This document shows, piece after piece, positions 1-64,000 of a DNA stretch of 64,000 nucleotides. The DNA comes from Alphaproteobacteria bacterium (lineage in GTDB: Bacteria > Pseudomonadota > Alphaproteobacteria > Bin95): the NCBI GenBank assembly GCA_965205265.1, contig CBDBGH010000003.1:3296001-3360000 (forward strand). The letters run 5' to 3'. The position numbers were made by a program, and so were the translations under genes. The number at the start of each line of letters is the position of its first letter. Within the stretch, counting starts at the first letter, position 1. The notes beneath the pieces are model-generated. The model was given only the letters and a program-made list of their open reading frames with translations, was not told where the DNA came from and made no database searches.

Positions 1-73
1 TCATGTAGAAATGCGAAACCGAAAGGCCGACGAACTGGTTCAGCCGGTCCACCGCGCGAATCAACCGCTGCAT
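1..73 (-). CDS. TRAP transporter small permease DctQ, 5' end only (runs off the window)
   Basis: Reverse strand reads MQRLIRAVDRLNQFVGLSVSHFYM, a typical DctQ N-terminus, directly downstream of dctP. Confidence 0.65.
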   Translation of the reverse strand, partial: MQRLIRAVDRLNQFVGLSVSHFYM

Positions 74-100
74 GGCTCGTTGTCCTGACCGGGTAAAGAG

Positions 101-132
101 AAGCCGTGACGGCTGCAGCGCCGCCACGGCTT
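101..132 (-). terminator. Stem-loop between dctP and dctQ (partial terminator or mRNA stabiliser)
   Basis: AAGCCGTG-ACGG...CCGC-CACGGCTT inverted repeat, followed on the minus strand by CTCTTTAC. Confidence 0.45.
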
Positions 133-174
133 CCGCGTTTATTCTGTGCGGGAAAGCCCTAAGCCGCTGCCAGC

Positions 175-1206
175 CTAGAGCAGGCCGAGCGTCTTCATGA
201 AAGCGATATGCTTGTCATAGGCTTCCTTGGCTAGATCGCTCTGCTTCGAGATATCGAGCCAGGCGCCCTGGGCGAGTTGGCGTAGCTTGTCGCGCTCTTC
301 CTGCGGCCAATCGACAATCTCCACGCCCTTCGTGCCCTCGCCGGCGCGGTCGAGTGCGACCAGCTTGCGATCCTGTACGTCGGTTGCGCGCGCCATGTCG
401 CTCCAGGCCGCATAGTACCAGGTCTCAAGCGCAGCCTGACCCTGCGGGCCGATCTTCTCCCACACGTCCTTGTTGATGACGAATTGCAGCACCGCCATAG
501 AATGGATGCCCGGATAGATCGGATACTTGGCGATCTTGTTGAAGCCGAGCGAGGTGTTGTTGGTGTAGGAACTGGCGTCCGCCGCATCGACGACCTTCTT
601 TTCCAGCGCCGTATAAAGCTCCGGGAACGGAATCGAGGTCGGCGCGGCTTCGGCCCGGCGGAAGACTTCCGCGGCCATGCCTTCCGGCGAACGCAGCTTC
701 ACACCCTTGAGGTCCGCCACCGACCTGATCGGAATCGTCGAGACGAAGGCCTCCTTGGCGAACGGGCCGGCGCCGACCACATGGATCTTGCCGCCGAAAT
801 GCTTGTCATAGGCCTTCTGGAGCACTTCGACGCCGCCGCCGAAGCGGAAGAACATCTGCTTCTGCTCAACCGTATCGTACCCGGCGATCAGGTCGCCCAG
901 GATGCCGAAGACAGGATCGCGGCCTGCGAAATAGGCCACAGCATTCAGGTCGCCCTGGAGAATGCCAGCGGCTACGGCCTGCGGCGTCTCGCGGTGCGGC
1001 ACGACGGTCTTGGACGGCCGGATGTCGATCTTGAGGTTACCGTAGGTCATGGCCTCAAGCTTCGGCACCCAGTGTTCGTTCAGATAGTTCAGGGAAAAAC
1101 TGCCCGCAGCATTGGCCGTCTGGATCTTGATGACGGTCTGGGCATGGCCGGAACCGGCGGCCGCCATGACAGCAACTGCCGCGGCGGCGGCAAGATAGCG
1201 TTTCAT
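175..1206 (-). CDS. dctP: TRAP transporter substrate-binding protein DctP
   Basis: Signal peptide MKRYLAAAAAVAV..AHA; motifs IRSVADLKGVKLR and ELYTALEKKVVDA; start placed at ATG 1206. Confidence 0.9.
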   Translation of the reverse strand: MKRYLAAAAAVAVMAAAGSGHAQTVIKIQTANAAGSFSLNYLNEHWVPKLEAMTYGNLKIDIRPSKTVVPHRETPQAVAAGILQGDLNAVAYFAGRDPVFGILGDLIAGYDTVEQKQMFFRFGGGVEVLQKAYDKHFGGKIHVVGAGPFAKEAFVSTIPIRSVADLKGVKLRSPEGMAAEVFRRAEAAPTSIPFPELYTALEKKVVDAADASSYTNNTSLGFNKIAKYPIYPGIHSMAVLQFVINKDVWEKIGPQGQAALETWYYAAWSDMARATDVQDRKLVALDRAGEGTKGVEIVDWPQEERDKLRQLAQGAWLDISKQSDLAKEAYDKHIAFMKTLGLL

Positions 1207-1380
1207 TCTGTGATATCCCCTCGGGTTTCGTCTCCGGCCCAAGGGCCGAACAGGGCGCAGAGTAGACCAACAGGACCCTGCAGTGTCAACGGCCTGGCGA
1301 AGCTGGCACCAAGTCCGAACGCCGCCGCCGCTTGCACCCGCCACCGACCTTCATCCGGCGGCGGCCGGGCGCAATCGCAG

Positions 1381-1749
1381 TCAGCGGCGCACGGTGCGGC
1401 TTTTTCTGGAGAGAGCCAGTTCAAGGAAGCGGGTCTTGATCCGCGCGAACAGTCCTGGCGGGATGAAACCGTAGCTGAAGGTGTCCGGCCGACCGGGCAG
1501 CGGAGACAGACCGGCGTCGGGCCATTCATCGACATTGTGTTCCGACACGATCACCCAGCTCGGCGCATCGTCGAGGCCCAGGGCCTGACTGACGCGCGCC
1601 GGAACCTCGATTCCCGCCGTATCGCCCGCGGGCGGCGTATGGGTGATCGGCAGCAGAGCGACGTAGCGCGGAAGGACCGCCGGGTGGGCAGCTACCAGAC
1701 AGGCCGGACGGGTCTTGCCCCGGTCGCGACCGGCGGCAGCCTCGTTCAT
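1381..1749 (-). CDS. PemK/MazF-like toxin (growth inhibitor family); possibly lacking its native start
   Basis: GKTRPACLV...LLPITHTPP...LGLDDAPSWVIVSEHN...FSYG pattern; directly downstream of a Phd antitoxin; family-like N-terminus PLPDPKPGPVIRYDYLW lies in frame upstream of ATG 1749 without a start codon. Confidence 0.65.
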   Translation of the reverse strand: MNEAAAGRDRGKTRPACLVAAHPAVLPRYVALLPITHTPPAGDTAGIEVPARVSQALGLDDAPSWVIVSEHNVDEWPDAGLSPLPGRPDTFSYGFIPPGLFARIKTRFLELALSRKSRTVRR

Positions 1750-1813
1750 CCAGAGGTAGTCGTAGCGGATGACCGGGCCCGGCTTCGGATCGGGAAGCGG
1801 CGCCGCTTCGTCG

Positions 1814-2068
1814 TTACGTCATCAGGTCGTCGAGCGGCTTATGCTCCCCATCCATCCCGGCGCGCTCCACGGCGCGGATGACCGTATCGGCGGCAGCGTC
1901 CGTGCGATGGCGGCGCTGCGCCGAAGCCCGAAGCCAGTCGTACTGCTCGGCAGACATGAGCACGAACTCGCGGCGTCCATACCGGGTGATCTCCACCGGC
2001 TCGAGCTGCGCTTCATGCTGGAACCGGCCGAACTTGCGCTGGAACTCGACAGCGTTCACGGTAGGCAC
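1814..2068 (-). CDS. Phd/YefM-family antitoxin
   Basis: GTG start with GGAGAGG RBS; MPTVNAVEFQRKFGRFQHEAQLEPVEITRYGRREFVLMSAEQY is the Phd signature. Confidence 0.85.
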   Translation of the reverse strand: MPTVNAVEFQRKFGRFQHEAQLEPVEITRYGRREFVLMSAEQYDWLRASAQRRHRTDAAADTVIRAVERAGMDGEHKPLDDLMT

Positions 2069-2102
2069 GGCGGCCTCTCCAGGTAATGGGCGCCTGCCAC
2101 AA

Positions 2103-2112
2103 TATACGTATA
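2103..2112. promoter_or_regulatory. Perfect palindrome TATACGTATA, probable autoregulatory operator of the Phd/PemK-like module
   Basis: AT-rich palindrome about 35 bp upstream of the antitoxin start, overlapping a TATATT -10-like hexamer on the minus strand. Confidence 0.5.
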
Positions 2113-2165
2113 ATCCGCGGAAACGAAGGGGCGGGGTGCCGCTCATTGCGATGCCTGCCGAATTC

Positions 2166-2199
2166 TTGACAAGGATGGCATCCTCGTTTCAGTGAGGAT
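2166..2199 (+). promoter_or_regulatory. Promoter/operator of the AbrB-like antitoxin
   Basis: TTGACA at 2166-2171 followed by palindrome AGGATG-G-CATCCT and overlapping inverted repeat ATCCTC...GAGGAT just before ATG 2201. Confidence 0.55.
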
Positions 2200-2200
2200 T

Positions 2201-2515
2201 ATGGCCAGGGTAACGAGCAAGCTGCAGATCACGGTGCCCAAGGCGCTGGCGGGACGTTACGGCATCCGGCCCGGCGACGAGGTCCGCTTCGAGGAGGCCG
2301 GCGAAACCATTCGCATGGTGCCCGCCGGCGCAGGCGCCCCTTCGGACGCCTTGGACCGCGAAGTGCGTCTGAGGCTGTTCGATGCGGCGACCGAACGGCA
2401 ACGCGCGCGCCAACCCGTTCGAATCTTCCATGAAGACGGACACGGGCCCGGCGAGCACAGGCGCGGCCGGACCGGGGATGAGCTTTACGAGCGCGGCAGC
2501 CCGAACGCCGATTGA
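2201..2515 (+). CDS. AbrB/MazE/SpoVT-family DNA-binding protein (VapB-like antitoxin, orphan)
   Basis: MARVTSKLQITVPKALAGRYGIRPGDEVRFEEAGETIRMVP swapped-hairpin motif; C-terminal ..DELYER. Confidence 0.85.
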   Translation: MARVTSKLQITVPKALAGRYGIRPGDEVRFEEAGETIRMVPAGAGAPSDALDREVRLRLFDAATERQRARQPVRIFHEDGHGPGEHRRGRTGDELYERGSPNAD

Positions 2516-2571
2516 CACCGGTATGACCCGCCTTGCGCGGGCAGCGTCCCGGCGGTTATGTTGCCGCGTGT

Positions 2572-2648
2572 CGGAGCGTAGCGCAGTCTGGTAGCGCATC
2601 ACACTGGGGGTGTGGGGGTCGCAGGTTCGAATCCTGCCGCTCCGACCA
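2572..2648 (+). tRNA. tRNA-Pro (anticodon GGG)
   Basis: CGGAGCG acceptor stem pairs with CGCTCCG+ACCA; D-loop AGTCTGGTA; anticodon loop CT-GGG-GG; T-loop GGTTCGAATCC; 77 nt. Confidence 0.97.
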
Positions 2649-2680
2649 GACGCGGGGCCGGGCTCCCGGAGAGGGCGTCC

Positions 2681-3424
2681 ATGGAGCCGCTGACGCTTGC
2701 CGTCGCCATTGCCGGCCTGTTCCTCGGCGGGCTCGTCAAGGGCGCCATCGGGCTCGGCATGCCGCTCGTCATGATCTCCGTGCTCGCCGTCGTCATGCCG
2801 CTGCGCGAAGCGCTGCCGCTGATCGCGGTGTCGCTCATCGCCGCGAATGTCTGGCAGATCTGGGCGACATGGCGGAACCGGCCCGGCCTGCGCCAATTGC
2901 TGAGCCTCGTGCTGCCGCTGATGGCGGCCGTGTGGATCGCGTCCGGCTTCATCGCCGAGGGCGATCCCGACCTGCTGAACGCGCTCGTCGGCCTCGTCGT
3001 CATCGGCTATGTCGCCGTTTCCCGGGCGCGCTGGGAGCCCCGGCTGCCGGAGCGGCTGGAGCCGGTCGTCACGCCGGCGGTCGGCGCGGCGGCGGGCGCC
3101 GTGGGCGGCATGACCGGCGTGTTCGGCCCGCAGCTCGGCGTCTATCTGCTCGCGCTCCGCATGGAGCCCGGCGCCATGGTCGGCCTGCTCGGCTGGACCC
3201 TGCTTGCCGGCTCGACCACGCTTGCGCTCGCACTTGCCGGCCACGGCCTGCTGGCGACGGCCGGCGAGTGGGCGCTCTCCGCCGCGGCCTTCCTGCCGGC
3301 GCTGGCGGGCCTCGTCGCCGGCGGCCGGCTGCGCGAGGCGATGCCGGTCGGGCGGTTCCGCACGCTGGTCATGGCCGGCCTGCTCCTGCTCGGCATTGCC
3401 AACCTGCGCGGTCTCGTGACATGA
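2681..3424 (+). CDS. Sulfite exporter TauE/SafE family membrane protein
   Basis: GGLVKGAIGLGMPLV and GAVGGMTGVFGP repeats, about 8 TM segments; GGAGAGG RBS. Confidence 0.85.
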   Translation: MEPLTLAVAIAGLFLGGLVKGAIGLGMPLVMISVLAVVMPLREALPLIAVSLIAANVWQIWATWRNRPGLRQLLSLVLPLMAAVWIASGFIAEGDPDLLNALVGLVVIGYVAVSRARWEPRLPERLEPVVTPAVGAAAGAVGGMTGVFGPQLGVYLLALRMEPGAMVGLLGWTLLAGSTTLALALAGHGLLATAGEWALSAAAFLPALAGLVAGGRLREAMPVGRFRTLVMAGLLLLGIANLRGLVT

Positions 3425-3774
3425 AGGCCGCCATGTCCCGCCCCTGCCTCCTCTACATGACCGCCGGCGACCGCGAGGAAGCGCTGGCGCTCGCCCGCAT
3501 GCTGGTGGGCGAGCGGCTTGCAGCCTGCGCCAATGTGCTGGGCGAGTCCGCCTCCGTCTATCGCTGGGAGGGCGCGGTGCAGGAAGAGGACGAGGTCGTG
3601 CTGGTGGCGAAGACGGTCGAGGACCGGGTGGAGGCGGCCGCGCGCCGGGTGCGCGAGGCGCACAGCTACGATGCCCCCTGCGTCGTGGCGCTGCCGATCT
3701 CGGGCGGCGACGCGGACTTCCTGGCCTGGGTCCGCGACGAGGTGCGGGAGCCGGAGACGGAGCCGGCGCGATGA
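3421..3774 (+). CDS. cutA: Divalent-cation tolerance protein CutA
   Basis: LVGERLAACANV, SVYRWEGAVQEEDEV, HSYDAPCVVALP; alternative start at 3433. Confidence 0.92.
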   Translation: MKAAMSRPCLLYMTAGDREEALALARMLVGERLAACANVLGESASVYRWEGAVQEEDEVVLVAKTVEDRVEAAARRVREAHSYDAPCVVALPISGGDADFLAWVRDEVREPETEPAR

Positions 3775-5018
3775 GGATCGGCCCCTTTCTCTTCCTCTGC
3801 GCCGGGCACAGCATCGACCATATCTTCATGCTGCTGTTCATGGCCGTGATCGGCATCACGGTCGCGCCCTTCTGGGGGCTGACCTACGGCGAGCTGGCCC
3901 TCCTGTTCACGCCGCCGACCATCATGTTCGGCCTTGGCGGGCCGCTTGCCGGCTGGCTCGCGGACCGCTGGTCCGGGCCCGGCATGATGACGGTGTATTT
4001 CATCGGCATCGGGCTGTCCTCCGTGTTCACCGGCTTCGCCGACGGCCCGGTCATGCTGGGCGCCGGCCTCACGCTGGTGGGCGTCTTCGCCTCGATCTAC
4101 CACCCGGTCGGCATCCCGCTCATCGTGCGCGGCGCGGGCGACAGGCGCGGCCGGCTGCTCGGCATCAACGGCGTGTTCGGCAGCGCCGGCATGGCGGTGA
4201 CGCCCGTCATCATGAGCGGCCTGCTGGCGGCGGGCGGCTGGCGGGCGGTGTTCATCGTGCCGGGACTCGTGGCGGTCGCGATAGGCGTCGTCTTCCACCT
4301 GCGCTTCCGGGAGAGCCTGCCGCTGAGCCGCGCGCGCGCCAGGGCGCCGGCTGCGCAGTCGGGACGCCGGGCGCTCATGCAGACCTGGCGGTCGCAGCCG
4401 GAAGCGGAGCGGCGCGATTTCGTGCGCGCCATGGTCATACTCGGCATCATCACCGTGGCCACCGGCCTGATCTTCCAGGCGCTCACCAACGGCGTGCCGA
4501 AGATCGTCAACCACCGCGTCACCGCGTTCGGCGACGACATCTTCCTCCTTTCGGCAACGGCCTCCGGCATCCTCGCGGTCAGCGGGCTGGCGCAGCTGAT
4601 CGGCGGCGAGCTGGCCGACCGCTTCCCGCTGCGCCGGCTGTTCATCGCCGTCTATGCCGGCCTGCCGCCGGCGCTTGCGGCCGCCGCCTTCGCCTGGGAC
4701 ATGCCGATGGTCGCGGTGTTCACGCTCGCCACGGCGATCGTCGTCGGCAACCAGCCGATCTCGGACCTGCTGTTTGCGCGCTACATGCCGGAGCAGTGGC
4801 TCTCGACCGCATACGGCATCCGATTCGCGCTCTCGCTCGGCAGCGGCGTCGTGGCCCTGCCGCTGCTGGGGCTCGGCTTCGACTACACGGGCGATTTCGC
4901 GCTGCTGTTCTACGCGATGGCGGCGGTGGCGGTGGTCGTGGTGCTGGCGGCGATGAAGCTGCCGGCCGAGGCGAAGGCGGACGCAGCCCGGACCGTCCGG
5001 ACGGCGCCGGGCGAATAG
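3771..5018 (+). CDS. MFS transporter
   Basis: 12-TM pattern, GWLADRWSG motif A, ASIYHPVG. Confidence 0.88.
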   Translation: MRIGPFLFLCAGHSIDHIFMLLFMAVIGITVAPFWGLTYGELALLFTPPTIMFGLGGPLAGWLADRWSGPGMMTVYFIGIGLSSVFTGFADGPVMLGAGLTLVGVFASIYHPVGIPLIVRGAGDRRGRLLGINGVFGSAGMAVTPVIMSGLLAAGGWRAVFIVPGLVAVAIGVVFHLRFRESLPLSRARARAPAAQSGRRALMQTWRSQPEAERRDFVRAMVILGIITVATGLIFQALTNGVPKIVNHRVTAFGDDIFLLSATASGILAVSGLAQLIGGELADRFPLRRLFIAVYAGLPPALAAAAFAWDMPMVAVFTLATAIVVGNQPISDLLFARYMPEQWLSTAYGIRFALSLGSGVVALPLLGLGFDYTGDFALLFYAMAAVAVVVVLAAMKLPAEAKADAARTVRTAPGE

Positions 5019-5023
5019 CGGCC

Positions 5024-6190
5024 GTGGAGCGTACCCAGGTCGGGATCGTCGGCGCCGGCCCCGCCGGCCTCATGCTCTCCCACCTGCTCGCCCGCGCCGG
5101 CATCGAAAGCGTGGTGCTGGAGCGCCGGTCTCGCGGCTGGATCGAGGCGCGGGTGCGGGCCGGGCTGCTGGAACAGGGCAGCGTGGCTCTGCTCGACCGC
5201 ACCGGCCTCGGCGCGCGCATGGCGAAGCTGGCGCTCCGCCATCGCGGCATCGAGATCTCGACGGGCGGGCGCCGGCGCCATATCGACTTCATGGAGATGA
5301 CCGGCGGCAAGGGCGTCACCGTCTATGCCCAGCACGAGGTGGTGAAGGACCTGGTGGCGGCGCGGCTCGAAGCCGGCGGCGATATCCGCTTCGAGGTCGA
5401 GGGCGTGCGGCTCGAAGGCATCGACGGGCGGGAGCCGCGCCTCGTCTGGCCGGGCGGCGCGCTTGTCTGCGATTTCATCGCCGGCTGCGACGGCTATCAC
5501 GGCGTCTCGCGCGCCTCGATCCCGCCGGACGCGCTGACGCTCTTCCACCGCGAGTTCCCCTATGCCTGGCTCGGCCTGCTCGCCGAGGCGCCGCCCTTCC
5601 AGGACGAGCTGGTCTATGCCCGCCACGAGGCCGGCTTCGCGCTGTTCAGCATGCGCTCGCCGGAGCTGACGCGCGCCTATGTGCAATGCCGGGCGGACGA
5701 GGACCCGGACAAGTGGACGGCCGACGAACTCTGGGACGAGCTCGACCGCCGGCTCGGCGTGCGCCTTAACCGCGGGCCGCTGCTGCTCAAGTCGGTGACG
5801 CCGATGCGCGCCTTCGTGGCCGAGCCGATGCGCCACGGGCGGCTCTTCCTCGCCGGCGACGCCGCCCATATCGTGCCGCCGACCGGCGCCAAGGGCATGA
5901 ATCTCGCCTTCGCCGATGTCGTGGCGCTCGCGCGGGCGCTTGCCGGCTACTACCGCGACGGCGACGGGGCGGGCCTCGACGCCTATTCGGACACCTGCCT
6001 TGCGCGCGTGTGGAAGGTGCAGCGCTTCTCCATGTGGATGACGCGCCTGCTGCACCGGGACCCGGCGCATGACGGGTTCGAGCGCCGCCTGCAGGGGGCG
6101 GAGCTGGACTACCTGCTCGGCTCCGACGCCGCTCGCCGCGCGCTCGCCGAAAACTACACCGGCCTGCCGCTCGACCTGGAGGGGGTGTAG
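5024..6190 (+). CDS. pobA: 4-hydroxybenzoate 3-monooxygenase
   Basis: GTG start; TQVGIVGAGPAGLML, RVRAGLLEQG, GCDGYHGVSR, GDAAHIVPPTGAKGMNLA, AENYTGLP. Confidence 0.95.
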   Translation: MERTQVGIVGAGPAGLMLSHLLARAGIESVVLERRSRGWIEARVRAGLLEQGSVALLDRTGLGARMAKLALRHRGIEISTGGRRRHIDFMEMTGGKGVTVYAQHEVVKDLVAARLEAGGDIRFEVEGVRLEGIDGREPRLVWPGGALVCDFIAGCDGYHGVSRASIPPDALTLFHREFPYAWLGLLAEAPPFQDELVYARHEAGFALFSMRSPELTRAYVQCRADEDPDKWTADELWDELDRRLGVRLNRGPLLLKSVTPMRAFVAEPMRHGRLFLAGDAAHIVPPTGAKGMNLAFADVVALARALAGYYRDGDGAGLDAYSDTCLARVWKVQRFSMWMTRLLHRDPAHDGFERRLQGAELDYLLGSDAARRALAENYTGLPLDLEGV

Positions 6191-6193
6191 TCC

Positions 6194-6222
6194 TTGCGGG
6201 CGGCGGCCCGGAACGCCATAAT
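6194..6222 (+). promoter_or_regulatory. Sigma70-type promoter for the first TM-coiled-coil gene
   Basis: TTGCGG-N17-CATAAT upstream of the GGAGG RBS. Confidence 0.55.
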
Positions 6223-6249
6223 CCCGCCGACCCTGACTGGAGGCTGCCC

Positions 6250-6603
6250 GTGGCCGCCGACAGCCCCGACGCGCCGCTCAGCGCCGCCGAAATACAGGAG
6301 TTCCGCCGGCTGCTTGCCGAGCGGCGGCGTTCCGGTGTCCGCGCCGACCCGCTGGCAACGACACTGGTCGGCGTCTTCGCCGCAGGCTTCCTCGCGCTCT
6401 TCGGATGGATGGCCTTCCAGACCCACGCCAACAACGCCGCCATCGCCGTGCTGCAAACCGATGTCGCCAGGCTGCAGGCCGATGTGAAAAAGCTGCAAGC
6501 CGGGCAGGAAGTGCTGAAGGCCGGGCAGGCAGAGTTGCGGGCCGAAATGCGGGCCGGACTGCAGGAACTGAAAGTCCTGATCCTGGAACAGAAGCGGAGA
6601 TAG
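6250..6603 (+). CDS. Hypothetical single-TM coiled-coil protein (paralogue 1)
   Basis: GGAGG RBS and GTG start; TM LVGVFAAGFLALFGWMAF followed by heptad repeats; paralogous to 6665-7006. Confidence 0.8.
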   Translation: MAADSPDAPLSAAEIQEFRRLLAERRRSGVRADPLATTLVGVFAAGFLALFGWMAFQTHANNAAIAVLQTDVARLQADVKKLQAGQEVLKAGQAELRAEMRAGLQELKVLILEQKRR

Positions 6604-6664
6604 CGCTGGGCAGGGGCCGGACCGGGACGCTATAGTCGGACCGATTCCAACTGGGAGGCCACCG

Positions 6665-7006
6665 GTGGCCGCCAACAGCCCGGACACACCGCTCAGCGCC
6701 GTAGAGATACAGGAGCTCCGCCGACTGCTCGCCGAGCAGCGGCGGCCCGGCTGGCGCGCCGACCCGCTGGCGGCAACGCTGGTCGGCGTGTTCGCGGCGG
6801 GGTTTCTCGGCCTCATCGGCTGGCTGGGATATGCCACCACAGAGAACGGCAAGACCATCACCGGTCTGGAAGCCGGCCAGAAGCATATCGACGCGCGCCT
6901 AGTAACGCTCGAAACCGGGCAGGAAGAGTTGAAGGCCGATATAGCGGAACTTCAGGCCGGGCAGAGAGAACTGAAGGTCATCCTGCTGGAACAGCGACGC
7001 AGATAA
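6665..7006 (+). CDS. Hypothetical single-TM coiled-coil protein (paralogue 2)
   Basis: GGGAGG RBS and GTG start; near-identical N-terminus and C-terminal ELKVxLLEQxRR to paralogue 1. Confidence 0.8.
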   Translation: MAANSPDTPLSAVEIQELRRLLAEQRRPGWRADPLAATLVGVFAAGFLGLIGWLGYATTENGKTITGLEAGQKHIDARLVTLETGQEELKADIAELQAGQRELKVILLEQRRR

Positions 7007-7025
7007 CGCTGCCCCCTCCCCCGCG

Positions 7026-7640
7026 CTACTCCGCGTAGAGCCAGGGGCGGGCTATGCGGTCGCCGGCCTCGAAGCTGTCGATGCTGTCTGCGCGCTCCAT
7101 GGTCATGCCGATGTCGTCGAGGCCGTTCAGCAGGCAGTGCTTGCGGAACGGATCGACCTCGAAGGCGATCTCCTCGCCGTCCGGGCGGGTGATGACCTGG
7201 TTTTCGAGATCGACCGTGATGCGCGCATTTTCGCCGCGCTCCGCATCCTCCATCAGCTTGTCGCGGTCCGCCGCCGGCAGCTTGATCGGCAGGAGGCCGT
7301 TCTTGAAGCTGTTGTTGTAGAAGATGTCGGCGAAGTCGGTGCCGAGAATGGCGCGCACGCCGTAGTCGGCCAGCGCCCAGGGCGCATGCTCGCGCGACGA
7401 CCCGCAGCCGAAATTGTCGCCCACCACAAGGATGTTGGCGCCCCGCCAGGCCGGCTGGTTCAGCACGAAGTCGGGGGTCTCGTTGCCCTCGGAGTCGAAG
7501 CGCATGTCGTTGAACAGGTGCCGCCCGAGGCCTTCGCGCTCGATGGTCCTGAGGAAGCGCGCGGGGATGATCTTGTCGGTGTCGATATTGATCTGCGGCA
7601 GCGGCGCGCCGACGCTCGTCACGGTCTCGAATTTGCGCAT
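7026..7640 (-). CDS. leuD: 3-isopropylmalate dehydratase small subunit
   Basis: [38 protein letters not shown]. Confidence 0.97.
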
Positions 7641-7654
7641 GGGTCCCTCCCCTC

Positions 7655-9067
7655 TCAGTCCAGGTCGCGCAGGTCGGCGAGGCGGCCGGCGACGGCGGCG
7701 GCCGCCGCCATGGCCGGGCTCACCAGGTGGGTGCGCCCGCCGGGACCCTGCCGGCCCTCGAAATTGCGGTTCGACGTGGAGGCGCTGCGCTCGCCGGGGG
7801 CGAGCCTGTCGTCGTTCATCGCCAGGCACATGGAGCAGCCCGGGTCGCGCCACTCGAAGCCGGCCTCGGTGAGGATGCGGTCGAGGCCCTCTTCCTCCGC
7901 CTGCGCCTTGACGAGGCCGGAGCCCGGCACCACGAGCGCGCGCACGCTGTCCGCCACCCTGCGCCCCTGGGCGACGGTGGCCGCCGCGCGGATGTCCTCG
8001 ATGCGCCCGTTGGTGCAGGAGCCGATGAACACCGTGTCGATGGCGATCTCCCGCAGCGGCTGGCCGGCGCGGAGCCCCATATAGTCGATGGACCGCTGCA
8101 CCGCCTGGCGCCGGTCCGGATCGTCGATGTCAGCCGGGTCCGGCACGCTTGCCGTGATCGGCAGCGCGTCCTGCGGGCTCGTGCCCCAGGTGACATGGGG
8201 CGCGATCTCGTCGGCGCGGATGCGCACCACCGTGTCGTAAACCGCGCCGGGGTCGGAGGGCAGGCGCTTCCAGACCGCGACCGCGGCGTCCCAGGCCGCG
8301 CCCTTGGGCGCATGCGGGCGGCCCTTGAGATAGCCGAAGGTGGTGTCGTCGGGCGCGATCAGCCCGGCGCGGGCGCCGGCCTCGATGGACATGTTGCAGA
8401 CCGTCATCCGCCCCTCCATGGAGAGGTCGCGAATCGCCTGGCCGGTATATTCGATCACATGGCCCGTGCCGCCGGCGGTGCCGATGCGCCCGATGATGGC
8501 GAGGATCAGGTCCTTCGCCGTGCAGCCGGCGGGCAGCGACCCTTCCACATCCACCTGCATGTTGCGCGCCGGGCGCTGGATCAGCGTCTGCGTCGCCAGC
8601 ACATGCTCGACCTCGGAGGTGCCGATGCCGAAGGCGAGCGCGCCGAACGCGCCGTGGGTCGAGGTGTGGCTGTCGCCGCAGACCACCGTGGTGCCGGGCT
8701 GGGTCATGCCTTGCTCCGGGCCGATGATGTGCACGATACCCTGCCGGACATCCTCTATCGGGTAGTAGGGCACGCCGAACTCGGCGACATTGCGCTCCAG
8801 CGTCTCGACCTGGATGCGCGATTCCTCGTTCTCGATCGTGCCTGCCCGGGCGCCCGGCCGGGTCGGGATATTGTGGTCGGCGACCGCGATGGTGGCGTCC
8901 GGCCGGCGCACGCCGCGCCCGGCGGCGCGGAGCCCCGCGAAAGCCTGCGGGCTCGTGACCTCATGCACCAGGTGGCGGTCGATATAGATCAGGCAGGTGC
9001 CGTCTTCCTGGGTATCGACCAGGTGGTTCGCCCAGATCTTGTCGAAGAGGGTGCGCGGTTCACTCAT
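7655..9067 (-). CDS. leuC: 3-isopropylmalate dehydratase large subunit
   Basis: [42 protein letters not shown]. Confidence 0.97.
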
Positions 9068-9470
9068 TGCCGTCGTTCCCGTTCTTGCGTTTCGTCTTCC
9101 TCACCACGCCGCGGGTGCGCTCCGCGATGCGCGCCGACCGTCCGCGCCGCTCGCGCAGGTAGTAGAGCTTCGCCCGGCGCACGCGCCCGCGCCGGATCAC
9201 CTCGATGCCGGCGATATTGGGCGAATAGAGCGGGAAGATGCGCTCGACGCCCTCGCCGGAGGAAATCTTGCGCACGACGAAGGAGGCGTTCAGGTTCCCG
9301 CCGCCGCGCCGCGCGATCACCACGCCTTCATAGGCCTGGATGCGCTCGCGGGTGCCCTCGACCACCTTGTAGTTCACCCGCACCGTATCGCCCGGGCGGA
9401 AGTCCGGAATCCCGCGCTCTCCGGTGAGCCGCTCGATCTGTTCGCGCTCCAGCGTCTCGATGATGTTCAT
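9060..9470 (-). CDS. rplS: 50S ribosomal protein L19
   Basis: [35 protein letters not shown]. Confidence 0.97.
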
Positions 9471-10171
9471 CGCCTTCGGTCCTCGTTTTCCGCCCGGCGG
9501 GCCCACAGGTCCGGCCGCCGCGTCCGCGTTATGTCTTCCGCCCGCGCCTGCCGCCAGGCGCGGATGTTGCAGTGATGGCCCGAAAGCAGGACTTCCGGCG
9601 CCGCGCGCCCGGCCCAGACCGCCGGTCGCGTGTAATGCGGGTATTCCAGCAACCCGCTCTCGAAACTCTCCTCCCGGACCGACTCCGCCTTGCCCGCCAC
9701 GCCCGGCAGCAGCCGCACGCAGGCGTCCAGCAGGGCGATCGCCGCCGGCTCGCCGCCGGACAGCACGAAGTCCCCGAGACTCACCTCCTCCGGCGCCCAG
9801 GCGTCGAGGAGGCGCTGGTCGATCCCCTCGTAGCGCCCGCAGAGCAGGGTCGGCCCCGGCCCCCCGGCCAGCGCCGCCGCCCGGCGCTGCGTGAGCGGCC
9901 GGCCGCGCGGCGAGAGGTGGATCAGCGGCCCCCGCCGGTCCCAGGCGGCGTGGATCGCGTCCGACACCACGTCCGCGCGCATGACCATGCCGGCGCCCCC
10001 GCCGAACGGCGTGTCGTCCACGGAGGCGTGCTTATCGCGCGCAAAGGCGCGAATGTCCACCGTCTCGAGTCGCCAGACGCCGGCGTCGAACGCGCGCCCG
10101 GCAAGCGAATGGCCGAGCGGCCCCGGAAACATCTCCGGGAAGAGCGTCAGCACTGTCGCAGTCCAGGTCAC
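9467..10171 (-). CDS. trmD: tRNA (guanine-N1)-methyltransferase
   Basis: GTG start; [53 protein letters not shown]. Confidence 0.96.
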
Positions 10172-10674
10172 AGCCCCTCCGGCGGGTCTATGGTGACGGT
10201 GCGGGCGGCGAGGTCGATTGCCGGCACGGCCTCGCGCGTGAAGGGGAAGACGCGGGGCTGGCCGCCCTCGTCCGGCAGCACCTCGATCAGGTCGCCGGCG
10301 CCGAAATCGTGCAGCGCCCGCACCGTGCCGAGCCGGGCCCCGTTCCTGTCGACCGCGGCGAGGCCGACAAGGTCCGCATGGTAGAACTCCTCCTCGTCCT
10401 CGGCCGGCGGCAGCGCCGCCCGGTCGAGGAAAAGCTCGACGCCCTTGAGCGCCTCCGCCGCGTTCCGGTCCTCCACGCCTTCGATCCGCACCAGCGCCAT
10501 GCCCTTCTCGATCCTCACCAGCTTGAGCGCGAAGCGCCGGCTGCCGGCGGCATCCTCCAGCGGGCCGTAACCGGCAATGGCGTCCGGCAGGGCGGTGAAG
10601 GTCTTGACCCTGACCGCGCCCTGCAGCCCGTGCGCGCCGGCAATGACGCCGAGACAGAGGCGGGACACGTTCAT
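10168..10674 (-). CDS. rimM: 16S rRNA processing protein RimM
   Basis: [32 protein letters not shown]; position in operon. Confidence 0.95.
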
Positions 10675-10695
10675 CCGCCGGTCGTTCCGTCCGGG

Positions 10696-11043
10696 TTATT
10701 CCGCCGCAGCGGCTTCCGCCTTGGCCTTCATGCGCTCCTGCGCCTTGGCCTTGGGCAGATGCTGCTTGGTCTGCTGCGGCACCTCCGGCGGGGCGAGAAT
10801 GCCCGCCGCGCCGAGGAACCGGGCCACGCGCTCGGAAGGCGTCGCGCCCACCGACAGCCAGTGCCGGATGCGTTCTTCCTTGAGGCGCAGCCGGTCCTCG
10901 TGGTCCTTCGGCATCATCGGGTTGTAGAAGCCGAGGATCTCGATGAAGCGGCCGTCCCGGGGCGAGGAGCCCTCGGCGACGACGATGCGGTAGAAGGGCC
11001 GGCGCTTGGCGCCGCCGCGGGTGAGTCGAATCCTGAGTGCCAT
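10696..11043 (-). CDS. rpsP: 30S ribosomal protein S16
   Basis: [32 protein letters not shown]. Confidence 0.97.
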
Positions 11044-11081
11044 GAGCTTTCCGTGAAGGTGGAAGAGAGGGGTCGTCGGGA

Positions 11082-12437
11082 TCAGCGCCGGGCCAGAAGG
11101 GCGTCCAGCCCCCGGCCCGCAAGCGCGCCGCGTTTCTCCAGCTTGCCGACGCGCTTCATCATCGTCTGCATCTGCTGGAATTGCTTGAGCATCCGGTTCA
11201 CATCCTGCACCGAGGCGCCGGCCCCGGCGGCGATGCGCCGCTTGCGCGACGCCTTGACGATCTCCGGCCGGGCCCGCTCGCGCGGCGTCATCGACAGGAT
11301 GATCGCCTCCTGGCGCACGAGCCATTTTTCATCGAGCTTCGCCTTCGCCATTTCGGCCTTCATCCGGCCGACCTGCGGCAGCATTCCCATCAGCCCGCCG
11401 AGCCCGCCCATCTTCTTCATCTGCCGCAGCTGGGTCAGCAGGTCGTTCAGGTCCATGCGCCCGCGGCTGAGCCGGGCGGCGAGCTTTTCGGCTTCTTCCT
11501 GTTCGATGGTCTCGGCCGCGCGCTCGACGAGCCCGACGACATCGCCCATGCCGAGAATGCGCGACGCGATCCTGTCGGGGTGGAAGACCTCGATGCGGTC
11601 GAGCTGCTCGCCCGTGCCGACGAACTTGATCGGCCGCCCGGTGACATGGCGCATGGAGAGCGCTGCGCCGCCGCGCGCATCGCCGTCGATCCGGGTCAGC
11701 ACGATGCCGGTGACGCCGACCTCCTCGTTGAAGGCCCGGGCGGTGTTGACGGCGTCCTGGCCGGTCATCGCATCGGCGACCAGCAGCGATTCGACCGGCT
11801 TCACCAGGTCGCGCAGCGCGGCCGCCTCCTCTATCATCTCGCGGTCGATGGCAAGGCGCCCGGCGGTGTCGATGAAGACGATGTCATAGCCCTCGCGCGC
11901 ACCGATGCGCATGGCGCGCCGCGCGATGGCGGGCGGGCGTTCGCCGAACACGATGGGCAGGGTGTCGATCCCGGCCTGCCTGCCGAGCAGTTCGAGCTGC
12001 TGCTGCGCGGCGGGGCGATAGACGTCCACCGACGCCATGAGCACCTTCTTGCCGTCGCGGTCGGTGAGGCGCCGGGCGAGCTTGGCGGTCGTCGTCGTCT
12101 TGCCGGAGCCCTGCAGGCCCAGCATCAGCATGGCGAGCGGGGGATTGCCGCCGAGGCGGAGTTCCTCGGCCTCGCCGCCCAGCATCTCGACCATGCGGTC
12201 ATGGACGATCTTGACGACCTGCTGGCCGGGCGTGACGGAACGCAGCACCTCCTGCCCGACGGCCTGCTCCTTCACCGCATCGAGGAGCGCGCGGACCGCC
12301 GGCAGCGCCGCATCCGCCTCCAGCAGCGCCACCCGCACCTCGCGGAGCGCCGCCTCGACATCGCCGGCGGAGAGCGAACCGCGCCGGGTAAGCCGCCCGA
12401 AGACGTCGCCGAGCCTCTCCGTCAGTCCCTCGAACAT
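11082..12437 (-). CDS. ffh: Signal recognition particle protein
   Basis: [33 protein letters not shown], Met-rich M domain. Confidence 0.97.
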
Positions 12438-12439
12438 GC

Positions 12440-12530
12440 GCGCCTCTTCCTGCCGCCCGTCCAACGCCCGACGCGCCGATGCGCGAACCCTCGCGGACCG
12501 GCGGGCCTCCTCGGAGGCATGGGGTGTAAC
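12440..12530 (-). ncRNA. Alphaproteobacterial ffh leader RNA motif (putative cis-regulator)
   Basis: 5' UTR reads ACCCCATGCCTCCGAGGAGGCCCGCCGGTCCGCGAGGGTTCGCGCATCGGCGCGTCGGGCGTTGG, resembling the known alphaproteobacterial ffh motif; recognised by eye, boundaries approximate. Confidence 0.6.
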
Positions 12531-12674
12531 GCTATGGCGAAACGGCGCGCAACCTAACCGCCCGCCACTGCCCCGTCAACGCCCGTCCCGGTCTCCGCGG
12601 GCCCGGCGGAATGCGATGGCCCCGTGCGGGACCCGTATCGGATGGAGGGCGTTTCTTCCAACATCGCACGCCAT

Positions 12675-12743
12675 GAACAATTTCCGATATTTTTGAATTT
12701 TGTTCCCTGTATGGGCTTGACATCTGGCGGATTGTGGTATGAT
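12675..12743 (+). promoter_or_regulatory. AT-rich inverted repeat plus sigma70-type promoter
   Basis: GAACAA-N19-TTGTTC at 12675-12705; TTGACA 12717-12722; extended -10 TGG-TATGAT 12735-12743 (15-bp spacer). Confidence 0.6.
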
Positions 12744-12974
12744 GGTCCCCAAGGAAGCGGACTCCGGAGCCGCCTCCCCGGGTGCCGCGCGGCCGAGCGG
12801 CGCCAGTTTCTGAAAACCCGTGAGAAGCCGACGGGAGACGTGCGCCCTGTGCCTCGCGCGCGCAATCAGGCGCGCGAACCGCGCCGCCGCGTAACGCCCG
12901 CCCGCGCCGGCACAGGCGCACGCGCGGGAGACGCGCGAAACAGGGACCCGCTCCCCGTCGGAGGAGGAGAGACG

Positions 12975-13568
12975 ATGACCGCAACCGACCCCCGCCCCGC
13001 ACTGGCGGCGATGCTGGCCGAAAAGTTGGCCCCCGCCGCCGCAGCCCTTGCCGAAGCTTATGCCCAGGACATGGGCGCAGCGCCGCCGCCGGAGGACGAC
13101 CGCGCCCTTGCCGACCGTCACCGCGCCGGACGCGCCGCGCTCTCCCATCTGCGCCAGCTCCTCAACCTCCTCGACTGGGCCGCCGCCCGCATGCCCGAAC
13201 CGGAGCCGGCAGTCGTCGAAGAGCCGGCGGAGGACCTCGACGACTGGGTTCCGGAGCCGGAGCCCGAGACCGGCTATGACGGCAGCGAGGACGAATACCA
13301 CTATTTCGACGAGGTCTATGTCGGCAGCCAGCAGACGCCGGAGTTCCGGGCCTGGCATGCGGAGCAGGAGCGTCGCTTCGGGCCGCTGGTGCCGGACGAG
13401 GACAGTTACGACGGCAGCGAGGACTACTACAACTTCGGCGAGCGCCAGTATGTGGGCAAGCTGACCACGCCCGCGTTCTACGACTGGCTCGCCCGCCAGG
13501 AACGCCGCGAGGCCGCAGAACTCGCCGCAAGGGAAGCCGCCACTGCGGGCGGGGGTGCCGGTGGATGA
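12975..13568 (+). CDS. Hypothetical protein: helical N-domain plus two 44-aa-period acidic/aromatic repeats
   Basis: GGAGGAGGAG RBS before ATG 12975; host-like codon usage; repeats YDGSED..Y....YVG...TP.F..W...QERR at 13275 and 13407. Confidence 0.75.
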   Translation: MTATDPRPALAAMLAEKLAPAAAALAEAYAQDMGAAPPPEDDRALADRHRAGRAALSHLRQLLNLLDWAAARMPEPEPAVVEEPAEDLDDWVPEPEPETGYDGSEDEYHYFDEVYVGSQQTPEFRAWHAEQERRFGPLVPDEDSYDGSEDYYNFGERQYVGKLTTPAFYDWLARQERREAAELAAREAATAGGGAGG

Positions 13569-13589
13569 GGTCAAGGGACGGACGGCTTC

Positions 13590-13637
13590 ATGCCCGAACC
13601 GGCTACAGCATATGACTCCCGCGCATGCAAAACATGA
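13590..13637 (+). CDS. 15-codon mini-ORF MPEPATAYDSRACKT (putative)
   Basis: AAGGGA upstream; same length and MPE/A/AC positions as mini-ORF at 21275. Confidence 0.35.
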   Translation: MPEPATAYDSRACKT

Positions 13638-13781
13638 CATCGCATGACACTTCATGACACGCTGCCGGGCATCTTCCCCCCGCCCGAACGCAACCGCCCC
13701 CTGCCCGTCTAGCACGGGGGTTGCCGCCGGGCCGCTCTGCCGCCATGTTGCGGAAGCCGTCCCGGAACCGGGGTAGAGAGA

Positions 13782-14672
13782 ATGGAGATTGCGGCAAGCG
13801 CGCCCGGCGTCGTGAAGGACGCCGACGACCGGACCTTCATGGCCGATGTCATCGAAGCCTCGATGACGGCGCCGGTGATCGTCGATTTCTGGGCGCCCTG
13901 GTGCGGCCCCTGCAAGCAATTGGGGCCGGTGCTCGAGAAGGTCGTGTCCAATGCCGGCGGCAAGGTCAGCCTCGTCAAGGTCGATATCGACAAGAGCCCG
14001 GTGGTCGCGCAGCAGATGCGCATCCAGTCGATCCCGGCCGTCTATGCCTTCGACCAGGGGCGCCCGGTGGACGCCTTCATGGGCGCGTTGCCGGAGAGCC
14101 AGGTCAAGGCGTTCGTCGAGCGGCTGGTGGGCGGGCCGGTCGAATCGGCCGTCGAGGCCGCTGTCGAGCAGGCGCGCGCGGCGCTGGAGGGCGGCGACGC
14201 GCAGACCGCAGGCGCAATCCTCAACGAAGTGCTGAGGCAGGAGCCGGAGAACGCCGCCGCCCTGGCCGGCCTCGCCCAGGTGTTTCTCGCCGTGGACCAG
14301 GTCGCCGAGGCCCGCGCCATGCTCGACCGGCTGCCGGAAGGCGCAAACCGGGGCCCGGCGGTGGCGGCGGCCGTGAGCGCGGTGGAACTCGCGGAGCAGA
14401 GCGCGGATGCAGGCGACACGGCGGACCTGCGCCGGGCGGTGGAGGCCGATCCGGACGACCACCGGGCGCGCTTCGACCTGGCGATGGCGCTGTTCGGCGG
14501 CGGCCGCCACAGGGAAGCGGCGGAGGAATTGCTGGAACTCTATCGCCGCGACCGGGAGTGGAACGAAGGCGCGGCCCGCAGCCAGCTCGTCAAATTCTTC
14601 GAGGCGTGGGGACCGATGCACGAATTGACGGTCGATATACGCCGCCGCCTCTCGACCATGATGTTCAGCTAG
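13782..14672 (+). CDS. cnoX: Thioredoxin-TPR chaperedoxin (CnoX/YbbN family)
   Basis: DFWAPWCGPCKQL, IQSIPAVYAF..GRPVDAFMGALPESQV, C-terminal RRRLSTMMFS. Confidence 0.92.
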   Translation: MEIAASAPGVVKDADDRTFMADVIEASMTAPVIVDFWAPWCGPCKQLGPVLEKVVSNAGGKVSLVKVDIDKSPVVAQQMRIQSIPAVYAFDQGRPVDAFMGALPESQVKAFVERLVGGPVESAVEAAVEQARAALEGGDAQTAGAILNEVLRQEPENAAALAGLAQVFLAVDQVAEARAMLDRLPEGANRGPAVAAAVSAVELAEQSADAGDTADLRRAVEADPDDHRARFDLAMALFGGGRHREAAEELLELYRRDREWNEGAARSQLVKFFEAWGPMHELTVDIRRRLSTMMFS

Positions 14673-14685
14673 GGAGCGGGCGGCC

Positions 14686-15339
14686 GTGGCCCTCAGGCGA
14701 TCCCTGCCGGAGGTCATCCCGGTTTTCCCGCTGCCCGGCGTGCTGCTGCTGCCGCGCGCCATGCTGCCGCTGCATATCTTCGAACCGCGCTACCGGGCGA
14801 TGATCCGCGATGCGCTGGACGATGAGGGGATCGTCGGCATGGTGCAGCCCTGCGCGGAAGGGACCGATCCGGCGAACCCGCCGATCTACGGGATCGGTTG
14901 CGCCGGCAAGATCCAGAACTCGGAGAAGCTCGACGACGGGCGCTATATGGTCGCGCTGCAGGGCATTGCGCGCTTTCGCATAGACCGCGAGCTGGCGCGC
15001 CATCCCGACGGCTACCGCACCGTCCATGCAGATTTCGAGGGGTTCGGGGACGATCTCGATGCGCGCCGCAGCAGCCCGGTGGACCGCGACGGCCTGCTGG
15101 AGGCGCTGCGCGGCTTCCTGGCGCGGCGGGGGCTCAGCGCCGACTGGGACGCCGTGGGCAGGGCCGACGACGAAATGCTGGTCAATGCGCTCTCCATGGG
15201 CTGCCCCTTCGCGCCCAATGAGAAGCAGGCGCTGCTCGAATGCGGCGACACCGGCGAGCGCGCCCGGATGCTGGAAACGCTGTTCGCCATGTCGGGCTTC
15301 CAGGCGGCGAACGACGACGACCCGGCGCGGATGAATTGA
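14686..15339 (+). CDS. LON peptidase substrate-binding domain protein
   Basis: [36 protein letters not shown]. Confidence 0.9.
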
Positions 15340-15346
15340 GGCGGCG

Positions 15347-15541
15347 ATGACGGGTTCGGGAGAGGTCGATCCGCTGCTGCTGCAATTGCTGGTCTGCCCG
15401 GTGACCAAGGGGCCGCTGGAATACGACCGCGAGGCGGGAGAGCTGGTCAGCCGTTCGGCGGGGCTGGCCTACCCGGTCCGCGACGGCATCCCGATCATGC
15501 TGGTGGAGGAGGCGCGGGAGCTCGACGGGGACGGGCGGTGA
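15347..15541 (+). CDS. Trm112/YcaR family protein
   Basis: [11 protein letters not shown]...[17 protein letters not shown]. Confidence 0.93.
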
Positions 15542-15891
15542 GCCGCCCGACCGAGCTGCGCTATTCCAGGGCTGCGCGCGTGCTGCACATCGCCTTCGAC
15601 GACGGGGCGGCGTTCGACCTACCGGCGGAATTGCTGCGCGTCGAGAGTCCTTCGGCCGAGGTCCAGGGCCACGGGCCGGGCCGCAAGACGACGGTTTCCG
15701 GCCGCGCCCATGTCGGCATTATCGAAATCCTGCCCGAGGGCAATTACGCCGTCCGGCTGGTCTTCGACGACCTGCACGACACCGGCATCTACAGCTGGAC
15801 CTATCTGCGCGAACTCGGCGAGCGCCGGGACGAACTCTGGGACGCCTATCTGGAGGCGCTGGAGGCCGGCGGCCTCTCGCGCGAGCCGTAG
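15538..15891 (+). CDS. DUF971 / GBBH-like N-terminal domain protein
   Basis: [39 protein letters not shown]. Confidence 0.9.
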
Positions 15892-15957
15892 CAGCGCGGT
15901 GACAGTCCCGCTGCCGCCGGCTATCTTCCCGCCGTTCCCAAGGAGGGTGCAAGGCTC

Positions 15958-16946
15958 ATGCGCGTCGCGATAACCGGCGGCGCCGGCTTTATCGGCCGGC
16001 GGCTCGCGCTCCGGCTGCTGGAGGTGAATGCGCTGACGGACTCCGCCGGCCGGGAGCAGCCGGTCGAACGGATCGTCCTGTTCGACCGGGCCGCGCCCGA
16101 CCCGCGCCTGCTGCACGACCCGCGCGTCGAGGCCGTCATCGGCGATATCGGCGACCCGGAGCAGGTTGCGGCCGTCATCGCCCCGGACACGGGCGCCGTC
16201 TTCCACATGGCGGCGGTGGTGAGCGCCGGGGCGGAGGAGGATTTCGACCTCGGCATGACGGTCAACCTCCAGGGCACGATGAATGTGCTGGCCGCCGCGC
16301 GGAACCTGCCGGACCCGCCGCGCCTGGTGTTCGCAAGCTCGGTCGCGGTCTATGGCGGCGCCATGCCGGAGACGATCCCGGACGGGCTGATACTCAACCC
16401 GCAGACCTCCTACGGCGCGCAGAAGGCCATCGGGGAGTTGCTGGTGCAGGACTATGCGCGCAAGGGCTATGTGGACGGGCGGGCGCTGCGCTTCCCGACG
16501 GTCGTGGTGCGGCCCGGCAAGCCCAACAAGGCGGCCTCGACCTGGGCGAGCTCGATCATCCGCGAGCCGCTGCAGGGCGAGGAGGCCGTCTGCCCGGTAG
16601 AGCCGGACCAGGCGATGTATGTGCTCTCGCCGCGCAAGGTGGTGGACGCCGTGCTGAAGGCCGCCGCCCTGCCGCCGGAAGCCTGGGGCCCGGCCCGGAT
16701 GCTGGCGCTTCCGGGCCTCACCGTCACCGTGCGCGAGATGCTGGCGGCGCTTGCGGCCGTCGCCGGCGAGCGGGTGGCGGCGCGCGTCGCCTTCGAGCCC
16801 GACCCCTTCATCCAGCGGATCGTGAACGGCTGGCCCACCCGTTTCGACCCGGCGCGGGGCCGGGCGCTCGGCTTCGAGACCGACACGGACTTCGAGGAAA
16901 TCGTGCGCATCTTCATCGAGGACGAACTCGGCGGGAGCTTCGCGGC

Positions 16947-16950
<4 letters not shown>
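15958..16950 (+). CDS. denD: NAD-dependent epimerase/dehydrogenase, D-erythronate dehydrogenase-like
   Basis: TGGAGFIG, HMAAVVSAGAEEDFDLG, SYGAQKAIGE, VRPGKPNKAAS, IIREPL. Confidence 0.8.
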
Positions 16951-18566
<1,616 letters not shown>

Positions 18567-18647
18567 ACAGTTACGCCCGGCGGCCTGCATCCCTATGCTC
18601 GCATCCAAGCCACTGAACCGACCGAAGACCGAAGAGAGGGACACCCG

Positions 18648-20300
18648 ATGAGCGAACTGACGGGTTCGGCGATCCTCGCCAAGGCGCTGCGCAGGCAGGG
18701 ATGCGACGAGATGTTTTTCCTGATGGGCGGCCCGATGCTGCTGGCGGAGACCGAATGCGCCAATGAAGGCATCCGCATGGTGGATGTGCGCCACGAGCAG
18801 GCCGCCGCGATGATGGCGCATGCCTATGCGCGGCTGCGCACGAAGCCCGCGGCCTGCATGGCGGCGTCGGGGCCGGGCGTCACCAACCTGGTCACCGGCC
18901 TCTGCAACGCGCTGGTCGATTGCACGCCGGTGGTCGCGGTCGGCGGCTGCTCGCCGCTGCGCCAGTTCGGCCAGGACGTCTTCCAGGAGATCGACCAGAT
19001 GCGGATCATGGAGGGCTGCGTGAAGTGGTCGGCCCGCGTGTACGACCCCCGCCGCATCCCGGAAATCGTCGATATCGCCTTCCAGCAGGCCATGGCCGGC
19101 AAGCCGGGGCCCGTCTATATCGATATGCCGGGCGACATCCTCTACACGAAAGTGCCCGAGGAGGAGATCAACTGGACGACTTCGGGCCGCCCGCTGCTCC
19201 GCAGCCGCCCGGCCGGCCAGCAGGACCTGATCGAGGAGACCGCCGCGATCCTGGCCAACGCGGAGCGCCCGGTGATGATCTCCGGCTCCGGCATCCTCTG
19301 GTCCGAGGCGTCCGAGGCGATGCACCGCTTCGTCGATGCGTCCGGCATCCCCTTCTACACCACGCCGCAGGGCCGGGGCGTCGTGCCGGAAGACCATCCC
19401 TGGCACTACGCCACCATGCGCTCGACCGCCTTCCGCGAGGCGGACTGCATCCTGATCCTCGGCACGCGGCTCAATTACATCGTCGGCCATGCCGCCCCGC
19501 CGCGCTTCAATGCCGATGCGCGCATCGTGCGCATCGACATCGACCAGACCGAGATCGCCCAGAGCCCGCGGCCCATCGACATCGGCATCGTCGCGGATGT
19601 GCGCACGGCGCTGGAGCAGCTGATGGAGGCCATCGACGGGCGCTTCGATGCCGACCGCTTCAAGGCCTGGCGCGACCGGCTGGCGGAGGGCGAGGCGGAA
19701 AAGCGCGCCCGTCCGGGCGGCAACGCCCAGTCCGACGAGGTGCCGATCCACCCGCTCCGGCTCTGCGAGGAAGTCAAGAACTTCATGAACCGGGACGCCA
19801 TCCTGGTGGTGGACGGGCAGGAGATCCTGAACTACGGGCGCCAGTCCATGCCGACCCACACGCCCGGCCACCGGCTGAACTCCGGCCCCTTCGGCACGAT
19901 GGGCGTGGGCCTGCCCTACGCCATCGGCGCCAAGGTCGCCAAGCCGGACAAGCAGGTCATCTGCGTGCATGGCGACGGCTCCATGGGCCTCAACGCCATG
20001 GAGCTCGAAGCCGCCCAGCGCCAGGGCATCCCGGTGCTGGTGGTCATCAGCTGCAATGGCGGCTGGACCGCCGATCCGGGCCGCGAAAAGATCGGCCGCG
20101 ACCTGGGCTATGTGCGCTTCGACAGGATCGCCGAGGCGCTCGGCTGCTATGGCGAGCAGGTCGAGGAACCGGACGGCATCCGCGCCGCGCTGGAGCGGGG
20201 CCAGGCGGAGGTGGACAAGGGCCGCGTCGCCGTCATCAATGTCGTGACGGACTACCGCGCCCGCGCCGGCACGGTCCAGTTCGCGCAATACTCGACCTGA
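18648..20300 (+). CDS. ThDP-dependent enzyme (2-hydroxyacyl-CoA lyase / oxalyl-CoA decarboxylase / ALS-like)
   Basis: RHEQAAAMMA, SGPGVTN, GTMGVGLPYA, GDGS...N ThDP motif. Confidence 0.85.
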   Translation: MSELTGSAILAKALRRQGCDEMFFLMGGPMLLAETECANEGIRMVDVRHEQAAAMMAHAYARLRTKPAACMAASGPGVTNLVTGLCNALVDCTPVVAVGGCSPLRQFGQDVFQEIDQMRIMEGCVKWSARVYDPRRIPEIVDIAFQQAMAGKPGPVYIDMPGDILYTKVPEEEINWTTSGRPLLRSRPAGQQDLIEETAAILANAERPVMISGSGILWSEASEAMHRFVDASGIPFYTTPQGRGVVPEDHPWHYATMRSTAFREADCILILGTRLNYIVGHAAPPRFNADARIVRIDIDQTEIAQSPRPIDIGIVADVRTALEQLMEAIDGRFDADRFKAWRDRLAEGEAEKRARPGGNAQSDEVPIHPLRLCEEVKNFMNRDAILVVDGQEILNYGRQSMPTHTPGHRLNSGPFGTMGVGLPYAIGAKVAKPDKQVICVHGDGSMGLNAMELEAAQRQGIPVLVVISCNGGWTADPGREKIGRDLGYVRFDRIAEALGCYGEQVEEPDGIRAALERGQAEVDKGRVAVINVVTDYRARAGTVQFAQYST

Positions 20301-20304
20301 CCTG

Positions 20305-20925
20305 ATGGCGGGCGCAGCGCGGCGCGCGGTGCGGGCGGCTGCGGCGGCATTGGCTGCACTCTGCTTGGCCGCCGCCGCTCCGCCGCCGCCGTCATCGCCG
20401 CCATCTTCGCCGCCGCCGCTGGAAGCGCTGTTCGGCGGGCCGTTCGAGCTGACCGACCATAACGGCCGGACGGTGACGGACGGGACCTTCCGGGGCCGCT
20501 TCGCGCTCCTCTATTTCGGCTACACCTTCTGCCCCGACCTCTGCCCGACCAACCTGCTGACCATGGCGGAAGCGGTCGAGGCGCTGGGGCCGGAGGGCGA
20601 GCGGGTGCAGCCGCTCTTCGTCACCGTCGATCCCGAACGCGACGATCCGGCGGCGCTCGGGGACTATATGGCGCATTTCGGCCCGCGCTTCCTTGGGCTT
20701 CGCGGCACGCCCGCCCAGACCCGCGCCGTGCTGAAGACCTGGCGCATCCACCGCCGCAAGGTGCCGGCCGAGGCCGGGGCGAATGCCGACGACTATCTGG
20801 TGGACCATGCGACCCTCACCTTCCTGATGGGGCCGGACGGGAAGTTCCGCACGCTCTTCCCGCATGACACACCGGCAGAGAAAATGACGGCCACGCTCCG
20901 CCGTTACCTCGCCGCCGAACGGTAG
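20305..20925 (+). CDS. SCO1/SenC family copper chaperone
   Basis: GGPFELTDH, FGYTFCPDLCP, VTVDPERD, YLVDH. Confidence 0.92.
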   Translation: MAGAARRAVRAAAAALAALCLAAAAPPPPSSPPSSPPPLEALFGGPFELTDHNGRTVTDGTFRGRFALLYFGYTFCPDLCPTNLLTMAEAVEALGPEGERVQPLFVTVDPERDDPAALGDYMAHFGPRFLGLRGTPAQTRAVLKTWRIHRRKVPAEAGANADDYLVDHATLTFLMGPDGKFRTLFPHDTPAEKMTATLRRYLAAER

Positions 20926-21017
20926 CGACACCGGAGCTCCCAGCGGCCCGCCGCGGACGAGGCGGGGCGGCCACAAATTATGTTCACAAGAAATCAGTAA
21001 TAATTCTGACAAGAATA

Positions 21018-21045
21018 TTGACATTCAAGAATCATAGGCTATATT
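21018..21045 (+). promoter_or_regulatory. Near-consensus sigma70 promoter
   Basis: TTGACA-N16-TATATT within an AT-rich patch. Confidence 0.75.
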
Positions 21046-21274
21046 GGCACGGAAGAAGGAAGGGGCCTCCGGAGGCTGCTTCGTCTCCTGCTTGCGCACC
21101 GGTGACGCCTGCTTGTCGTCGCTCCGGCCGGGGCGACGCAAAAAGAAAGCCGGGCGGCATTCTCCATGAGTCATAACCCGGCGCCGCTGGTATTTCGCGC
21201 AAATTGGGGTTCCGCCGCAGCCGGGCCGGTGATGGCCGGAAGAACGGAACGAAGACGGCTCGAAAGGAAGACCC

Positions 21275-21322
21275 ATGCCCGAAACCACCATCGCCCATGC
21301 CCCGACCGCATGCGGACCATGA
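21275..21322 (+). CDS. 15-codon mini-ORF MPETTIAHAPTACGP (putative)
   Basis: AAAGGAAG RBS; counterpart of 13590-13637. Confidence 0.35.
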   Translation: MPETTIAHAPTACGP

Positions 21323-21479
21323 CATCTCATGACACGTCCGGGGGTGTCCCGGCAGCTCTGCGCACCCTGTCCGTCGGAATCCGGCCACGGGTCCCGAACG
21401 GAGACGTGAATTCGGCGCGCCTTGCCGCAGGCCGAGGACATGGCCAGAGTCGCCGCGCCGCGGCGGATGGGAGACGGCA

Positions 21480-22547
21480 GTGACGGACGATTTCGGAATC
21501 TGGGAAGTGGACGAGGAGACTAAGGCCTCTAAGCAGCTGGAGGAAGCCGAGCGCACCGGCACAGAAGCGGTGCTGGAGGACATCCTGGTCCAGAACCCGG
21601 CCATGCTTATGCCGGGCCTCAAGCTGGTCGGAAGGCAATTGCAGACCGCCAACGGGCCCTTGGACCTGCTGGGCGTCGATTCCGAAGGCCGGCTGGTGGT
21701 GTTCGAATTGAAGCGGGAGAAGCTGAGGCGGGAGGCGGTGGCGCAAGCAGTCGATTACGCCTCCTGGCTCGACTCGCTGGACGACGCCGAACTCCACAGG
21801 CTGATTGGCGACAACTCGGGCCGGGGCGGCATCCGCGAGATCGGGAATTTCGAGGAGTGGTACGAAAGCAACGACAATTGGGACTCGCTGGAATCGTTGA
21901 GACCGATCCGGATCGTTCTGGTGGGCCTCGGAGCGGACGAACCGGCGCGGCGTATGGCCGACTGGCTGGCGAGGAAAGGCGTTGAAATCGACCTGCTGAC
22001 ATTTCTCGGATTCCGCCATGGGAACCGGATGCTGCTCGCAAGGCAACTCGAAAGCGGCGAGTGGAAGCCGCCGCGTCCGCCAAGTCGGAAAGGGGAGGAG
22101 CGCCGGGAACACCTCAACAGGAAGCTCGACGAATACGGAATGCGCGATTGGTGGCAGGACGCTATCGCCGCGCTCGAACTCAACTCCCGACCTTCCTACA
22201 AAGCGAACCTGGGGATTACGTTTTACAGGCGCAATGCGCGCACATTGGCGACGGGTGAAAGACAGGCTGCATCTCACAAAATCGAGATTGCCGATCCGGG
22301 CGACATTCGCATCATCTTCTTCCCAGCAGCGGTCGAACTTTGCCTGAGCGAGTTTCAGGAATTGAAAGACGCAATTCGATTCGATTGCCGGCGGCCGATT
22401 AACACGTGGCCCACGGAACGGGCACCCGAGGAATGGTTCTGCCGTTTGGACGAAAGTGGATGGCGGGAGCACAAGGGCAGCATCGCGGAGCTTGTCCGCT
22501 TGGTGGACGAGCGGTGGCGCGCGGCGGCGGAGCAGCCGGCCTCGTGA
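21480..22547 (+). CDS. PD-(D/E)XK nuclease, NucS/EndoMS C-terminal (DUF91)-like, with unknown C-terminal domain
   Basis: E..LEDILVQNP, GRQ...GPLDLLGVD, VVFELKR, AVAQAVDYASW; GGGAG RBS and GTG start. Confidence 0.8.
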   Translation: MTDDFGIWEVDEETKASKQLEEAERTGTEAVLEDILVQNPAMLMPGLKLVGRQLQTANGPLDLLGVDSEGRLVVFELKREKLRREAVAQAVDYASWLDSLDDAELHRLIGDNSGRGGIREIGNFEEWYESNDNWDSLESLRPIRIVLVGLGADEPARRMADWLARKGVEIDLLTFLGFRHGNRMLLARQLESGEWKPPRPPSRKGEERREHLNRKLDEYGMRDWWQDAIAALELNSRPSYKANLGITFYRRNARTLATGERQAASHKIEIADPGDIRIIFFPAAVELCLSEFQELKDAIRFDCRRPINTWPTERAPEEWFCRLDESGWREHKGSIAELVRLVDERWRAAAEQPAS

Positions 22548-23761
22548 GCCGGTTCGATGTCATCGTGGTCGGCGGCGGGCTGGTCGGGGCGGCGGTGGCG
22601 CGGGCCTTCGCCTCGGCCGGGCTGGAGGTGGCGCTGGTGGACCGCGCCCCGGTGCAGACGGGCCAGGCCTTCGACGGGCGCACCACCGCCGTTTCGCACG
22701 CCTCCGTGCAGGTGCTGCGGGGCGTGGGCCTCTGGCCGGCCATTGCGGCGCATGCCGAGCCGATGGCGGACATCCGCATCACCGACGGCGCCGCGCCGGT
22801 CTTCCTCCACTACGACCACCGCGAGGTCGGGGACGAACCGTTCGGCTATATCGTGGAGAACCGGCTGATCCGCAGCGCGGCGGCGGCGCTGCTGGAGCGC
22901 ACGGCGAATGTCGCGGTCTTCGCTCCGGCCGCGGCGGAGAGGAGCGAGCGCGGCGGGGGCCTCGCCCGGCTGTTCCTCGAGGACGGGCGCGTTCTGGAAG
23001 CGCCGCTCATCGTTGCCGCCGACGGGCGCGGCTCGCCGCTCCGCCGCGAAGCGGGAATCGGGACGGTGGCATGGGCCTACGGGCAGAAGGCGCTGGTGCT
23101 GACCGTCGGCCATGAGGAACCGCACGGCAATGTCGCGCATGAGCGGTTCCTCGCCGGCGGGCCGTTCGCGATCCTGCCGATGACCGACGGCCCGGAGGGC
23201 GAACACCGCTCCTCCATCGTCTGGTCGGAACGCAGCGATTTGGCCGACGCCCTGCTCTCGCTCGACGACGCGCGCTTCCTCCAGGAGCTCGAATGGCGTT
23301 TCGGCGATTTCCTGGGCGCCATCCGGCTCATCGGCCCGCGCTGGTGCTGGCCGGTCGGGCTCGTGCTGGCGGAGCGCTTCTACGCCGACCGGCTGGCGCT
23401 GGCGGGCGATGCGGCCTGCGGCATCCACCCCATCGCCGGGCAGGGCTTCAATCTCGGCATTCGCGGCGTGGCCGCGCTTGCGGAATGCACGGTCGATGCG
23501 TTCCGCCTCGGCCTCGATATCGGCAGCCCGGCCGTGCTGGCGGAATACCAGCGCCGGCAACGGGCGGACAGCGTGTTGCTGGCGGGCATCACGGACGGGC
23601 TGAACCGGCTCTTCTCGAACGACATTGCGCCCGTGCAGGCCGCGCGGCAACTGGGCCTCGCGGCCGTCGGGCGGCTGCCGGGCCTCAAGCGCGCCTTCAT
23701 GCGCCACGCCATGGGCGTCGCCGGCACGCCGCCCCGCCTCGTCCGCGGCCAGCCGCTCTGA
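22544..23761 (+). CDS. UbiH/UbiF/UbiL-family FAD-dependent ubiquinone hydroxylase
   Basis: GGGLVG, DGRTTA, AADGRGSPLR, GDAACGIHPIAGQGFNLG, RAFMRHAMG. Confidence 0.92.
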   Translation: MSRFDVIVVGGGLVGAAVARAFASAGLEVALVDRAPVQTGQAFDGRTTAVSHASVQVLRGVGLWPAIAAHAEPMADIRITDGAAPVFLHYDHREVGDEPFGYIVENRLIRSAAAALLERTANVAVFAPAAAERSERGGGLARLFLEDGRVLEAPLIVAADGRGSPLRREAGIGTVAWAYGQKALVLTVGHEEPHGNVAHERFLAGGPFAILPMTDGPEGEHRSSIVWSERSDLADALLSLDDARFLQELEWRFGDFLGAIRLIGPRWCWPVGLVLAERFYADRLALAGDAACGIHPIAGQGFNLGIRGVAALAECTVDAFRLGLDIGSPAVLAEYQRRQRADSVLLAGITDGLNRLFSNDIAPVQAARQLGLAAVGRLPGLKRAFMRHAMGVAGTPPRLVRGQPL

Positions 23762-23954
23762 CGCCGCATTGTGCGATGCAGGGCCGTAGCCGGCGCCGTC
23801 CCCTTCCGCTCGGCCGGAGGGGTTGGGGCAGAACACCGGCGACAGCATTGATTTGCCTATAATTTGACCACGGAAGCCAAGTCGCCCGATTCATGCCGTA
23901 ATTTTCATCGCGCGAGTGCCCGGGCTCTCAGCGCCCATGAAGAATTCTACATAA

Positions 23955-23988
23955 AATCAAATGATTGCGGATTTGGCCCGGTTCTTGT
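23955..23988 (+). promoter_or_regulatory. IHF site and sigma54-type promoter of glnK-amtB
   Basis: AATCAA-ATGA-TTG (IHF consensus) at 23955-23967; TGGCCC-N5-TTGT at 23974-23988 (-12 deviates from GC); NtrC-like TGC-N11-CCA further upstream. Confidence 0.6.
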
Positions 23989-24001
23989 TCCGCACCCTTG
24001 A

Positions 24002-24379
<378 letters not shown>

Positions 24380-24394
24380 GCGGGAGACAGGGAC

Positions 24395-25738
24395 ATGCTT
24401 CGCATCATCACGGCCGCCGCGGCCCTCTTCGTCCTGGCAGCGCCGCCCGCCCATGCGGCGGTGGAAGGCGAGATCGCCTTCGTCTTCAACACCTTCTCCT
24501 TCCTGGTGCACGGCTTCCTGGTCATGCTGATGGCGGCCGGCTTCGCCATGCTCGAATCGGGCCTCGTGCGCACAAAGAACACCGCGGCGATCTGCCTGAA
24601 GAACATCGCGCTCTACTCCATCGCCGGCATCGTGTTCTACATCGTCGGCTACGCCGTGATGTACACGGATGTGAACGGCGGCTGGATCGGCACCTTCGAC
24701 TTCCTCTACAACCCGTCCGAGGCCGAGCTCGCGCTCCTCAACGCAGAGGACGCGACGGCCGGACAGGTCGCGGCCGTGGTCGAAGGCGGCTACTCGGTCA
24801 TGTCCGACTGGTTCTTCCAGATGGTGTTCGTGGCCACGGCCGCCTCCATCGTCTCGGGCACGCTGGCCGAGCGCATCCGCATCCTGCCCTTCCTGGTCTT
24901 CACGGTGCTGCTGTCGGCGCTGATCTACCCGATCCAGGCCTCCTGGGTCTGGGGCGGCGGCTGGCTCGCCGGGATGGGCTTCAGCGATTTTGCGGGCTCG
25001 ACGCTGGTGCATTCCACCGGGGGCTGGGCCGCGCTCGCAGGCGCTATCGTGCTGGGCGCGCGCAAGGGCAAATACGGGCCGGACGGCAGCATCAACCCGA
25101 TGCCGGGCGCGAACCTGCCGCTCGCCACGCTCGGCACCTTCATCCTCTGGTTCGGCTGGTTCGGCTTCAACGGCGGCTCGCAGCTGGCGCTCGGCTCCGC
25201 GCTCGACGCGGTGGCGATCTCCATCGTCTATGTGAACACCAACCTCGCCGCCGCAGCCGGCGTGATCGCGGCCATGGCGACGAGCTACGCCATGTACCGC
25301 AAGATCGACCTGACGCTGGCGCTGAACGGGGCCATAGCGGGCCTCGTCTCGATCACCGCCGGCCCCGACCTCCAGAACCATGTGCTGGCGCTCGTCATCG
25401 GCGGCATCGGCGGCATGCTCGTGGTCTATGCGGTTCCGGCCCTCGACCGGCTCAAGGTCGATGATGTGGTGGGCGCGATCTCGGCCCATCTGGTCGCCGG
25501 CATCTGGGGCACGCTCGCGGTCGGCATATTCGGCGGCGGCGACTTCGTCACCCAGCTCATCGGCGTGCTCGCCATCGGCGTCTTCGTCTTCTCCGTCTCG
25601 CTCGCGGCGTGGTTCGCGCTCAAGCTTGCGCTGGGCATCCGGGCCTCGGAAGAAGCGGAAGACGACGGCCTCGACAAGAGCGAGCTCGGCATGGAAGCCT
25701 ATCCCGAGTTCGGCCGGGGCTCCTCGCCGCTCTTCTAG
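24395..25738 (+). CDS. amtB: Ammonium transporter
   Basis: GFAMLESG, FFQMVFVATAASIVSG..AER, DFAGSTLVH, ILWFGWFGFNGGS, DDVVGAISAH. Confidence 0.96.
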   Translation: MLRIITAAAALFVLAAPPAHAAVEGEIAFVFNTFSFLVHGFLVMLMAAGFAMLESGLVRTKNTAAICLKNIALYSIAGIVFYIVGYAVMYTDVNGGWIGTFDFLYNPSEAELALLNAEDATAGQVAAVVEGGYSVMSDWFFQMVFVATAASIVSGTLAERIRILPFLVFTVLLSALIYPIQASWVWGGGWLAGMGFSDFAGSTLVHSTGGWAALAGAIVLGARKGKYGPDGSINPMPGANLPLATLGTFILWFGWFGFNGGSQLALGSALDAVAISIVYVNTNLAAAAGVIAAMATSYAMYRKIDLTLALNGAIAGLVSITAGPDLQNHVLALVIGGIGGMLVVYAVPALDRLKVDDVVGAISAHLVAGIWGTLAVGIFGGGDFVTQLIGVLAIGVFVFSVSLAAWFALKLALGIRASEEAEDDGLDKSELGMEAYPEFGRGSSPLF

Positions 25739-25870
25739 CGGCGGGCGCCTTCCCGCAACCGGCGGGCGCGCGGCCATCCGGGCCGCGCGCCCGTCTTGCT
25801 TTCCGCATCGCGCTGCGGCCGGCGATTGCATGCTAAGGTGGGCCGGTCGCAAGCAATGAACGGTCGGGTC

Positions 25871-26638
25871 ATGCGCAATCGGGGTCATGCGGTCGGCTTC
25901 GTTCTGTCCTGTTGGCTGGCGGTGGCGCTGGCCATGCCCCTGGCGGGCGTTGCCGATGCGCGCTCCATGGACGAGGCGCAGGCGGCCTATGCCGAGGGAC
26001 GGTTCACGGACGCAGCCCGGATTGCCGAAAGCCTCGGAACCTCCCGGGGATTTGCGCTGGCGGCGCAGTCGTTGACGGTCCACGGCTACTTCATTGCCGC
26101 CAGCGGCGAGAAGGGGGGGCTGTTCGAGCGGGCGCTCGGGCTCGCGCAAAAGGCGGTCCGCGCCGATCCCGGCAATGCGGACGCCCATCTGCAACTGGCG
26201 CGCGCCACCGGCCGGCTTGCGCAGACCGTCGGCTCCTTCGAGGCGGCGGACAGGGGATATGCGGAGCAGATCCGCGAGGCGACGGAGGACGCGCTCCGGC
26301 TCGACCCCGGCATGGCCCAGGCCCATATAAGTCTTGCCCGGTGGCACACGGGCATAGTCGGCAAGGCGGGGGCGTTCCTGGCGCGCCTGACCTACGGCGC
26401 CCGCGAAAAGGATGCGATCGCTTCCCTGGATCGGGCCCTCGAGCTCGCGCCCGATGCGAAGGACGTGCCGCTTCAATACGCGCTCGGCCTGCTGGAGCTT
26501 GACGAGGACGAACATCGCGAGAAGGCGCGAAGCCTGCTGAAGCGGTCCATCGCGATACCGGCGAAGGACGCCTTCGAACGCCTGCTGGACAAGCTGGCGA
26601 GGGACCGCCTCAAGGCCCTGGAGGCGCCCGGCGGCTGA
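25871..26638 (+). CDS. Secreted TPR-like helical repeat protein
   Basis: Signal peptide; repeated A..AL.LDP motifs; start uncertain. Confidence 0.75.
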   Translation: MRNRGHAVGFVLSCWLAVALAMPLAGVADARSMDEAQAAYAEGRFTDAARIAESLGTSRGFALAAQSLTVHGYFIAASGEKGGLFERALGLAQKAVRADPGNADAHLQLARATGRLAQTVGSFEAADRGYAEQIREATEDALRLDPGMAQAHISLARWHTGIVGKAGAFLARLTYGAREKDAIASLDRALELAPDAKDVPLQYALGLLELDEDEHREKARSLLKRSIAIPAKDAFERLLDKLARDRLKALEAPGG

Positions 26639-26878
26639 CGGTTCCGGCGGGCGGACGGGCCTGCCCGGACTTGACTGAGGCGGCCTCTGCCCCGATGCTA
26701 AAGGGGTGACAGTTCAACGACGTAAGGCAACCGCAATCTTCGGAGATGCGTTGGATTGCGGATTGGCGCCGGCGCCGGTTTTTCGCCTGTTCCCTGTCCG
26801 CCGCCCGCTTCCGAAATCGTCGCGCTGCAACGGCGCCGATGCCCTGCCGTCGAGCCAGCTGCAAGGAGGCCATGGTCG

Positions 26879-28915
26879 ATGACCGCCGCCGCCACCGTAT
26901 GCACGAGAGTCCAGCCTCTAAGTTTGCCCGACGAGCTCATTCTGATGCTCCTCAACGACCAGACCGGATACTTCCACCAGGTTCCCGGCTGGAGATTGCA
27001 ATGCGCCGTCGCCGGCGCGGCGCTTGCGGAACTCTCGCTCCTTTCCCGCATCGACACGGACATGGAGTCGCTGGTCCTGCTGGACCGAACGGAGACCGGC
27101 GATCCCGCGCTGGACCCGCTGCTGAAGGAAATTGCCGACGAACCCGTTCAAAGGAACGCCCGTTACTGGATCGAACGGCTCGCCGCCGGGATCGAGCCGG
27201 TCATCGATCTGACGCTGGACAATCTGGTGCGCCGGAAGATCCTGGAACATCATGACGGCGACTTCTGGACGCTGACTCCCGCGCACTGGCTTGCACAGCG
27301 GGATGGGGAAGAGAGCTCTGCAAGCCAGTTCATCCGCACGCGCATCAGCGAGGCCATCTTCACCGACACGATTCCCGATCCGAGGGACGTGATTGTCATT
27401 TGCCTCATCAACACATGCGACGTCTTCCGCTTCATGTTCGAACTCAACGAGCAGGCGGAAGAGCGGATCGGGCTCATCTGCAGGATGGACCTGATCGGCC
27501 GTTCCATAGCCGAGGCGGTCGAACAGAATATCGCCAGCCCGCTGGGCCGCCCCGCGGCCCTGTCCCGGCGCATACCGCAGGTTCCGCTGCACCGCCTGCT
27601 GTTGAATCCGCATGTGCGCAAGGGCCATCTTCCCGCGCTCCTCGCAGACCTTGCGAAGGAATACGGCCCGGTGTTCCGGATAAGGCCGCCGGGCGCCAGG
27701 GCCATGACCTTCCTCGCCGGACCGTCGGTCAACCGGTGGGTGCACAAGAGCGGGCGGATGCACCTGAGGGCAGGGGGCTATTTTGCCGGCTTCGAGAACG
27801 TCTTCGGCGCGTCGGGCGTATTGCCTTCGCTGGACGGCGGCGACCATTTCCGGCTTCGCAAGGCCATGTCGCCGGCCTATTCGCGTGACCGGCTGGCCGG
27901 TCAGCTCGACCAGCTTTTCCATCTTGTCCGCAAGTTCATGGCGACCTGGACGGTCGGAGAGACCTACCAGGCAAGGTCCATGTGCCGGAGCATGGTCAAC
28001 GAGCAGATTTCGTCTCTCCATGTCGGCGTCGATACGCAGGACCTGATCGACGATCTGGTCACTTACAAGGAACGCGCGCTCAGCGTCCATATCATAAAGA
28101 CCATGCCCAAATTCATGCTGAAAACCCCAGGCATGAAACGCCGGGCGAAAGCCATTGACGAAATGCTGGAACGGGTCCGGCGCACTCACACGCCCGCCCA
28201 GCGGGCCGGTTGCCCGCGGAACCTTGCGGACGACGTGCTGGGCCTGAATGTGAGCGATCCGCAACTGGTGCCGGAATCGAATCTGCGCTTCGCCCTGACG
28301 GCGACGGGGCTGACCAGCGTGTATTTCGGCGACATGCTCAGCTTCGCGATTTACGCCATGGTTTCGCAACCTGCGATCCACGAGAGAATCCGAGGCGAGG
28401 CGGACGCCCTGTTCGAGGGCGGCGATCCGGTTGGCGAGGACTTCACCCTGGCCGCCACCGATGTCACTCACCGCTTCCTGCAGGAATGTCTGCGGATGTA
28501 CCCGGTCATCGCGATGTCCGTGCGCGATGTGGTGAACTCCTGCGTGGTCGAGGGGCACGAACTGCCGGTCGGGACGCGGGTCTATATCGCCCAGGCGGCC
28601 TCGCACTATATGGACGACGTGTTTCCCGACCCCTTCTCCTTCGATATCGACCGCTACCTGCCCCCGATCAGCGCGCACCGCAGTTTCGGATTCGCGCCCT
28701 ACGGACTGGGCACGCACACCTGTCTCGGCATCCGGCAGGCGCTTCTGCAAATGACGGTCAATATGATGATGATCGCGCATTACTTCACGATAGCGGTGTC
28801 TCCTTCGGACTATGAGCTCCGGTTCAACCCGGTTCCGTCGATGAAGCCGACGAAGAAGCTGAAATTCCACATCGCCGAGCAGAGGCGCGAACTGCCTGTC
28901 CGATCTGCCCCGTGA
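26879..28915 (+). CDS. GPP34/GOLPH3-like domain fused to cytochrome P450
   Basis: AAGGAGG RBS; N-terminal LSLPDELILMLLND..AGAALAELSL..RID..TGDPALD..YWIERL..IPDPRD; C-terminal ExxR (ECLR), FPDPFSFDIDRY, heme motif YGLGTHTCLG. Confidence 0.88.
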   Translation: MTAAATVCTRVQPLSLPDELILMLLNDQTGYFHQVPGWRLQCAVAGAALAELSLLSRIDTDMESLVLLDRTETGDPALDPLLKEIADEPVQRNARYWIERLAAGIEPVIDLTLDNLVRRKILEHHDGDFWTLTPAHWLAQRDGEESSASQFIRTRISEAIFTDTIPDPRDVIVICLINTCDVFRFMFELNEQAEERIGLICRMDLIGRSIAEAVEQNIASPLGRPAALSRRIPQVPLHRLLLNPHVRKGHLPALLADLAKEYGPVFRIRPPGARAMTFLAGPSVNRWVHKSGRMHLRAGGYFAGFENVFGASGVLPSLDGGDHFRLRKAMSPAYSRDRLAGQLDQLFHLVRKFMATWTVGETYQARSMCRSMVNEQISSLHVGVDTQDLIDDLVTYKERALSVHIIKTMPKFMLKTPGMKRRAKAIDEMLERVRRTHTPAQRAGCPRNLADDVLGLNVSDPQLVPESNLRFALTATGLTSVYFGDMLSFAIYAMVSQPAIHERIRGEADALFEGGDPVGEDFTLAATDVTHRFLQECLRMYPVIAMSVRDVVNSCVVEGHELPVGTRVYIAQAASHYMDDVFPDPFSFDIDRYLPPISAHRSFGFAPYGLGTHTCLGIRQALLQMTVNMMMIAHYFTIAVSPSDYELRFNPVPSMKPTKKLKFHIAEQRRELPVRSAP

Positions 28916-28934
28916 CGACCGGCGGAGCCGGGCG

Positions 28935-29756
28935 CTACCGCGCCCGTTTCAGCGCCGTGCGGGTGAAATCGTCGAGGTCGAGGTCGGTCCCGAACTCGTA
29001 TTCCGCCCACACTAGGTCGGTGCTCTTGCCCGTGAGATGGTTCGTCATCGCTATCTTGCTGCTCCGCCAGAAGCGGTCGAGATATTTCTTGTAGCCCTCC
29101 GAGACCATCGTCTTGAGATGGGCGTCCCTGCGGTCGAAATACTGGATCTGCATAGTGCGGAGCTCTTCCCGATCGAGCCAGACGAGCTGGCGGGAATAAC
29201 CGGAATCCTTGCTTGTCGGGACCCGTTCCAGAACGGCGCACTGGAGATCGCCGCAGGGCTCGTCGCGCAGATAGCGATGGGTGAATTTCTCGACCTCGGC
29301 CGCGCCGAAGTCCTCATATGAGAACTCGCTGCCCATGAAGGAGCCGGACTGGTTCGAGGAGCTGATGCGCTTGACCCGTTTCAGCGCGGGAAGATAGAGC
29401 CACTGGTCGTCCGGATCGTTCTTGTGGGCGTGGACGAGGAACGCCGTTCCCTTCACGTCGCGCGGCCGGTCGAACACGAACATGCTGCGGTCGCCGTCTT
29501 CCTCCACCTCGATGACTTTCAGGCGGAGTTCGCGGTGGCTTTCCTGCCCCCGCTTGTTGCGCAGCGTCATGGTCAGGCTTGCGGTGAAATTGCCGAACCC
29601 CTTCTGCCGCTCGCGGGCTTCCGTCGCGATCTTGAGCCCCTGCTCCTCGGGGCTGTCGGCCGCCCGGCCGGCGGAAGGCGCAAGCGACCAGACAAATACA
29701 GCCAGCACGGCCGCGGACAAGGCAAGCATCGGATGGGGGAGAGAGACGCGAATCAC
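28935..29756 (-). CDS. Outer-membrane lipoprotein-sorting (LolA-like) periplasmic protein
   Basis: GAAAGGAGG RBS and GTG start; signal peptide; PRDVKGTAFL, DDQWLYLPALKRVKRISS, FMGSEFSYED. Confidence 0.9.
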   Translation of the reverse strand: MIRVSLPHPMLALSAAVLAVFVWSLAPSAGRAADSPEEQGLKIATEARERQKGFGNFTASLTMTLRNKRGQESHRELRLKVIEVEEDGDRSMFVFDRPRDVKGTAFLVHAHKNDPDDQWLYLPALKRVKRISSSNQSGSFMGSEFSYEDFGAAEVEKFTHRYLRDEPCGDLQCAVLERVPTSKDSGYSRQLVWLDREELRTMQIQYFDRRDAHLKTMVSEGYKKYLDRFWRSSKIAMTNHLTGKSTDLVWAEYEFGTDLDLDDFTRTALKRAR

Positions 29757-29825
29757 CGTTTCCTCCTTTCGGCAGCGCTGCCGGATTCTCTTTGCAGAGG
29801 ATAGCACAATGCCTGCCGCAAGGGC

Positions 29826-32159
29826 TTAGCCGGCTTCCCGCCGCAACCGCTCCTTGATCTCTTCGGTCGTCTCCCTGGTCCCGTCGAGCACCATCAGCAG
29901 GGGCGGGAGGAACAGGAAGTCCGCCAGCAGGGCGATGATGACCGTCATGCCGGCCAGCAGGCCGAGCGCCTGGTTGGTCACCATGCCCGATGCGCCGAAC
30001 ACCATGAAGCCGAGGCCGAACACGACCGTCGTCGCCAGCAGCGCCTTGCCTACCGAACGGAAGGCGGACTGCACCGACTGAGACGGCAGCAGCCCGTTCT
30101 TCCTGGCGGCCACATATTGGGTCATGAAGTGGATCGTATCGTCCACGATGATGCCGAACGCGATCGCGGTGACCACCGACGCCGCGATGCCGACCTCGCC
30201 CACCAGATAGCCCCAGAGGCCCATCGCCATGGCCGCGGGGACGAAGTTCGGAATCAGGCTGATGACGCCGAGGCGCACGCTCCTGAAGACGAGAAGGAGC
30301 AGCAGGGAGACGATGGCCATGGCGATGAAGGTGCCGAGCAGCATGCCCTCGATGTTTCTTTGGATCGACTGGGCGCCAACGACCGCAACGCCGGTGGCGC
30401 CGGTATCCATGCCGGGGGCGTTCTGCCCGAGCCATGCCTGTGCGCGACGGTCGAGCGCGACCTTGTCGTTGCTGGAAAGGCTGCGCAGCACGACGGTCAT
30501 GCGCGTGGACGACCGCTCGACATCGATGAGATTGTTGAGGTCGCGGCCGACCGGCAGGGAGAACTCGTAGAGCAGCAGATATTGCGCAGCCAGATCGGAG
30601 TCGTCGGGAAGAATGTCGAACGCCGGATCGTCGCCATGCAGGTTCCTGTTCAACCGCTTCATGATGTCGGTGATGGCGAAGACATGGGAGACTTCCGGCT
30701 GCGCCCGGTGCCACTCGACGAACGCATCCACCCGTTTCAGGTAGTCGATATCGGTTATGCCGCCCTCCCGCCCGGCGCTCAGCGAGTATTCGTAAGTCTC
30801 CACGCCGGAGAAGTTCTCGCTGATGAAATCCGTGGACCGGCGGAACTCGTAGCTCTCGTCGAGAAGCTCCAGCCAGTTCTCCTTGAGTTCGATCCGCGAA
30901 ATGCCGGCGATGAGCACGACGACCAGGACGCCGAAAGAACCGAGCAGGACCGTCCGGCGCAAAACGACAAACCGGCCGAACCGGTCGAAGAGGTCCGATT
31001 CGCCCGTGCCGGAGGGCCGGATGCGCAGGGGCATGACCGACAGGATGACGGGCAGGAGCGTCACCGCATAGACGAACGCGCACAGGCTGCCGAACGCCAC
31101 CATATTGCCCATGACCCGGAAGGGCGGCATGTCCGCGAAATTGAGGCTGAGGAACCCGATCGCCGTCGTGAGCGAGGTCAGGAAAACCGGCCAGATATTG
31201 ACCCGCAGGGATTGAAGCGCCGCCTGGCTGCGGTCCAGGCCCCGGCGCAGGCCCGCCGCCATTCCCTCGAACATATGCACGGAATGCGCAACGGTGACCG
31301 CCATCAGCACGAACAGTGCCGCGCCGCTCTCGCCGAAGAACCTCATGCCGGTCCAGCCGACAAAGCCCATCGCGGAAGCGAGAACGGCAACGAGCATGAT
31401 GACGATGGCAAGCGTGCCCCAGAGCGAGCGCAGCAGAATGACGGCGACAACCAGCATCGTTCCGAGCGCTGCCGGCGCGAGAATGCTCATATCCTCGTCG
31501 ATCGCCTCGCGCATGGCGCGGTTGAGGATGAGTTCGCCGGTCAGGTGGTAGTCGATGGCCGCATGTTTCTCGCGGGATTGCGCGGCCGTGGCGTGAAGGA
31601 AATCGGTCACTTCCGCTTTGGCCGATTGCCGGTCCTCGTCGGGAAGCGCAACGCTGACCGCCAGGCCGGCGACACGGCCGTTCCGGGAAACGAAGCGTCC
31701 GGCAATTTCCTCGGTGCCGAGCGCGATCTTCTCGATGCGCGCGAGGTTCTCGTCGCTCAGCGAAGCGGCGTCTCCGACCAGCGGCTCGACGATCAGCTCG
31801 TCTTCGAGACCCCGGCTGTGCTGGTGGTTGGTTATCGAATCGACGCGGGTGACATAGGGCGTCTGCCAGAGCCGATCGGTCAACTCTTCGATGGCAACGA
31901 GCGCCTCGCGCGTGAAAATCGTGCCCTTCCGCGGCGCAGCCACCACAAGCGCGGCGTCGGAAAGGGCGTAGGTTTCCTCCAAACGGTCCAGTGCGACGAT
32001 ATGCGGGTCGTCATGGCCGAAATGGTTCCGGACATCGACATCGACTTCCACGACGCGCGCCGCACCCGCAGCCAGGGCCAGCATGACCAGCAGGCTGACC
32101 AGAACGGTCAGCCATCGCCGGCCCATGATGAGCGCTATGCAGGCGTCCATACTCAACAT
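29826..32159 (-). CDS. MMPL/RND family lipid transporter
   Basis: Two-fold 1+5 TM repeat; LTSLTTAIGFLSL, GIIVDDTIHF, ADFLFLPPLL. Confidence 0.92.
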   Translation of the reverse strand: MLSMDACIALIMGRRWLTVLVSLLVMLALAAGAARVVEVDVDVRNHFGHDDPHIVALDRLEETYALSDAALVVAAPRKGTIFTREALVAIEELTDRLWQTPYVTRVDSITNHQHSRGLEDELIVEPLVGDAASLSDENLARIEKIALGTEEIAGRFVSRNGRVAGLAVSVALPDEDRQSAKAEVTDFLHATAAQSREKHAAIDYHLTGELILNRAMREAIDEDMSILAPAALGTMLVVAVILLRSLWGTLAIVIMLVAVLASAMGFVGWTGMRFFGESGAALFVLMAVTVAHSVHMFEGMAAGLRRGLDRSQAALQSLRVNIWPVFLTSLTTAIGFLSLNFADMPPFRVMGNMVAFGSLCAFVYAVTLLPVILSVMPLRIRPSGTGESDLFDRFGRFVVLRRTVLLGSFGVLVVVLIAGISRIELKENWLELLDESYEFRRSTDFISENFSGVETYEYSLSAGREGGITDIDYLKRVDAFVEWHRAQPEVSHVFAITDIMKRLNRNLHGDDPAFDILPDDSDLAAQYLLLYEFSLPVGRDLNNLIDVERSSTRMTVVLRSLSSNDKVALDRRAQAWLGQNAPGMDTGATGVAVVGAQSIQRNIEGMLLGTFIAMAIVSLLLLLVFRSVRLGVISLIPNFVPAAMAMGLWGYLVGEVGIAASVVTAIAFGIIVDDTIHFMTQYVAARKNGLLPSQSVQSAFRSVGKALLATTVVFGLGFMVFGASGMVTNQALGLLAGMTVIIALLADFLFLPPLLMVLDGTRETTEEIKERLRREAG

Positions 32160-32383
32160 GCTAGGCTGCCGAAACGCGTGATGGAGGAGAGGAGGCCGCC
32201 CGCCGCGCCGGCGACAGCGTGGCGAGAGCGGAGAGGAAGTCCGGTGCCGACCGCATTTCCGGAACAGTGTCCCAGCCTCCGTCTCCGTTGTCCATCCGCC
32301 TCTCGGACCCGACGATGATCCGGGTTCAAACCGGCAGGACTATGCTCTAACTTCAGGCGACTGTGCTTGGGGAAGCTCCGCAC

Positions 32384-33904
32384 ATGCCGGGCGGAAATGT
32401 CCTTCTGGAGGCGCGCGGCATCGTCAAGAGCTTTGGCGGCCTGGCCGCGAACGACCGTATCGACCTCACCGTGCATTCCGGCGAGATTCATGCGCTGCTC
32501 GGCGAGAACGGCGCCGGGAAGTCGACCCTTGTAAAAATTCTTTACGGCTCGCTCCAGCCGGATGCGGGCTCTGTGAGCTGGGAAGGCCGGCCGGCGGCCG
32601 TCGGCAACCCGGCCGAAGCGCGTGCGCTCGGCATTGGAATGGTCTTCCAGCATTTCTCGCTGTTCGAGGGGCTGACCGTCGCCGAGAACATTGCGCTGGC
32701 GCTGCCGCCGGATGCTGCGGGACGCGGGCTTGCCGCAGATGTACGAACGGTCTCCGAGTCCTACGGCCTGCCGCTCGACCCGGCGGCGCGGGTGGCCAGC
32801 CTGCCGGTGGGCGTGCGCCAGCGCATCGAGATCGTCCGCTGCCTGCTGCAGCGCCCGCGGCTGCTCATCATGGACGAGCCGACCTCCGTGCTGACGCCGC
32901 AGGAAGCCGAACGGCTGTTCGAGACCCTGCGCCGGCTCGCGGAAGAGGGTTGCGCAGTGCTCTATATCAGCCACCGGCTCGAAGAGGTCCGCCAGCTCTG
33001 CCACACCGCAACCGTGCTCCGCCACGGTCAGGTCGTCGGCCGTCCCGACCCGAAGACGGCGACCACCGCCGAGCTCGCCCGGCTGATGGTCGGCGCCGAT
33101 GTCGAAGGCGTCGGCGACGGCCCGGGCAAGCCTGTCGCGCACGGTCCTGTGCGCCTCACCGTTCGCAACCTCTCGCACAAAGCCCGCACGCCCTTCGGAA
33201 TCTCGCTCGAAGACATCTCGCTTGAAGTCCACGGCGGCGAGATCGTCGGGGTCGCCGGCGTGGCCGGCAACGGCCAGGACGAGCTGTTTGCGGCGCTTTC
33301 GGGCGAAGCGCCCGCCTCCGACGAGGCCGCCGTCGAGATAGACGGGAAGCCCTGCGGACGGGCAGGACCGCGGATGCGGCGGCGCCTGGGTGCGGCCTTC
33401 ATCCCTGAGGAGCGGCTCGGCCATGCCGCCGTGCCGGGAATGCGCCTTTCCGAGAATGCCGTCCTCACCCGGCACGGCACAGATCCGGATGTGGCGGTCG
33501 GCGGGCTCCTGCGTCTGGGGCGCGCACGGCGTCTTGCCGAGCGCATTGTCGGCCGCTTCGACGTTCGCGCGCCGCCCGGGGACCCGGAAGCGAAGGCGCT
33601 CTCCGGCGGAAACCTGCAGAAGTTCGTCGTCGGGCGCGAGCTCGACCGCATGCCGGGGGTGCTCGCCGTCAGCCAGCCGACCTGGGGCGTCGATGTCGGC
33701 GCGGCGACCGAGATCCGCCGCGAGCTCGCCGTGCTGGCGCGCAGCGGCGCAGCCGTTCTCGCCATCAGCCAGGACCTCGACGAGATTTTCGAGATTTCCG
33801 ACCGCATCGCCGTGATCTCGCGGGGCCGGCTGTCGCCGGCGGTCCCGACGGGCGAGACGAGCCGGGAGGCGACCGGCCTCCTCATGGGCGGCGCAGGGGA
33901 CTGA
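32384..33904 (+). CDS. Nucleoside/purine ABC transporter ATP-binding protein
   Basis: GENGAGKST, MDEPT, LSGGNLQK tandem ATPase domains. Confidence 0.93.
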   Translation: MPGGNVLLEARGIVKSFGGLAANDRIDLTVHSGEIHALLGENGAGKSTLVKILYGSLQPDAGSVSWEGRPAAVGNPAEARALGIGMVFQHFSLFEGLTVAENIALALPPDAAGRGLAADVRTVSESYGLPLDPAARVASLPVGVRQRIEIVRCLLQRPRLLIMDEPTSVLTPQEAERLFETLRRLAEEGCAVLYISHRLEEVRQLCHTATVLRHGQVVGRPDPKTATTAELARLMVGADVEGVGDGPGKPVAHGPVRLTVRNLSHKARTPFGISLEDISLEVHGGEIVGVAGVAGNGQDELFAALSGEAPASDEAAVEIDGKPCGRAGPRMRRRLGAAFIPEERLGHAAVPGMRLSENAVLTRHGTDPDVAVGGLLRLGRARRLAERIVGRFDVRAPPGDPEAKALSGGNLQKFVVGRELDRMPGVLAVSQPTWGVDVGAATEIRRELAVLARSGAAVLAISQDLDEIFEISDRIAVISRGRLSPAVPTGETSREATGLLMGGAGD

Positions 33905-33909
33905 AGAGC

Positions 33910-34998
33910 ATGCGAGTCGAACTGCGGCAGCGGAGCGAAGATTCGCGCGTCATGGTCTGGCTTTCGCCGCTGCTGACCCTTGCGCTGACGCTCGCGTTCG
34001 GCAGCATCCTGTTCGCCGCCCTCGGTTACGACCCCCTCCAGGCGCTCCACGTCTATTTCATCAAGCCGCTCACCGAGGCCTGGTCGCTGGAGGAAATCGT
34101 CGTCAAGGCGACGCCGCTCGCGCTCATCGGCGTCGGGCTTGCCGCGGCGTTCCGCACCAATGTCTGGAATATCGGCGCGGAAGGGCAATACACGGTGGGC
34201 GCCATCTGCGGGTCGATCCTGCCGGTCATGATGCCCGGACTTCAGGGCCCGCTGGTCCTTCCGGCCGTGCTGGTGTGCGGCGTGCTGGGCGGCATGGCCT
34301 GGGCGGCCATACCCGCCTTCTTCCGCGTCCGCTTCGGCGCCAGCGAAATCCTGACCTCGTTGATGCTGGTCTATGTCGCGCAGCTTCTTCTGGACTGGCT
34401 GGTGCGCGGCCCCTGGCGCGATCCGGAAGGGTACAATTTCCCCGAATCGCGGCTCTTCGAGGCCGACGCGGTGATACCGGCGCTGGCCGGACGGATGCAT
34501 TTCGGCACGATACTCGCCCTCGTCGCCGTCGCAGCGCTGGCCGTCGTCCTCGGGCGCACCCTCAAGGGCTTCGAGTTCCGGGTGGTCGGCGCGGCGCCGC
34601 GCGCGGGAGCGTTCGCCGGCTTCTCCGAGCGCCGGTCGATCATGGCCGTGCTGGCCATCTCCGGCGGCCTCGCCGGTCTTGCCGGCATCGCGGAGGTATC
34701 GGGCACGATCGGGCAGCTTCACCCGTCGATCTCGCCGGGCTACGGCTTTACGGCCATCATCGCCGCATTCCTCGGGCGGCTGAATCCCATAGGCGTGCTG
34801 TTCGCCTCGCTGCTGCTGGCGCTGACCTATATCGGCGGCGAGTCGGCCCAGGTCTCGCTCGGCGTCTCCGACAAGATCGCCCGCGTCTTCCAGGGCGCCA
34901 TCCTGATCTTCGTTCTGGCCTGCGACGTCTTCATCCGCTATCGCCTGCACTTCCTGCCGTTGCGTCGGCCGGCCGCGGGCACGGAGGATGCGCCGTGA
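33910..34998 (+). CDS. Nucleoside/purine ABC transporter permease
   Basis: WNIGAEGQ, EILTSLML, GYGFTAII..FLGRLNP. Confidence 0.92.
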   Translation: MRVELRQRSEDSRVMVWLSPLLTLALTLAFGSILFAALGYDPLQALHVYFIKPLTEAWSLEEIVVKATPLALIGVGLAAAFRTNVWNIGAEGQYTVGAICGSILPVMMPGLQGPLVLPAVLVCGVLGGMAWAAIPAFFRVRFGASEILTSLMLVYVAQLLLDWLVRGPWRDPEGYNFPESRLFEADAVIPALAGRMHFGTILALVAVAALAVVLGRTLKGFEFRVVGAAPRAGAFAGFSERRSIMAVLAISGGLAGLAGIAEVSGTIGQLHPSISPGYGFTAIIAAFLGRLNPIGVLFASLLLALTYIGGESAQVSLGVSDKIARVFQGAILIFVLACDVFIRYRLHFLPLRRPAAGTEDAP

Positions 34999-35915
34999 CC
35001 GGTTTCGAGGCGGTCATCCTCACCATCGTCACGGCGGCAACGCCGCTGCTGATCGCGGCGCTCGGCGAACTCGTGACGGAGCGCTCGGGCGTCCTCAATC
35101 TTGGCGTCGAAGGCATGATGATCGTCGGCGCCGTGACCGGCTTCGCCGGTGCACAACTGACCGGCTCCCCCTATCTGGGCGTCATCGCCGCCATGGCGGG
35201 CGGCATGGCGCTTTCCAGCCTGTTCGCCTTCCTGGTGCTGCGGCTTGCAGCCAATCAGGTGGCGTCCGGACTGGCGCTCACGCTGCTGGGTCTCGGGTTT
35301 TCCGGCATGATCGGGGAGGCCTTCATCGGCCAGCCCGGCCTCAGGCTCGAACGCATCGACATACCGTTCCTGACGGACCTGCCCGTCGTCGGCACCCTGG
35401 TGTTCGGGCAGGACCCTCTGGTCTATGCGTCGGTGGCGCTTGCAGTCTGCGTCTCCCGGTTCCTGTTCCGCACGCGCGCCGGGCTGGCGCTGCGCGCTGT
35501 CGGCAACAATCACGGCTCCGCTCACATGCTCGGCGTCCATGTCATCCGCACCCGCTTCCTGGCCGTGCTGTTCGGCGGCGCCTGCTCCGGGCTGGCCGGC
35601 GGCTATCTCTCGCTCGCCTACACGCCCCAATGGGTCGAGGGCATGACGGCGGGACGGGGATGGATCGCGCTGGCGCTGGTCGTGTTCGCCAGCTGGATGC
35701 CGTTGCGCGCGGCGGTCGGCGCCTATCTTTTCGGCGGCGCGCTCATACTGCAATTCCATGCACAGGCGGAAGGAATCCCGCTGCCGTCGCAGTTCCTTTC
35801 GGCACTGCCTTACCTTGCGACGGTCGCGGCGCTGGTGATACTCTCGCGCGACCAATGGAGGGCGAGAAACGACTCGCCGGCATGTCTCGGACAGGTCTTC
35901 GTCCCCGACCGGTAG
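34995..35915 (+). CDS. Nucleoside/purine ABC transporter permease
   Basis: GTG start; ERSGVLNLGVEGMM, GMTAGRGWIALALVVF, PYLAT. Confidence 0.92.
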   Translation: MTGFEAVILTIVTAATPLLIAALGELVTERSGVLNLGVEGMMIVGAVTGFAGAQLTGSPYLGVIAAMAGGMALSSLFAFLVLRLAANQVASGLALTLLGLGFSGMIGEAFIGQPGLRLERIDIPFLTDLPVVGTLVFGQDPLVYASVALAVCVSRFLFRTRAGLALRAVGNNHGSAHMLGVHVIRTRFLAVLFGGACSGLAGGYLSLAYTPQWVEGMTAGRGWIALALVVFASWMPLRAAVGAYLFGGALILQFHAQAEGIPLPSQFLSALPYLATVAALVILSRDQWRARNDSPACLGQVFVPDR

Positions 35916-35990
35916 GGGCCACCTTTCCCCGGTGTTCCCGACTGGCCGGAGACAGCAATACGGCCCGCGGGCCCAGTTGGAGAACAGGGA

Positions 35991-37055
35991 ATGTTGAGAG
36001 CTACCATCCTCGCCGCGTTCGCCGTGGCGCTGGCGCTTCCGGCGGCCCAGGCGGCCGATCCCGTCAAGGCGGCGTTCGTTTACGTGGGCCCGATCGGCGA
36101 CCATGGCTGGACCTACCAGCACGACCAGGGCCGCCTCGCCGTCGAGAAGGAGTTCGGCGACAGGGTCGAGACCCTCTATGTCGAGAACGTGGCGGAAGGC
36201 CCCGATGCCGAGCGCGCCATAGAGCGGTTCGCACGCGAGGGCGCGAACATCGTCTTCACCACCTCCTTCGGCTTCATGAACCCGACGATCAAGGTCGCCA
36301 AGCGTTTTCCGGACGTGAAGTTCGAGCATGCCACCGGCTACAAGCGCGCCGACAATGTGGCGACCTATTCCGCGCGCTTCTATGAGGGCCGCTACATTAT
36401 CGGCCAGATCGCCGCGAAGATGTCGAAATCCGGAATTGCCGGCTATGTGGCTTCCTTCCCGATCCCGGAAGTGGTGCGCGGCATCAACTCCTTCCTGCTG
36501 GGCGCCCAGTCCGTCAATCCGGACTTCAAGCTCAAGATCATCTGGGTGAACACGTGGTTCGACCCCGGCAAGGAAGCCGATGCGGCCAAGGCGCTGATCG
36601 ACCAGGGCGCCGATATCGTCACCCAGCACACCGACAGCCCGGCGCCGATCCAGATCGCCGGCGAGCGCGGCGTCCACGGCTTCGGCCAGGCCTCCGACAT
36701 GGATGCGTTCGCGCCCGCCGCCCACTACACCGCGATCATCGACGACTGGAGCGCCTACTATATCGCCCGCGTGAAGGCGGTGCTCGACGGCACATGGGAG
36801 TCGGGCGACGTGTGGGGCGGCTTCGACGCCGACATGGTGGTCATGGCCCCCTATACCGACCTGCCGGAGGATGTCGCGGCCGACGCCGCCGCAATGGAGG
36901 CGAAGATCCGCTCGGGCGAATTCCATCCATTCACCGGCCCGATCCACGATCAGGACGGCAAGCTCCGCGTCGCCGAGGGCGAGCGAGCCGATGACGGCAT
37001 GCTGCTCGGCATGAACTGGTATGTGAAGGGCGTTGACGACAAGCTGCCCCAGTAG
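35991..37055 (+). CDS. BMP-family purine-binding protein
   Basis: YVGPIGDHGWTYQHDQGR, TTSFGFM, FEHATGYK, WFDPGKEADAA. Confidence 0.94.
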   Translation: MLRATILAAFAVALALPAAQAADPVKAAFVYVGPIGDHGWTYQHDQGRLAVEKEFGDRVETLYVENVAEGPDAERAIERFAREGANIVFTTSFGFMNPTIKVAKRFPDVKFEHATGYKRADNVATYSARFYEGRYIIGQIAAKMSKSGIAGYVASFPIPEVVRGINSFLLGAQSVNPDFKLKIIWVNTWFDPGKEADAAKALIDQGADIVTQHTDSPAPIQIAGERGVHGFGQASDMDAFAPAAHYTAIIDDWSAYYIARVKAVLDGTWESGDVWGGFDADMVVMAPYTDLPEDVAADAAAMEAKIRSGEFHPFTGPIHDQDGKLRVAEGERADDGMLLGMNWYVKGVDDKLPQ

Positions 37056-38400
37056 CGGCCCGCCCGCCCGGAATGGCGTCGACGCCGTCGTTCTGGGCCG
37101 CCTGATCGACTTTTCCGGCGACCCGGCCGCGCTCGGCCGGGCCGCCGTCCGCGATAGTCCGGGCGGCGCGCTCGCGCTCCGCGGGGAGCGCATCGCCTGG
37201 GCAGGCGCAGCCAACGACCTGCCGGTGGAATTCGAGGCGGCGCCGCGGCGGGACTACGGGTCGTGCTTGATCCTGCCGGGCTTCGTCGATCCGCATGTCC
37301 ACTTCCCGCAATACCGCATTGTCGCCGCAGGAGGCCGCGGCCTTCTGGACTGGCTCGACCGCTTCGCCTTCCCCGAAGAAGCGCGCTATGCGGACGGGGA
37401 CCATGCCGCGGCCGCGGCCGAGACGTTCCTCGACCTCCTTCTGGCCCACGGCACGACGGCCGCGCTCGTCTTCTCCACCGTCCACGAGGAGGCCGCCGAC
37501 CGGCTCTTCGCGGCTGCCTGGCGCCGCGGCATGGCGCTCGCCGCCGGCAAGACCCTCATGGACCGGGGCGCGCCCGCGGCGCTCCGCGACGATGCCGAGA
37601 GCGGGCTCCGCGCGAGCGAGCGGCTCCATGCCCGCTGGCACAGACGGGGAAGGCTGCGCTACGCCGTCTCGCCCCGCTTCGCCATCACATCGGGGGCGGC
37701 GCAGCTCGCGGCGGTCGGTGAGTTCCTGGAGAGCCATCCCGACGCGTTGATGCAGACGCATCTTTCCGAGACGCCGGAGGAAATCGCCGAGGTCGCCCGC
37801 CTGTTCCCGGACGCCGCCGACTACACCGATGTTTACGACCGCTTCGGCCTGCTCGGGCCGACGAGCCTGTTCGCGCACGGGGTCCACCTTTCAGCGCGCG
37901 AGCGCGAGCGGCTCGGCGAGGCCGGCTCGGCAGTGGTCCACTGCCCCACCTCGAACGCCTTTCTGGGCTCGGGCCTGTTCGATATCGGGCCCTATTCGCC
38001 GGCAGCCGGGGCCGCCGCGCCGCGCCTGGCGGTCGCCACAGACATCGGCGGCGGCACAAGCTATTCGCTTCCCGCGACCCTGGGCGCGGCCTACCGGACG
38101 GCGCAGCTCCGGGGCAGGCGGCTTGCGCCGGAACGCGCCTTCTACCTTGCAACGCTGGGCAATGCCGAAGCGCTCGGCATGGAGCGCGAAATCGGGCGGC
38201 TGGAGCCGGGCTTCTTCGCCGATCTTGTCGTGCTCGACCCGTGCGCGACGCCGCTTCTGGCTGCGCGCGAGGCGCTCAGCGAAACGCTCGCCGACACGCT
38301 GCTCGCGCTGATGATCCTGGGCGACGACCGCATTGTGCGCGCAAGCTGGGTCGCAGGGCGGCGACTGCACCCGAAGCCGGACGACGGTCCGGCAGGCTGA
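37033..38400 (+). CDS. guaD: Guanine deaminase
   Basis: PGFVDPHVHFPQ, LLDWL...FPEE, SPRFAITS, QTHLSE, HCPTSN.FLGSG, ATDIGGGTS; start uncertain (TTG inside the upstream gene). Confidence 0.9.
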   Translation: MTTSCPSSGPPARNGVDAVVLGRLIDFSGDPAALGRAAVRDSPGGALALRGERIAWAGAANDLPVEFEAAPRRDYGSCLILPGFVDPHVHFPQYRIVAAGGRGLLDWLDRFAFPEEARYADGDHAAAAAETFLDLLLAHGTTAALVFSTVHEEAADRLFAAAWRRGMALAAGKTLMDRGAPAALRDDAESGLRASERLHARWHRRGRLRYAVSPRFAITSGAAQLAAVGEFLESHPDALMQTHLSETPEEIAEVARLFPDAADYTDVYDRFGLLGPTSLFAHGVHLSARERERLGEAGSAVVHCPTSNAFLGSGLFDIGPYSPAAGAAAPRLAVATDIGGGTSYSLPATLGAAYRTAQLRGRRLAPERAFYLATLGNAEALGMEREIGRLEPGFFADLVVLDPCATPLLAAREALSETLADTLLALMILGDDRIVRASWVAGRRLHPKPDDGPAG

Positions 38401-38409
38401 CCACGCGCG

Positions 38410-39072
38410 TCAGCAATCCGCCGCGTCGTCGCCGTCCTGCCGCATCGCATGGCCCAGTGCCGGGGCGTCGATCCTGCGGCGAAGCTGGTCGCGCGCATCG
38501 CGCCAGCGGAAGCGGATCGAGTTCATGACGATTTCCCGGTCGAGTTCCTTGTATTCGTCGATGACCGGCGCAAAGCGGACCAGATCCGCCTCGCTGCCGG
38601 AGAAGGCCTGCCGGCCTTCCGCCGCTGCCGGCCAGTCGGTGGCCCCGACCCGGAGATCGAACCGCTCCAGCGCTTCCGCGGGCACCGGGCCTGCGCCGGC
38701 ATCCGCCAGACTCCGCTCGGCCGCCTGGCGGAAACAGCGCTGAGCCAGCACCGCTGCGCCGCCAGGCGGCAGGGCCCTCTCCCTTTCGCAGAGCGCCGCC
38801 GCAAACACCGTCAGATCCGCGAGACAGGAGAGAAACAGCTTCACGGACGCCATCCGAATCGAGGCCGAGAAGGTGTCGTCCTCGAAATAAATCCGGAAGC
38901 TCGTGCCCATTCGCGTCTTCAGATAACCGTAGAGCGAGGTCTGCGCGACATAAGAGGAGCGGGTGCGCAGAAAGGCGGCGAGCCTCTCCGGCGTATCCAG
39001 CTTGTGGCGCTCGAAACGCGGCCCGAGTCTTTCCACAATTGTCGCGAGACCGCGGATGCTCTTGCGCAACAT
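38410..39072 (-). CDS. Conserved hypothetical protein, divergent from the symporter operon
   Basis: Clean ORF with YVAQTSLYGYLKTRMGT and DREIVMNSIRFRW; function not recognised. Confidence 0.75.
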   Translation of the reverse strand: MLRKSIRGLATIVERLGPRFERHKLDTPERLAAFLRTRSSYVAQTSLYGYLKTRMGTSFRIYFEDDTFSASIRMASVKLFLSCLADLTVFAAALCERERALPPGGAAVLAQRCFRQAAERSLADAGAGPVPAEALERFDLRVGATDWPAAAEGRQAFSGSEADLVRFAPVIDEYKELDREIVMNSIRFRWRDARDQLRRRIDAPALGHAMRQDGDDAADC

Positions 39073-39227
39073 AACCGCTTTTTCCGGTTCACATGCAAAC
39101 GAATCTCGACTATAGGCGATTCTGGCTCCGTGCGGCGTCCCCGGTTCCAGGACAAAATCCGAAGCGTCGAACGGAAAGGCCGGGGAGACACACGCACTAA
39201 TCGAGAAAAGGAAGGGGAGAGAGACGC

Positions 39228-39491
39228 ATGGCGGAAGTTAGCGCCGAAACTCGGCAAGCGCACTGGAGGAAAACCTCCACCCTAACCTATGTGATCCTGG
39301 CGCTATGGTTCCTGTTCGGATATGTGGTGCCATGGTTCGCCAAGGAACTCGATGCGGCGTCCTTCCTCGGGTTCCCGCTCGGCTACTACTTCATCGTGCA
39401 GGGCTCGCTGATCATCTTCGTGCTGTTGATCGTTGTCCAGAACATCTTCCAGGACAATATCGACGAAGAGCACGGGGTGGCCGAAGAGTAA
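39228..39491 (+). CDS. DUF4212 small membrane subunit of a solute:sodium symporter
   Basis: HWRKT..LT, GFPLGYYF..QGSLIIF. Confidence 0.9.
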   Translation: MAEVSAETRQAHWRKTSTLTYVILALWFLFGYVVPWFAKELDAASFLGFPLGYYFIVQGSLIIFVLLIVVQNIFQDNIDEEHGVAEE

Positions 39492-39503
39492 GGGGAGCGG
39501 CTG

Positions 39504-41321
39504 ATGAACACACAAGCGCAAGGCACGAGGTTCGTCGACAGGCTGGGGAAGGTGTACGCGCTGTACACGCTGGGCTTCCTCGCCTTCTTCGCCCTCATGG
39601 CCATTATCGAGCAGTTCGGCGTCGGCGCCAGGACCATCGGCGTGCTGTTCCTGCTCTTCACCCTCGCGATCTACGCCACCATCGGCTGGCTGTCGCGCAC
39701 CATGCAGGTGGATGCCTATTACGTTGCGGGCCGGGAGGTCCCGGCGCTCTACAACGGCATGGCCACGGCGGCGGACTGGATGTCCGGCGCGTCCTTCGTG
39801 GCGCTTGCCGGCGGCATCTATTTCGGCGGCTACCCCTATCTCGGCTTCGTGATCGGCTGGACCGGGGGATACGTGCTGGTCAATGCGCTGATGGCGCCCT
39901 ATCTGCGCAAGTTCGGCTGCTACACGGTGCCCGACTTCATCGGCACCCGCTACGGCGGCAACCTTGCGCGGTTCTGCGCGGTCTTCGTCCTCGTGGTCGC
40001 GTCCTTCACCTATGTGACGGCGCAGATCAACGCCACGGGCACGATCGCCGCCCGGGCGCTCGACATTCCGTTCGAGGTCGGCGTGTGGTTCGGCCTGCTG
40101 GGCATCCTGCTCTGCTCCATGCTGGGCGGCATGCGCGGCGTGACCTGGACGCAGGTGGCGCAGTACATCGTGCTCATCATCGCCTATCTGGTGCCGTTGA
40201 TCTGGATGTCGAACGAACAGGGCTTCGGCATCATCCCGCATTTCGGCTACGGCGACGCGGCGCAGCGAATCCAGGAACTGGAAGCGCAATACGGACTGCA
40301 GCCGGCGGCCGAGGCCGTGGCGGGGCTGAGAGTGCTGACGACGCCGCACTTCGACCCGCAGACCTCGCTCGACAGCTGGAAGTTCGTCACGCTCGCGCTC
40401 GCCATGATGGCCGGCACGGCGTCGCTGCCGCACATCCTGATGCGGTATTTCACGACGCCGTCGGTGCGCCAGGCGCGCAAGTCGGTCGGCTGGTCGCTGT
40501 TCTTCATCTTCCTGCTGTATTTCTCGGCGCCGGCGCTCGCTACGCTGACGAAGCTGCAGCTGCTGGACCCGACGCTTGCAACCGCGGTGGTCGGCAAGGC
40601 GGTGGAGGACGTGATGGCGCTCGAGTGGATCCAGAACTGGGCCCATGTCGGCATGCTCGCCGTGCAAGACCAGAACGGCGACGGTATCGTGCAGCTGAAC
40701 GAGTTCTTCATGCGGCCCGACATCGTTGTGCTGGCCACGCCCGAGATCGCCGGCCTGCCCTATGTGATCTCCGGCCTGGTCGCAGCAGGCGGCATGGCGG
40801 CGGCCATGTCCACCGCCGACGGGCTGCTGCTGGCGATCGCCAATGCGCTCAGCCACGATCTCTACTACAAGATCATCGACCCGCAGGCCGATACGCGCCG
40901 CCGCCTGGTGGTGGCCCGCGTGTTGCTGGTCGGCATCGGCGCGCTGGCGGCCCTGGTGGCTTCGCTGCAGCTCACCGGCATCCTGGGCGCGGTGGCATGG
41001 GCCTTCTGCTTCGCCAACTCGGGGCTGTTCTTCCCCCTTGTGCTCGGCATCTGGTGGAAGAGGGCCAACCGGGAGGGCGCCATCGCCGGCATGATCGCCG
41101 GCTTCGCGGCGGGCTCCATCTACCTCTGGTGGACCTATACCACCGGCGAAACCTGGCTTGGCCTCGACCATCTGCGCTTCGGCATCGTCGGTATGCCGGT
41201 CTCGCTGGTGGCCATGGTGGTGGTGTCGCTGATGACACCGGAGCCGGATGCGGAAACGCAGGCCATGGTGGACGAAACCCGTATCCCGACGGGCGATTCC
41301 ATCCTGGCCGAGACGCATTGA
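39504..41321 (+). CDS. Sodium:solute symporter (ActP-like, VC_2705 subfamily)
   Basis: YYVAGR, NGMATAADWMSGASF, GTASLPHILMRYFT, AAMSTADGLLL. Confidence 0.93.
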   Translation: MNTQAQGTRFVDRLGKVYALYTLGFLAFFALMAIIEQFGVGARTIGVLFLLFTLAIYATIGWLSRTMQVDAYYVAGREVPALYNGMATAADWMSGASFVALAGGIYFGGYPYLGFVIGWTGGYVLVNALMAPYLRKFGCYTVPDFIGTRYGGNLARFCAVFVLVVASFTYVTAQINATGTIAARALDIPFEVGVWFGLLGILLCSMLGGMRGVTWTQVAQYIVLIIAYLVPLIWMSNEQGFGIIPHFGYGDAAQRIQELEAQYGLQPAAEAVAGLRVLTTPHFDPQTSLDSWKFVTLALAMMAGTASLPHILMRYFTTPSVRQARKSVGWSLFFIFLLYFSAPALATLTKLQLLDPTLATAVVGKAVEDVMALEWIQNWAHVGMLAVQDQNGDGIVQLNEFFMRPDIVVLATPEIAGLPYVISGLVAAGGMAAAMSTADGLLLAIANALSHDLYYKIIDPQADTRRRLVVARVLLVGIGALAALVASLQLTGILGAVAWAFCFANSGLFFPLVLGIWWKRANREGAIAGMIAGFAAGSIYLWWTYTTGETWLGLDHLRFGIVGMPVSLVAMVVVSLMTPEPDAETQAMVDETRIPTGDSILAETH

Positions 41322-41347
41322 CGGCAGACCGGCCTTCAGGCGCTGAC

Positions 41348-41373
41348 GGAGGCGGGGCTTCGGCCCCGCCTCC
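41348..41373 (+). terminator. Strong GC hairpin with UUCG loop after the symporter (no U-tract)
   Basis: GGAGGCGGGGC-TTCG-GCCCCGCCTCC, perfect 11-bp stem. Confidence 0.55.
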
Positions 41374-41405
41374 AGCCGCGCCGGCACCTCTTTCAGCGAG
41401 GCGGC

Positions 41406-41768
41406 ATGGATAGCCTCGCGCATACGCTGCCCGGCTGGGTGGTGCTTTTCGACTACGTTCTCGGCATAGCGATGTGGACCCTGGTCGGCCGCTCCGCCAT
41501 GAACATCTTTCTTCCCGTCACCTCCGACTTCTTCTTCATGAAGGCCTTCGTGAAGATGACGGACCCGATCCTGCGCGTCTTCAAGCCGGTGACGCCGGGC
41601 TTCCTGATCGACCCCGTCGTGCCGCTCTATGTCGCCTGGTTCTTCTTCCTGTTCCGCTTCTACGCCATGCCCTGGCTTCTCGGCTATTCGGTGCTCGGCA
41701 TGCTCTCCTTCCCGCTCGAAGGCGAGGTCGCCGCCATGCTCTACGACATCTTCGGCAGCGGCCTGTAG
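41406..41768 (+). CDS. Small membrane protein associated with the symporter (YggT-like)
   Basis: DYVLG..MWTL.GR, TDP.L..F...TP pattern; hydrophobic. Confidence 0.7.
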   Translation: MDSLAHTLPGWVVLFDYVLGIAMWTLVGRSAMNIFLPVTSDFFFMKAFVKMTDPILRVFKPVTPGFLIDPVVPLYVAWFFFLFRFYAMPWLLGYSVLGMLSFPLEGEVAAMLYDIFGSGL

Positions 41769-41802
41769 GGGCGTTCTTTCGGCGTCGGGAAGAGGAACCG
41801 CA

Positions 41803-42669
41803 ATGGTCCGCGCCGTCCTCCTGTGGCTTCCCCTCCTGCTTATGGGCGGACCGCTGGAGGCGGAGCCCTACAAGGGCTTCCCGCGCGGCCACGCGCTCAT
41901 TACCGCGGCCGACCTGAAATCCCTGCTGGACGGGCGCGGACCGAAACCCGTCGTGCTTGCGGCAGTCGGTCGGGTGCCTTGGCTGGTCGGCCGCATTCCG
42001 GGCGCGCGCCGCGTCCTGCGCCGCGCCTATACGGACCGCGACGGCATGGCGGTGGACCGGGCGCGTTTCCAGGCCTTTGCGCGCGGGCTCGGCATAGACG
42101 ATGAAACTCCCGTAGTCGTCTATGACAACACCTATGACGCCGCGCGCCTCTGGTGGCTGTTCCGGCTCTACGGGAAGACCGATGTGAGGGTGCTGGACGG
42201 CGGCTGGCGGGCCTGGGACGAGGCGGGCTACGCGATCGAGCGCGGCCCCGGCCGGGCGGCTCCCGATGCCGGGAACTTCACCGCCGTGCCCGCGCTCGCC
42301 GGTTGGACGGCCGGCTTCGATGAGGTTGCGCAAGCCCACCCGGAGGCGGGAACGCACCTCTGGGACGCGCGCGACATCCCCGAGTGGAAGGGAACCGGCC
42401 CCATCGGCGAAGCCCGCTTCATCGGCTGGCGCGCCTTCCGCAAGGCAGACGAGGGCCGGCCCTCGGAGTTCCGGACCGCCGCCGAAATCGGCGCTTTGCT
42501 CCGGCAGTCGGGCTTTGGGCCGGACCGGGACCACATCTTCTACTGCCATTCAGGCGTGCGCGCCGCCACGCCGATGTTCGCGCTCTACCTTATGGGCTAT
42601 CCCGAGGAGCGCTTGCATCTCTATGACGGTTCCTGGATAGAATGGAGCCGGCGGGCCCGGAGGAATTAG
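41803..42669 (+). CDS. Exported two-domain rhodanese/sulfurtransferase
   Basis: Signal peptide; AARLWW, VLDGGWRAW, active-site loop YCHSGVRA, LYDGSWIEW. Confidence 0.88.
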   Translation: MVRAVLLWLPLLLMGGPLEAEPYKGFPRGHALITAADLKSLLDGRGPKPVVLAAVGRVPWLVGRIPGARRVLRRAYTDRDGMAVDRARFQAFARGLGIDDETPVVVYDNTYDAARLWWLFRLYGKTDVRVLDGGWRAWDEAGYAIERGPGRAAPDAGNFTAVPALAGWTAGFDEVAQAHPEAGTHLWDARDIPEWKGTGPIGEARFIGWRAFRKADEGRPSEFRTAAEIGALLRQSGFGPDRDHIFYCHSGVRAATPMFALYLMGYPEERLHLYDGSWIEWSRRARRN

Positions 42670-42763
42670 GCAGACCCGCAGCCTGCGACCGATTGCGCCG
42701 GGGAGTGGACAAGCGCAGCGAACGCGCTATGATTTATGCTGCACTGCAACAAAGGAGCGAGCG

Positions 42764-43951
42764 ATGAACGCGGATCCGGTCGTCATTGTGGGCATGGCGC
42801 GCACGCCGATGGGGAGTTTCCAGGGCGTGCTCAAGGAGGCAACGGGGCCGGAGCTCGGCACGCGCGCGATCACCGGCGCGCTCGAAAGCGCCGGAGTGGC
42901 GGCCGACGATGTGGACGAGGTGATCCTCGGCTGCGTGCTGCCGCACGGCCAGGGCCAGGGCCCGGCGCGGCAGGCGGCCATCCACGCGGGAATCCCGAAT
43001 TCGGCGGGCGCCACCACGATCAACAAGCTCTGCGGCTCCGGCATGAAGGCCACCATGCTGAGCCACGACCTGCTGCTCGCCGGCACCAACGATGTCATGG
43101 TTTCGGGCGGCTTCGAGAGCATGACCAACACACCCTATCTGCTGGACAAGGCACGGGCCGGGATGCGCATGGGCCATGGGCGCGTACAGGACGCCATGTT
43201 CCTCGACGGCCTGGAGGACGCCTATGAACCGGGCGCGCTGATGGGCCATTTCGCCGAGGAGACGGCGCGGCACTTCCAGTTCACCCGTGAGGAGCAGGAC
43301 GAATTCGCGATCCGCTCGCTGAACCGCGCCCGCGCCGCGAACGAGGACGGCACGTTCGCGGGCGAGATGGTGCCGATGACGGTGAAGACGCGGCGCGGCG
43401 AGTCGGTCGTCGAGCAGGACGAACAGCCTTTCACCGCCAATATCGAGAAGATTCCGGGCCTGAGGCCCGCCTTCGCCAAGGATGGCTCCGTAACGCCCGC
43501 GAACTCATCCTCCATCTCTGATGGCGCCGCCGCGCTGGTGCTGATGCGACGGTCGGAGGCGGAGCGCCGGGGGCTCGCGCCGCTCGCCACCATCGTGGCC
43601 CATACCTCCCACAGCCAGGAGCCGCGCTGGTTCACCACCGCGCCCGTCGGTGCGATGCAGAAGCTGTTCGAGAAGACCGGCTGGGACAAGGACGAGGTCG
43701 AGTTCTACGAGATCAACGAGGCCTTTGCGGTGGTGCCGATGGCGGCGATGCGTGAGTTCGCCCTGCCGGCGGACAAGGTCAACGTCCATGGCGGCGCCTG
43801 CGCGCTGGGCCATCCGGTCGGCGCATCGGGCGCGCGGATCGTGGCGACGCTCATCAACGCCATGCAGAAGAACGGCGCGAAGAAGGGCGTCGCGGCCATC
43901 TGCATCGGCGGCGGCGAAGCGACCGCCATGGCCATCGAACGCGCGGCGTGA
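42764..43951 (+). CDS. Acetyl-CoA C-acyltransferase (thiolase)
   Basis: NKLCGSGM, NEAF, GHPVGASG, CIGGG. Confidence 0.95.
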   Translation: MNADPVVIVGMARTPMGSFQGVLKEATGPELGTRAITGALESAGVAADDVDEVILGCVLPHGQGQGPARQAAIHAGIPNSAGATTINKLCGSGMKATMLSHDLLLAGTNDVMVSGGFESMTNTPYLLDKARAGMRMGHGRVQDAMFLDGLEDAYEPGALMGHFAEETARHFQFTREEQDEFAIRSLNRARAANEDGTFAGEMVPMTVKTRRGESVVEQDEQPFTANIEKIPGLRPAFAKDGSVTPANSSSISDGAAALVLMRRSEAERRGLAPLATIVAHTSHSQEPRWFTTAPVGAMQKLFEKTGWDKDEVEFYEINEAFAVVPMAAMREFALPADKVNVHGGACALGHPVGASGARIVATLINAMQKNGAKKGVAAICIGGGEATAMAIERAA

Positions 43952-44327
43952 CCCGCAGGCTCATCTCCTCCGGCGGCCGCTATGAGGCGGCCGCCGGCTA
44001 TTCCCGGGCCGTGGTGCTCGGCGGCTGGGTGCATGTCGCCGGCACGACCGGGGCGGACCCCGGGACAGGGGCGATTCCCGAGGACGTCGTCGAGCAGGCG
44101 CGGCTTGCCTTCGGCATTATCGGGGCGGCGCTGGCGGAGGCCGGAGCCGGTTTCGAGGATGTGGTGCGCGTCACCTATTTCCTGACCGATGCGGGCGATT
44201 TCCCGGCGCTCATGCCGGTGTTCGGAGAGATATCCGCCCGGCCGCCACGGCGGTGGTCGTCGCCGGGCTGGTCGATCCCGCCATGAAGATCGAGATCGAA
44301 GTCACGGCCCAGTGCCCACGGCCCTGA
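43948..44327 (+). pseudogene. RidA-family protein with a -1 frameshift near 44229
   Basis: GYSRAVV..VAGTTG..EDVVRV..VFGE in one frame; DIRPAATAVVVAGLVDPAMKIEIEVTA continues in the -1 frame to TGA 44327. Confidence 0.8.
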
Positions 44328-44983
44328 TTACCGGCGCGGCGCGCGGCATCGGCCGCGCGCTGGCGGGCGGCTATCTCGCCGACGGCTGGCGGGTGCTGGC
44401 GGTGTGCCGCGACCCGGCGGCGCTGGCCGGACTCGACGGCATCGCCGATGCGGCCCGCCTCGATGTGACGGACGACGAGGGCATTGCCGCGCTCGCCGAA
44501 CGCTGGCGGGACGAGCGCATCGACCTGCTCTGGAACAATGCCGGCGTGGATTCCCCCAACACCCGCTCGCTTGACCGGCTCGACACGGAGGAATGGGCCC
44601 GGTGCCTGCGTGTCAACACGATAGCACCGGTGGCGGTCGCCGCCGCATTCGCCCGCCATGTCGCGGCAAGCGAGCGGCGCACCATGGCGTTCGTGACGAG
44701 CCAGCTGGGCTCGATTTCGCAGGCGGCGGGCGTGCGCCGCTATGCTTACAGCAGTTCGAAGGCGGGGCTCAATATGGCGGCTCGCACGCTCGCGCTGGAG
44801 CTGGCGGGCCGGGTGCGCGTCGCGATCCTGCATCCCGGCCATGTCGCCACGGACATGGGCGGCCGGCACGCTCCGGTGACGGCGGAGGAAAGCGCGCGCG
44901 GCATGCGCCGCATCGCCGAGCGCCTCACCGACCGCCAGTCCGGCGCCTTCCTCGACTGGCGGGGGCGCACGATCCCCTGGTAA
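44312..44983 (+). CDS. Short-chain dehydrogenase (CsgA/C-factor-like)
   Basis: GTG start; TGAARGIG, NNAG, YSSSK, HPGHVATDMGG. Confidence 0.9.
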   Translation: MPTALITGAARGIGRALAGGYLADGWRVLAVCRDPAALAGLDGIADAARLDVTDDEGIAALAERWRDERIDLLWNNAGVDSPNTRSLDRLDTEEWARCLRVNTIAPVAVAAAFARHVAASERRTMAFVTSQLGSISQAAGVRRYAYSSSKAGLNMAARTLALELAGRVRVAILHPGHVATDMGGRHAPVTAEESARGMRRIAERLTDRQSGAFLDWRGRTIPW

Positions 44984-45016
44984 GGGCTGCGGCACAGATC
45001 AATCGTCGCCGCCAGC

Positions 45017-45499
45017 TCAGGCGTAGTCGATCTTCACGATCTCGTAGTAGCGCGCGCCGCCGGGCGCATCGACCTCGATCTGGTCGCCGACGGACTTGCC
45101 GATCATGGCCCGCGCCAGCGGCGAGGCGATGGAGAGCCGGCCCTGGGCGACGTCGCTCTCGTCCTGGCCGACGATGCGGTAGCAGGATTCCTCGTCGCTC
45201 TCCTCGTCCACCACCGTTACCTGCGCGCTGAACATCACCTTGTCGCCTGAGACCTGGGAGGGATCGATCACTTCCGCCCGCGAAACCTTGTCCTCAAGCT
45301 CCGCCATGCGGCCCTCGATGAAGGACTGCCGGTCTCGGGCCGCGTGGTATTCGGCATTCTCGGACAGGTCCCCGTGCTCGCGGGCCTGGGCGATGGCCTG
45401 GACGACGGCAGGCCGCTCGACCGTCTTCAGCCGGCGCAACTCCTCCTCCATCCGGCGATAGCCTTCAGGCGTCATCGGCACCTTGTCCATCTCAGCCAT
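45017..45499 (-). CDS. greA: Transcription elongation factor GreA
   Basis: AREHGDLSENAEYHAA, SPLARAMIGK. Confidence 0.96.
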   Translation of the reverse strand: MAEMDKVPMTPEGYRRMEEELRRLKTVERPAVVQAIAQAREHGDLSENAEYHAARDRQSFIEGRMAELEDKVSRAEVIDPSQVSGDKVMFSAQVTVVDEESDEESCYRIVGQDESDVAQGRLSIASPLARAMIGKSVGDQIEVDAPGGARYYEIVKIDYA

Positions 45500-45521
45500 T
45501 TCCCTTGCGCAAAAGCTACAA

Positions 45522-48500
45522 TCAGAGCCGGAACGACCCGTCAAAATAGGATTGCAAAGGGGCTACTTCAAGGCGGGCGGCCTCGACCGCGGCGATGGCG
45601 CGGGCCGCCGCGTGCGCGCCCGCGAGGGTGGTGAAATAGGGCACGCGGCGGTTCAGGGTCTCACGGCGCAGGCTGTAACTGTCGCGGAGCGCGGCCACGC
45701 CCTCGGTCGTGTTGACGACCAATTGCACCTGCCCGCTCTTGAGGGCGTCCACGATATGCGGCCGGCCTTCCAGCACCTTCTTGACGACATCGACCTCCAG
45801 CCCTTCCGCCTGGAGCGCGCGGGCCGTGCCGCCGGTCGCGATAAGCCGGAAGCCGCTGGCGGCGAGCATCCGCGCCACCTCGACCGCGCCCGCCTTGTCG
45901 CTGTCGCGCACCGAGACGAAGGCGGTGCCGCCGCCGGGCAGAGTCACCCCGGCGCCCAGCTGGGCCTTGGCGAAGGCGCGGGCGAAGTCGGTGTCGATGC
46001 CCATGACCTCCCCGGTGGATTTCATCTCGGGGCCGAGCACGGTGTCCACGCCGGGGAAGCGCGCAAAGGGGAAGACAGCCTCCTTGACCGCGATATGCCG
46101 GCTCGCCTTCGGCCGCGGGAAGGCGGCGAGCGGCTCGCCGGCCATCAGCCGCGCGGCGATCTTGGCAACGGGAACGCCCGTGGCCTTGGCGACGAAGGGA
46201 ACGGTCCGGCTTGCGCGCGGGTTCACCTCCAGGATGTAGATCCGGTCGCCCCCGGGCCCGTGCGTGACCGCGAACTGCACGTTCATCAGGCCTATCACGC
46301 CGAGCGCACGCGCCAGCGCCTCTGTCTGCCTCTCGATTTCGGCGACGGTTTCGCCGGCGAGCGAGTGGGGCGGGAGTGAGCAGGCGGAATCGCCGGAATG
46401 CACGCCCGCCTCCTCGATATGCTGCATCACGCCCGCAACGACGACAGTCCGCCCGTCCGAGAGCGCATCGACATCCACTTCGGTCGCATGGCGCAGATAG
46501 CGGTCCACCAGCACCGGGCTCGCGCCCGAAACTTCCACCGCAACCCGGATATAGCGGTCAAGCGCGGCCCGGTCGTGGACGATCTCCATCGCCCGCCCGC
46601 CGAGCACATAGGAGGGCCGGAGCACCACCGGATAGCCGATACGCTCCGCAATCGCTGCCGCTTCCCCGGCGGAGGCCGCGACGCCGTTTTCCGGCTGGGT
46701 GAGCCCGAGCTCCAAGAGCAGGCCCTGGAAACGCTCGCGGTCCTCGGCGAGATCGATGGCGTCCGGCGAGGTGCCGAGTATCGGGATGCCCGCCTCCGCC
46801 AGCGCCGAGGCGAGCTTGAGCGGCGTCTGCCCGCCGAACTGCACCACGGCGCCGACCAGCTCCCCGCGCGCACCCTCGACCCGGGCGACCTCGATGACGT
46901 CCTCGGCCGTCAGCGGCTCGAAATAGAGCCGGTCCGCGGTGTCGTAGTCGGTCGAGACGGTCTCCGGATTGCAGTTGACCATGATGGTCTCGTAGCCCGC
47001 CTCGCTGAGCGCCAAGACGGCATGGACACAGCAATAGTCGAATTCGATGCCTTGGCCGATACGGTTGGGACCGCCGCCGAGAATCATGATCTTCCGGCGT
47101 TCGGCCGGGTCGGCCTCGCACTCGGCAGGCACGAGGCCGTTGCCCTCCCAGGTCGAATACATATAGGGCGTTGCGGAGGAGAACTCGGCGGCGCAGGTGT
47201 CGATGCGCTTGTAAACGGGTGCCAGGCCGAGCGCGCGGCGCCGGGCCGCGACCTCGCCTTCCCCAAGCCCTGTCAATTCGCCGAGGCGCGCATCGGAAAA
47301 ACCCAGCCGTTTCAGCGCCTGGAGGCCCTGCGCGCTCTCCGGCAGGCCGGATGCCCGCAACTCCTCCTCGGCGCATACCAGCGCCTCAATCTGTTCCAGG
47401 AACCAGGGGTCGAACTGGCAGGCCTGGCGGATGCGCTCCCGGTCGAGGCCGTGGCGGAAGGCCTGGGCGATCACCAACAGGCGGTCGGGCCTGGGCTCGG
47501 ACAGCAGCTGTACCATTTCGTCCGGCTGCGGCGCGCCCGGAATCTCGATCTCGTTGAGGCCGGTCAGCCCCGTCTCCATGGACCGGAGCGCCTTTTGCAG
47601 CGATTCCGCGAAGCAGCGCCCTATGGCCATCGCCTCGCCGACCGATTTCATCGAGGTGGTAAGCAGCGGCTCGGCGCCGGGAAACTTCTCGAAAGTGAAG
47701 CGCGGCACCTTGGTCACGACATAGTCGATGACCGGCTCGAAGGAGGCGGGCGTAGTGCGCGTGATGTCGTTCTGCAGCTCGTCGAGCGTGTAGCCGACGG
47801 CCAGCTTGGCCGCCACCTTGGCGATGGGGAATCCGGTCGCCTTCGAGGCCAGCGCCGAGGAGCGCGAGACGCGCGGGTTCATCTCGATCACGACCAACCG
47901 GCCGTCCTTGGGATTGACGGCGAATTGCACGTTCGATCCGCCGGTATCGACGCCGATCTTGCGCAGGCACGCGATCGAGGCGTCGCGCAGGACCTGATAT
48001 TCCTTGTCTGTAAGCGTCAGGGCCGGCGCCACCGTCACCGAATCGCCGGTATGCACGCCCATCGGATCGACATTTTCGATAGAGCACACGATGATGCAGT
48101 TGTCCGCCCGGTCGCGGACCACTTCCATCTCGTATTCCTTCCAGCCGAGCACCGACTCCTCGACCAGCACCTCGCCGACGGGCGAGGCGTCGAGGCCGCC
48201 CTGCACGATGTTCTCGAACTCCTCCGGATTGTAGGCGACGCCGCCGCCCGTGCCGCCGAGCGTGAAGGACGGGCGGACGATGAGCGGCAGGCCGATCTCC
48301 CGCATGGCACGGCGCGCCGCATCCATGTCGCCCACCAGCGCGCCGCGCGGCGTGTCGAGGCCGATCTCATGCATGGCGTCGCGGAACAGCAGTCGGTCTT
48401 CGGCCTTGGCGATCGACGCCCGGTCGGCGCCGATGAGCTCGACCCCGTAGCGTTCGAGCACGCCGTTTTCATCAAGCGCCATCGCCGTGTTCAGCGCGGT

Positions 48501-48779
48501 CTGCCCGCCCATGGTCGCAAGCAGCGCATCCGGCCGCTCACGCTCGATGACCCGCTCAACGAGTTCCGGCGTGATCGGCTCGACATAGGTCGCATCGGCC
48601 AGGTCCGGGTCGGTCATGATGGTCGCCGGGTTGGAATTGACCAGCACGATCCGGTAGCCCTCCTCCCGGAGCGCCTTGCAGGCTTGGGTGCCCGAATAGT
48701 CGAATTCACAGGCCTGGCCGATGACGATGGGCCCGGCGCCGACGATCAGGATGGAGCCGATATCGGTGCGTTTAGGCAT
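45522..48779 (-). CDS. carB: Carbamoyl-phosphate synthase large subunit
   Basis: [24 protein letters not shown]; duplicated ATP-grasp domains; MGS domain. Confidence 0.98.
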
Positions 48780-49932
48780 GGGCATCCATCATGTCGGCGA
48801 AGCGCCGGAACAGGTAATGGGCGTCCCTGGGGCCCGGGGAGGCTTCCGGATGGTACTGCACCGAGAAGATCGGCCTGCCTTCCGCCCGCAACCCTTCCAC
48901 CGAACCATCGAAGAGCGAGCGATGCGTCTCGACCACCCCCGGCGGCAGGCTTTCCCGCAGCACGGCAAAGCCGTGGTTCTGGCTGGTGATCTCCACCTTG
49001 CCGGTTTCCAGGTCCTTGACCGGATGGTTGGCGCCGCGATGGCCGATAGCCATCTTCGCCGTGCTCGCGCCCAGCGCCAGCGCGAGGATCTGGTGGCCGA
49101 GGCAGATGCCGAAGATCGGCTTGCCGCTCTCGATCAGGATGCGGACGGTTCCGGTTGCATAGGCCCCCGTCGCCGCCGGATCGCCGGGGCCGTTGGCGAG
49201 GAAGATGCCGTCGGGCTTGAGCGCCAGAATCGCGTCCGCCTCCGTTTCGGCCGGCACGACCGTCACAGCCGCGCCAAGCTCGGCCAGGCAACGCAGGATG
49301 TTGTGCTTGACGCCGTAATCCACGGCGACGACATGGCGCGACGGGTGCTCCAGCCGGCCGTAGCCGCGGCCGAGCGCCCAGCGGGTCCGGTTCCAGCGAT
49401 ATGTTTGCCGGCAGGTGACTTCCCGCGCGAGGTCCATGCCCTCCAGGCCCGGCCAGGCGGCGGCACAGGCGATTGCGGCGTCGGTGTCGATGCGGCCGTC
49501 CGGGGCATGGACGACAACGCCGCTAGGCGCGCCGGCGTCGCGGATGCGCCGGGTGAGCGCGCGCGTGTCGATACCGGCGACGCCGATCAGGCCGCTGCCG
49601 GCGAGCCAGTCATTCAGCCGGCGCGTCGCGCGGAAATTGGAAGGTCCGGTCGGGTCCATGCGCAAAACGAGTCCGCGCGCGGCCGGCGCGTCCGACTCCA
49701 CATCCTCGCCATTGGCGCCGACATTGCCGATATGCGGGAAGGTGAAGGTGACGATTTGCCCGGCATAGGACGGGTCGGTCAGGATTTCCTGGTAGCCGGT
49801 CGGCGAGGTGTTGAAGCAGACCTCGCCCACCGCCTCGCCCTCCGCGCCGAAGCCTTTGCCCCAGAACACGGCGCCATCGGCAAGGACCAGGGCGGCCGTG
49901 GCACCGTCCGGTCTGGGGTCTTGGATAACCAT
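48772..49932 (-). CDS. carA: Carbamoyl-phosphate synthase small subunit
   Basis: [42 protein letters not shown]. Confidence 0.97.
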
Positions 49933-50189
49933 TGGATTACTAGCTCGTTTGCGCCGGGCAACGGTCGGAGACCCTTGACGACGGAAGTCGGGAATACATA
50001 ATTTCCGCTGTCCGGGGCATGTTCCAACCGCCAAGGGGATAAGCGGGCGGACAGCCTGTGTCAAGGCGTGCACCAGCAGGAGAAAACTTCTAATTCAACA
50101 CGTTACGCCGTGTATGCGGCGTTTTGTCGTGAAGCTGTCACAACTCGCGGCGGGGTACCGGCCGCGACCTGGAAGAGCGGGAGACTTCC

Positions 50190-50645
50190 ATGCGGGCGCA
50201 ATTGAACGAGGCATTGAAGGAATCCTTGCGGGCCAAGGATGTCATGACCTTGCGAACGGTCAGGCTGATTCTGGCCGCGATCAAGGACCGTGACATCGCG
50301 GCGCGCGGACAGGGCAATGCCGACGGCATCGGCGATGCCGAAATCCGGGAGCTGCTGCAAAAGATGGTCCGTCAGCGGGAGGAGTCCTCCCGCTATTACG
50401 AGGAGGCAGGCCGGCTCGACTCGGTGGATGAAGAACGGCGCGAAATCGCCGTCATCCAGAGATTCCTGCCTGCCAGGCTCGATCCGGATGCGCAGATTGC
50501 CGCGGTGAACGCCGTGGTCGGCGATCTCGGCGCCTCGGGCATGCGCGACATGGGGCGCGTCATGGCCGAGCTCAAGCGGCGCTATGCAGGCCAGATGGAC
50601 TTCGGCGAGATCAGCCGGACGGTCAAGGCCGCGTTGGCGGCCTGA
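50190..50645 (+). CDS. GatB/YqeY domain protein
   Basis: RLILAAIKDRDI, KMVRQREES, DMGRVMAELK. Confidence 0.92.
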   Translation: MRAQLNEALKESLRAKDVMTLRTVRLILAAIKDRDIAARGQGNADGIGDAEIRELLQKMVRQREESSRYYEEAGRLDSVDEERREIAVIQRFLPARLDPDAQIAAVNAVVGDLGASGMRDMGRVMAELKRRYAGQMDFGEISRTVKAALAA

Positions 50646-50665
50646 CGGCGGGCCCGGCGCACCGG

Positions 50666-52459
50666 ATGGCCTTCCCGCCCGAGTTTCTGGAGCAGCTTCG
50701 CGACCGCGTGTCCTTGGTGGATGTCGTCTCGCGCCATGTGAAATTGCAGCGGCGCGGGCGGGAGTTTGTCGGTCTCTCGCCCTTCAAGCAGGAGCGCACG
50801 CCGTCCTTCACCGTCGTGCCCGACAAGGGTTTCTTCCACTGCTTCTCCAGCGGCGAACACGGCGATGTCATCGGCTTCCTGATGCGCATGGAGGGGCTCT
50901 CCTTCCCCGAGGCGGTGGAGAAGCTCGCCCAGGCGGCCGGGATGGAAGTGCCGCGCGAAAGCCCCGAAGCGGCCGCGCAGGCCCGCAGGCGGCGGGGCCT
51001 TCTCGATGCCGTCGAAGCCGCCGCAGCCTTCTACGAGCGCCAATTGCGCCTGCCGGCGGGCCGGCGGGCGATGAATTATCTGCGCGGCCGCGGGCTCGAC
51101 GACGACACGATCGGTCGCTTCCGGCTCGGCTATGCGCCCGGCGACACAGCGGCGCTCATGCAGGCGCTGAAACGCGGCGGTTTCGAGGCCGATACGCTTG
51201 TCGAAGCCGGGCTCCTCCGCCAGGCCGGGCACGGGGAAGAGCCGCGCGCCTCGCTCCGCAACCGGGTCGTGTTCCCGATCACCGACCGGCGGGGGCTCCC
51301 GATCGCCTTCGGCGGGCGCGCAATGGGCGATGCGCAGCCGAAATACCTCAACACACCGGAAACCCCGGTCTTCCGGAAGGGGGAAGTGCTCTACGGCCTT
51401 GCCCAGGCGCGCGACGCGGCCTGGCGCGCGAAGGAAGTGATTGTCGTCGAGGGCTATATGGACGCCATCGCTCTTTCCCAGGCGGGCTTCGCGCATACCG
51501 TGGCCTCGCTCGGTACCGCCTTCGGGGAGAACCAGCTGCGCGCACTCTGGCGGCTCGTCGATGAGCCGGTTCTCTGTTTCGACGGAGACGAGGCGGGCCA
51601 GCGCGCAGCCCGGCGCGCCGCCGAACGCGCCCTGCCGCTGCTCGCGCCCGGCAAGTCGCTGCGCTTCGCGCGCCTGCCGGACGAACGCGACCCGGACGAC
51701 CTGGTCCGCCAGGACGGGGCGGCGGCGCTGCGCGCAGTGGTCGAACGGGCGCAGTCGCCGGTCGATCTTCTATGGTCGAGCGAGGCGGAGGCGGTGCGCC
51801 CGGATTCGCCCGACCGCCGCGCCCGGTTCAGCCGCAACCTGCTGGCGCTGGCCTCCGGGGTCCGCGACGAAACCGTGCGGCGCTACTACGAAGCCGAAAT
51901 CCTTTCCCGCCTTCGCGAGCGGTTCGGGGTCAATCTGCAACCGCAGCCCGGTCGGCGTCGCTCCCGGCCCTCTGCCCCGGGCGGGGGAAGGGAACGCGGC
52001 GAGGCCCGGATCGCGGGATTGCGCGAACGCCAGGCGAGGGGCGTATTGGCGGCAGCGATCAACCACCCCCAGCTTGCAGTCGAGTTCGACCGGGAAATCG
52101 CCGAACTCGATTGCGCCGGGTCGCTTGACAGGCTTCGACAAGAGATTCTAAGGCTTGCAGCCGACGGAGAGGGGATTGACGCGGGCGACTGGCGGACCCA
52201 TTTCGAGAAGGTCGGCCTTACCGGCGCGGTCGGCGGCGTGTTGTGCGAGGCCGTATACGCTCTTGCGCATTTCGCTCGCCCGAACGCTCCGGCGACGGAG
52301 GCGCGAAAGGGGATGGAGCAGGTCTTCGCGGCATACCGCTCCGCGGCCATTGAGCGTGAGGTGGCGGCAGTGGCCGAAACCGGCACCGAAGAATCGCTGG
52401 AACGCATGCCGGCGCTGGTGATGGAGGCCCGCAGGTCGCGCGCCCAGGACGGGACCTAG
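50666..52459 (+). CDS. dnaG: DNA primase
   Basis: FGGR, KYLNTPET, VEGYMD, FDGDEAG, DPDD (TOPRIM). Confidence 0.96.
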   Translation: MAFPPEFLEQLRDRVSLVDVVSRHVKLQRRGREFVGLSPFKQERTPSFTVVPDKGFFHCFSSGEHGDVIGFLMRMEGLSFPEAVEKLAQAAGMEVPRESPEAAAQARRRRGLLDAVEAAAAFYERQLRLPAGRRAMNYLRGRGLDDDTIGRFRLGYAPGDTAALMQALKRGGFEADTLVEAGLLRQAGHGEEPRASLRNRVVFPITDRRGLPIAFGGRAMGDAQPKYLNTPETPVFRKGEVLYGLAQARDAAWRAKEVIVVEGYMDAIALSQAGFAHTVASLGTAFGENQLRALWRLVDEPVLCFDGDEAGQRAARRAAERALPLLAPGKSLRFARLPDERDPDDLVRQDGAAALRAVVERAQSPVDLLWSSEAEAVRPDSPDRRARFSRNLLALASGVRDETVRRYYEAEILSRLRERFGVNLQPQPGRRRSRPSAPGGGRERGEARIAGLRERQARGVLAAAINHPQLAVEFDREIAELDCAGSLDRLRQEILRLAADGEGIDAGDWRTHFEKVGLTGAVGGVLCEAVYALAHFARPNAPATEARKGMEQVFAAYRSAAIEREVAAVAETGTEESLERMPALVMEARRSRAQDGT

Positions 52460-52489
52460 AAGAAGCGAAAATCGGGGACGGATTGAAGC

Positions 52490-54424
<1,935 letters not shown>

Positions 54425-54491
54425 CCGGGAACGCTGCCCGGCGTCCTCAATCCACGGCGCCGGGTCTTCGCCGGGTTCGGGCGGGCCCGCC

Positions 54492-55661
54492 TCAGTAGCT
54501 CTTCGGCAGGTCGAGTTCCTTCTCGGCGATGAAGGAGAGCGCAAGCTGCCAGCTTACGGGCGCGATCCGGGCGATCCAGATCTCCCGGAGCCAGCGTTCC
54601 ACATGGTATTCCTTGGCGTATCCCATGCCGCCATGGGTCAGGATGGCGCGCTCGCAGGCTTCGTGCCCCACTTCCGCCGCCAGGTATTTCGCGGCGTTGG
54701 CCTGCGGCCCGCAGGCTTCGCCCCGGTCATACATCCACGCCGCCTTGTAAACGAGCAGTTCGGCCGCCTCCAGCTTCGCCCAGCTTTCCGCCAGCGGATG
54801 CTGGATCGACTGGTTTTGTCCGATCGGCCGGTTGAAGACATGGCGCTCGCGCGCATAGTCCGCCGCGCGGTTCAATGCACAACGGCCGATGCCGACCGCT
54901 TCGGCGGCGACGAGGATGCGCTCCGGGTTCAGGCCGTCCAGCAGGTAGTAGAAGCCCCGGCCTTCTTCGCCGATCCGATCTTCCGCCGGCACCGGCAGGC
55001 CGTCCAGGAACAGCGAATTCGAATCGACCGCCGACCGGCCCATCTTCGGAATTTCCGTCGGCGTGAGATAGCGCCGGTCAAAATCCGTATAGAACAGCGT
55101 CAGCCCGTCAAAGGCGCGCTGGCACTGCTCCCGTGGCGTGGTGCGCGCGATCAGCAGCATCTTGTCGGCCACCTGCGCCGTCGAAGTCCACAGCTTCTGC
55201 CCGTGGACGACGTAACCGCCCTTGCCGTCCGGCTCCGCCCGCGTCTTCAGGCTGGAGGTGTTGAGGCCGGAATCCGGCTCGGTCACCGCGAAGCAGGCCT
55301 TCTTCTCGCCCGCGATCAGTTCCGGCAGCATGCGCCGGCACTGCTCGTCTGTTCCGTGCTTGACGATCGGATGGGGGCCGAAAATGTTGAGATGGATCGC
55401 GGAGCAGCCGCTCATCCCGGCGCCGGACTGGGCCACCGCCTGCATCAGGATCGTGGCCTCGACGATACCGAGCCCGGAACCGCCGAAGTCCTCCGGCATG
55501 GCGATGCCGAGCCACCCGCCTTCGGCCATGGCCCGGTGAAAATCGTGCGGGAAGGCGCCCTCGGTGTCGCATTCGCGCCAGTAGTCGAGGTCGAAGCGCG
55601 CGCAAAGGCGCTCCACCGCCTCGCGCATCTGCTCGTGCTGTTCGCTCCATTCGAATTGCAT
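54492..55661 (-). CDS. Acyl-CoA dehydrogenase
   Basis: [36 protein letters not shown]. Confidence 0.93.
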
Positions 55662-55815
55662 GGCACCGCCCCTGTCCGCCTCTCGTCCGGCCGCTGCTAT
55701 ACCCATTCTCCCGGGGCGCGGCAACGAGGGCGCCAGCCCGCGGCTCTCGCCAAACCGGCCCCGGCGGTGCTAAACAGCCGTTCGTATCCGAGCTGTCCCC
55801 CAGAGTCCCTGTCCC

Positions 55816-56319
55816 ATGTTCCTCAGAACCCTGATCCTGCTCATTCTGGCCGCAGCCGCGCAGCCCGCGGCCGCCCAGGTCGTCCAGGGCGAGACGTCCG
55901 GCGACTGGACGAAAGGCTGCCTCCAGCCGCGCAAGGACAGGCCGAACGCCCCGGAGCAGTGCTTTGTCTTCCAACGCCTCTTCCCTCCGGGCTCCGAGCA
56001 GGCGGCAGCCACGGTCGCAGTCGGGCGTCCGGGGCCCGGCAAACCGTTGCTGGCGTCACTGACAGTCCCGCTCGGGGTCAACCTGCCCCAGGGAATCACG
56101 GTCTGGGTCGAGGGCGATGAAAAAGCCGTCCGGCGGCCGCCGCTGTTGTTCTGCGTCAATGCCGGCTGCGAGGCGAACATGCGGATGGACGACGTGATGA
56201 TGAAGGCATTCAAGCTGCATCTGAACGCCGCGCTGTCCTTCACCATGGTGGATGGCCGGCAGGTCACCCTTCCGATCTCGCTGCGCGGCTTCACGCACGC
56301 GCTCACCTTCCTCGAGTGA
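55816..56319 (+). CDS. Invasion-associated locus B (IalB) family protein
   Basis: Signal peptide; GDWTKGC...C, VPLGVNL, C...GC, ISLRGFT. Confidence 0.85.
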   Translation: MFLRTLILLILAAAAQPAAAQVVQGETSGDWTKGCLQPRKDRPNAPEQCFVFQRLFPPGSEQAAATVAVGRPGPGKPLLASLTVPLGVNLPQGITVWVEGDEKAVRRPPLLFCVNAGCEANMRMDDVMMKAFKLHLNAALSFTMVDGRQVTLPISLRGFTHALTFLE

Positions 56320-57398
56320 AGCCCGCCGGCATCCTGCCCTCGCAGCTCCTGCGCAAAGCGGTCGAGGCCGGCGCGCTCACCGCCTCCAGACCTGTCCTGG
56401 AAGACCAGATTCAGCCGGCGAGCCTGGACCTCCGGCTGGGCCGGCGCGCCTGGCGGGTCCGGGCGAGCTTCCTGCCGGACCCGGACGGCGCGCTGGCCGG
56501 ACGCATCGGCCGCCACGCCATGCATGAGATCGATCTCGCTGGGGGCGCAGTGCTGGAACGCGGCTGCGTCTATATCGCCGAACTCATGGAGCGGGCGGCG
56601 CTCGACGCCGGCACGGCGGCCGTTGCCAATCCGAAGAGCTCCACCGGACGCCTCGACGTGTTTGCGCGACTGATCGCCGACCGCGTGCCGGAATTCGACC
56701 GGCTGCCTGCCGGCTACGAGGGGCGGCTCTATGTGGAACTCGCGCCGCGCACTTTCTCCATCCTCGTCCGCGAAGGCGCGCGCCTGGTGCAGCTCCGCCT
56801 GCGAAGGGGGACGCAGGCGGGCGACGACCCCGCGTTGCGCGACCTGCATGCGCGCGATGCGCTGGTGAACCGCGAAGCCGTCATCGACGACGGGCTCGTG
56901 CTCACGGTTGACACCCAGGGACAGGGCGGCGTCATCGCCTGGAAGGCCCGCGCCCACACCGGACTCGTCGATGTCGAGCGCATCGGCCATTACGAACCCG
57001 AGGAGTTCTGGGAGCCGGTCACCGCCCGGCCCGGCCGCGGCATTGTGCTCAATCCGGACGACTTCTACATCCTCGCATCGAAGGAGACCGTCGCGATTCC
57101 CCCCGACCATGCGGCCGAAATGCGCCCTTACGACACTCGCGTCGGCGAGTTCCGCGTCCATTATGCCGGTTTCTTCGACCCCGGTTTCGGTTACGGCGCC
57201 GGCAGCCGGGCGGTGCTGGAGGTACGCGCCCATGATGTGCCCTTCGTCGTCGAGGACGGCCAGCCGGTCGGGCGGTTGATCTACGAGGCGATGCTGGAGA
57301 CCCCGGACAAGATTTACGGCGGCGGCATCGGCTCCACCTACCAGGCGCAGGGCCTGCGCCTCGGCAAGCAGTTCCGCCAGCCGGAAGGCGGCGGATAG
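56316..57398 (+). CDS. dcd: dCTP deaminase (alphaproteobacterial long form)
   Basis: [50 protein letters not shown]. Confidence 0.92.
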
Positions 57399-57466
57399 GG
57401 TCTGGAAAAAACCGCCCGAGGGCGCGACTATCGGGCAGACCCGGAGACGAGCGGGAGACGACGGCG

Positions 57467-59413
57467 ATGAGCGAGCGGACGATTTTTCCGGTGACGGCCG
57501 GCGCATCCAGAGGCGCGCATGTGGATGCGGCGGCCTATGAGGCGATGTACCGCCGGTCGGTGGAAGATCCGGAAGGCTTCTGGGCGGAACAGGCCGGGAG
57601 GCTCGACTGGATAAGGCCCTTCACAAAGGTGAAAGACGTTTCCTGGGCGAAGGACGACCTGCATATCCGCTGGTTCGAGGACGGCACGCTCAACGCCTCC
57701 GCCAATTGCCTCGACCGCCATCTCGCCCGGCGCGGGGAGCAGACGGCGATCATCTGGGAAGGCGACGACCCGGACCTGTCCGAGCACATCACCTATCGCG
57801 ACCTGCATGAGCGGGTGTGCAAATTCGCCAATGTGCTGAAGGCGCGGGGGGTGAAGCGGGGCGACAGGGTGACGATCTACCTGCCCATGATCCCGGAAAT
57901 CGCCGTCGCGGTGCTTGCCTGCGCGCGCATCGGCGCGATCCACTCGGTGGTCTTCGGCGGCTTCTCGCCGGACGCTCTCGCCGGGCGCATCACCGACTGC
58001 GCCTCGACCGTGGTCGTCACGGCCGACGAGGGGCTGCGCGGCGGGCGCAGAGTGCCGCTCAAGGCCAATACCGACGCCGCGCTCGCGTCCTGCCCGGACT
58101 GCACGACCTGCATCGTGGTCCGCCGCACCGGCGGCGGGATCGGCTGGGTGGACGGCCGCGACTACTGGTACGAGGACGAGATGGCGGGCGCATCGGCCGA
58201 CTGCCCGCCGGAGGAGATGGGCGCGGAGGACCCGCTCTTCATCCTCTACACCTCGGGTTCCACCGGCAAGCCGAAGGGCGTGCTGCACACGACCGGCGGA
58301 TACCTCACCTTCGCCGCCATGACGCACGAACTCACCTTCGACTATCGCGACGGCGAAGTGTTCTGGTGCACCGCCGATGTCGGCTGGGTCACGGGCCACA
58401 GCTACATTCTCTACGGGCCCCTCGCCAACGGCGCGGTGACGTTGATGTTCGAAGGCGTGCCGAACTACCCGGACAGCTCGCGCTTCTGGCAGGTGTGCGA
58501 CAAACACAATGTCTCGATCTTCTATACCGCGCCTACGGCCATCCGGGCGCTGATGCGCGAGGGCGACGAGCCCGTGAAGGCGACCTCGCGCAAGAGCCTG
58601 CGCATCCTCGGCACGGTCGGCGAGCCGATCAATCCGGAAGCCTGGCTCTGGTATTACGACGTGGTGGGCGATGGGCGCTGCCCGATCGTGGATACCTGGT
58701 GGCAGACCGAGACCGGCGGCCACCTGATAACGCCGCTGCCGGGCGCAACCGACCTCAAGCCCGGTTCCGCCACCAGGCCCTTCTTCGGCGTGCAGCCCGC
58801 GCTCGTGGACAATGAAGGCGCGCTGCTTGAAGGCGCCGTCTCCGGCAATCTCGTCATCCTCGACAGCTGGCCCGGCCAGATGCGCACGGTCTATGGCGAT
58901 CACCAGCGCTTCATCGACACCTATTTCTCCACCTATGAGGGCATGTATTTCACCGGGGACGGCGCGGTCCGGGACGAGGACGGCTATTTCTGGATCACCG
59001 GGCGGGTGGACGATGTCATCAACGTTTCCGGCCACCGCATGGGCACCGCGGAGGTGGAGAGCGCGCTGGTGGCGCACGAAAAGGTGGCCGAAGCCGCCGT
59101 GGTCGGCTACCCGCACGACATCAAGGGCCAGGGTATCTACGCCTATGTGACGCTCAATCTCGGCGAGGAGCCTTCCGACGACCTCAATGCCGAGCTGGTG
59201 CGCTGGGTGCGCTCGGAGATCGGCCCGATCGCCACGCCGGACCTGATCCAGTGGGCGCCGGGACTGCCCAAGACGCGCTCCGGCAAGATCATGCGGCGTA
59301 TCCTGCGCAAGATCGCGGAGGACGATTTCGGCAATCTCGGCGACACCTCGACGCTCGCCGAACCGGCCGTGGTGGACGACCTGGTCCAGAATCGGCGCAA
59401 CCGGCGCGACTGA
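57467..59413 (+). CDS. acs: Acetyl-CoA synthetase
   Basis: [33 protein letters not shown]. Confidence 0.97.
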
Positions 59414-59436
59414 CCGGCAAAGGGAGACTGCGCGTC

Positions 59437-60723
59437 ATGCTTCGGGACCGCTACGGCCTCGTCCTTTCGACGGAGTCGGCGGCGGCGCGCGACGCCTATG
59501 TCGAGGCGATGGACCTGTTCCTCGGCGCCAATGCGGGCGCCGAGCAGGGGTTTGCGCGCGCCGCTCTGGAAGACCCTTCCTTCGCGCTCGCCCATGCCGG
59601 GCAGGCGCGGGCGCTGCAAATGCGGGGGCGGGGGCGTGAGGCGGCGGACGCGATGGGCGCGGCGCGCGCTGCCGCAATCGGGTGCTCTGCCAGGGAGGCC
59701 GGCCATCTGAACGCGCTCGGCCTCCTGATCGACGGCGACGGGCCGGGCGCCTATGCCGCAATCCTCGCCCATCTGAGGGAATGGCCGCTGGACGCGATGA
59801 TCGCCCAGCCCTGCTGCGGCGTGTTCGGGCTGATCGGCTTCAGCGGCCGGGCGGGGCGCGAGGCTGAGCAACTGGCCTTCACCGACCGGCTGGCGCCGCA
59901 TTACGGCGATGACTGGTGGTTCCTCGCCCAGCACGGCTTCTCGCAGGTGGAAGCCGGCCAGGTGGCGGAGGCCGAGCGCCTGCTGGAACGGGCGCTTGCC
60001 GGCAATCCCCGCAACGCCAATGCCGCGCATATCCGTGCGCATGTCCACTACGAGGCCGGGGAATTCGAGGAGGGGCTCGCGCGGCTCGACACCTGGCGGC
60101 AGGACTACGACCCGGAGGCGCAGCTTTCCTGCCATATCGCCTGGCATGTAGCGATCTGGCGGGCCGCAGAGGGCGATATGGACGAGGCCTGGCGGGTTTT
60201 CGAGGCCGATGTCGCGCCGGGCGGCGCTTGGGGGCCGCCGATCAATGTGCTGACCGACAGCGCCGCCTTCGTGCTGCGCGCAGAGCTCGCGGGCGGAGCC
60301 GCGCCCGACGGCACCTGGGAGCGGCTCAGCGACTATGCCGGCGAGTTCTTCCCGAATCCCGGCATCGCGTTCGCCGACATTCACGCCGCGTTGGCGCATG
60401 CCATGGCCGGGCGCGGCGGCGCCCTGATGCGCATCGTCGAGGCCGCCGCCGGACCTGCGGGCGACATGGTATCGGGGCTGGCCGAGGCCCTTGGCGCCTA
60501 TGCCCGGAGCGACTGGGAAGGCGCGGTCTCGCGACTGGCCCCCTGGATGGCGACGCATGAACGCATCGGCGGCAGCCGCGCTCAACGCGACCTGCTCGAA
60601 TTCGCGCTCATCGGCGCGCTGCTGCGCAGCGGCCGGACCGAAGAGGCCCGCCGCCTTCTTGTCCTCCGCCGCCCCGTCCACGCCCCGGCCCCGCCGCTTG
60701 CCGCCCTGCGCATGGCAGCCTGA
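59437..60723 (+). CDS. TPR protein (TTC38-like)
   Basis: GLIGFSGR, NANAAHIRAHVHYE, HIAWH, RIGGSRAQRDL. Confidence 0.82.
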   Translation: MLRDRYGLVLSTESAAARDAYVEAMDLFLGANAGAEQGFARAALEDPSFALAHAGQARALQMRGRGREAADAMGAARAAAIGCSAREAGHLNALGLLIDGDGPGAYAAILAHLREWPLDAMIAQPCCGVFGLIGFSGRAGREAEQLAFTDRLAPHYGDDWWFLAQHGFSQVEAGQVAEAERLLERALAGNPRNANAAHIRAHVHYEAGEFEEGLARLDTWRQDYDPEAQLSCHIAWHVAIWRAAEGDMDEAWRVFEADVAPGGAWGPPINVLTDSAAFVLRAELAGGAAPDGTWERLSDYAGEFFPNPGIAFADIHAALAHAMAGRGGALMRIVEAAAGPAGDMVSGLAEALGAYARSDWEGAVSRLAPWMATHERIGGSRAQRDLLEFALIGALLRSGRTEEARRLLVLRRPVHAPAPPLAALRMAA

Positions 60724-60891
60724 AATTCCGAAGCCTCGCGTCCGGCCGGACCGGGTGGAAAAGGCGCGATTACCGACAGTCCTTTTCGCAAACGACGCCC
60801 GGAACAGGGCAAGGCGTTGCATTTGTTGGGCCTATTCCGATTTTATATATTGGAAGTCTAAATGCTTTGGTAAATCAAAATGGGTCGAAAC

Positions 60892-61779
60892 ATGATCGAT
60901 ATCGATACCAAGCTCTTCCGTTCTTTCCTCTGTGTCGCCGCAGAGCAGAGCTTCTCGACGGCTGCCCGACGGCTGGAGTACTCCCAGGCGACCATGTCGC
61001 TGCACATACGCGCGCTGGAAGAAAAACTCGGCGTCCGCCTGTTTCGCCGAAGTCCCCACAATGTGACGCTGACGGCCGAGGGACACCGGTTGCTGCCGGA
61101 AATCCGGGCGTTGGTGGACATGCATGACGGGATGGTCGGACGGCTGCAGTCGGGGCCCGTTTACGGCCAGGTCCGCCTTGGTGTCGAACAGGCCTGCGCC
61201 GTCTCGATTCTGCCCGGGCTTCTGAACTATGCGGTCGAGGAGCTCCCATCGATGGATCTGGATGTCCGGTGCCAGCCAAGCGAACGCCTTGGACAAATGA
61301 TTGAGGCGCGCCTGCTGGACCTCGCCATCGTCTTCCTGCAGCGCGAAGAGCCCTCGGCCCTGGTTCTGGGACAACCGCAACTGCACTGGGTCGCATCTCC
61401 CGATTTCCAGCTTGATGGCGAGGCGCCCGTTCCGGTGGCCTGGGGCGAGAAGGACAGCTCCTTCCGAGCCGCGGGAATTGCCGAACTGAGTCGCCATGGA
61501 GTCGCAAGCCGGGAGATTTTTCGGAGTTCCGACGAGCAAGCCGTGAAGGTCGCCGTTGAAACCGGAGTAGCCGTCACCGTCATGGCCGAAGGAACCATTC
61601 CGGACACGCTCGAGGTACTCCGCCCGCGCGCAAACCTTCCGCCGCTCGGCAAGACCTTCATCCAGCTGCTGGAGAGGCCGGGGCCGCACTCCGAAGCGAC
61701 CGAAACGGTCAAACGGAAGATTGTCGATACCTACCGGGAGCCGGCCACCCGGATTCCCCTGATGGCGGATGCGGTATAA
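60892..61779 (+). CDS. LysR-family transcriptional regulator
   Basis: SFSTAARRLEYSQATMSLHIRALEEKLGVRLFRR..V.LTAEG. Confidence 0.93.
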   Translation: MIDIDTKLFRSFLCVAAEQSFSTAARRLEYSQATMSLHIRALEEKLGVRLFRRSPHNVTLTAEGHRLLPEIRALVDMHDGMVGRLQSGPVYGQVRLGVEQACAVSILPGLLNYAVEELPSMDLDVRCQPSERLGQMIEARLLDLAIVFLQREEPSALVLGQPQLHWVASPDFQLDGEAPVPVAWGEKDSSFRAAGIAELSRHGVASREIFRSSDEQAVKVAVETGVAVTVMAEGTIPDTLEVLRPRANLPPLGKTFIQLLERPGPHSEATETVKRKIVDTYREPATRIPLMADAV

Positions 61780-61858
61780 CGCCACCGTCAACGCAAGACG
61801 CCGCCTGAATTTCCCGGGTCGATCCGGCGTTCCCGCAGGAAACCCGAGGCAGTGCCTG

Positions 61859-63151
61859 CTATTGCCGGCCCCGCCGGCCCGCACACTCCGTCAACGCCCG
61901 GTCGAGAATATCCATGGCAGTGTCGATCTGCCCGCGCGTCACGGTGAGCGGCGGCGCGATCCGGAAGATATGCGCGCTTGCCTGCCGGGCGATGTTGAGG
62001 CTCGCGCCGAGTTCGATGCAGCGCCGCCCGACTTCGTGGCCCAATCGGTTCGCGGGCGTCTTGCCGTGCCGGTCCTCGACCAGTTCCATGCCGAGCAGCA
62101 GCCCACGGCCGCGCACGTCGCCGATGCACTCATGGCGCTGCTGGAGGTCGAGCAGGACGGCCTTCATATAGGCTCCGAGGTCCCGGGCGCGCTCCTCGAG
62201 CCGGTCGCGGACCAGGATCTCCACCACCTTGGCTCCGACCGCCGCCGGCAGCGGGTCGGCTGTATGGGTGGTGTAGAACAGGAAGTCGTTTTCGTAGCAC
62301 GTCTGTTCCAGCGCGGCCGAAGCCACCGTCGCGGAGAGCGGCAGGCCCGCGCCCAGCGTCTTGGAGAGCGTCAGGATGTCGGGGACGACGCCTTCATGCT
62401 CGAAGGCGAAGCGAGCGCCCGTGCGCCCGAGGCCCGTCTGCGCCTCGTCGTAGATGAGCAGCATGCCGCGTGCCCGGCAGTGTTCGGCGAGCGCGGTCGG
62501 ATAGCCGTCCGGAAGCTCGATGACGCCGCCCGAACTCAGCACTGGCTCCAGGATCATGGCGGCGAGGCTGCCGGTCGTCTGCCGGTCCACCATCTCGAAG
62601 CCCCAGTCGAGCTCCGCGCGCCAGTCATAGTCCCCGTTGGACGCGAAGGGCGAGCGGTAGGCATAAGGCGTCGGCAGCGCCAGCACGCCGGGCACCGGCG
62701 CCCCGTAACCCCGCCGCGCCCCGTTGAAGGTCGCCGATCCGGCGCCGCCGGTGATTCCGTGCCAGGACCGGTCGAAGGCGACGATCTCGTAGCGGCCCGT
62801 GGCGAGCTTCGCCATCTTGAGCGCCGCCTCGTTGGACTCGCCACCCGTGCTGAGCGGCAGCACCTTGGAGAGCTTGTCCGGCAGCAGATCGCTCAGCGCC
62901 CTCGAAAACTCGATAACCGGGTCGGAAAGGAAGCTGCTGTGGACATGGTCCAGGCGCTCGATCCCGTCTCTTACCGCCGCAGCGATCTCCGGATGCGCAT
63001 GGCCGAGAATCGAGCTCATCTGCCCGGAGGTGAAATCGAGGATCTCGCGCCCCTCGCGGTCGCGGATTACGGCCCCGCCGGCACTGGCGATGATCGTGTC
63101 CGAGAACTCATGCGTGTAGCGGAAGATATGCTCGGTTCCGGGCATGGACAT
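61859..63151 (-). CDS. Class III PLP aminotransferase, 2,2-dialkylglycine decarboxylase-like
   Basis: DFTSGQMSSILGH, STGGESNEAA, SWHG, DEAQTG, SKTLGAG. Confidence 0.88.
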   Translation of the reverse strand: MSMPGTEHIFRYTHEFSDTIIASAGGAVIRDREGREILDFTSGQMSSILGHAHPEIAAAVRDGIERLDHVHSSFLSDPVIEFSRALSDLLPDKLSKVLPLSTGGESNEAALKMAKLATGRYEIVAFDRSWHGITGGAGSATFNGARRGYGAPVPGVLALPTPYAYRSPFASNGDYDWRAELDWGFEMVDRQTTGSLAAMILEPVLSSGGVIELPDGYPTALAEHCRARGMLLIYDEAQTGLGRTGARFAFEHEGVVPDILTLSKTLGAGLPLSATVASAALEQTCYENDFLFYTTHTADPLPAAVGAKVVEILVRDRLEERARDLGAYMKAVLLDLQQRHECIGDVRGRGLLLGMELVEDRHGKTPANRLGHEVGRRCIELGASLNIARQASAHIFRIAPPLTVTRGQIDTAMDILDRALTECAGRRGRQ

Positions 63152-63184
63152 CGCCAGCGCCTCCTTGTCTGCTGCTCCGCAGCC

Positions 63185-64000
63185 TTATTCCGCCGGAATG
63201 CGGGCGATGCGCAGCACATTCGTGGCGCCGGGGGTGCCGAACGGCACGCCCGCGGTGATGACCACCGTGTCGCCCGGCCCCGCGACATCCTCGAGCGCGG
63301 CGGCGGCCACCGCCTTGCGCACCATTTCGTCGAAATCGCGCACATCGGCCGTATGGACGCTGTGAACGCCGCAGGTGAGCGAGAGGCGCCGCGCGGTGGC
63401 GAGCTCGGAGGTCACGCCCAGAATCGGCTGCTCCGGGCGTTCGCGGGCGGCGCGCAGCGTCGTCGAGCCCGACGTGGTGTAGGTCACGATGGCGGCCGCT
63501 CCGATCGTGTCGGCCACCTGGTGGGCGGCGGCCGAGATGGCGTCCGCCGAGGTCGCCATGGGCGGGCGCTGTTCGGCCGCCGCGATGCGCCGGTGCGACG
63601 GGTCTCGCTCCACCCGGTCGATTACCCGGCCCATGATCTCGACCGCCGCCGTCGGATGGGAGCCGGCCGCGGTCTCCGCCGAAAGCATGACCGCATCCGC
63701 CCCGTCATAGACCGCGGTCGCCACATCCGAGACCTCCGCGCGCGTCGGCGCCGGAGCATGCACCATCGATTCCAGCATCTGGGTCGCCACGATTACCGGC
63801 TTGCCCGCATCGCGGCAGGTGCGGATGATCGTCTTCTGGGCGATCGGCACCTCTTCCGCCGGCATTTCGACCCCGAGATCGCCGCGCGCCACCATTACGG
63901 CGTCGGCGGCGGAGACAATTTCCTCGATGCAGTCGAGCGCGGCGGGTTTCTCCACCTTGACCAGAACATGCGCCCGGCTGCCGATCAAACGGCGCGCCTC
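63185..64000 (-). CDS. pyk: Pyruvate kinase, 3' part (5' end outside the window)
   Basis: KVEK, MVARGDLGVE, ATQMLESM, PTRAEVSDVA, DAVMLSAETA, GVPFGTPGATN. Confidence 0.96.
   Translation of the reverse strand, partial: EARRLIGSRAHVLVKVEKPAALDCIEEIVSAADAVMVARGDLGVEMPAEEVPIAQKTIIRTCRDAGKPVIVATQMLESMVHAPAPTRAEVSDVATAVYDGADAVMLSAETAAGSHPTAAVEIMGRVIDRVERDPSHRRIAAAEQRPPMATSADAISAAAHQVADTIGAAAIVTYTTSGSTTLRAARERPEQPILGVTSELATARRLSLTCGVHSVHTADVRDFDEMVRKAVAAAALEDVAGPGDTVVITAGVPFGTPGATNVLRIARIPAE

Follow-up and report, generated by a model that had tools for sequence, protein, structure and literature searches.

Two intergenic inserts in the window (the whole 64,000-nucleotide stretch of DNA that was analysed), here called copies A and B, are best read as a full-length and a decayed member, respectively, of a modular cassette family that is high in copy number and confined to one genus. 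The family occupies about 85 loci in the genome, both copies included, and is also found in the chromosomes of close relatives. The exact count varies with the method: chaining of BLAST matches gives 79 loci, and nhmmer together with regular expressions gives 91, including a few antisense echoes that the palindromic core produces. The original prediction of a dispersed element is borne out by these many further copies, found by BLAST and nhmmer, and its figure of two copies was far too low. All loci are intergenic and all lie on the chromosome (contig C3). No description of the family was found in the libraries or the literature searched.

The cassettes range from about 350 to 1200 bp and have a common order: an AT-rich upstream box and a sigma-70 promoter come first, followed by a leader of GC-rich hairpins, a slot for an ORF, and lastly CATG boxes running into an array. 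This last part consists of CATG boxes of fixed geometry followed by two to four CATGACA heptamers at an exact spacing of 10 bp. The slot, predicted to carry optional cargo, indeed holds one of three things: the gene of an acidic protein of 197 aa (nine full copies, A among them), the gene of a protein of 303–317 aa with the helix-turn-helix (HTH) of SF6-type small terminases (seven copies), or short non-coding remnants alone (the majority of copies, B among them). The features of the two copies are these:

12581-12587, no strand: GCCCGTC, left copy of a 7-nt direct repeat bounding the copy A polymorphism (partner at 13703-13709)
12588-12672, forward strand: unique, non-repeated 85 nt, inside the polymorphic segment, not part of the repeated element
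12673-13659, forward strand: the whole of copy A, a repeated element
12673-12716, forward strand: sharp left end of copy A (ATGAACAATTT...) and AT-rich upstream box; class-1 homology begins here
12701-12705, forward strand: TGTTC within the AT-rich upstream box
12717-12743, forward strand: copy A promoter, read from the sequence: TTGACA (12717-12722), 15-nt spacer, TATGAT (12738-12743)
12753-12777, forward strand: copy A leader hairpin 1, GGAAGCGG-ACTCCGGAG-CCGCCTCC (palindrome search)
12781-12804, forward strand: copy A leader hairpin 2, the class-1 variant of the family's CGCGCCGGCGCG hairpin (alignment)
12817-12974, forward strand: copy A leader X (nhmmer module with 81 matches)
12975-13568, forward strand: copy A cargo, the 197-aa acidic protein P0001 (ORF translation)
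13590-13637, forward strand: copy A block M, a mini-ORF of 15 codons (fixed-length CATG-box block)
13633-13659, forward strand: copy A heptamer array R, CATGACA at 13633, 13643 and 13653; right end of the repeated element
13660-13709, forward strand: unique 43 nt and the right GCCCGTC (13703-13709), within the polymorphic segment
20975-21045, forward strand: copy B AT-rich box with TAATAATTC, and promoter (promoter scan); copy B as a whole extends over 20975-21334
20981-20985, forward strand: TGTTC within the AT-rich box
21018-21045, forward strand: copy B promoter, TTGACA (21018-21023), 16-nt spacer, TATATT (21040-21045), matching 11 of 12 consensus positions
21056-21082, forward strand: copy B leader hairpin 1 (palindrome search; the hairpin itself at 21059-21082)
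21083-21274, forward strand: degenerate middle of copy B, the X leader replaced or decayed and its 3' end alone recognisable
21275-21322, forward strand: copy B block M, a 15-codon ORF, as in copy A
21318-21334, forward strand: copy B array R, CATGACA at 21318 and 21328 (motif positions)

Every part that had been listed for the two copies beforehand was found in its place, and the pattern is far beyond chance. The gene ffh (SRP54) lies at 11082-12464 on the minus strand, and copy A therefore occupies a divergent gap. To the left of ends of the 12673 type, at least 8 nt are common in just 2 of 91 pairs of class-1 copies; blastn-short found no second genomic copy of the 85 nt at 12588-12672, most of which are missing from one relative (G007). 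No sequence common to the copies was found downstream of the array, nor any intrinsic terminator after the array of A or B. The -10 box of copy A is extended (TGgTATGAT, with TG at 12735-12736), and its promoter is missing from the promoter scan because the scan limited spacers to 16–18 nt. Leader X contains a small CCCG...CGGG hairpin, an invariant core, CAATCAGGCGCGCGAACCGCGCC, and a long-range GTGCG/CGCGC helix; its 3' part consists of a stem overlapping the Shine-Dalgarno sequence, then GGAGGAGGAG ahead of the ATG. Within block M, ATG occurs at offsets 0, 22, 35 and 44, and TGA falls within the first heptamer.

The AT-rich box and promoter of copy B persist at the orthologous site in three relatives (G014, G005 and G007), and its hairpin 1 fits a pattern present at four genomic places. 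The original prediction took the CGGCCG palindrome at 21117-21138 for a second hairpin common to both copies, but it is unrelated, and not homologous to the second hairpin of copy A. The orthologous site has a full X leader in G014 and deletions in G005 and G007; the middle of copy B is a degenerate version of a leader still present in the G014 orthologue.

The genome contains 737 occurrences of CATGACA, as compared to about 138 expected from base composition, and 103 of 106 neighbouring pairs are spaced exactly 10 bp apart. The boxes of an array lie mostly on one face of the helix. Some arrays form two clusters 22–26 nt apart. The pattern CATGACANNNCATGACA has 103 matches in the genome and its reversed control none. 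Recent copies, 93–98% identical over about 900 bp, sit at unrelated loci, and there is no bias in orientation with respect to neighbouring genes (the four classes number 21, 19, 16 and 11 among 67 loci).

Each copy had been predicted to have its own promoter, and the family bears this out: the -35 and -10 boxes are preserved while the surrounding sequence diverges among copies. At least 9 of 12 consensus positions are matched in 53 of 71 copies, as against 19 of 500 control windows, and 10 of 12 in 32 of the 71, as against 2 of 500. Upstream of the leaders mean GC is 43% (63% in control intergenic DNA), and the box there is operator-like: TTGTTC, about 13 nt, then TAATATTTC. These promoters would drive transcription of the cassettes; the available RNA-library data consist of contigs only, their summed depth explicable by copy number.

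The leader may be structured. Folded copy by copy, the hairpin-1 segment averages -12.8 kcal/mol, compared to -8.2 for shuffled sequence (38 copies). The aligned helix that corresponds to hairpin 2 of copy A is paired in 84% of cells, and over the leader 88.4% of cells pair, as against 23–59% in slid controls, most pairs being invariant. At orthologous sites the leader is far better conserved across species than adjoining non-coding DNA, and its last conserved hairpin overlaps the ribosome-binding site. The hairpins foreseen in the original prediction are compatible with the sequences, but covariation lends them weak support: 21 cells changed on both sides, whereas shuffling gives 16 ± 2.8 and attains the observed count in 28 of 500 runs. 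The predicted lack of an Rfam match also held. At gathering threshold the whole window yields only a tRNA (2572-2645), and at E values up to 10 the regions 12600-13800 and 20930-21480 give chance-level rows far below threshold (bits against gathering score: SECIS_2 21.7/70; snoTBR2 15.3/62; GNAS-AS1_2 14.1/47).

Both cargo proteins are under purifying selection, with dN/dS of 0.27 for the 197-aa protein (nine full paralogues) and 0.26 for the terminase-like protein. The former consists of an N-terminal helical hairpin and two repeats of a beta-hairpin plus helix, and no known family was found for it. The latter, the class-2 cargo, is a Terminase_2 protein by both profile and fold: it scores 50.6 bits against PF03592 (cut-off 26.1), over profile positions 2–74 of 141, and matches phrog_51 (small terminase). 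In structure, its four top neighbours all come from SF6/SPP1-like small terminases, namely from their DNA-binding domains, the best being 4zc3 (TM 0.82 relative to the target; 40% identity across 50 residues). All seven Terminase_2 genes of the genome lie inside such cassettes. The full-length protein was not found in phage records or IMG/VR, which gave only N-terminal relatives of 28–36% identity. Searches of this genome (G000) found neither TerL_ATPase (PF03354) nor the HK97 capsid (PF05065), leaving it without an obvious packaging partner.

The array also determines how these proteins end. Since 10 is not a multiple of 3, each of the three frames meets a TGA within an array, cargo in any frame terminates there, and the cargo proteins consequently end in ...HD[IK][ST]. 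The C-terminal H and D (the codons of CATGAC) are invariant in 24 of 24 terminase-like homologues; for the 197-aa protein, 13 of 23 homologues end in HDKT, HDIA or HDIP, and a MAG copy has the same end-in-array plan. The predicted length of the mini-ORF, 15 codons, is kept, without indels, in 59 of 68 copies, but a coding signal is absent: pN/pS is 0.72 in frame and 0.75 and 0.94 in the other frames, entropy by codon position is 0.81, 0.80 and 0.84 (62 distinct copies), and neither codon periodicity nor synonymous excess was seen. It is probably not a gene.

The family is narrowly distributed. The array pattern has 110–319 matches in 12 of 16 congeners, 23 in another (G008) and 0–1 in the remaining three; it occurs in one of ten genomes of one sister genus and none of ten of another, and elsewhere in the class in 3 of 200 genomes (196 other genera), with 1–2 matches each. 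The 12 congeners in which the array is abundant are also those with the terminase-like gene; since the element carries this gene as cargo, the co-occurrence is to some extent trivial. Arrays number in the hundreds in G009 and G014, where the gene is present as fragments only, and G008 has at least 40 leader cores and 23 arrays and lacks the gene; these cases indicate that the terminase-like protein is not needed for the element to persist.

Cassettes occupy orthologous sites across species, with different cargo at one site. The suggested capture of cargo is indistinguishable from internal deletion plus exchange between copies. In relatives, the sequences on either side of a copy are found on separate contigs or replicons, and the copies mark breaks in synteny. 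As to the suggested mobility, the flanks of 14 class-1 copies have no direct repeat at the ends, and no inverted pair joins the ends within 12560-13730 or 20960-21360. The copy A polymorphism measures 1122 bp; G014 represents the empty site, and a contig of X1 joins 12580 to 13703 with 7 letters in common. In both presence/absence cases the breakpoints, with repeats of 7 and 8 nt, lie away from the element ends, and both look like microhomology deletions. The two window copies lack a transposase, as had been noted. The original prediction proposed looking for a copy with a recombinase, Rep or HUH protein; none of the classes seen encodes a catalytic protein (transposase, recombinase or HUH). 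The Y1 HUH transposase (PF01797) has no match in this genome, although the same search was positive in 6 of 14 reference genomes.

Several known systems invite comparison. Like the BIME/REP sequences of enterobacteria and RIME of rhizobia, the cassettes are high-copy, strictly intergenic mosaics of modules, targeted by a particular IS family and serving as substrates for rearrangement. They are much larger, however, have their own promoter and a slot with real genes, and have phased heptamers, not a palindromic unit, at their end; nor does the genome have the RAYT or Y1 transposase that accompanies BIME/REP and the IS200/IS605-derived PATE. MITEs and the Correia elements of Neisseria similarly have short derivatives beside longer gene-bearing copies and promoter-like sequences dispersed in intergenic DNA. 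The cassettes differ in lacking terminal inverted repeats, target-site duplication and an evident cognate transposase, and their promoter reads into the element, not outwards; the longer members encode the HTH protein or the 197-aa protein only. Integron gene cassettes also have a conserved 3' site bounding interchangeable ORFs and cargo that differs at the same locus across species, but the present cassettes are dispersed singly with their own promoters instead of being arrayed at attI, their 3' site is a direct-repeat array instead of an attC hairpin, and no associated integrase is evident. They resemble the hairpin-rich, transcript-like units of Rfam, though no family reaches its gathering score. 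Phage pac sites and small terminases (SF6/SPP1 G1P) have the Terminase_2 HTH in common with the class-2 protein; as in the clustered short repeats of P1 pac, a terminase-like gene is joined to direct repeats about one helical turn apart. A pac site is commonly located within terS or next to it. Against this likeness, there are about 100 arrays per chromosome and not one per phage, a large terminase of family PF03354 and an HK97 capsid were not found in the genome, and the long acidic C-terminal half of the protein is unlike phage TerS.

I tentatively favour a lineage-specific modular cassette family in which the terminase-like protein binds the array. Each cassette would be transcribed from sigma-70 elements as a self-contained unit. 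Small terminases assemble into ring oligomers and recognise phased sites located at or within the gene that encodes them, and the original prediction already supposed that some protein binds the phased repeats; the family-encoded protein, which it had missed, is a plausible candidate. Copies with the terminase-like gene would be the "autonomous" members and the others dependants or relics. Copies would be made as DNA, with the sharp left end and the array as right end, and then be inherited vertically, their interiors exchanged by recombination between the common leader and the array; they would be lost through microhomology deletion and act as substrates for genome rearrangement. Counted against this account are the lack of a catalytic protein, an evident packaging partner, target duplication and terminal inverted repeats, the persistence of elements without the terminase-like gene, breakpoints off the element ends, and the missing intrinsic terminator in A and B. 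A further reading, rather unlikely, makes the family an element of a new sort, selfish or domesticated, built on a small-terminase-like, putative ring protein without a catalytic partner of its own. The protein would load on the CATGACA arrays, turning them into some 100 dispersed pac-like beacons per chromosome, from which DNA would be copied, packaged or recombined, for example by the nuclease or motor of a visiting phage or a host machine; the short promoter-plus-leader copies would be dependants exploiting the same protein.

It is possible, though I doubt it, that the copies are regulatory RNA genes whose important product is a structured transcript of about 300 nt, with the two proteins as passengers. 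The CATG/CAUGACA block would then act in RNA, perhaps as an unstructured, C-rich and G-poor tail that lets ribosomes go whatever their frame and recruits Rho or some other RNA-binding protein. The per-copy retention of promoter boxes, the folding and pairing of the leader and its conservation across species all suit this idea, as does the majority of copies without protein-coding cargo, whose small ORFs are not under protein selection; and a transcript without an intrinsic terminator must end some other way. Yet GC-rich palindromes fold anyway, most pairs never vary, expression is a prediction from sequence, and two unrelated selected proteins in the same slot, both ending in the array, are left unexplained. 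An ordinary non-autonomous repeat (a MITE, REP or BIME) that a resident IS mobilises in trans, with promoter, hairpins and ORFs incidental, seems to me improbable. The genome is certainly very rich in IS (families of 62, 34, 19 and 16 copies), an IS3-family element repeatedly adjoins the array, other small palindromic repeats are nested in copies, and both cargo classes have internal-deletion derivatives, but the missing repeats at the ends, the absence of Y1 transposase and RAYT, the conservation of promoter boxes and leader at orthologous sites and the selection on cargo all speak otherwise, and no IS end like those of the element was seen, short of an end-by-end comparison of the IS families. 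Most improbable is an operator regulon, in which the arrays bind a host regulator or nucleoid protein controlling neighbouring genes. A layout of phased direct repeats with a conserved AT-rich box is typical of protein-binding sites, but the loci have no relation of orientation or distance to their neighbours (37 of 67 loci have a convergent gene downstream), those neighbours are functionally unrelated, and the copies bring their own genes and recur nearly identical at unrelated loci.

Whichever reading holds, the family provides a clean natural example of a portable expression cassette (promoter, leader, ORF slot and all-frame stop array), and its approximately 70 paralogous promoters with one common upstream box constitute a test set for finding the regulator. 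It shapes genome architecture in these marine or sponge-associated alphaproteobacteria, its copies marking synteny breakpoints, IS insertion targets and orthologous sites with differing cargo. If the favoured account is true, a phage packaging-recognition module (small-terminase HTH plus phased repeat site) would have turned into a chromosomal repeat family, with about 100–300 array matches per genome across a whole genus, and this would bear on the evolution of pac-type recognition and on the question whether transduction or recombination of host DNA is steered by dispersed pac-like sites.

The two copies in the window were delimited by direct reading:

12673 to 13659: copy A, from a sharp left end to the end of the last heptamer
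about 20975 to 21334: copy B

Each of the parts that the original prediction had listed for them was found in both stretches, on a plan of an AT-rich box, a sigma-70 promoter, a hairpin leader, an ORF slot, a CATG block and a CATGACA array. In pairwise alignment, the 5' halves of A and B have low identity and the 3' block is well conserved. The neighboring genes also agree with those named earlier: SRP54/ffh and a thioredoxin-TPR protein for A, SCO1/SenC and a NucS_C-like nuclease for B. By codon statistics, ffh is a minus-strand gene, which puts copy A between divergent genes.

The 13 nt at the left of A (12661-12673) resemble one spacer-plus-heptamer unit of its array (13637-13649; 85% identity). 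The same array-like stretch is seen at the closest paralogue (C3:2827281, C3 being the chromosomal contig) and is absent from the other class-1 copies, i.e., those with the 197-aa ORF of A. The nuclease gene 3' of B (21480-22547) has a third-position GC of 0.76, as compared to about 0.9 in its neighbors, and its surroundings are rearranged in two congeners (G009 and G004); it may have been horizontally acquired.

What the original prediction described from two copies is in fact a large family, as judged by BLAST, nhmmer and the array pattern across the genome. CATGACA occurs 737 times in 5.7 Mb, against about 138 expected, and forms 87 clusters of at least two copies, with a spacing of exactly 10 bp in 103 of 106 neighboring pairs; clusters of two to four units number 111 when CATGAC is allowed. 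BLAST gave 125 matching pieces with A as query and 59 with B, and chaining four modules in these matches (promoter region, leader, 197-aa ORF and terminal block) defined 79 loci. The nhmmer profiles together with the array pattern gave 91 loci, a few of which echo the palindromic core of the leader in antisense. All 91 are chromosomal, none falling on the two small contigs, and a codon-usage gene caller places all loci between genes.

At the 67 loci that have a leader as well as an array, the orientation of the element relative to its upstream and downstream genes is unbiased (same/opposite 21, same/same 19, opposite/opposite 16, opposite/same 11), from which it follows that the cassettes are not leaders or promoters of adjacent genes. 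Two cassette loci are present twice with identical flanks (C3:325-640 and 4632892-4633207; 42299-43048 and 5413291-5414040), which reflects segmental duplication or else an artefact of assembly; the contamination estimate for the genome is 7.28%.

The anatomy of the cassette was taken from an alignment of 24 short copies and B and from the regions upstream of 72 leaders. The AT-rich patch (43% GC, as compared to 63% in control intergenic DNA) contains TTGTTC, then about 13 nt, then TAATATTTC. The promoter consists of -35 and -10 elements, the latter often extended by TG, and these boxes are retained while the letters around them vary between copies. A best match of at least 9/12 is reached in 53 of 71 copies versus 19 of 500 control windows, and one of at least 10/12 in 32 copies versus 2 windows. 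The GC-rich leader that follows comprises hairpins 1 and 2, a small third hairpin and the invariant core CAATCAGGCGCGCGAACCGCGCC, together with a long-range helix and, adjoining the ribosome-binding site, a terminal stem. The terminal block has a fixed length, with no indels in 68 copies, and carries ATG-containing boxes at offsets 0, 22, 35 and 44 and perfect heptamers at 54 and 64.

The structure model pairs 88.4% of the cells in 38 leaders, as against 23-59% when the partners are slid. Most pairs are invariant, and the covariation proposed earlier as a check is barely above that of shuffled alignments: double-sided changes are seen in 21 cells, compared to 16 +/- 2.8 in shuffles, 28 of 500 of which reach 21. 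The predicted secondary structure is thus compatible with the sequences but not proven. RNAalifold on a MAFFT alignment recovered the hairpins only in part, because stems were misaligned, and hairpin 1 was therefore judged by per-copy folds.

The 15-codon mini-ORF of the original prediction fared less well. Of 68 copies, 59 preserve its frame, but a coding signal is missing: pN/pS is 0.72 in frame and 0.75 and 0.94 out of frame, variation is equal across the three codon positions, and the conserved letters of the block are ATG/CATG, third codon positions included. A second small ORF (MPKT..., 31 or 41 codons) sits upstream, behind a good Shine-Dalgarno sequence, and gives a pN/pS of 0.86 in frame versus 0.93 and 0.85 in the others. 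On these grounds both were rejected as genes, which they probably are not.

Two larger proteins are carried in the ORF slot. The 197-aa ORF is full length in nine copies, including A, and survives as remnants in four more. Its product falls in no Pfam family and weakly matches a phage protein family whose function is unknown; its homologues, all unnamed, number more than 150, and a search of genome contigs with it gave only two loci, one of them informative. The predicted fold is a helical hairpin followed by two repeats of a beta-hairpin plus helix, for which a fold search returned just generic helical-hairpin entries (Z < 7) and no informative neighbor. The second cargo class, beyond the view of the original prediction, encodes a protein of 303-317 aa whose residues 1-100 match Terminase_2 and small-terminase phrogs and whose modelled HTH superposes on the DNA-binding domain of the SF6 small terminase. 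This class accounts for every one of the genome's seven Terminase_2 genes and also has deletion derivatives. The dN/dS among paralogues is low for both the 197-aa protein (0.27) and the terminase-like protein (0.26), indicating that both are kept functional.

The cargo genes end within the array. Three heptamers at 10-bp spacing place TGA, and also ATG, in all three frames, as can be read directly from the sequence. The C-terminus of the terminase-like homologues is ...HD[IKR]x, encoded by CATGAC, in 24 of 24, and HDKT, HDIA or HDIP is the ending of 13 of the 23 homologues of the 197-aa protein. The cassette plan is identical in a copy from an unrelated MAG record.

A 17-nt array pattern, with 103 matches in the genome under study and none for the reversed control, was used to follow the family elsewhere. 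Twelve of 16 congeners have 110-319 matches, with 23 in G008, one in G001 and none in G003 and G013. Two sister genera gave a single match in one of 10 genomes and none in 10, and three of 200 other genomes of the class have one or two matches each. The same 12 congeners carry the terminase-like gene, with just fragments of it in G009 and G014; it was not found in G001, G003, G008 or G013. G008 nonetheless has at least 40 leader cores; CATGATA, considered as a variant heptamer there, occurs at one locus only. The full-length protein was not found in a phage collection (tblastn), plasmids gave no match (blastn), and relatives in IMG/VR share only the N-terminal HTH, at 28-36% identity.

The terminase-like protein is the only DNA-binding protein encoded by the family. 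In every case its gene lies directly against the array, the boxes recur at about one helical turn, and some copies have two array clusters 22-26 nt apart. These features make it the candidate for binding the array. Small terminases are ring oligomers that recognize phased sites within or next to the gene that encodes them, and with this precedent the array is favored as its putative binding site. The main rival is a function at the level of RNA, that of a predicted transcript of about 300 nt in which the array serves as an all-frame stop and unstructured tail. Two observations count against the terminase reading: the packaging partners (PF03354 large terminase and PF05065 HK97 capsid) were not found in the genome, and the elements are kept in genomes that have no intact terminase-like gene. 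As regards the transcript, contigs from four RNA-library runs give a high summed depth over the leader, explicable by copy number, the uncovered parts being uninformative, and no intrinsic terminator lies 3' of the array in A or B. I hold the whole picture, including the array as the predicted binding site of the terminase-like protein, tentatively, at somewhat less than an even chance.

A copy encoding a recombinase, Rep or HUH protein was to be looked for according to the original prediction. No class encodes a recombinase, and the genome has neither RAYT nor Y1 transposase. No terminal inverted repeats were found at A or B, and the candidate target-site duplications (a 7-nt repeat at A, an 8-nt repeat at B) were rejected, both lying away from the element ends. 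Spread has nevertheless happened, since class-1 copies at unrelated loci are 93-98% identical over about 900 bp and have a precise left end in common.

At site A, 1122 bp between two GCCCGTC heptamers are missing in G014 and in a metatranscriptome contig; the missing DNA includes unique sequence at both edges, 85 nt at the left and 43 nt at the right. G007 has a related element with the same left junction and a different right flank. Site B holds a complete short element in G014, a decayed leader in the genome under study, a deletion in G005 from hairpin 1 to just beyond the array, between two TGCGCACC octamers, and a larger deletion in G007. A third site has a short copy in the genome under study, a longer one in G007 and a copy with the full 197-aa gene in G005. 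In five relatives, the flanks of two other class-1 copies are found on separate contigs or replicons. I read the copies as old residents that are lost by microhomology deletion and mediate rearrangements, their interiors plausibly exchanged through the common leader and array. Within A, 27 nt of the 197-aa ORF (13177-13203, encoding ...RMPEPE...) match the beginning of the mini-ORF block (13576-13602) at 78% identity, with CATGCCCGAACCGG in common, a possible microhomology for internal deletions yielding short copies.

Other repeats lie near the arrays:

C3:640-760 (duplicate 4633207-4633330), 647602-647680, 2146023-2146110: IS3-family element beside an array
near C3:1271094, 1576900, 1588522, 3365209, 3851411, 3856234: solo ends of the IS3-family element
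C3:1030675, 1080232, 1359545, 2145919, 3286676, 3953613: CATGACG repeat family, outside the window

The IS3-family element, whose left end starts TGGAGTGGGCCCC and leads into an OrfA-like HTH ORF, lies 6-16 nt 3' of the array at several independent loci, and its bare ends elsewhere have the same offset, which suggests that it targets the sequence adjoining the array. The second family consists of CATGACG units with a 20-bp period (...aagtccgggCATGACGATATGGGGGC...), often beside cassettes. Heptamer arrays also follow a different module (...cctatccatataagccccaaa) at C3:840606, 980499, 1588547, 2146006 and 42315/5413307, and this module is found inverted 3' of arrays at C3:1205630, 1589175 and 4009076; the array thus combines with more partners than the described cassette. 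The genome is very rich in IS: 62 copies of one (551 aa), 34 of an IS21-like pair, 19+18 that are IS66-like and 16 of a second IS21-like pair. A TnpB-like 426-aa protein has seven copies, yet Y1 TnpA was not found.

No Rfam family matches A or B, a match that the original prediction had allowed for, and a literature search for a CATGACA repeat or a multicopy intergenic small terminase in alphaproteobacteria found no description. In lifestyle the family is like mosaic intergenic repeats and MITEs, and the way its terminal array is laid out is similar to phage pac sites; lacking terminal inverted repeats, target-site duplications and a Y1 transposase, it does not qualify as a MITE or REP/RAYT family. 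I rate the cassettes as a dispersed bacterial repeat or cassette family, and if the link between terminase and array holds, there is a real chance that the family is categorically new.
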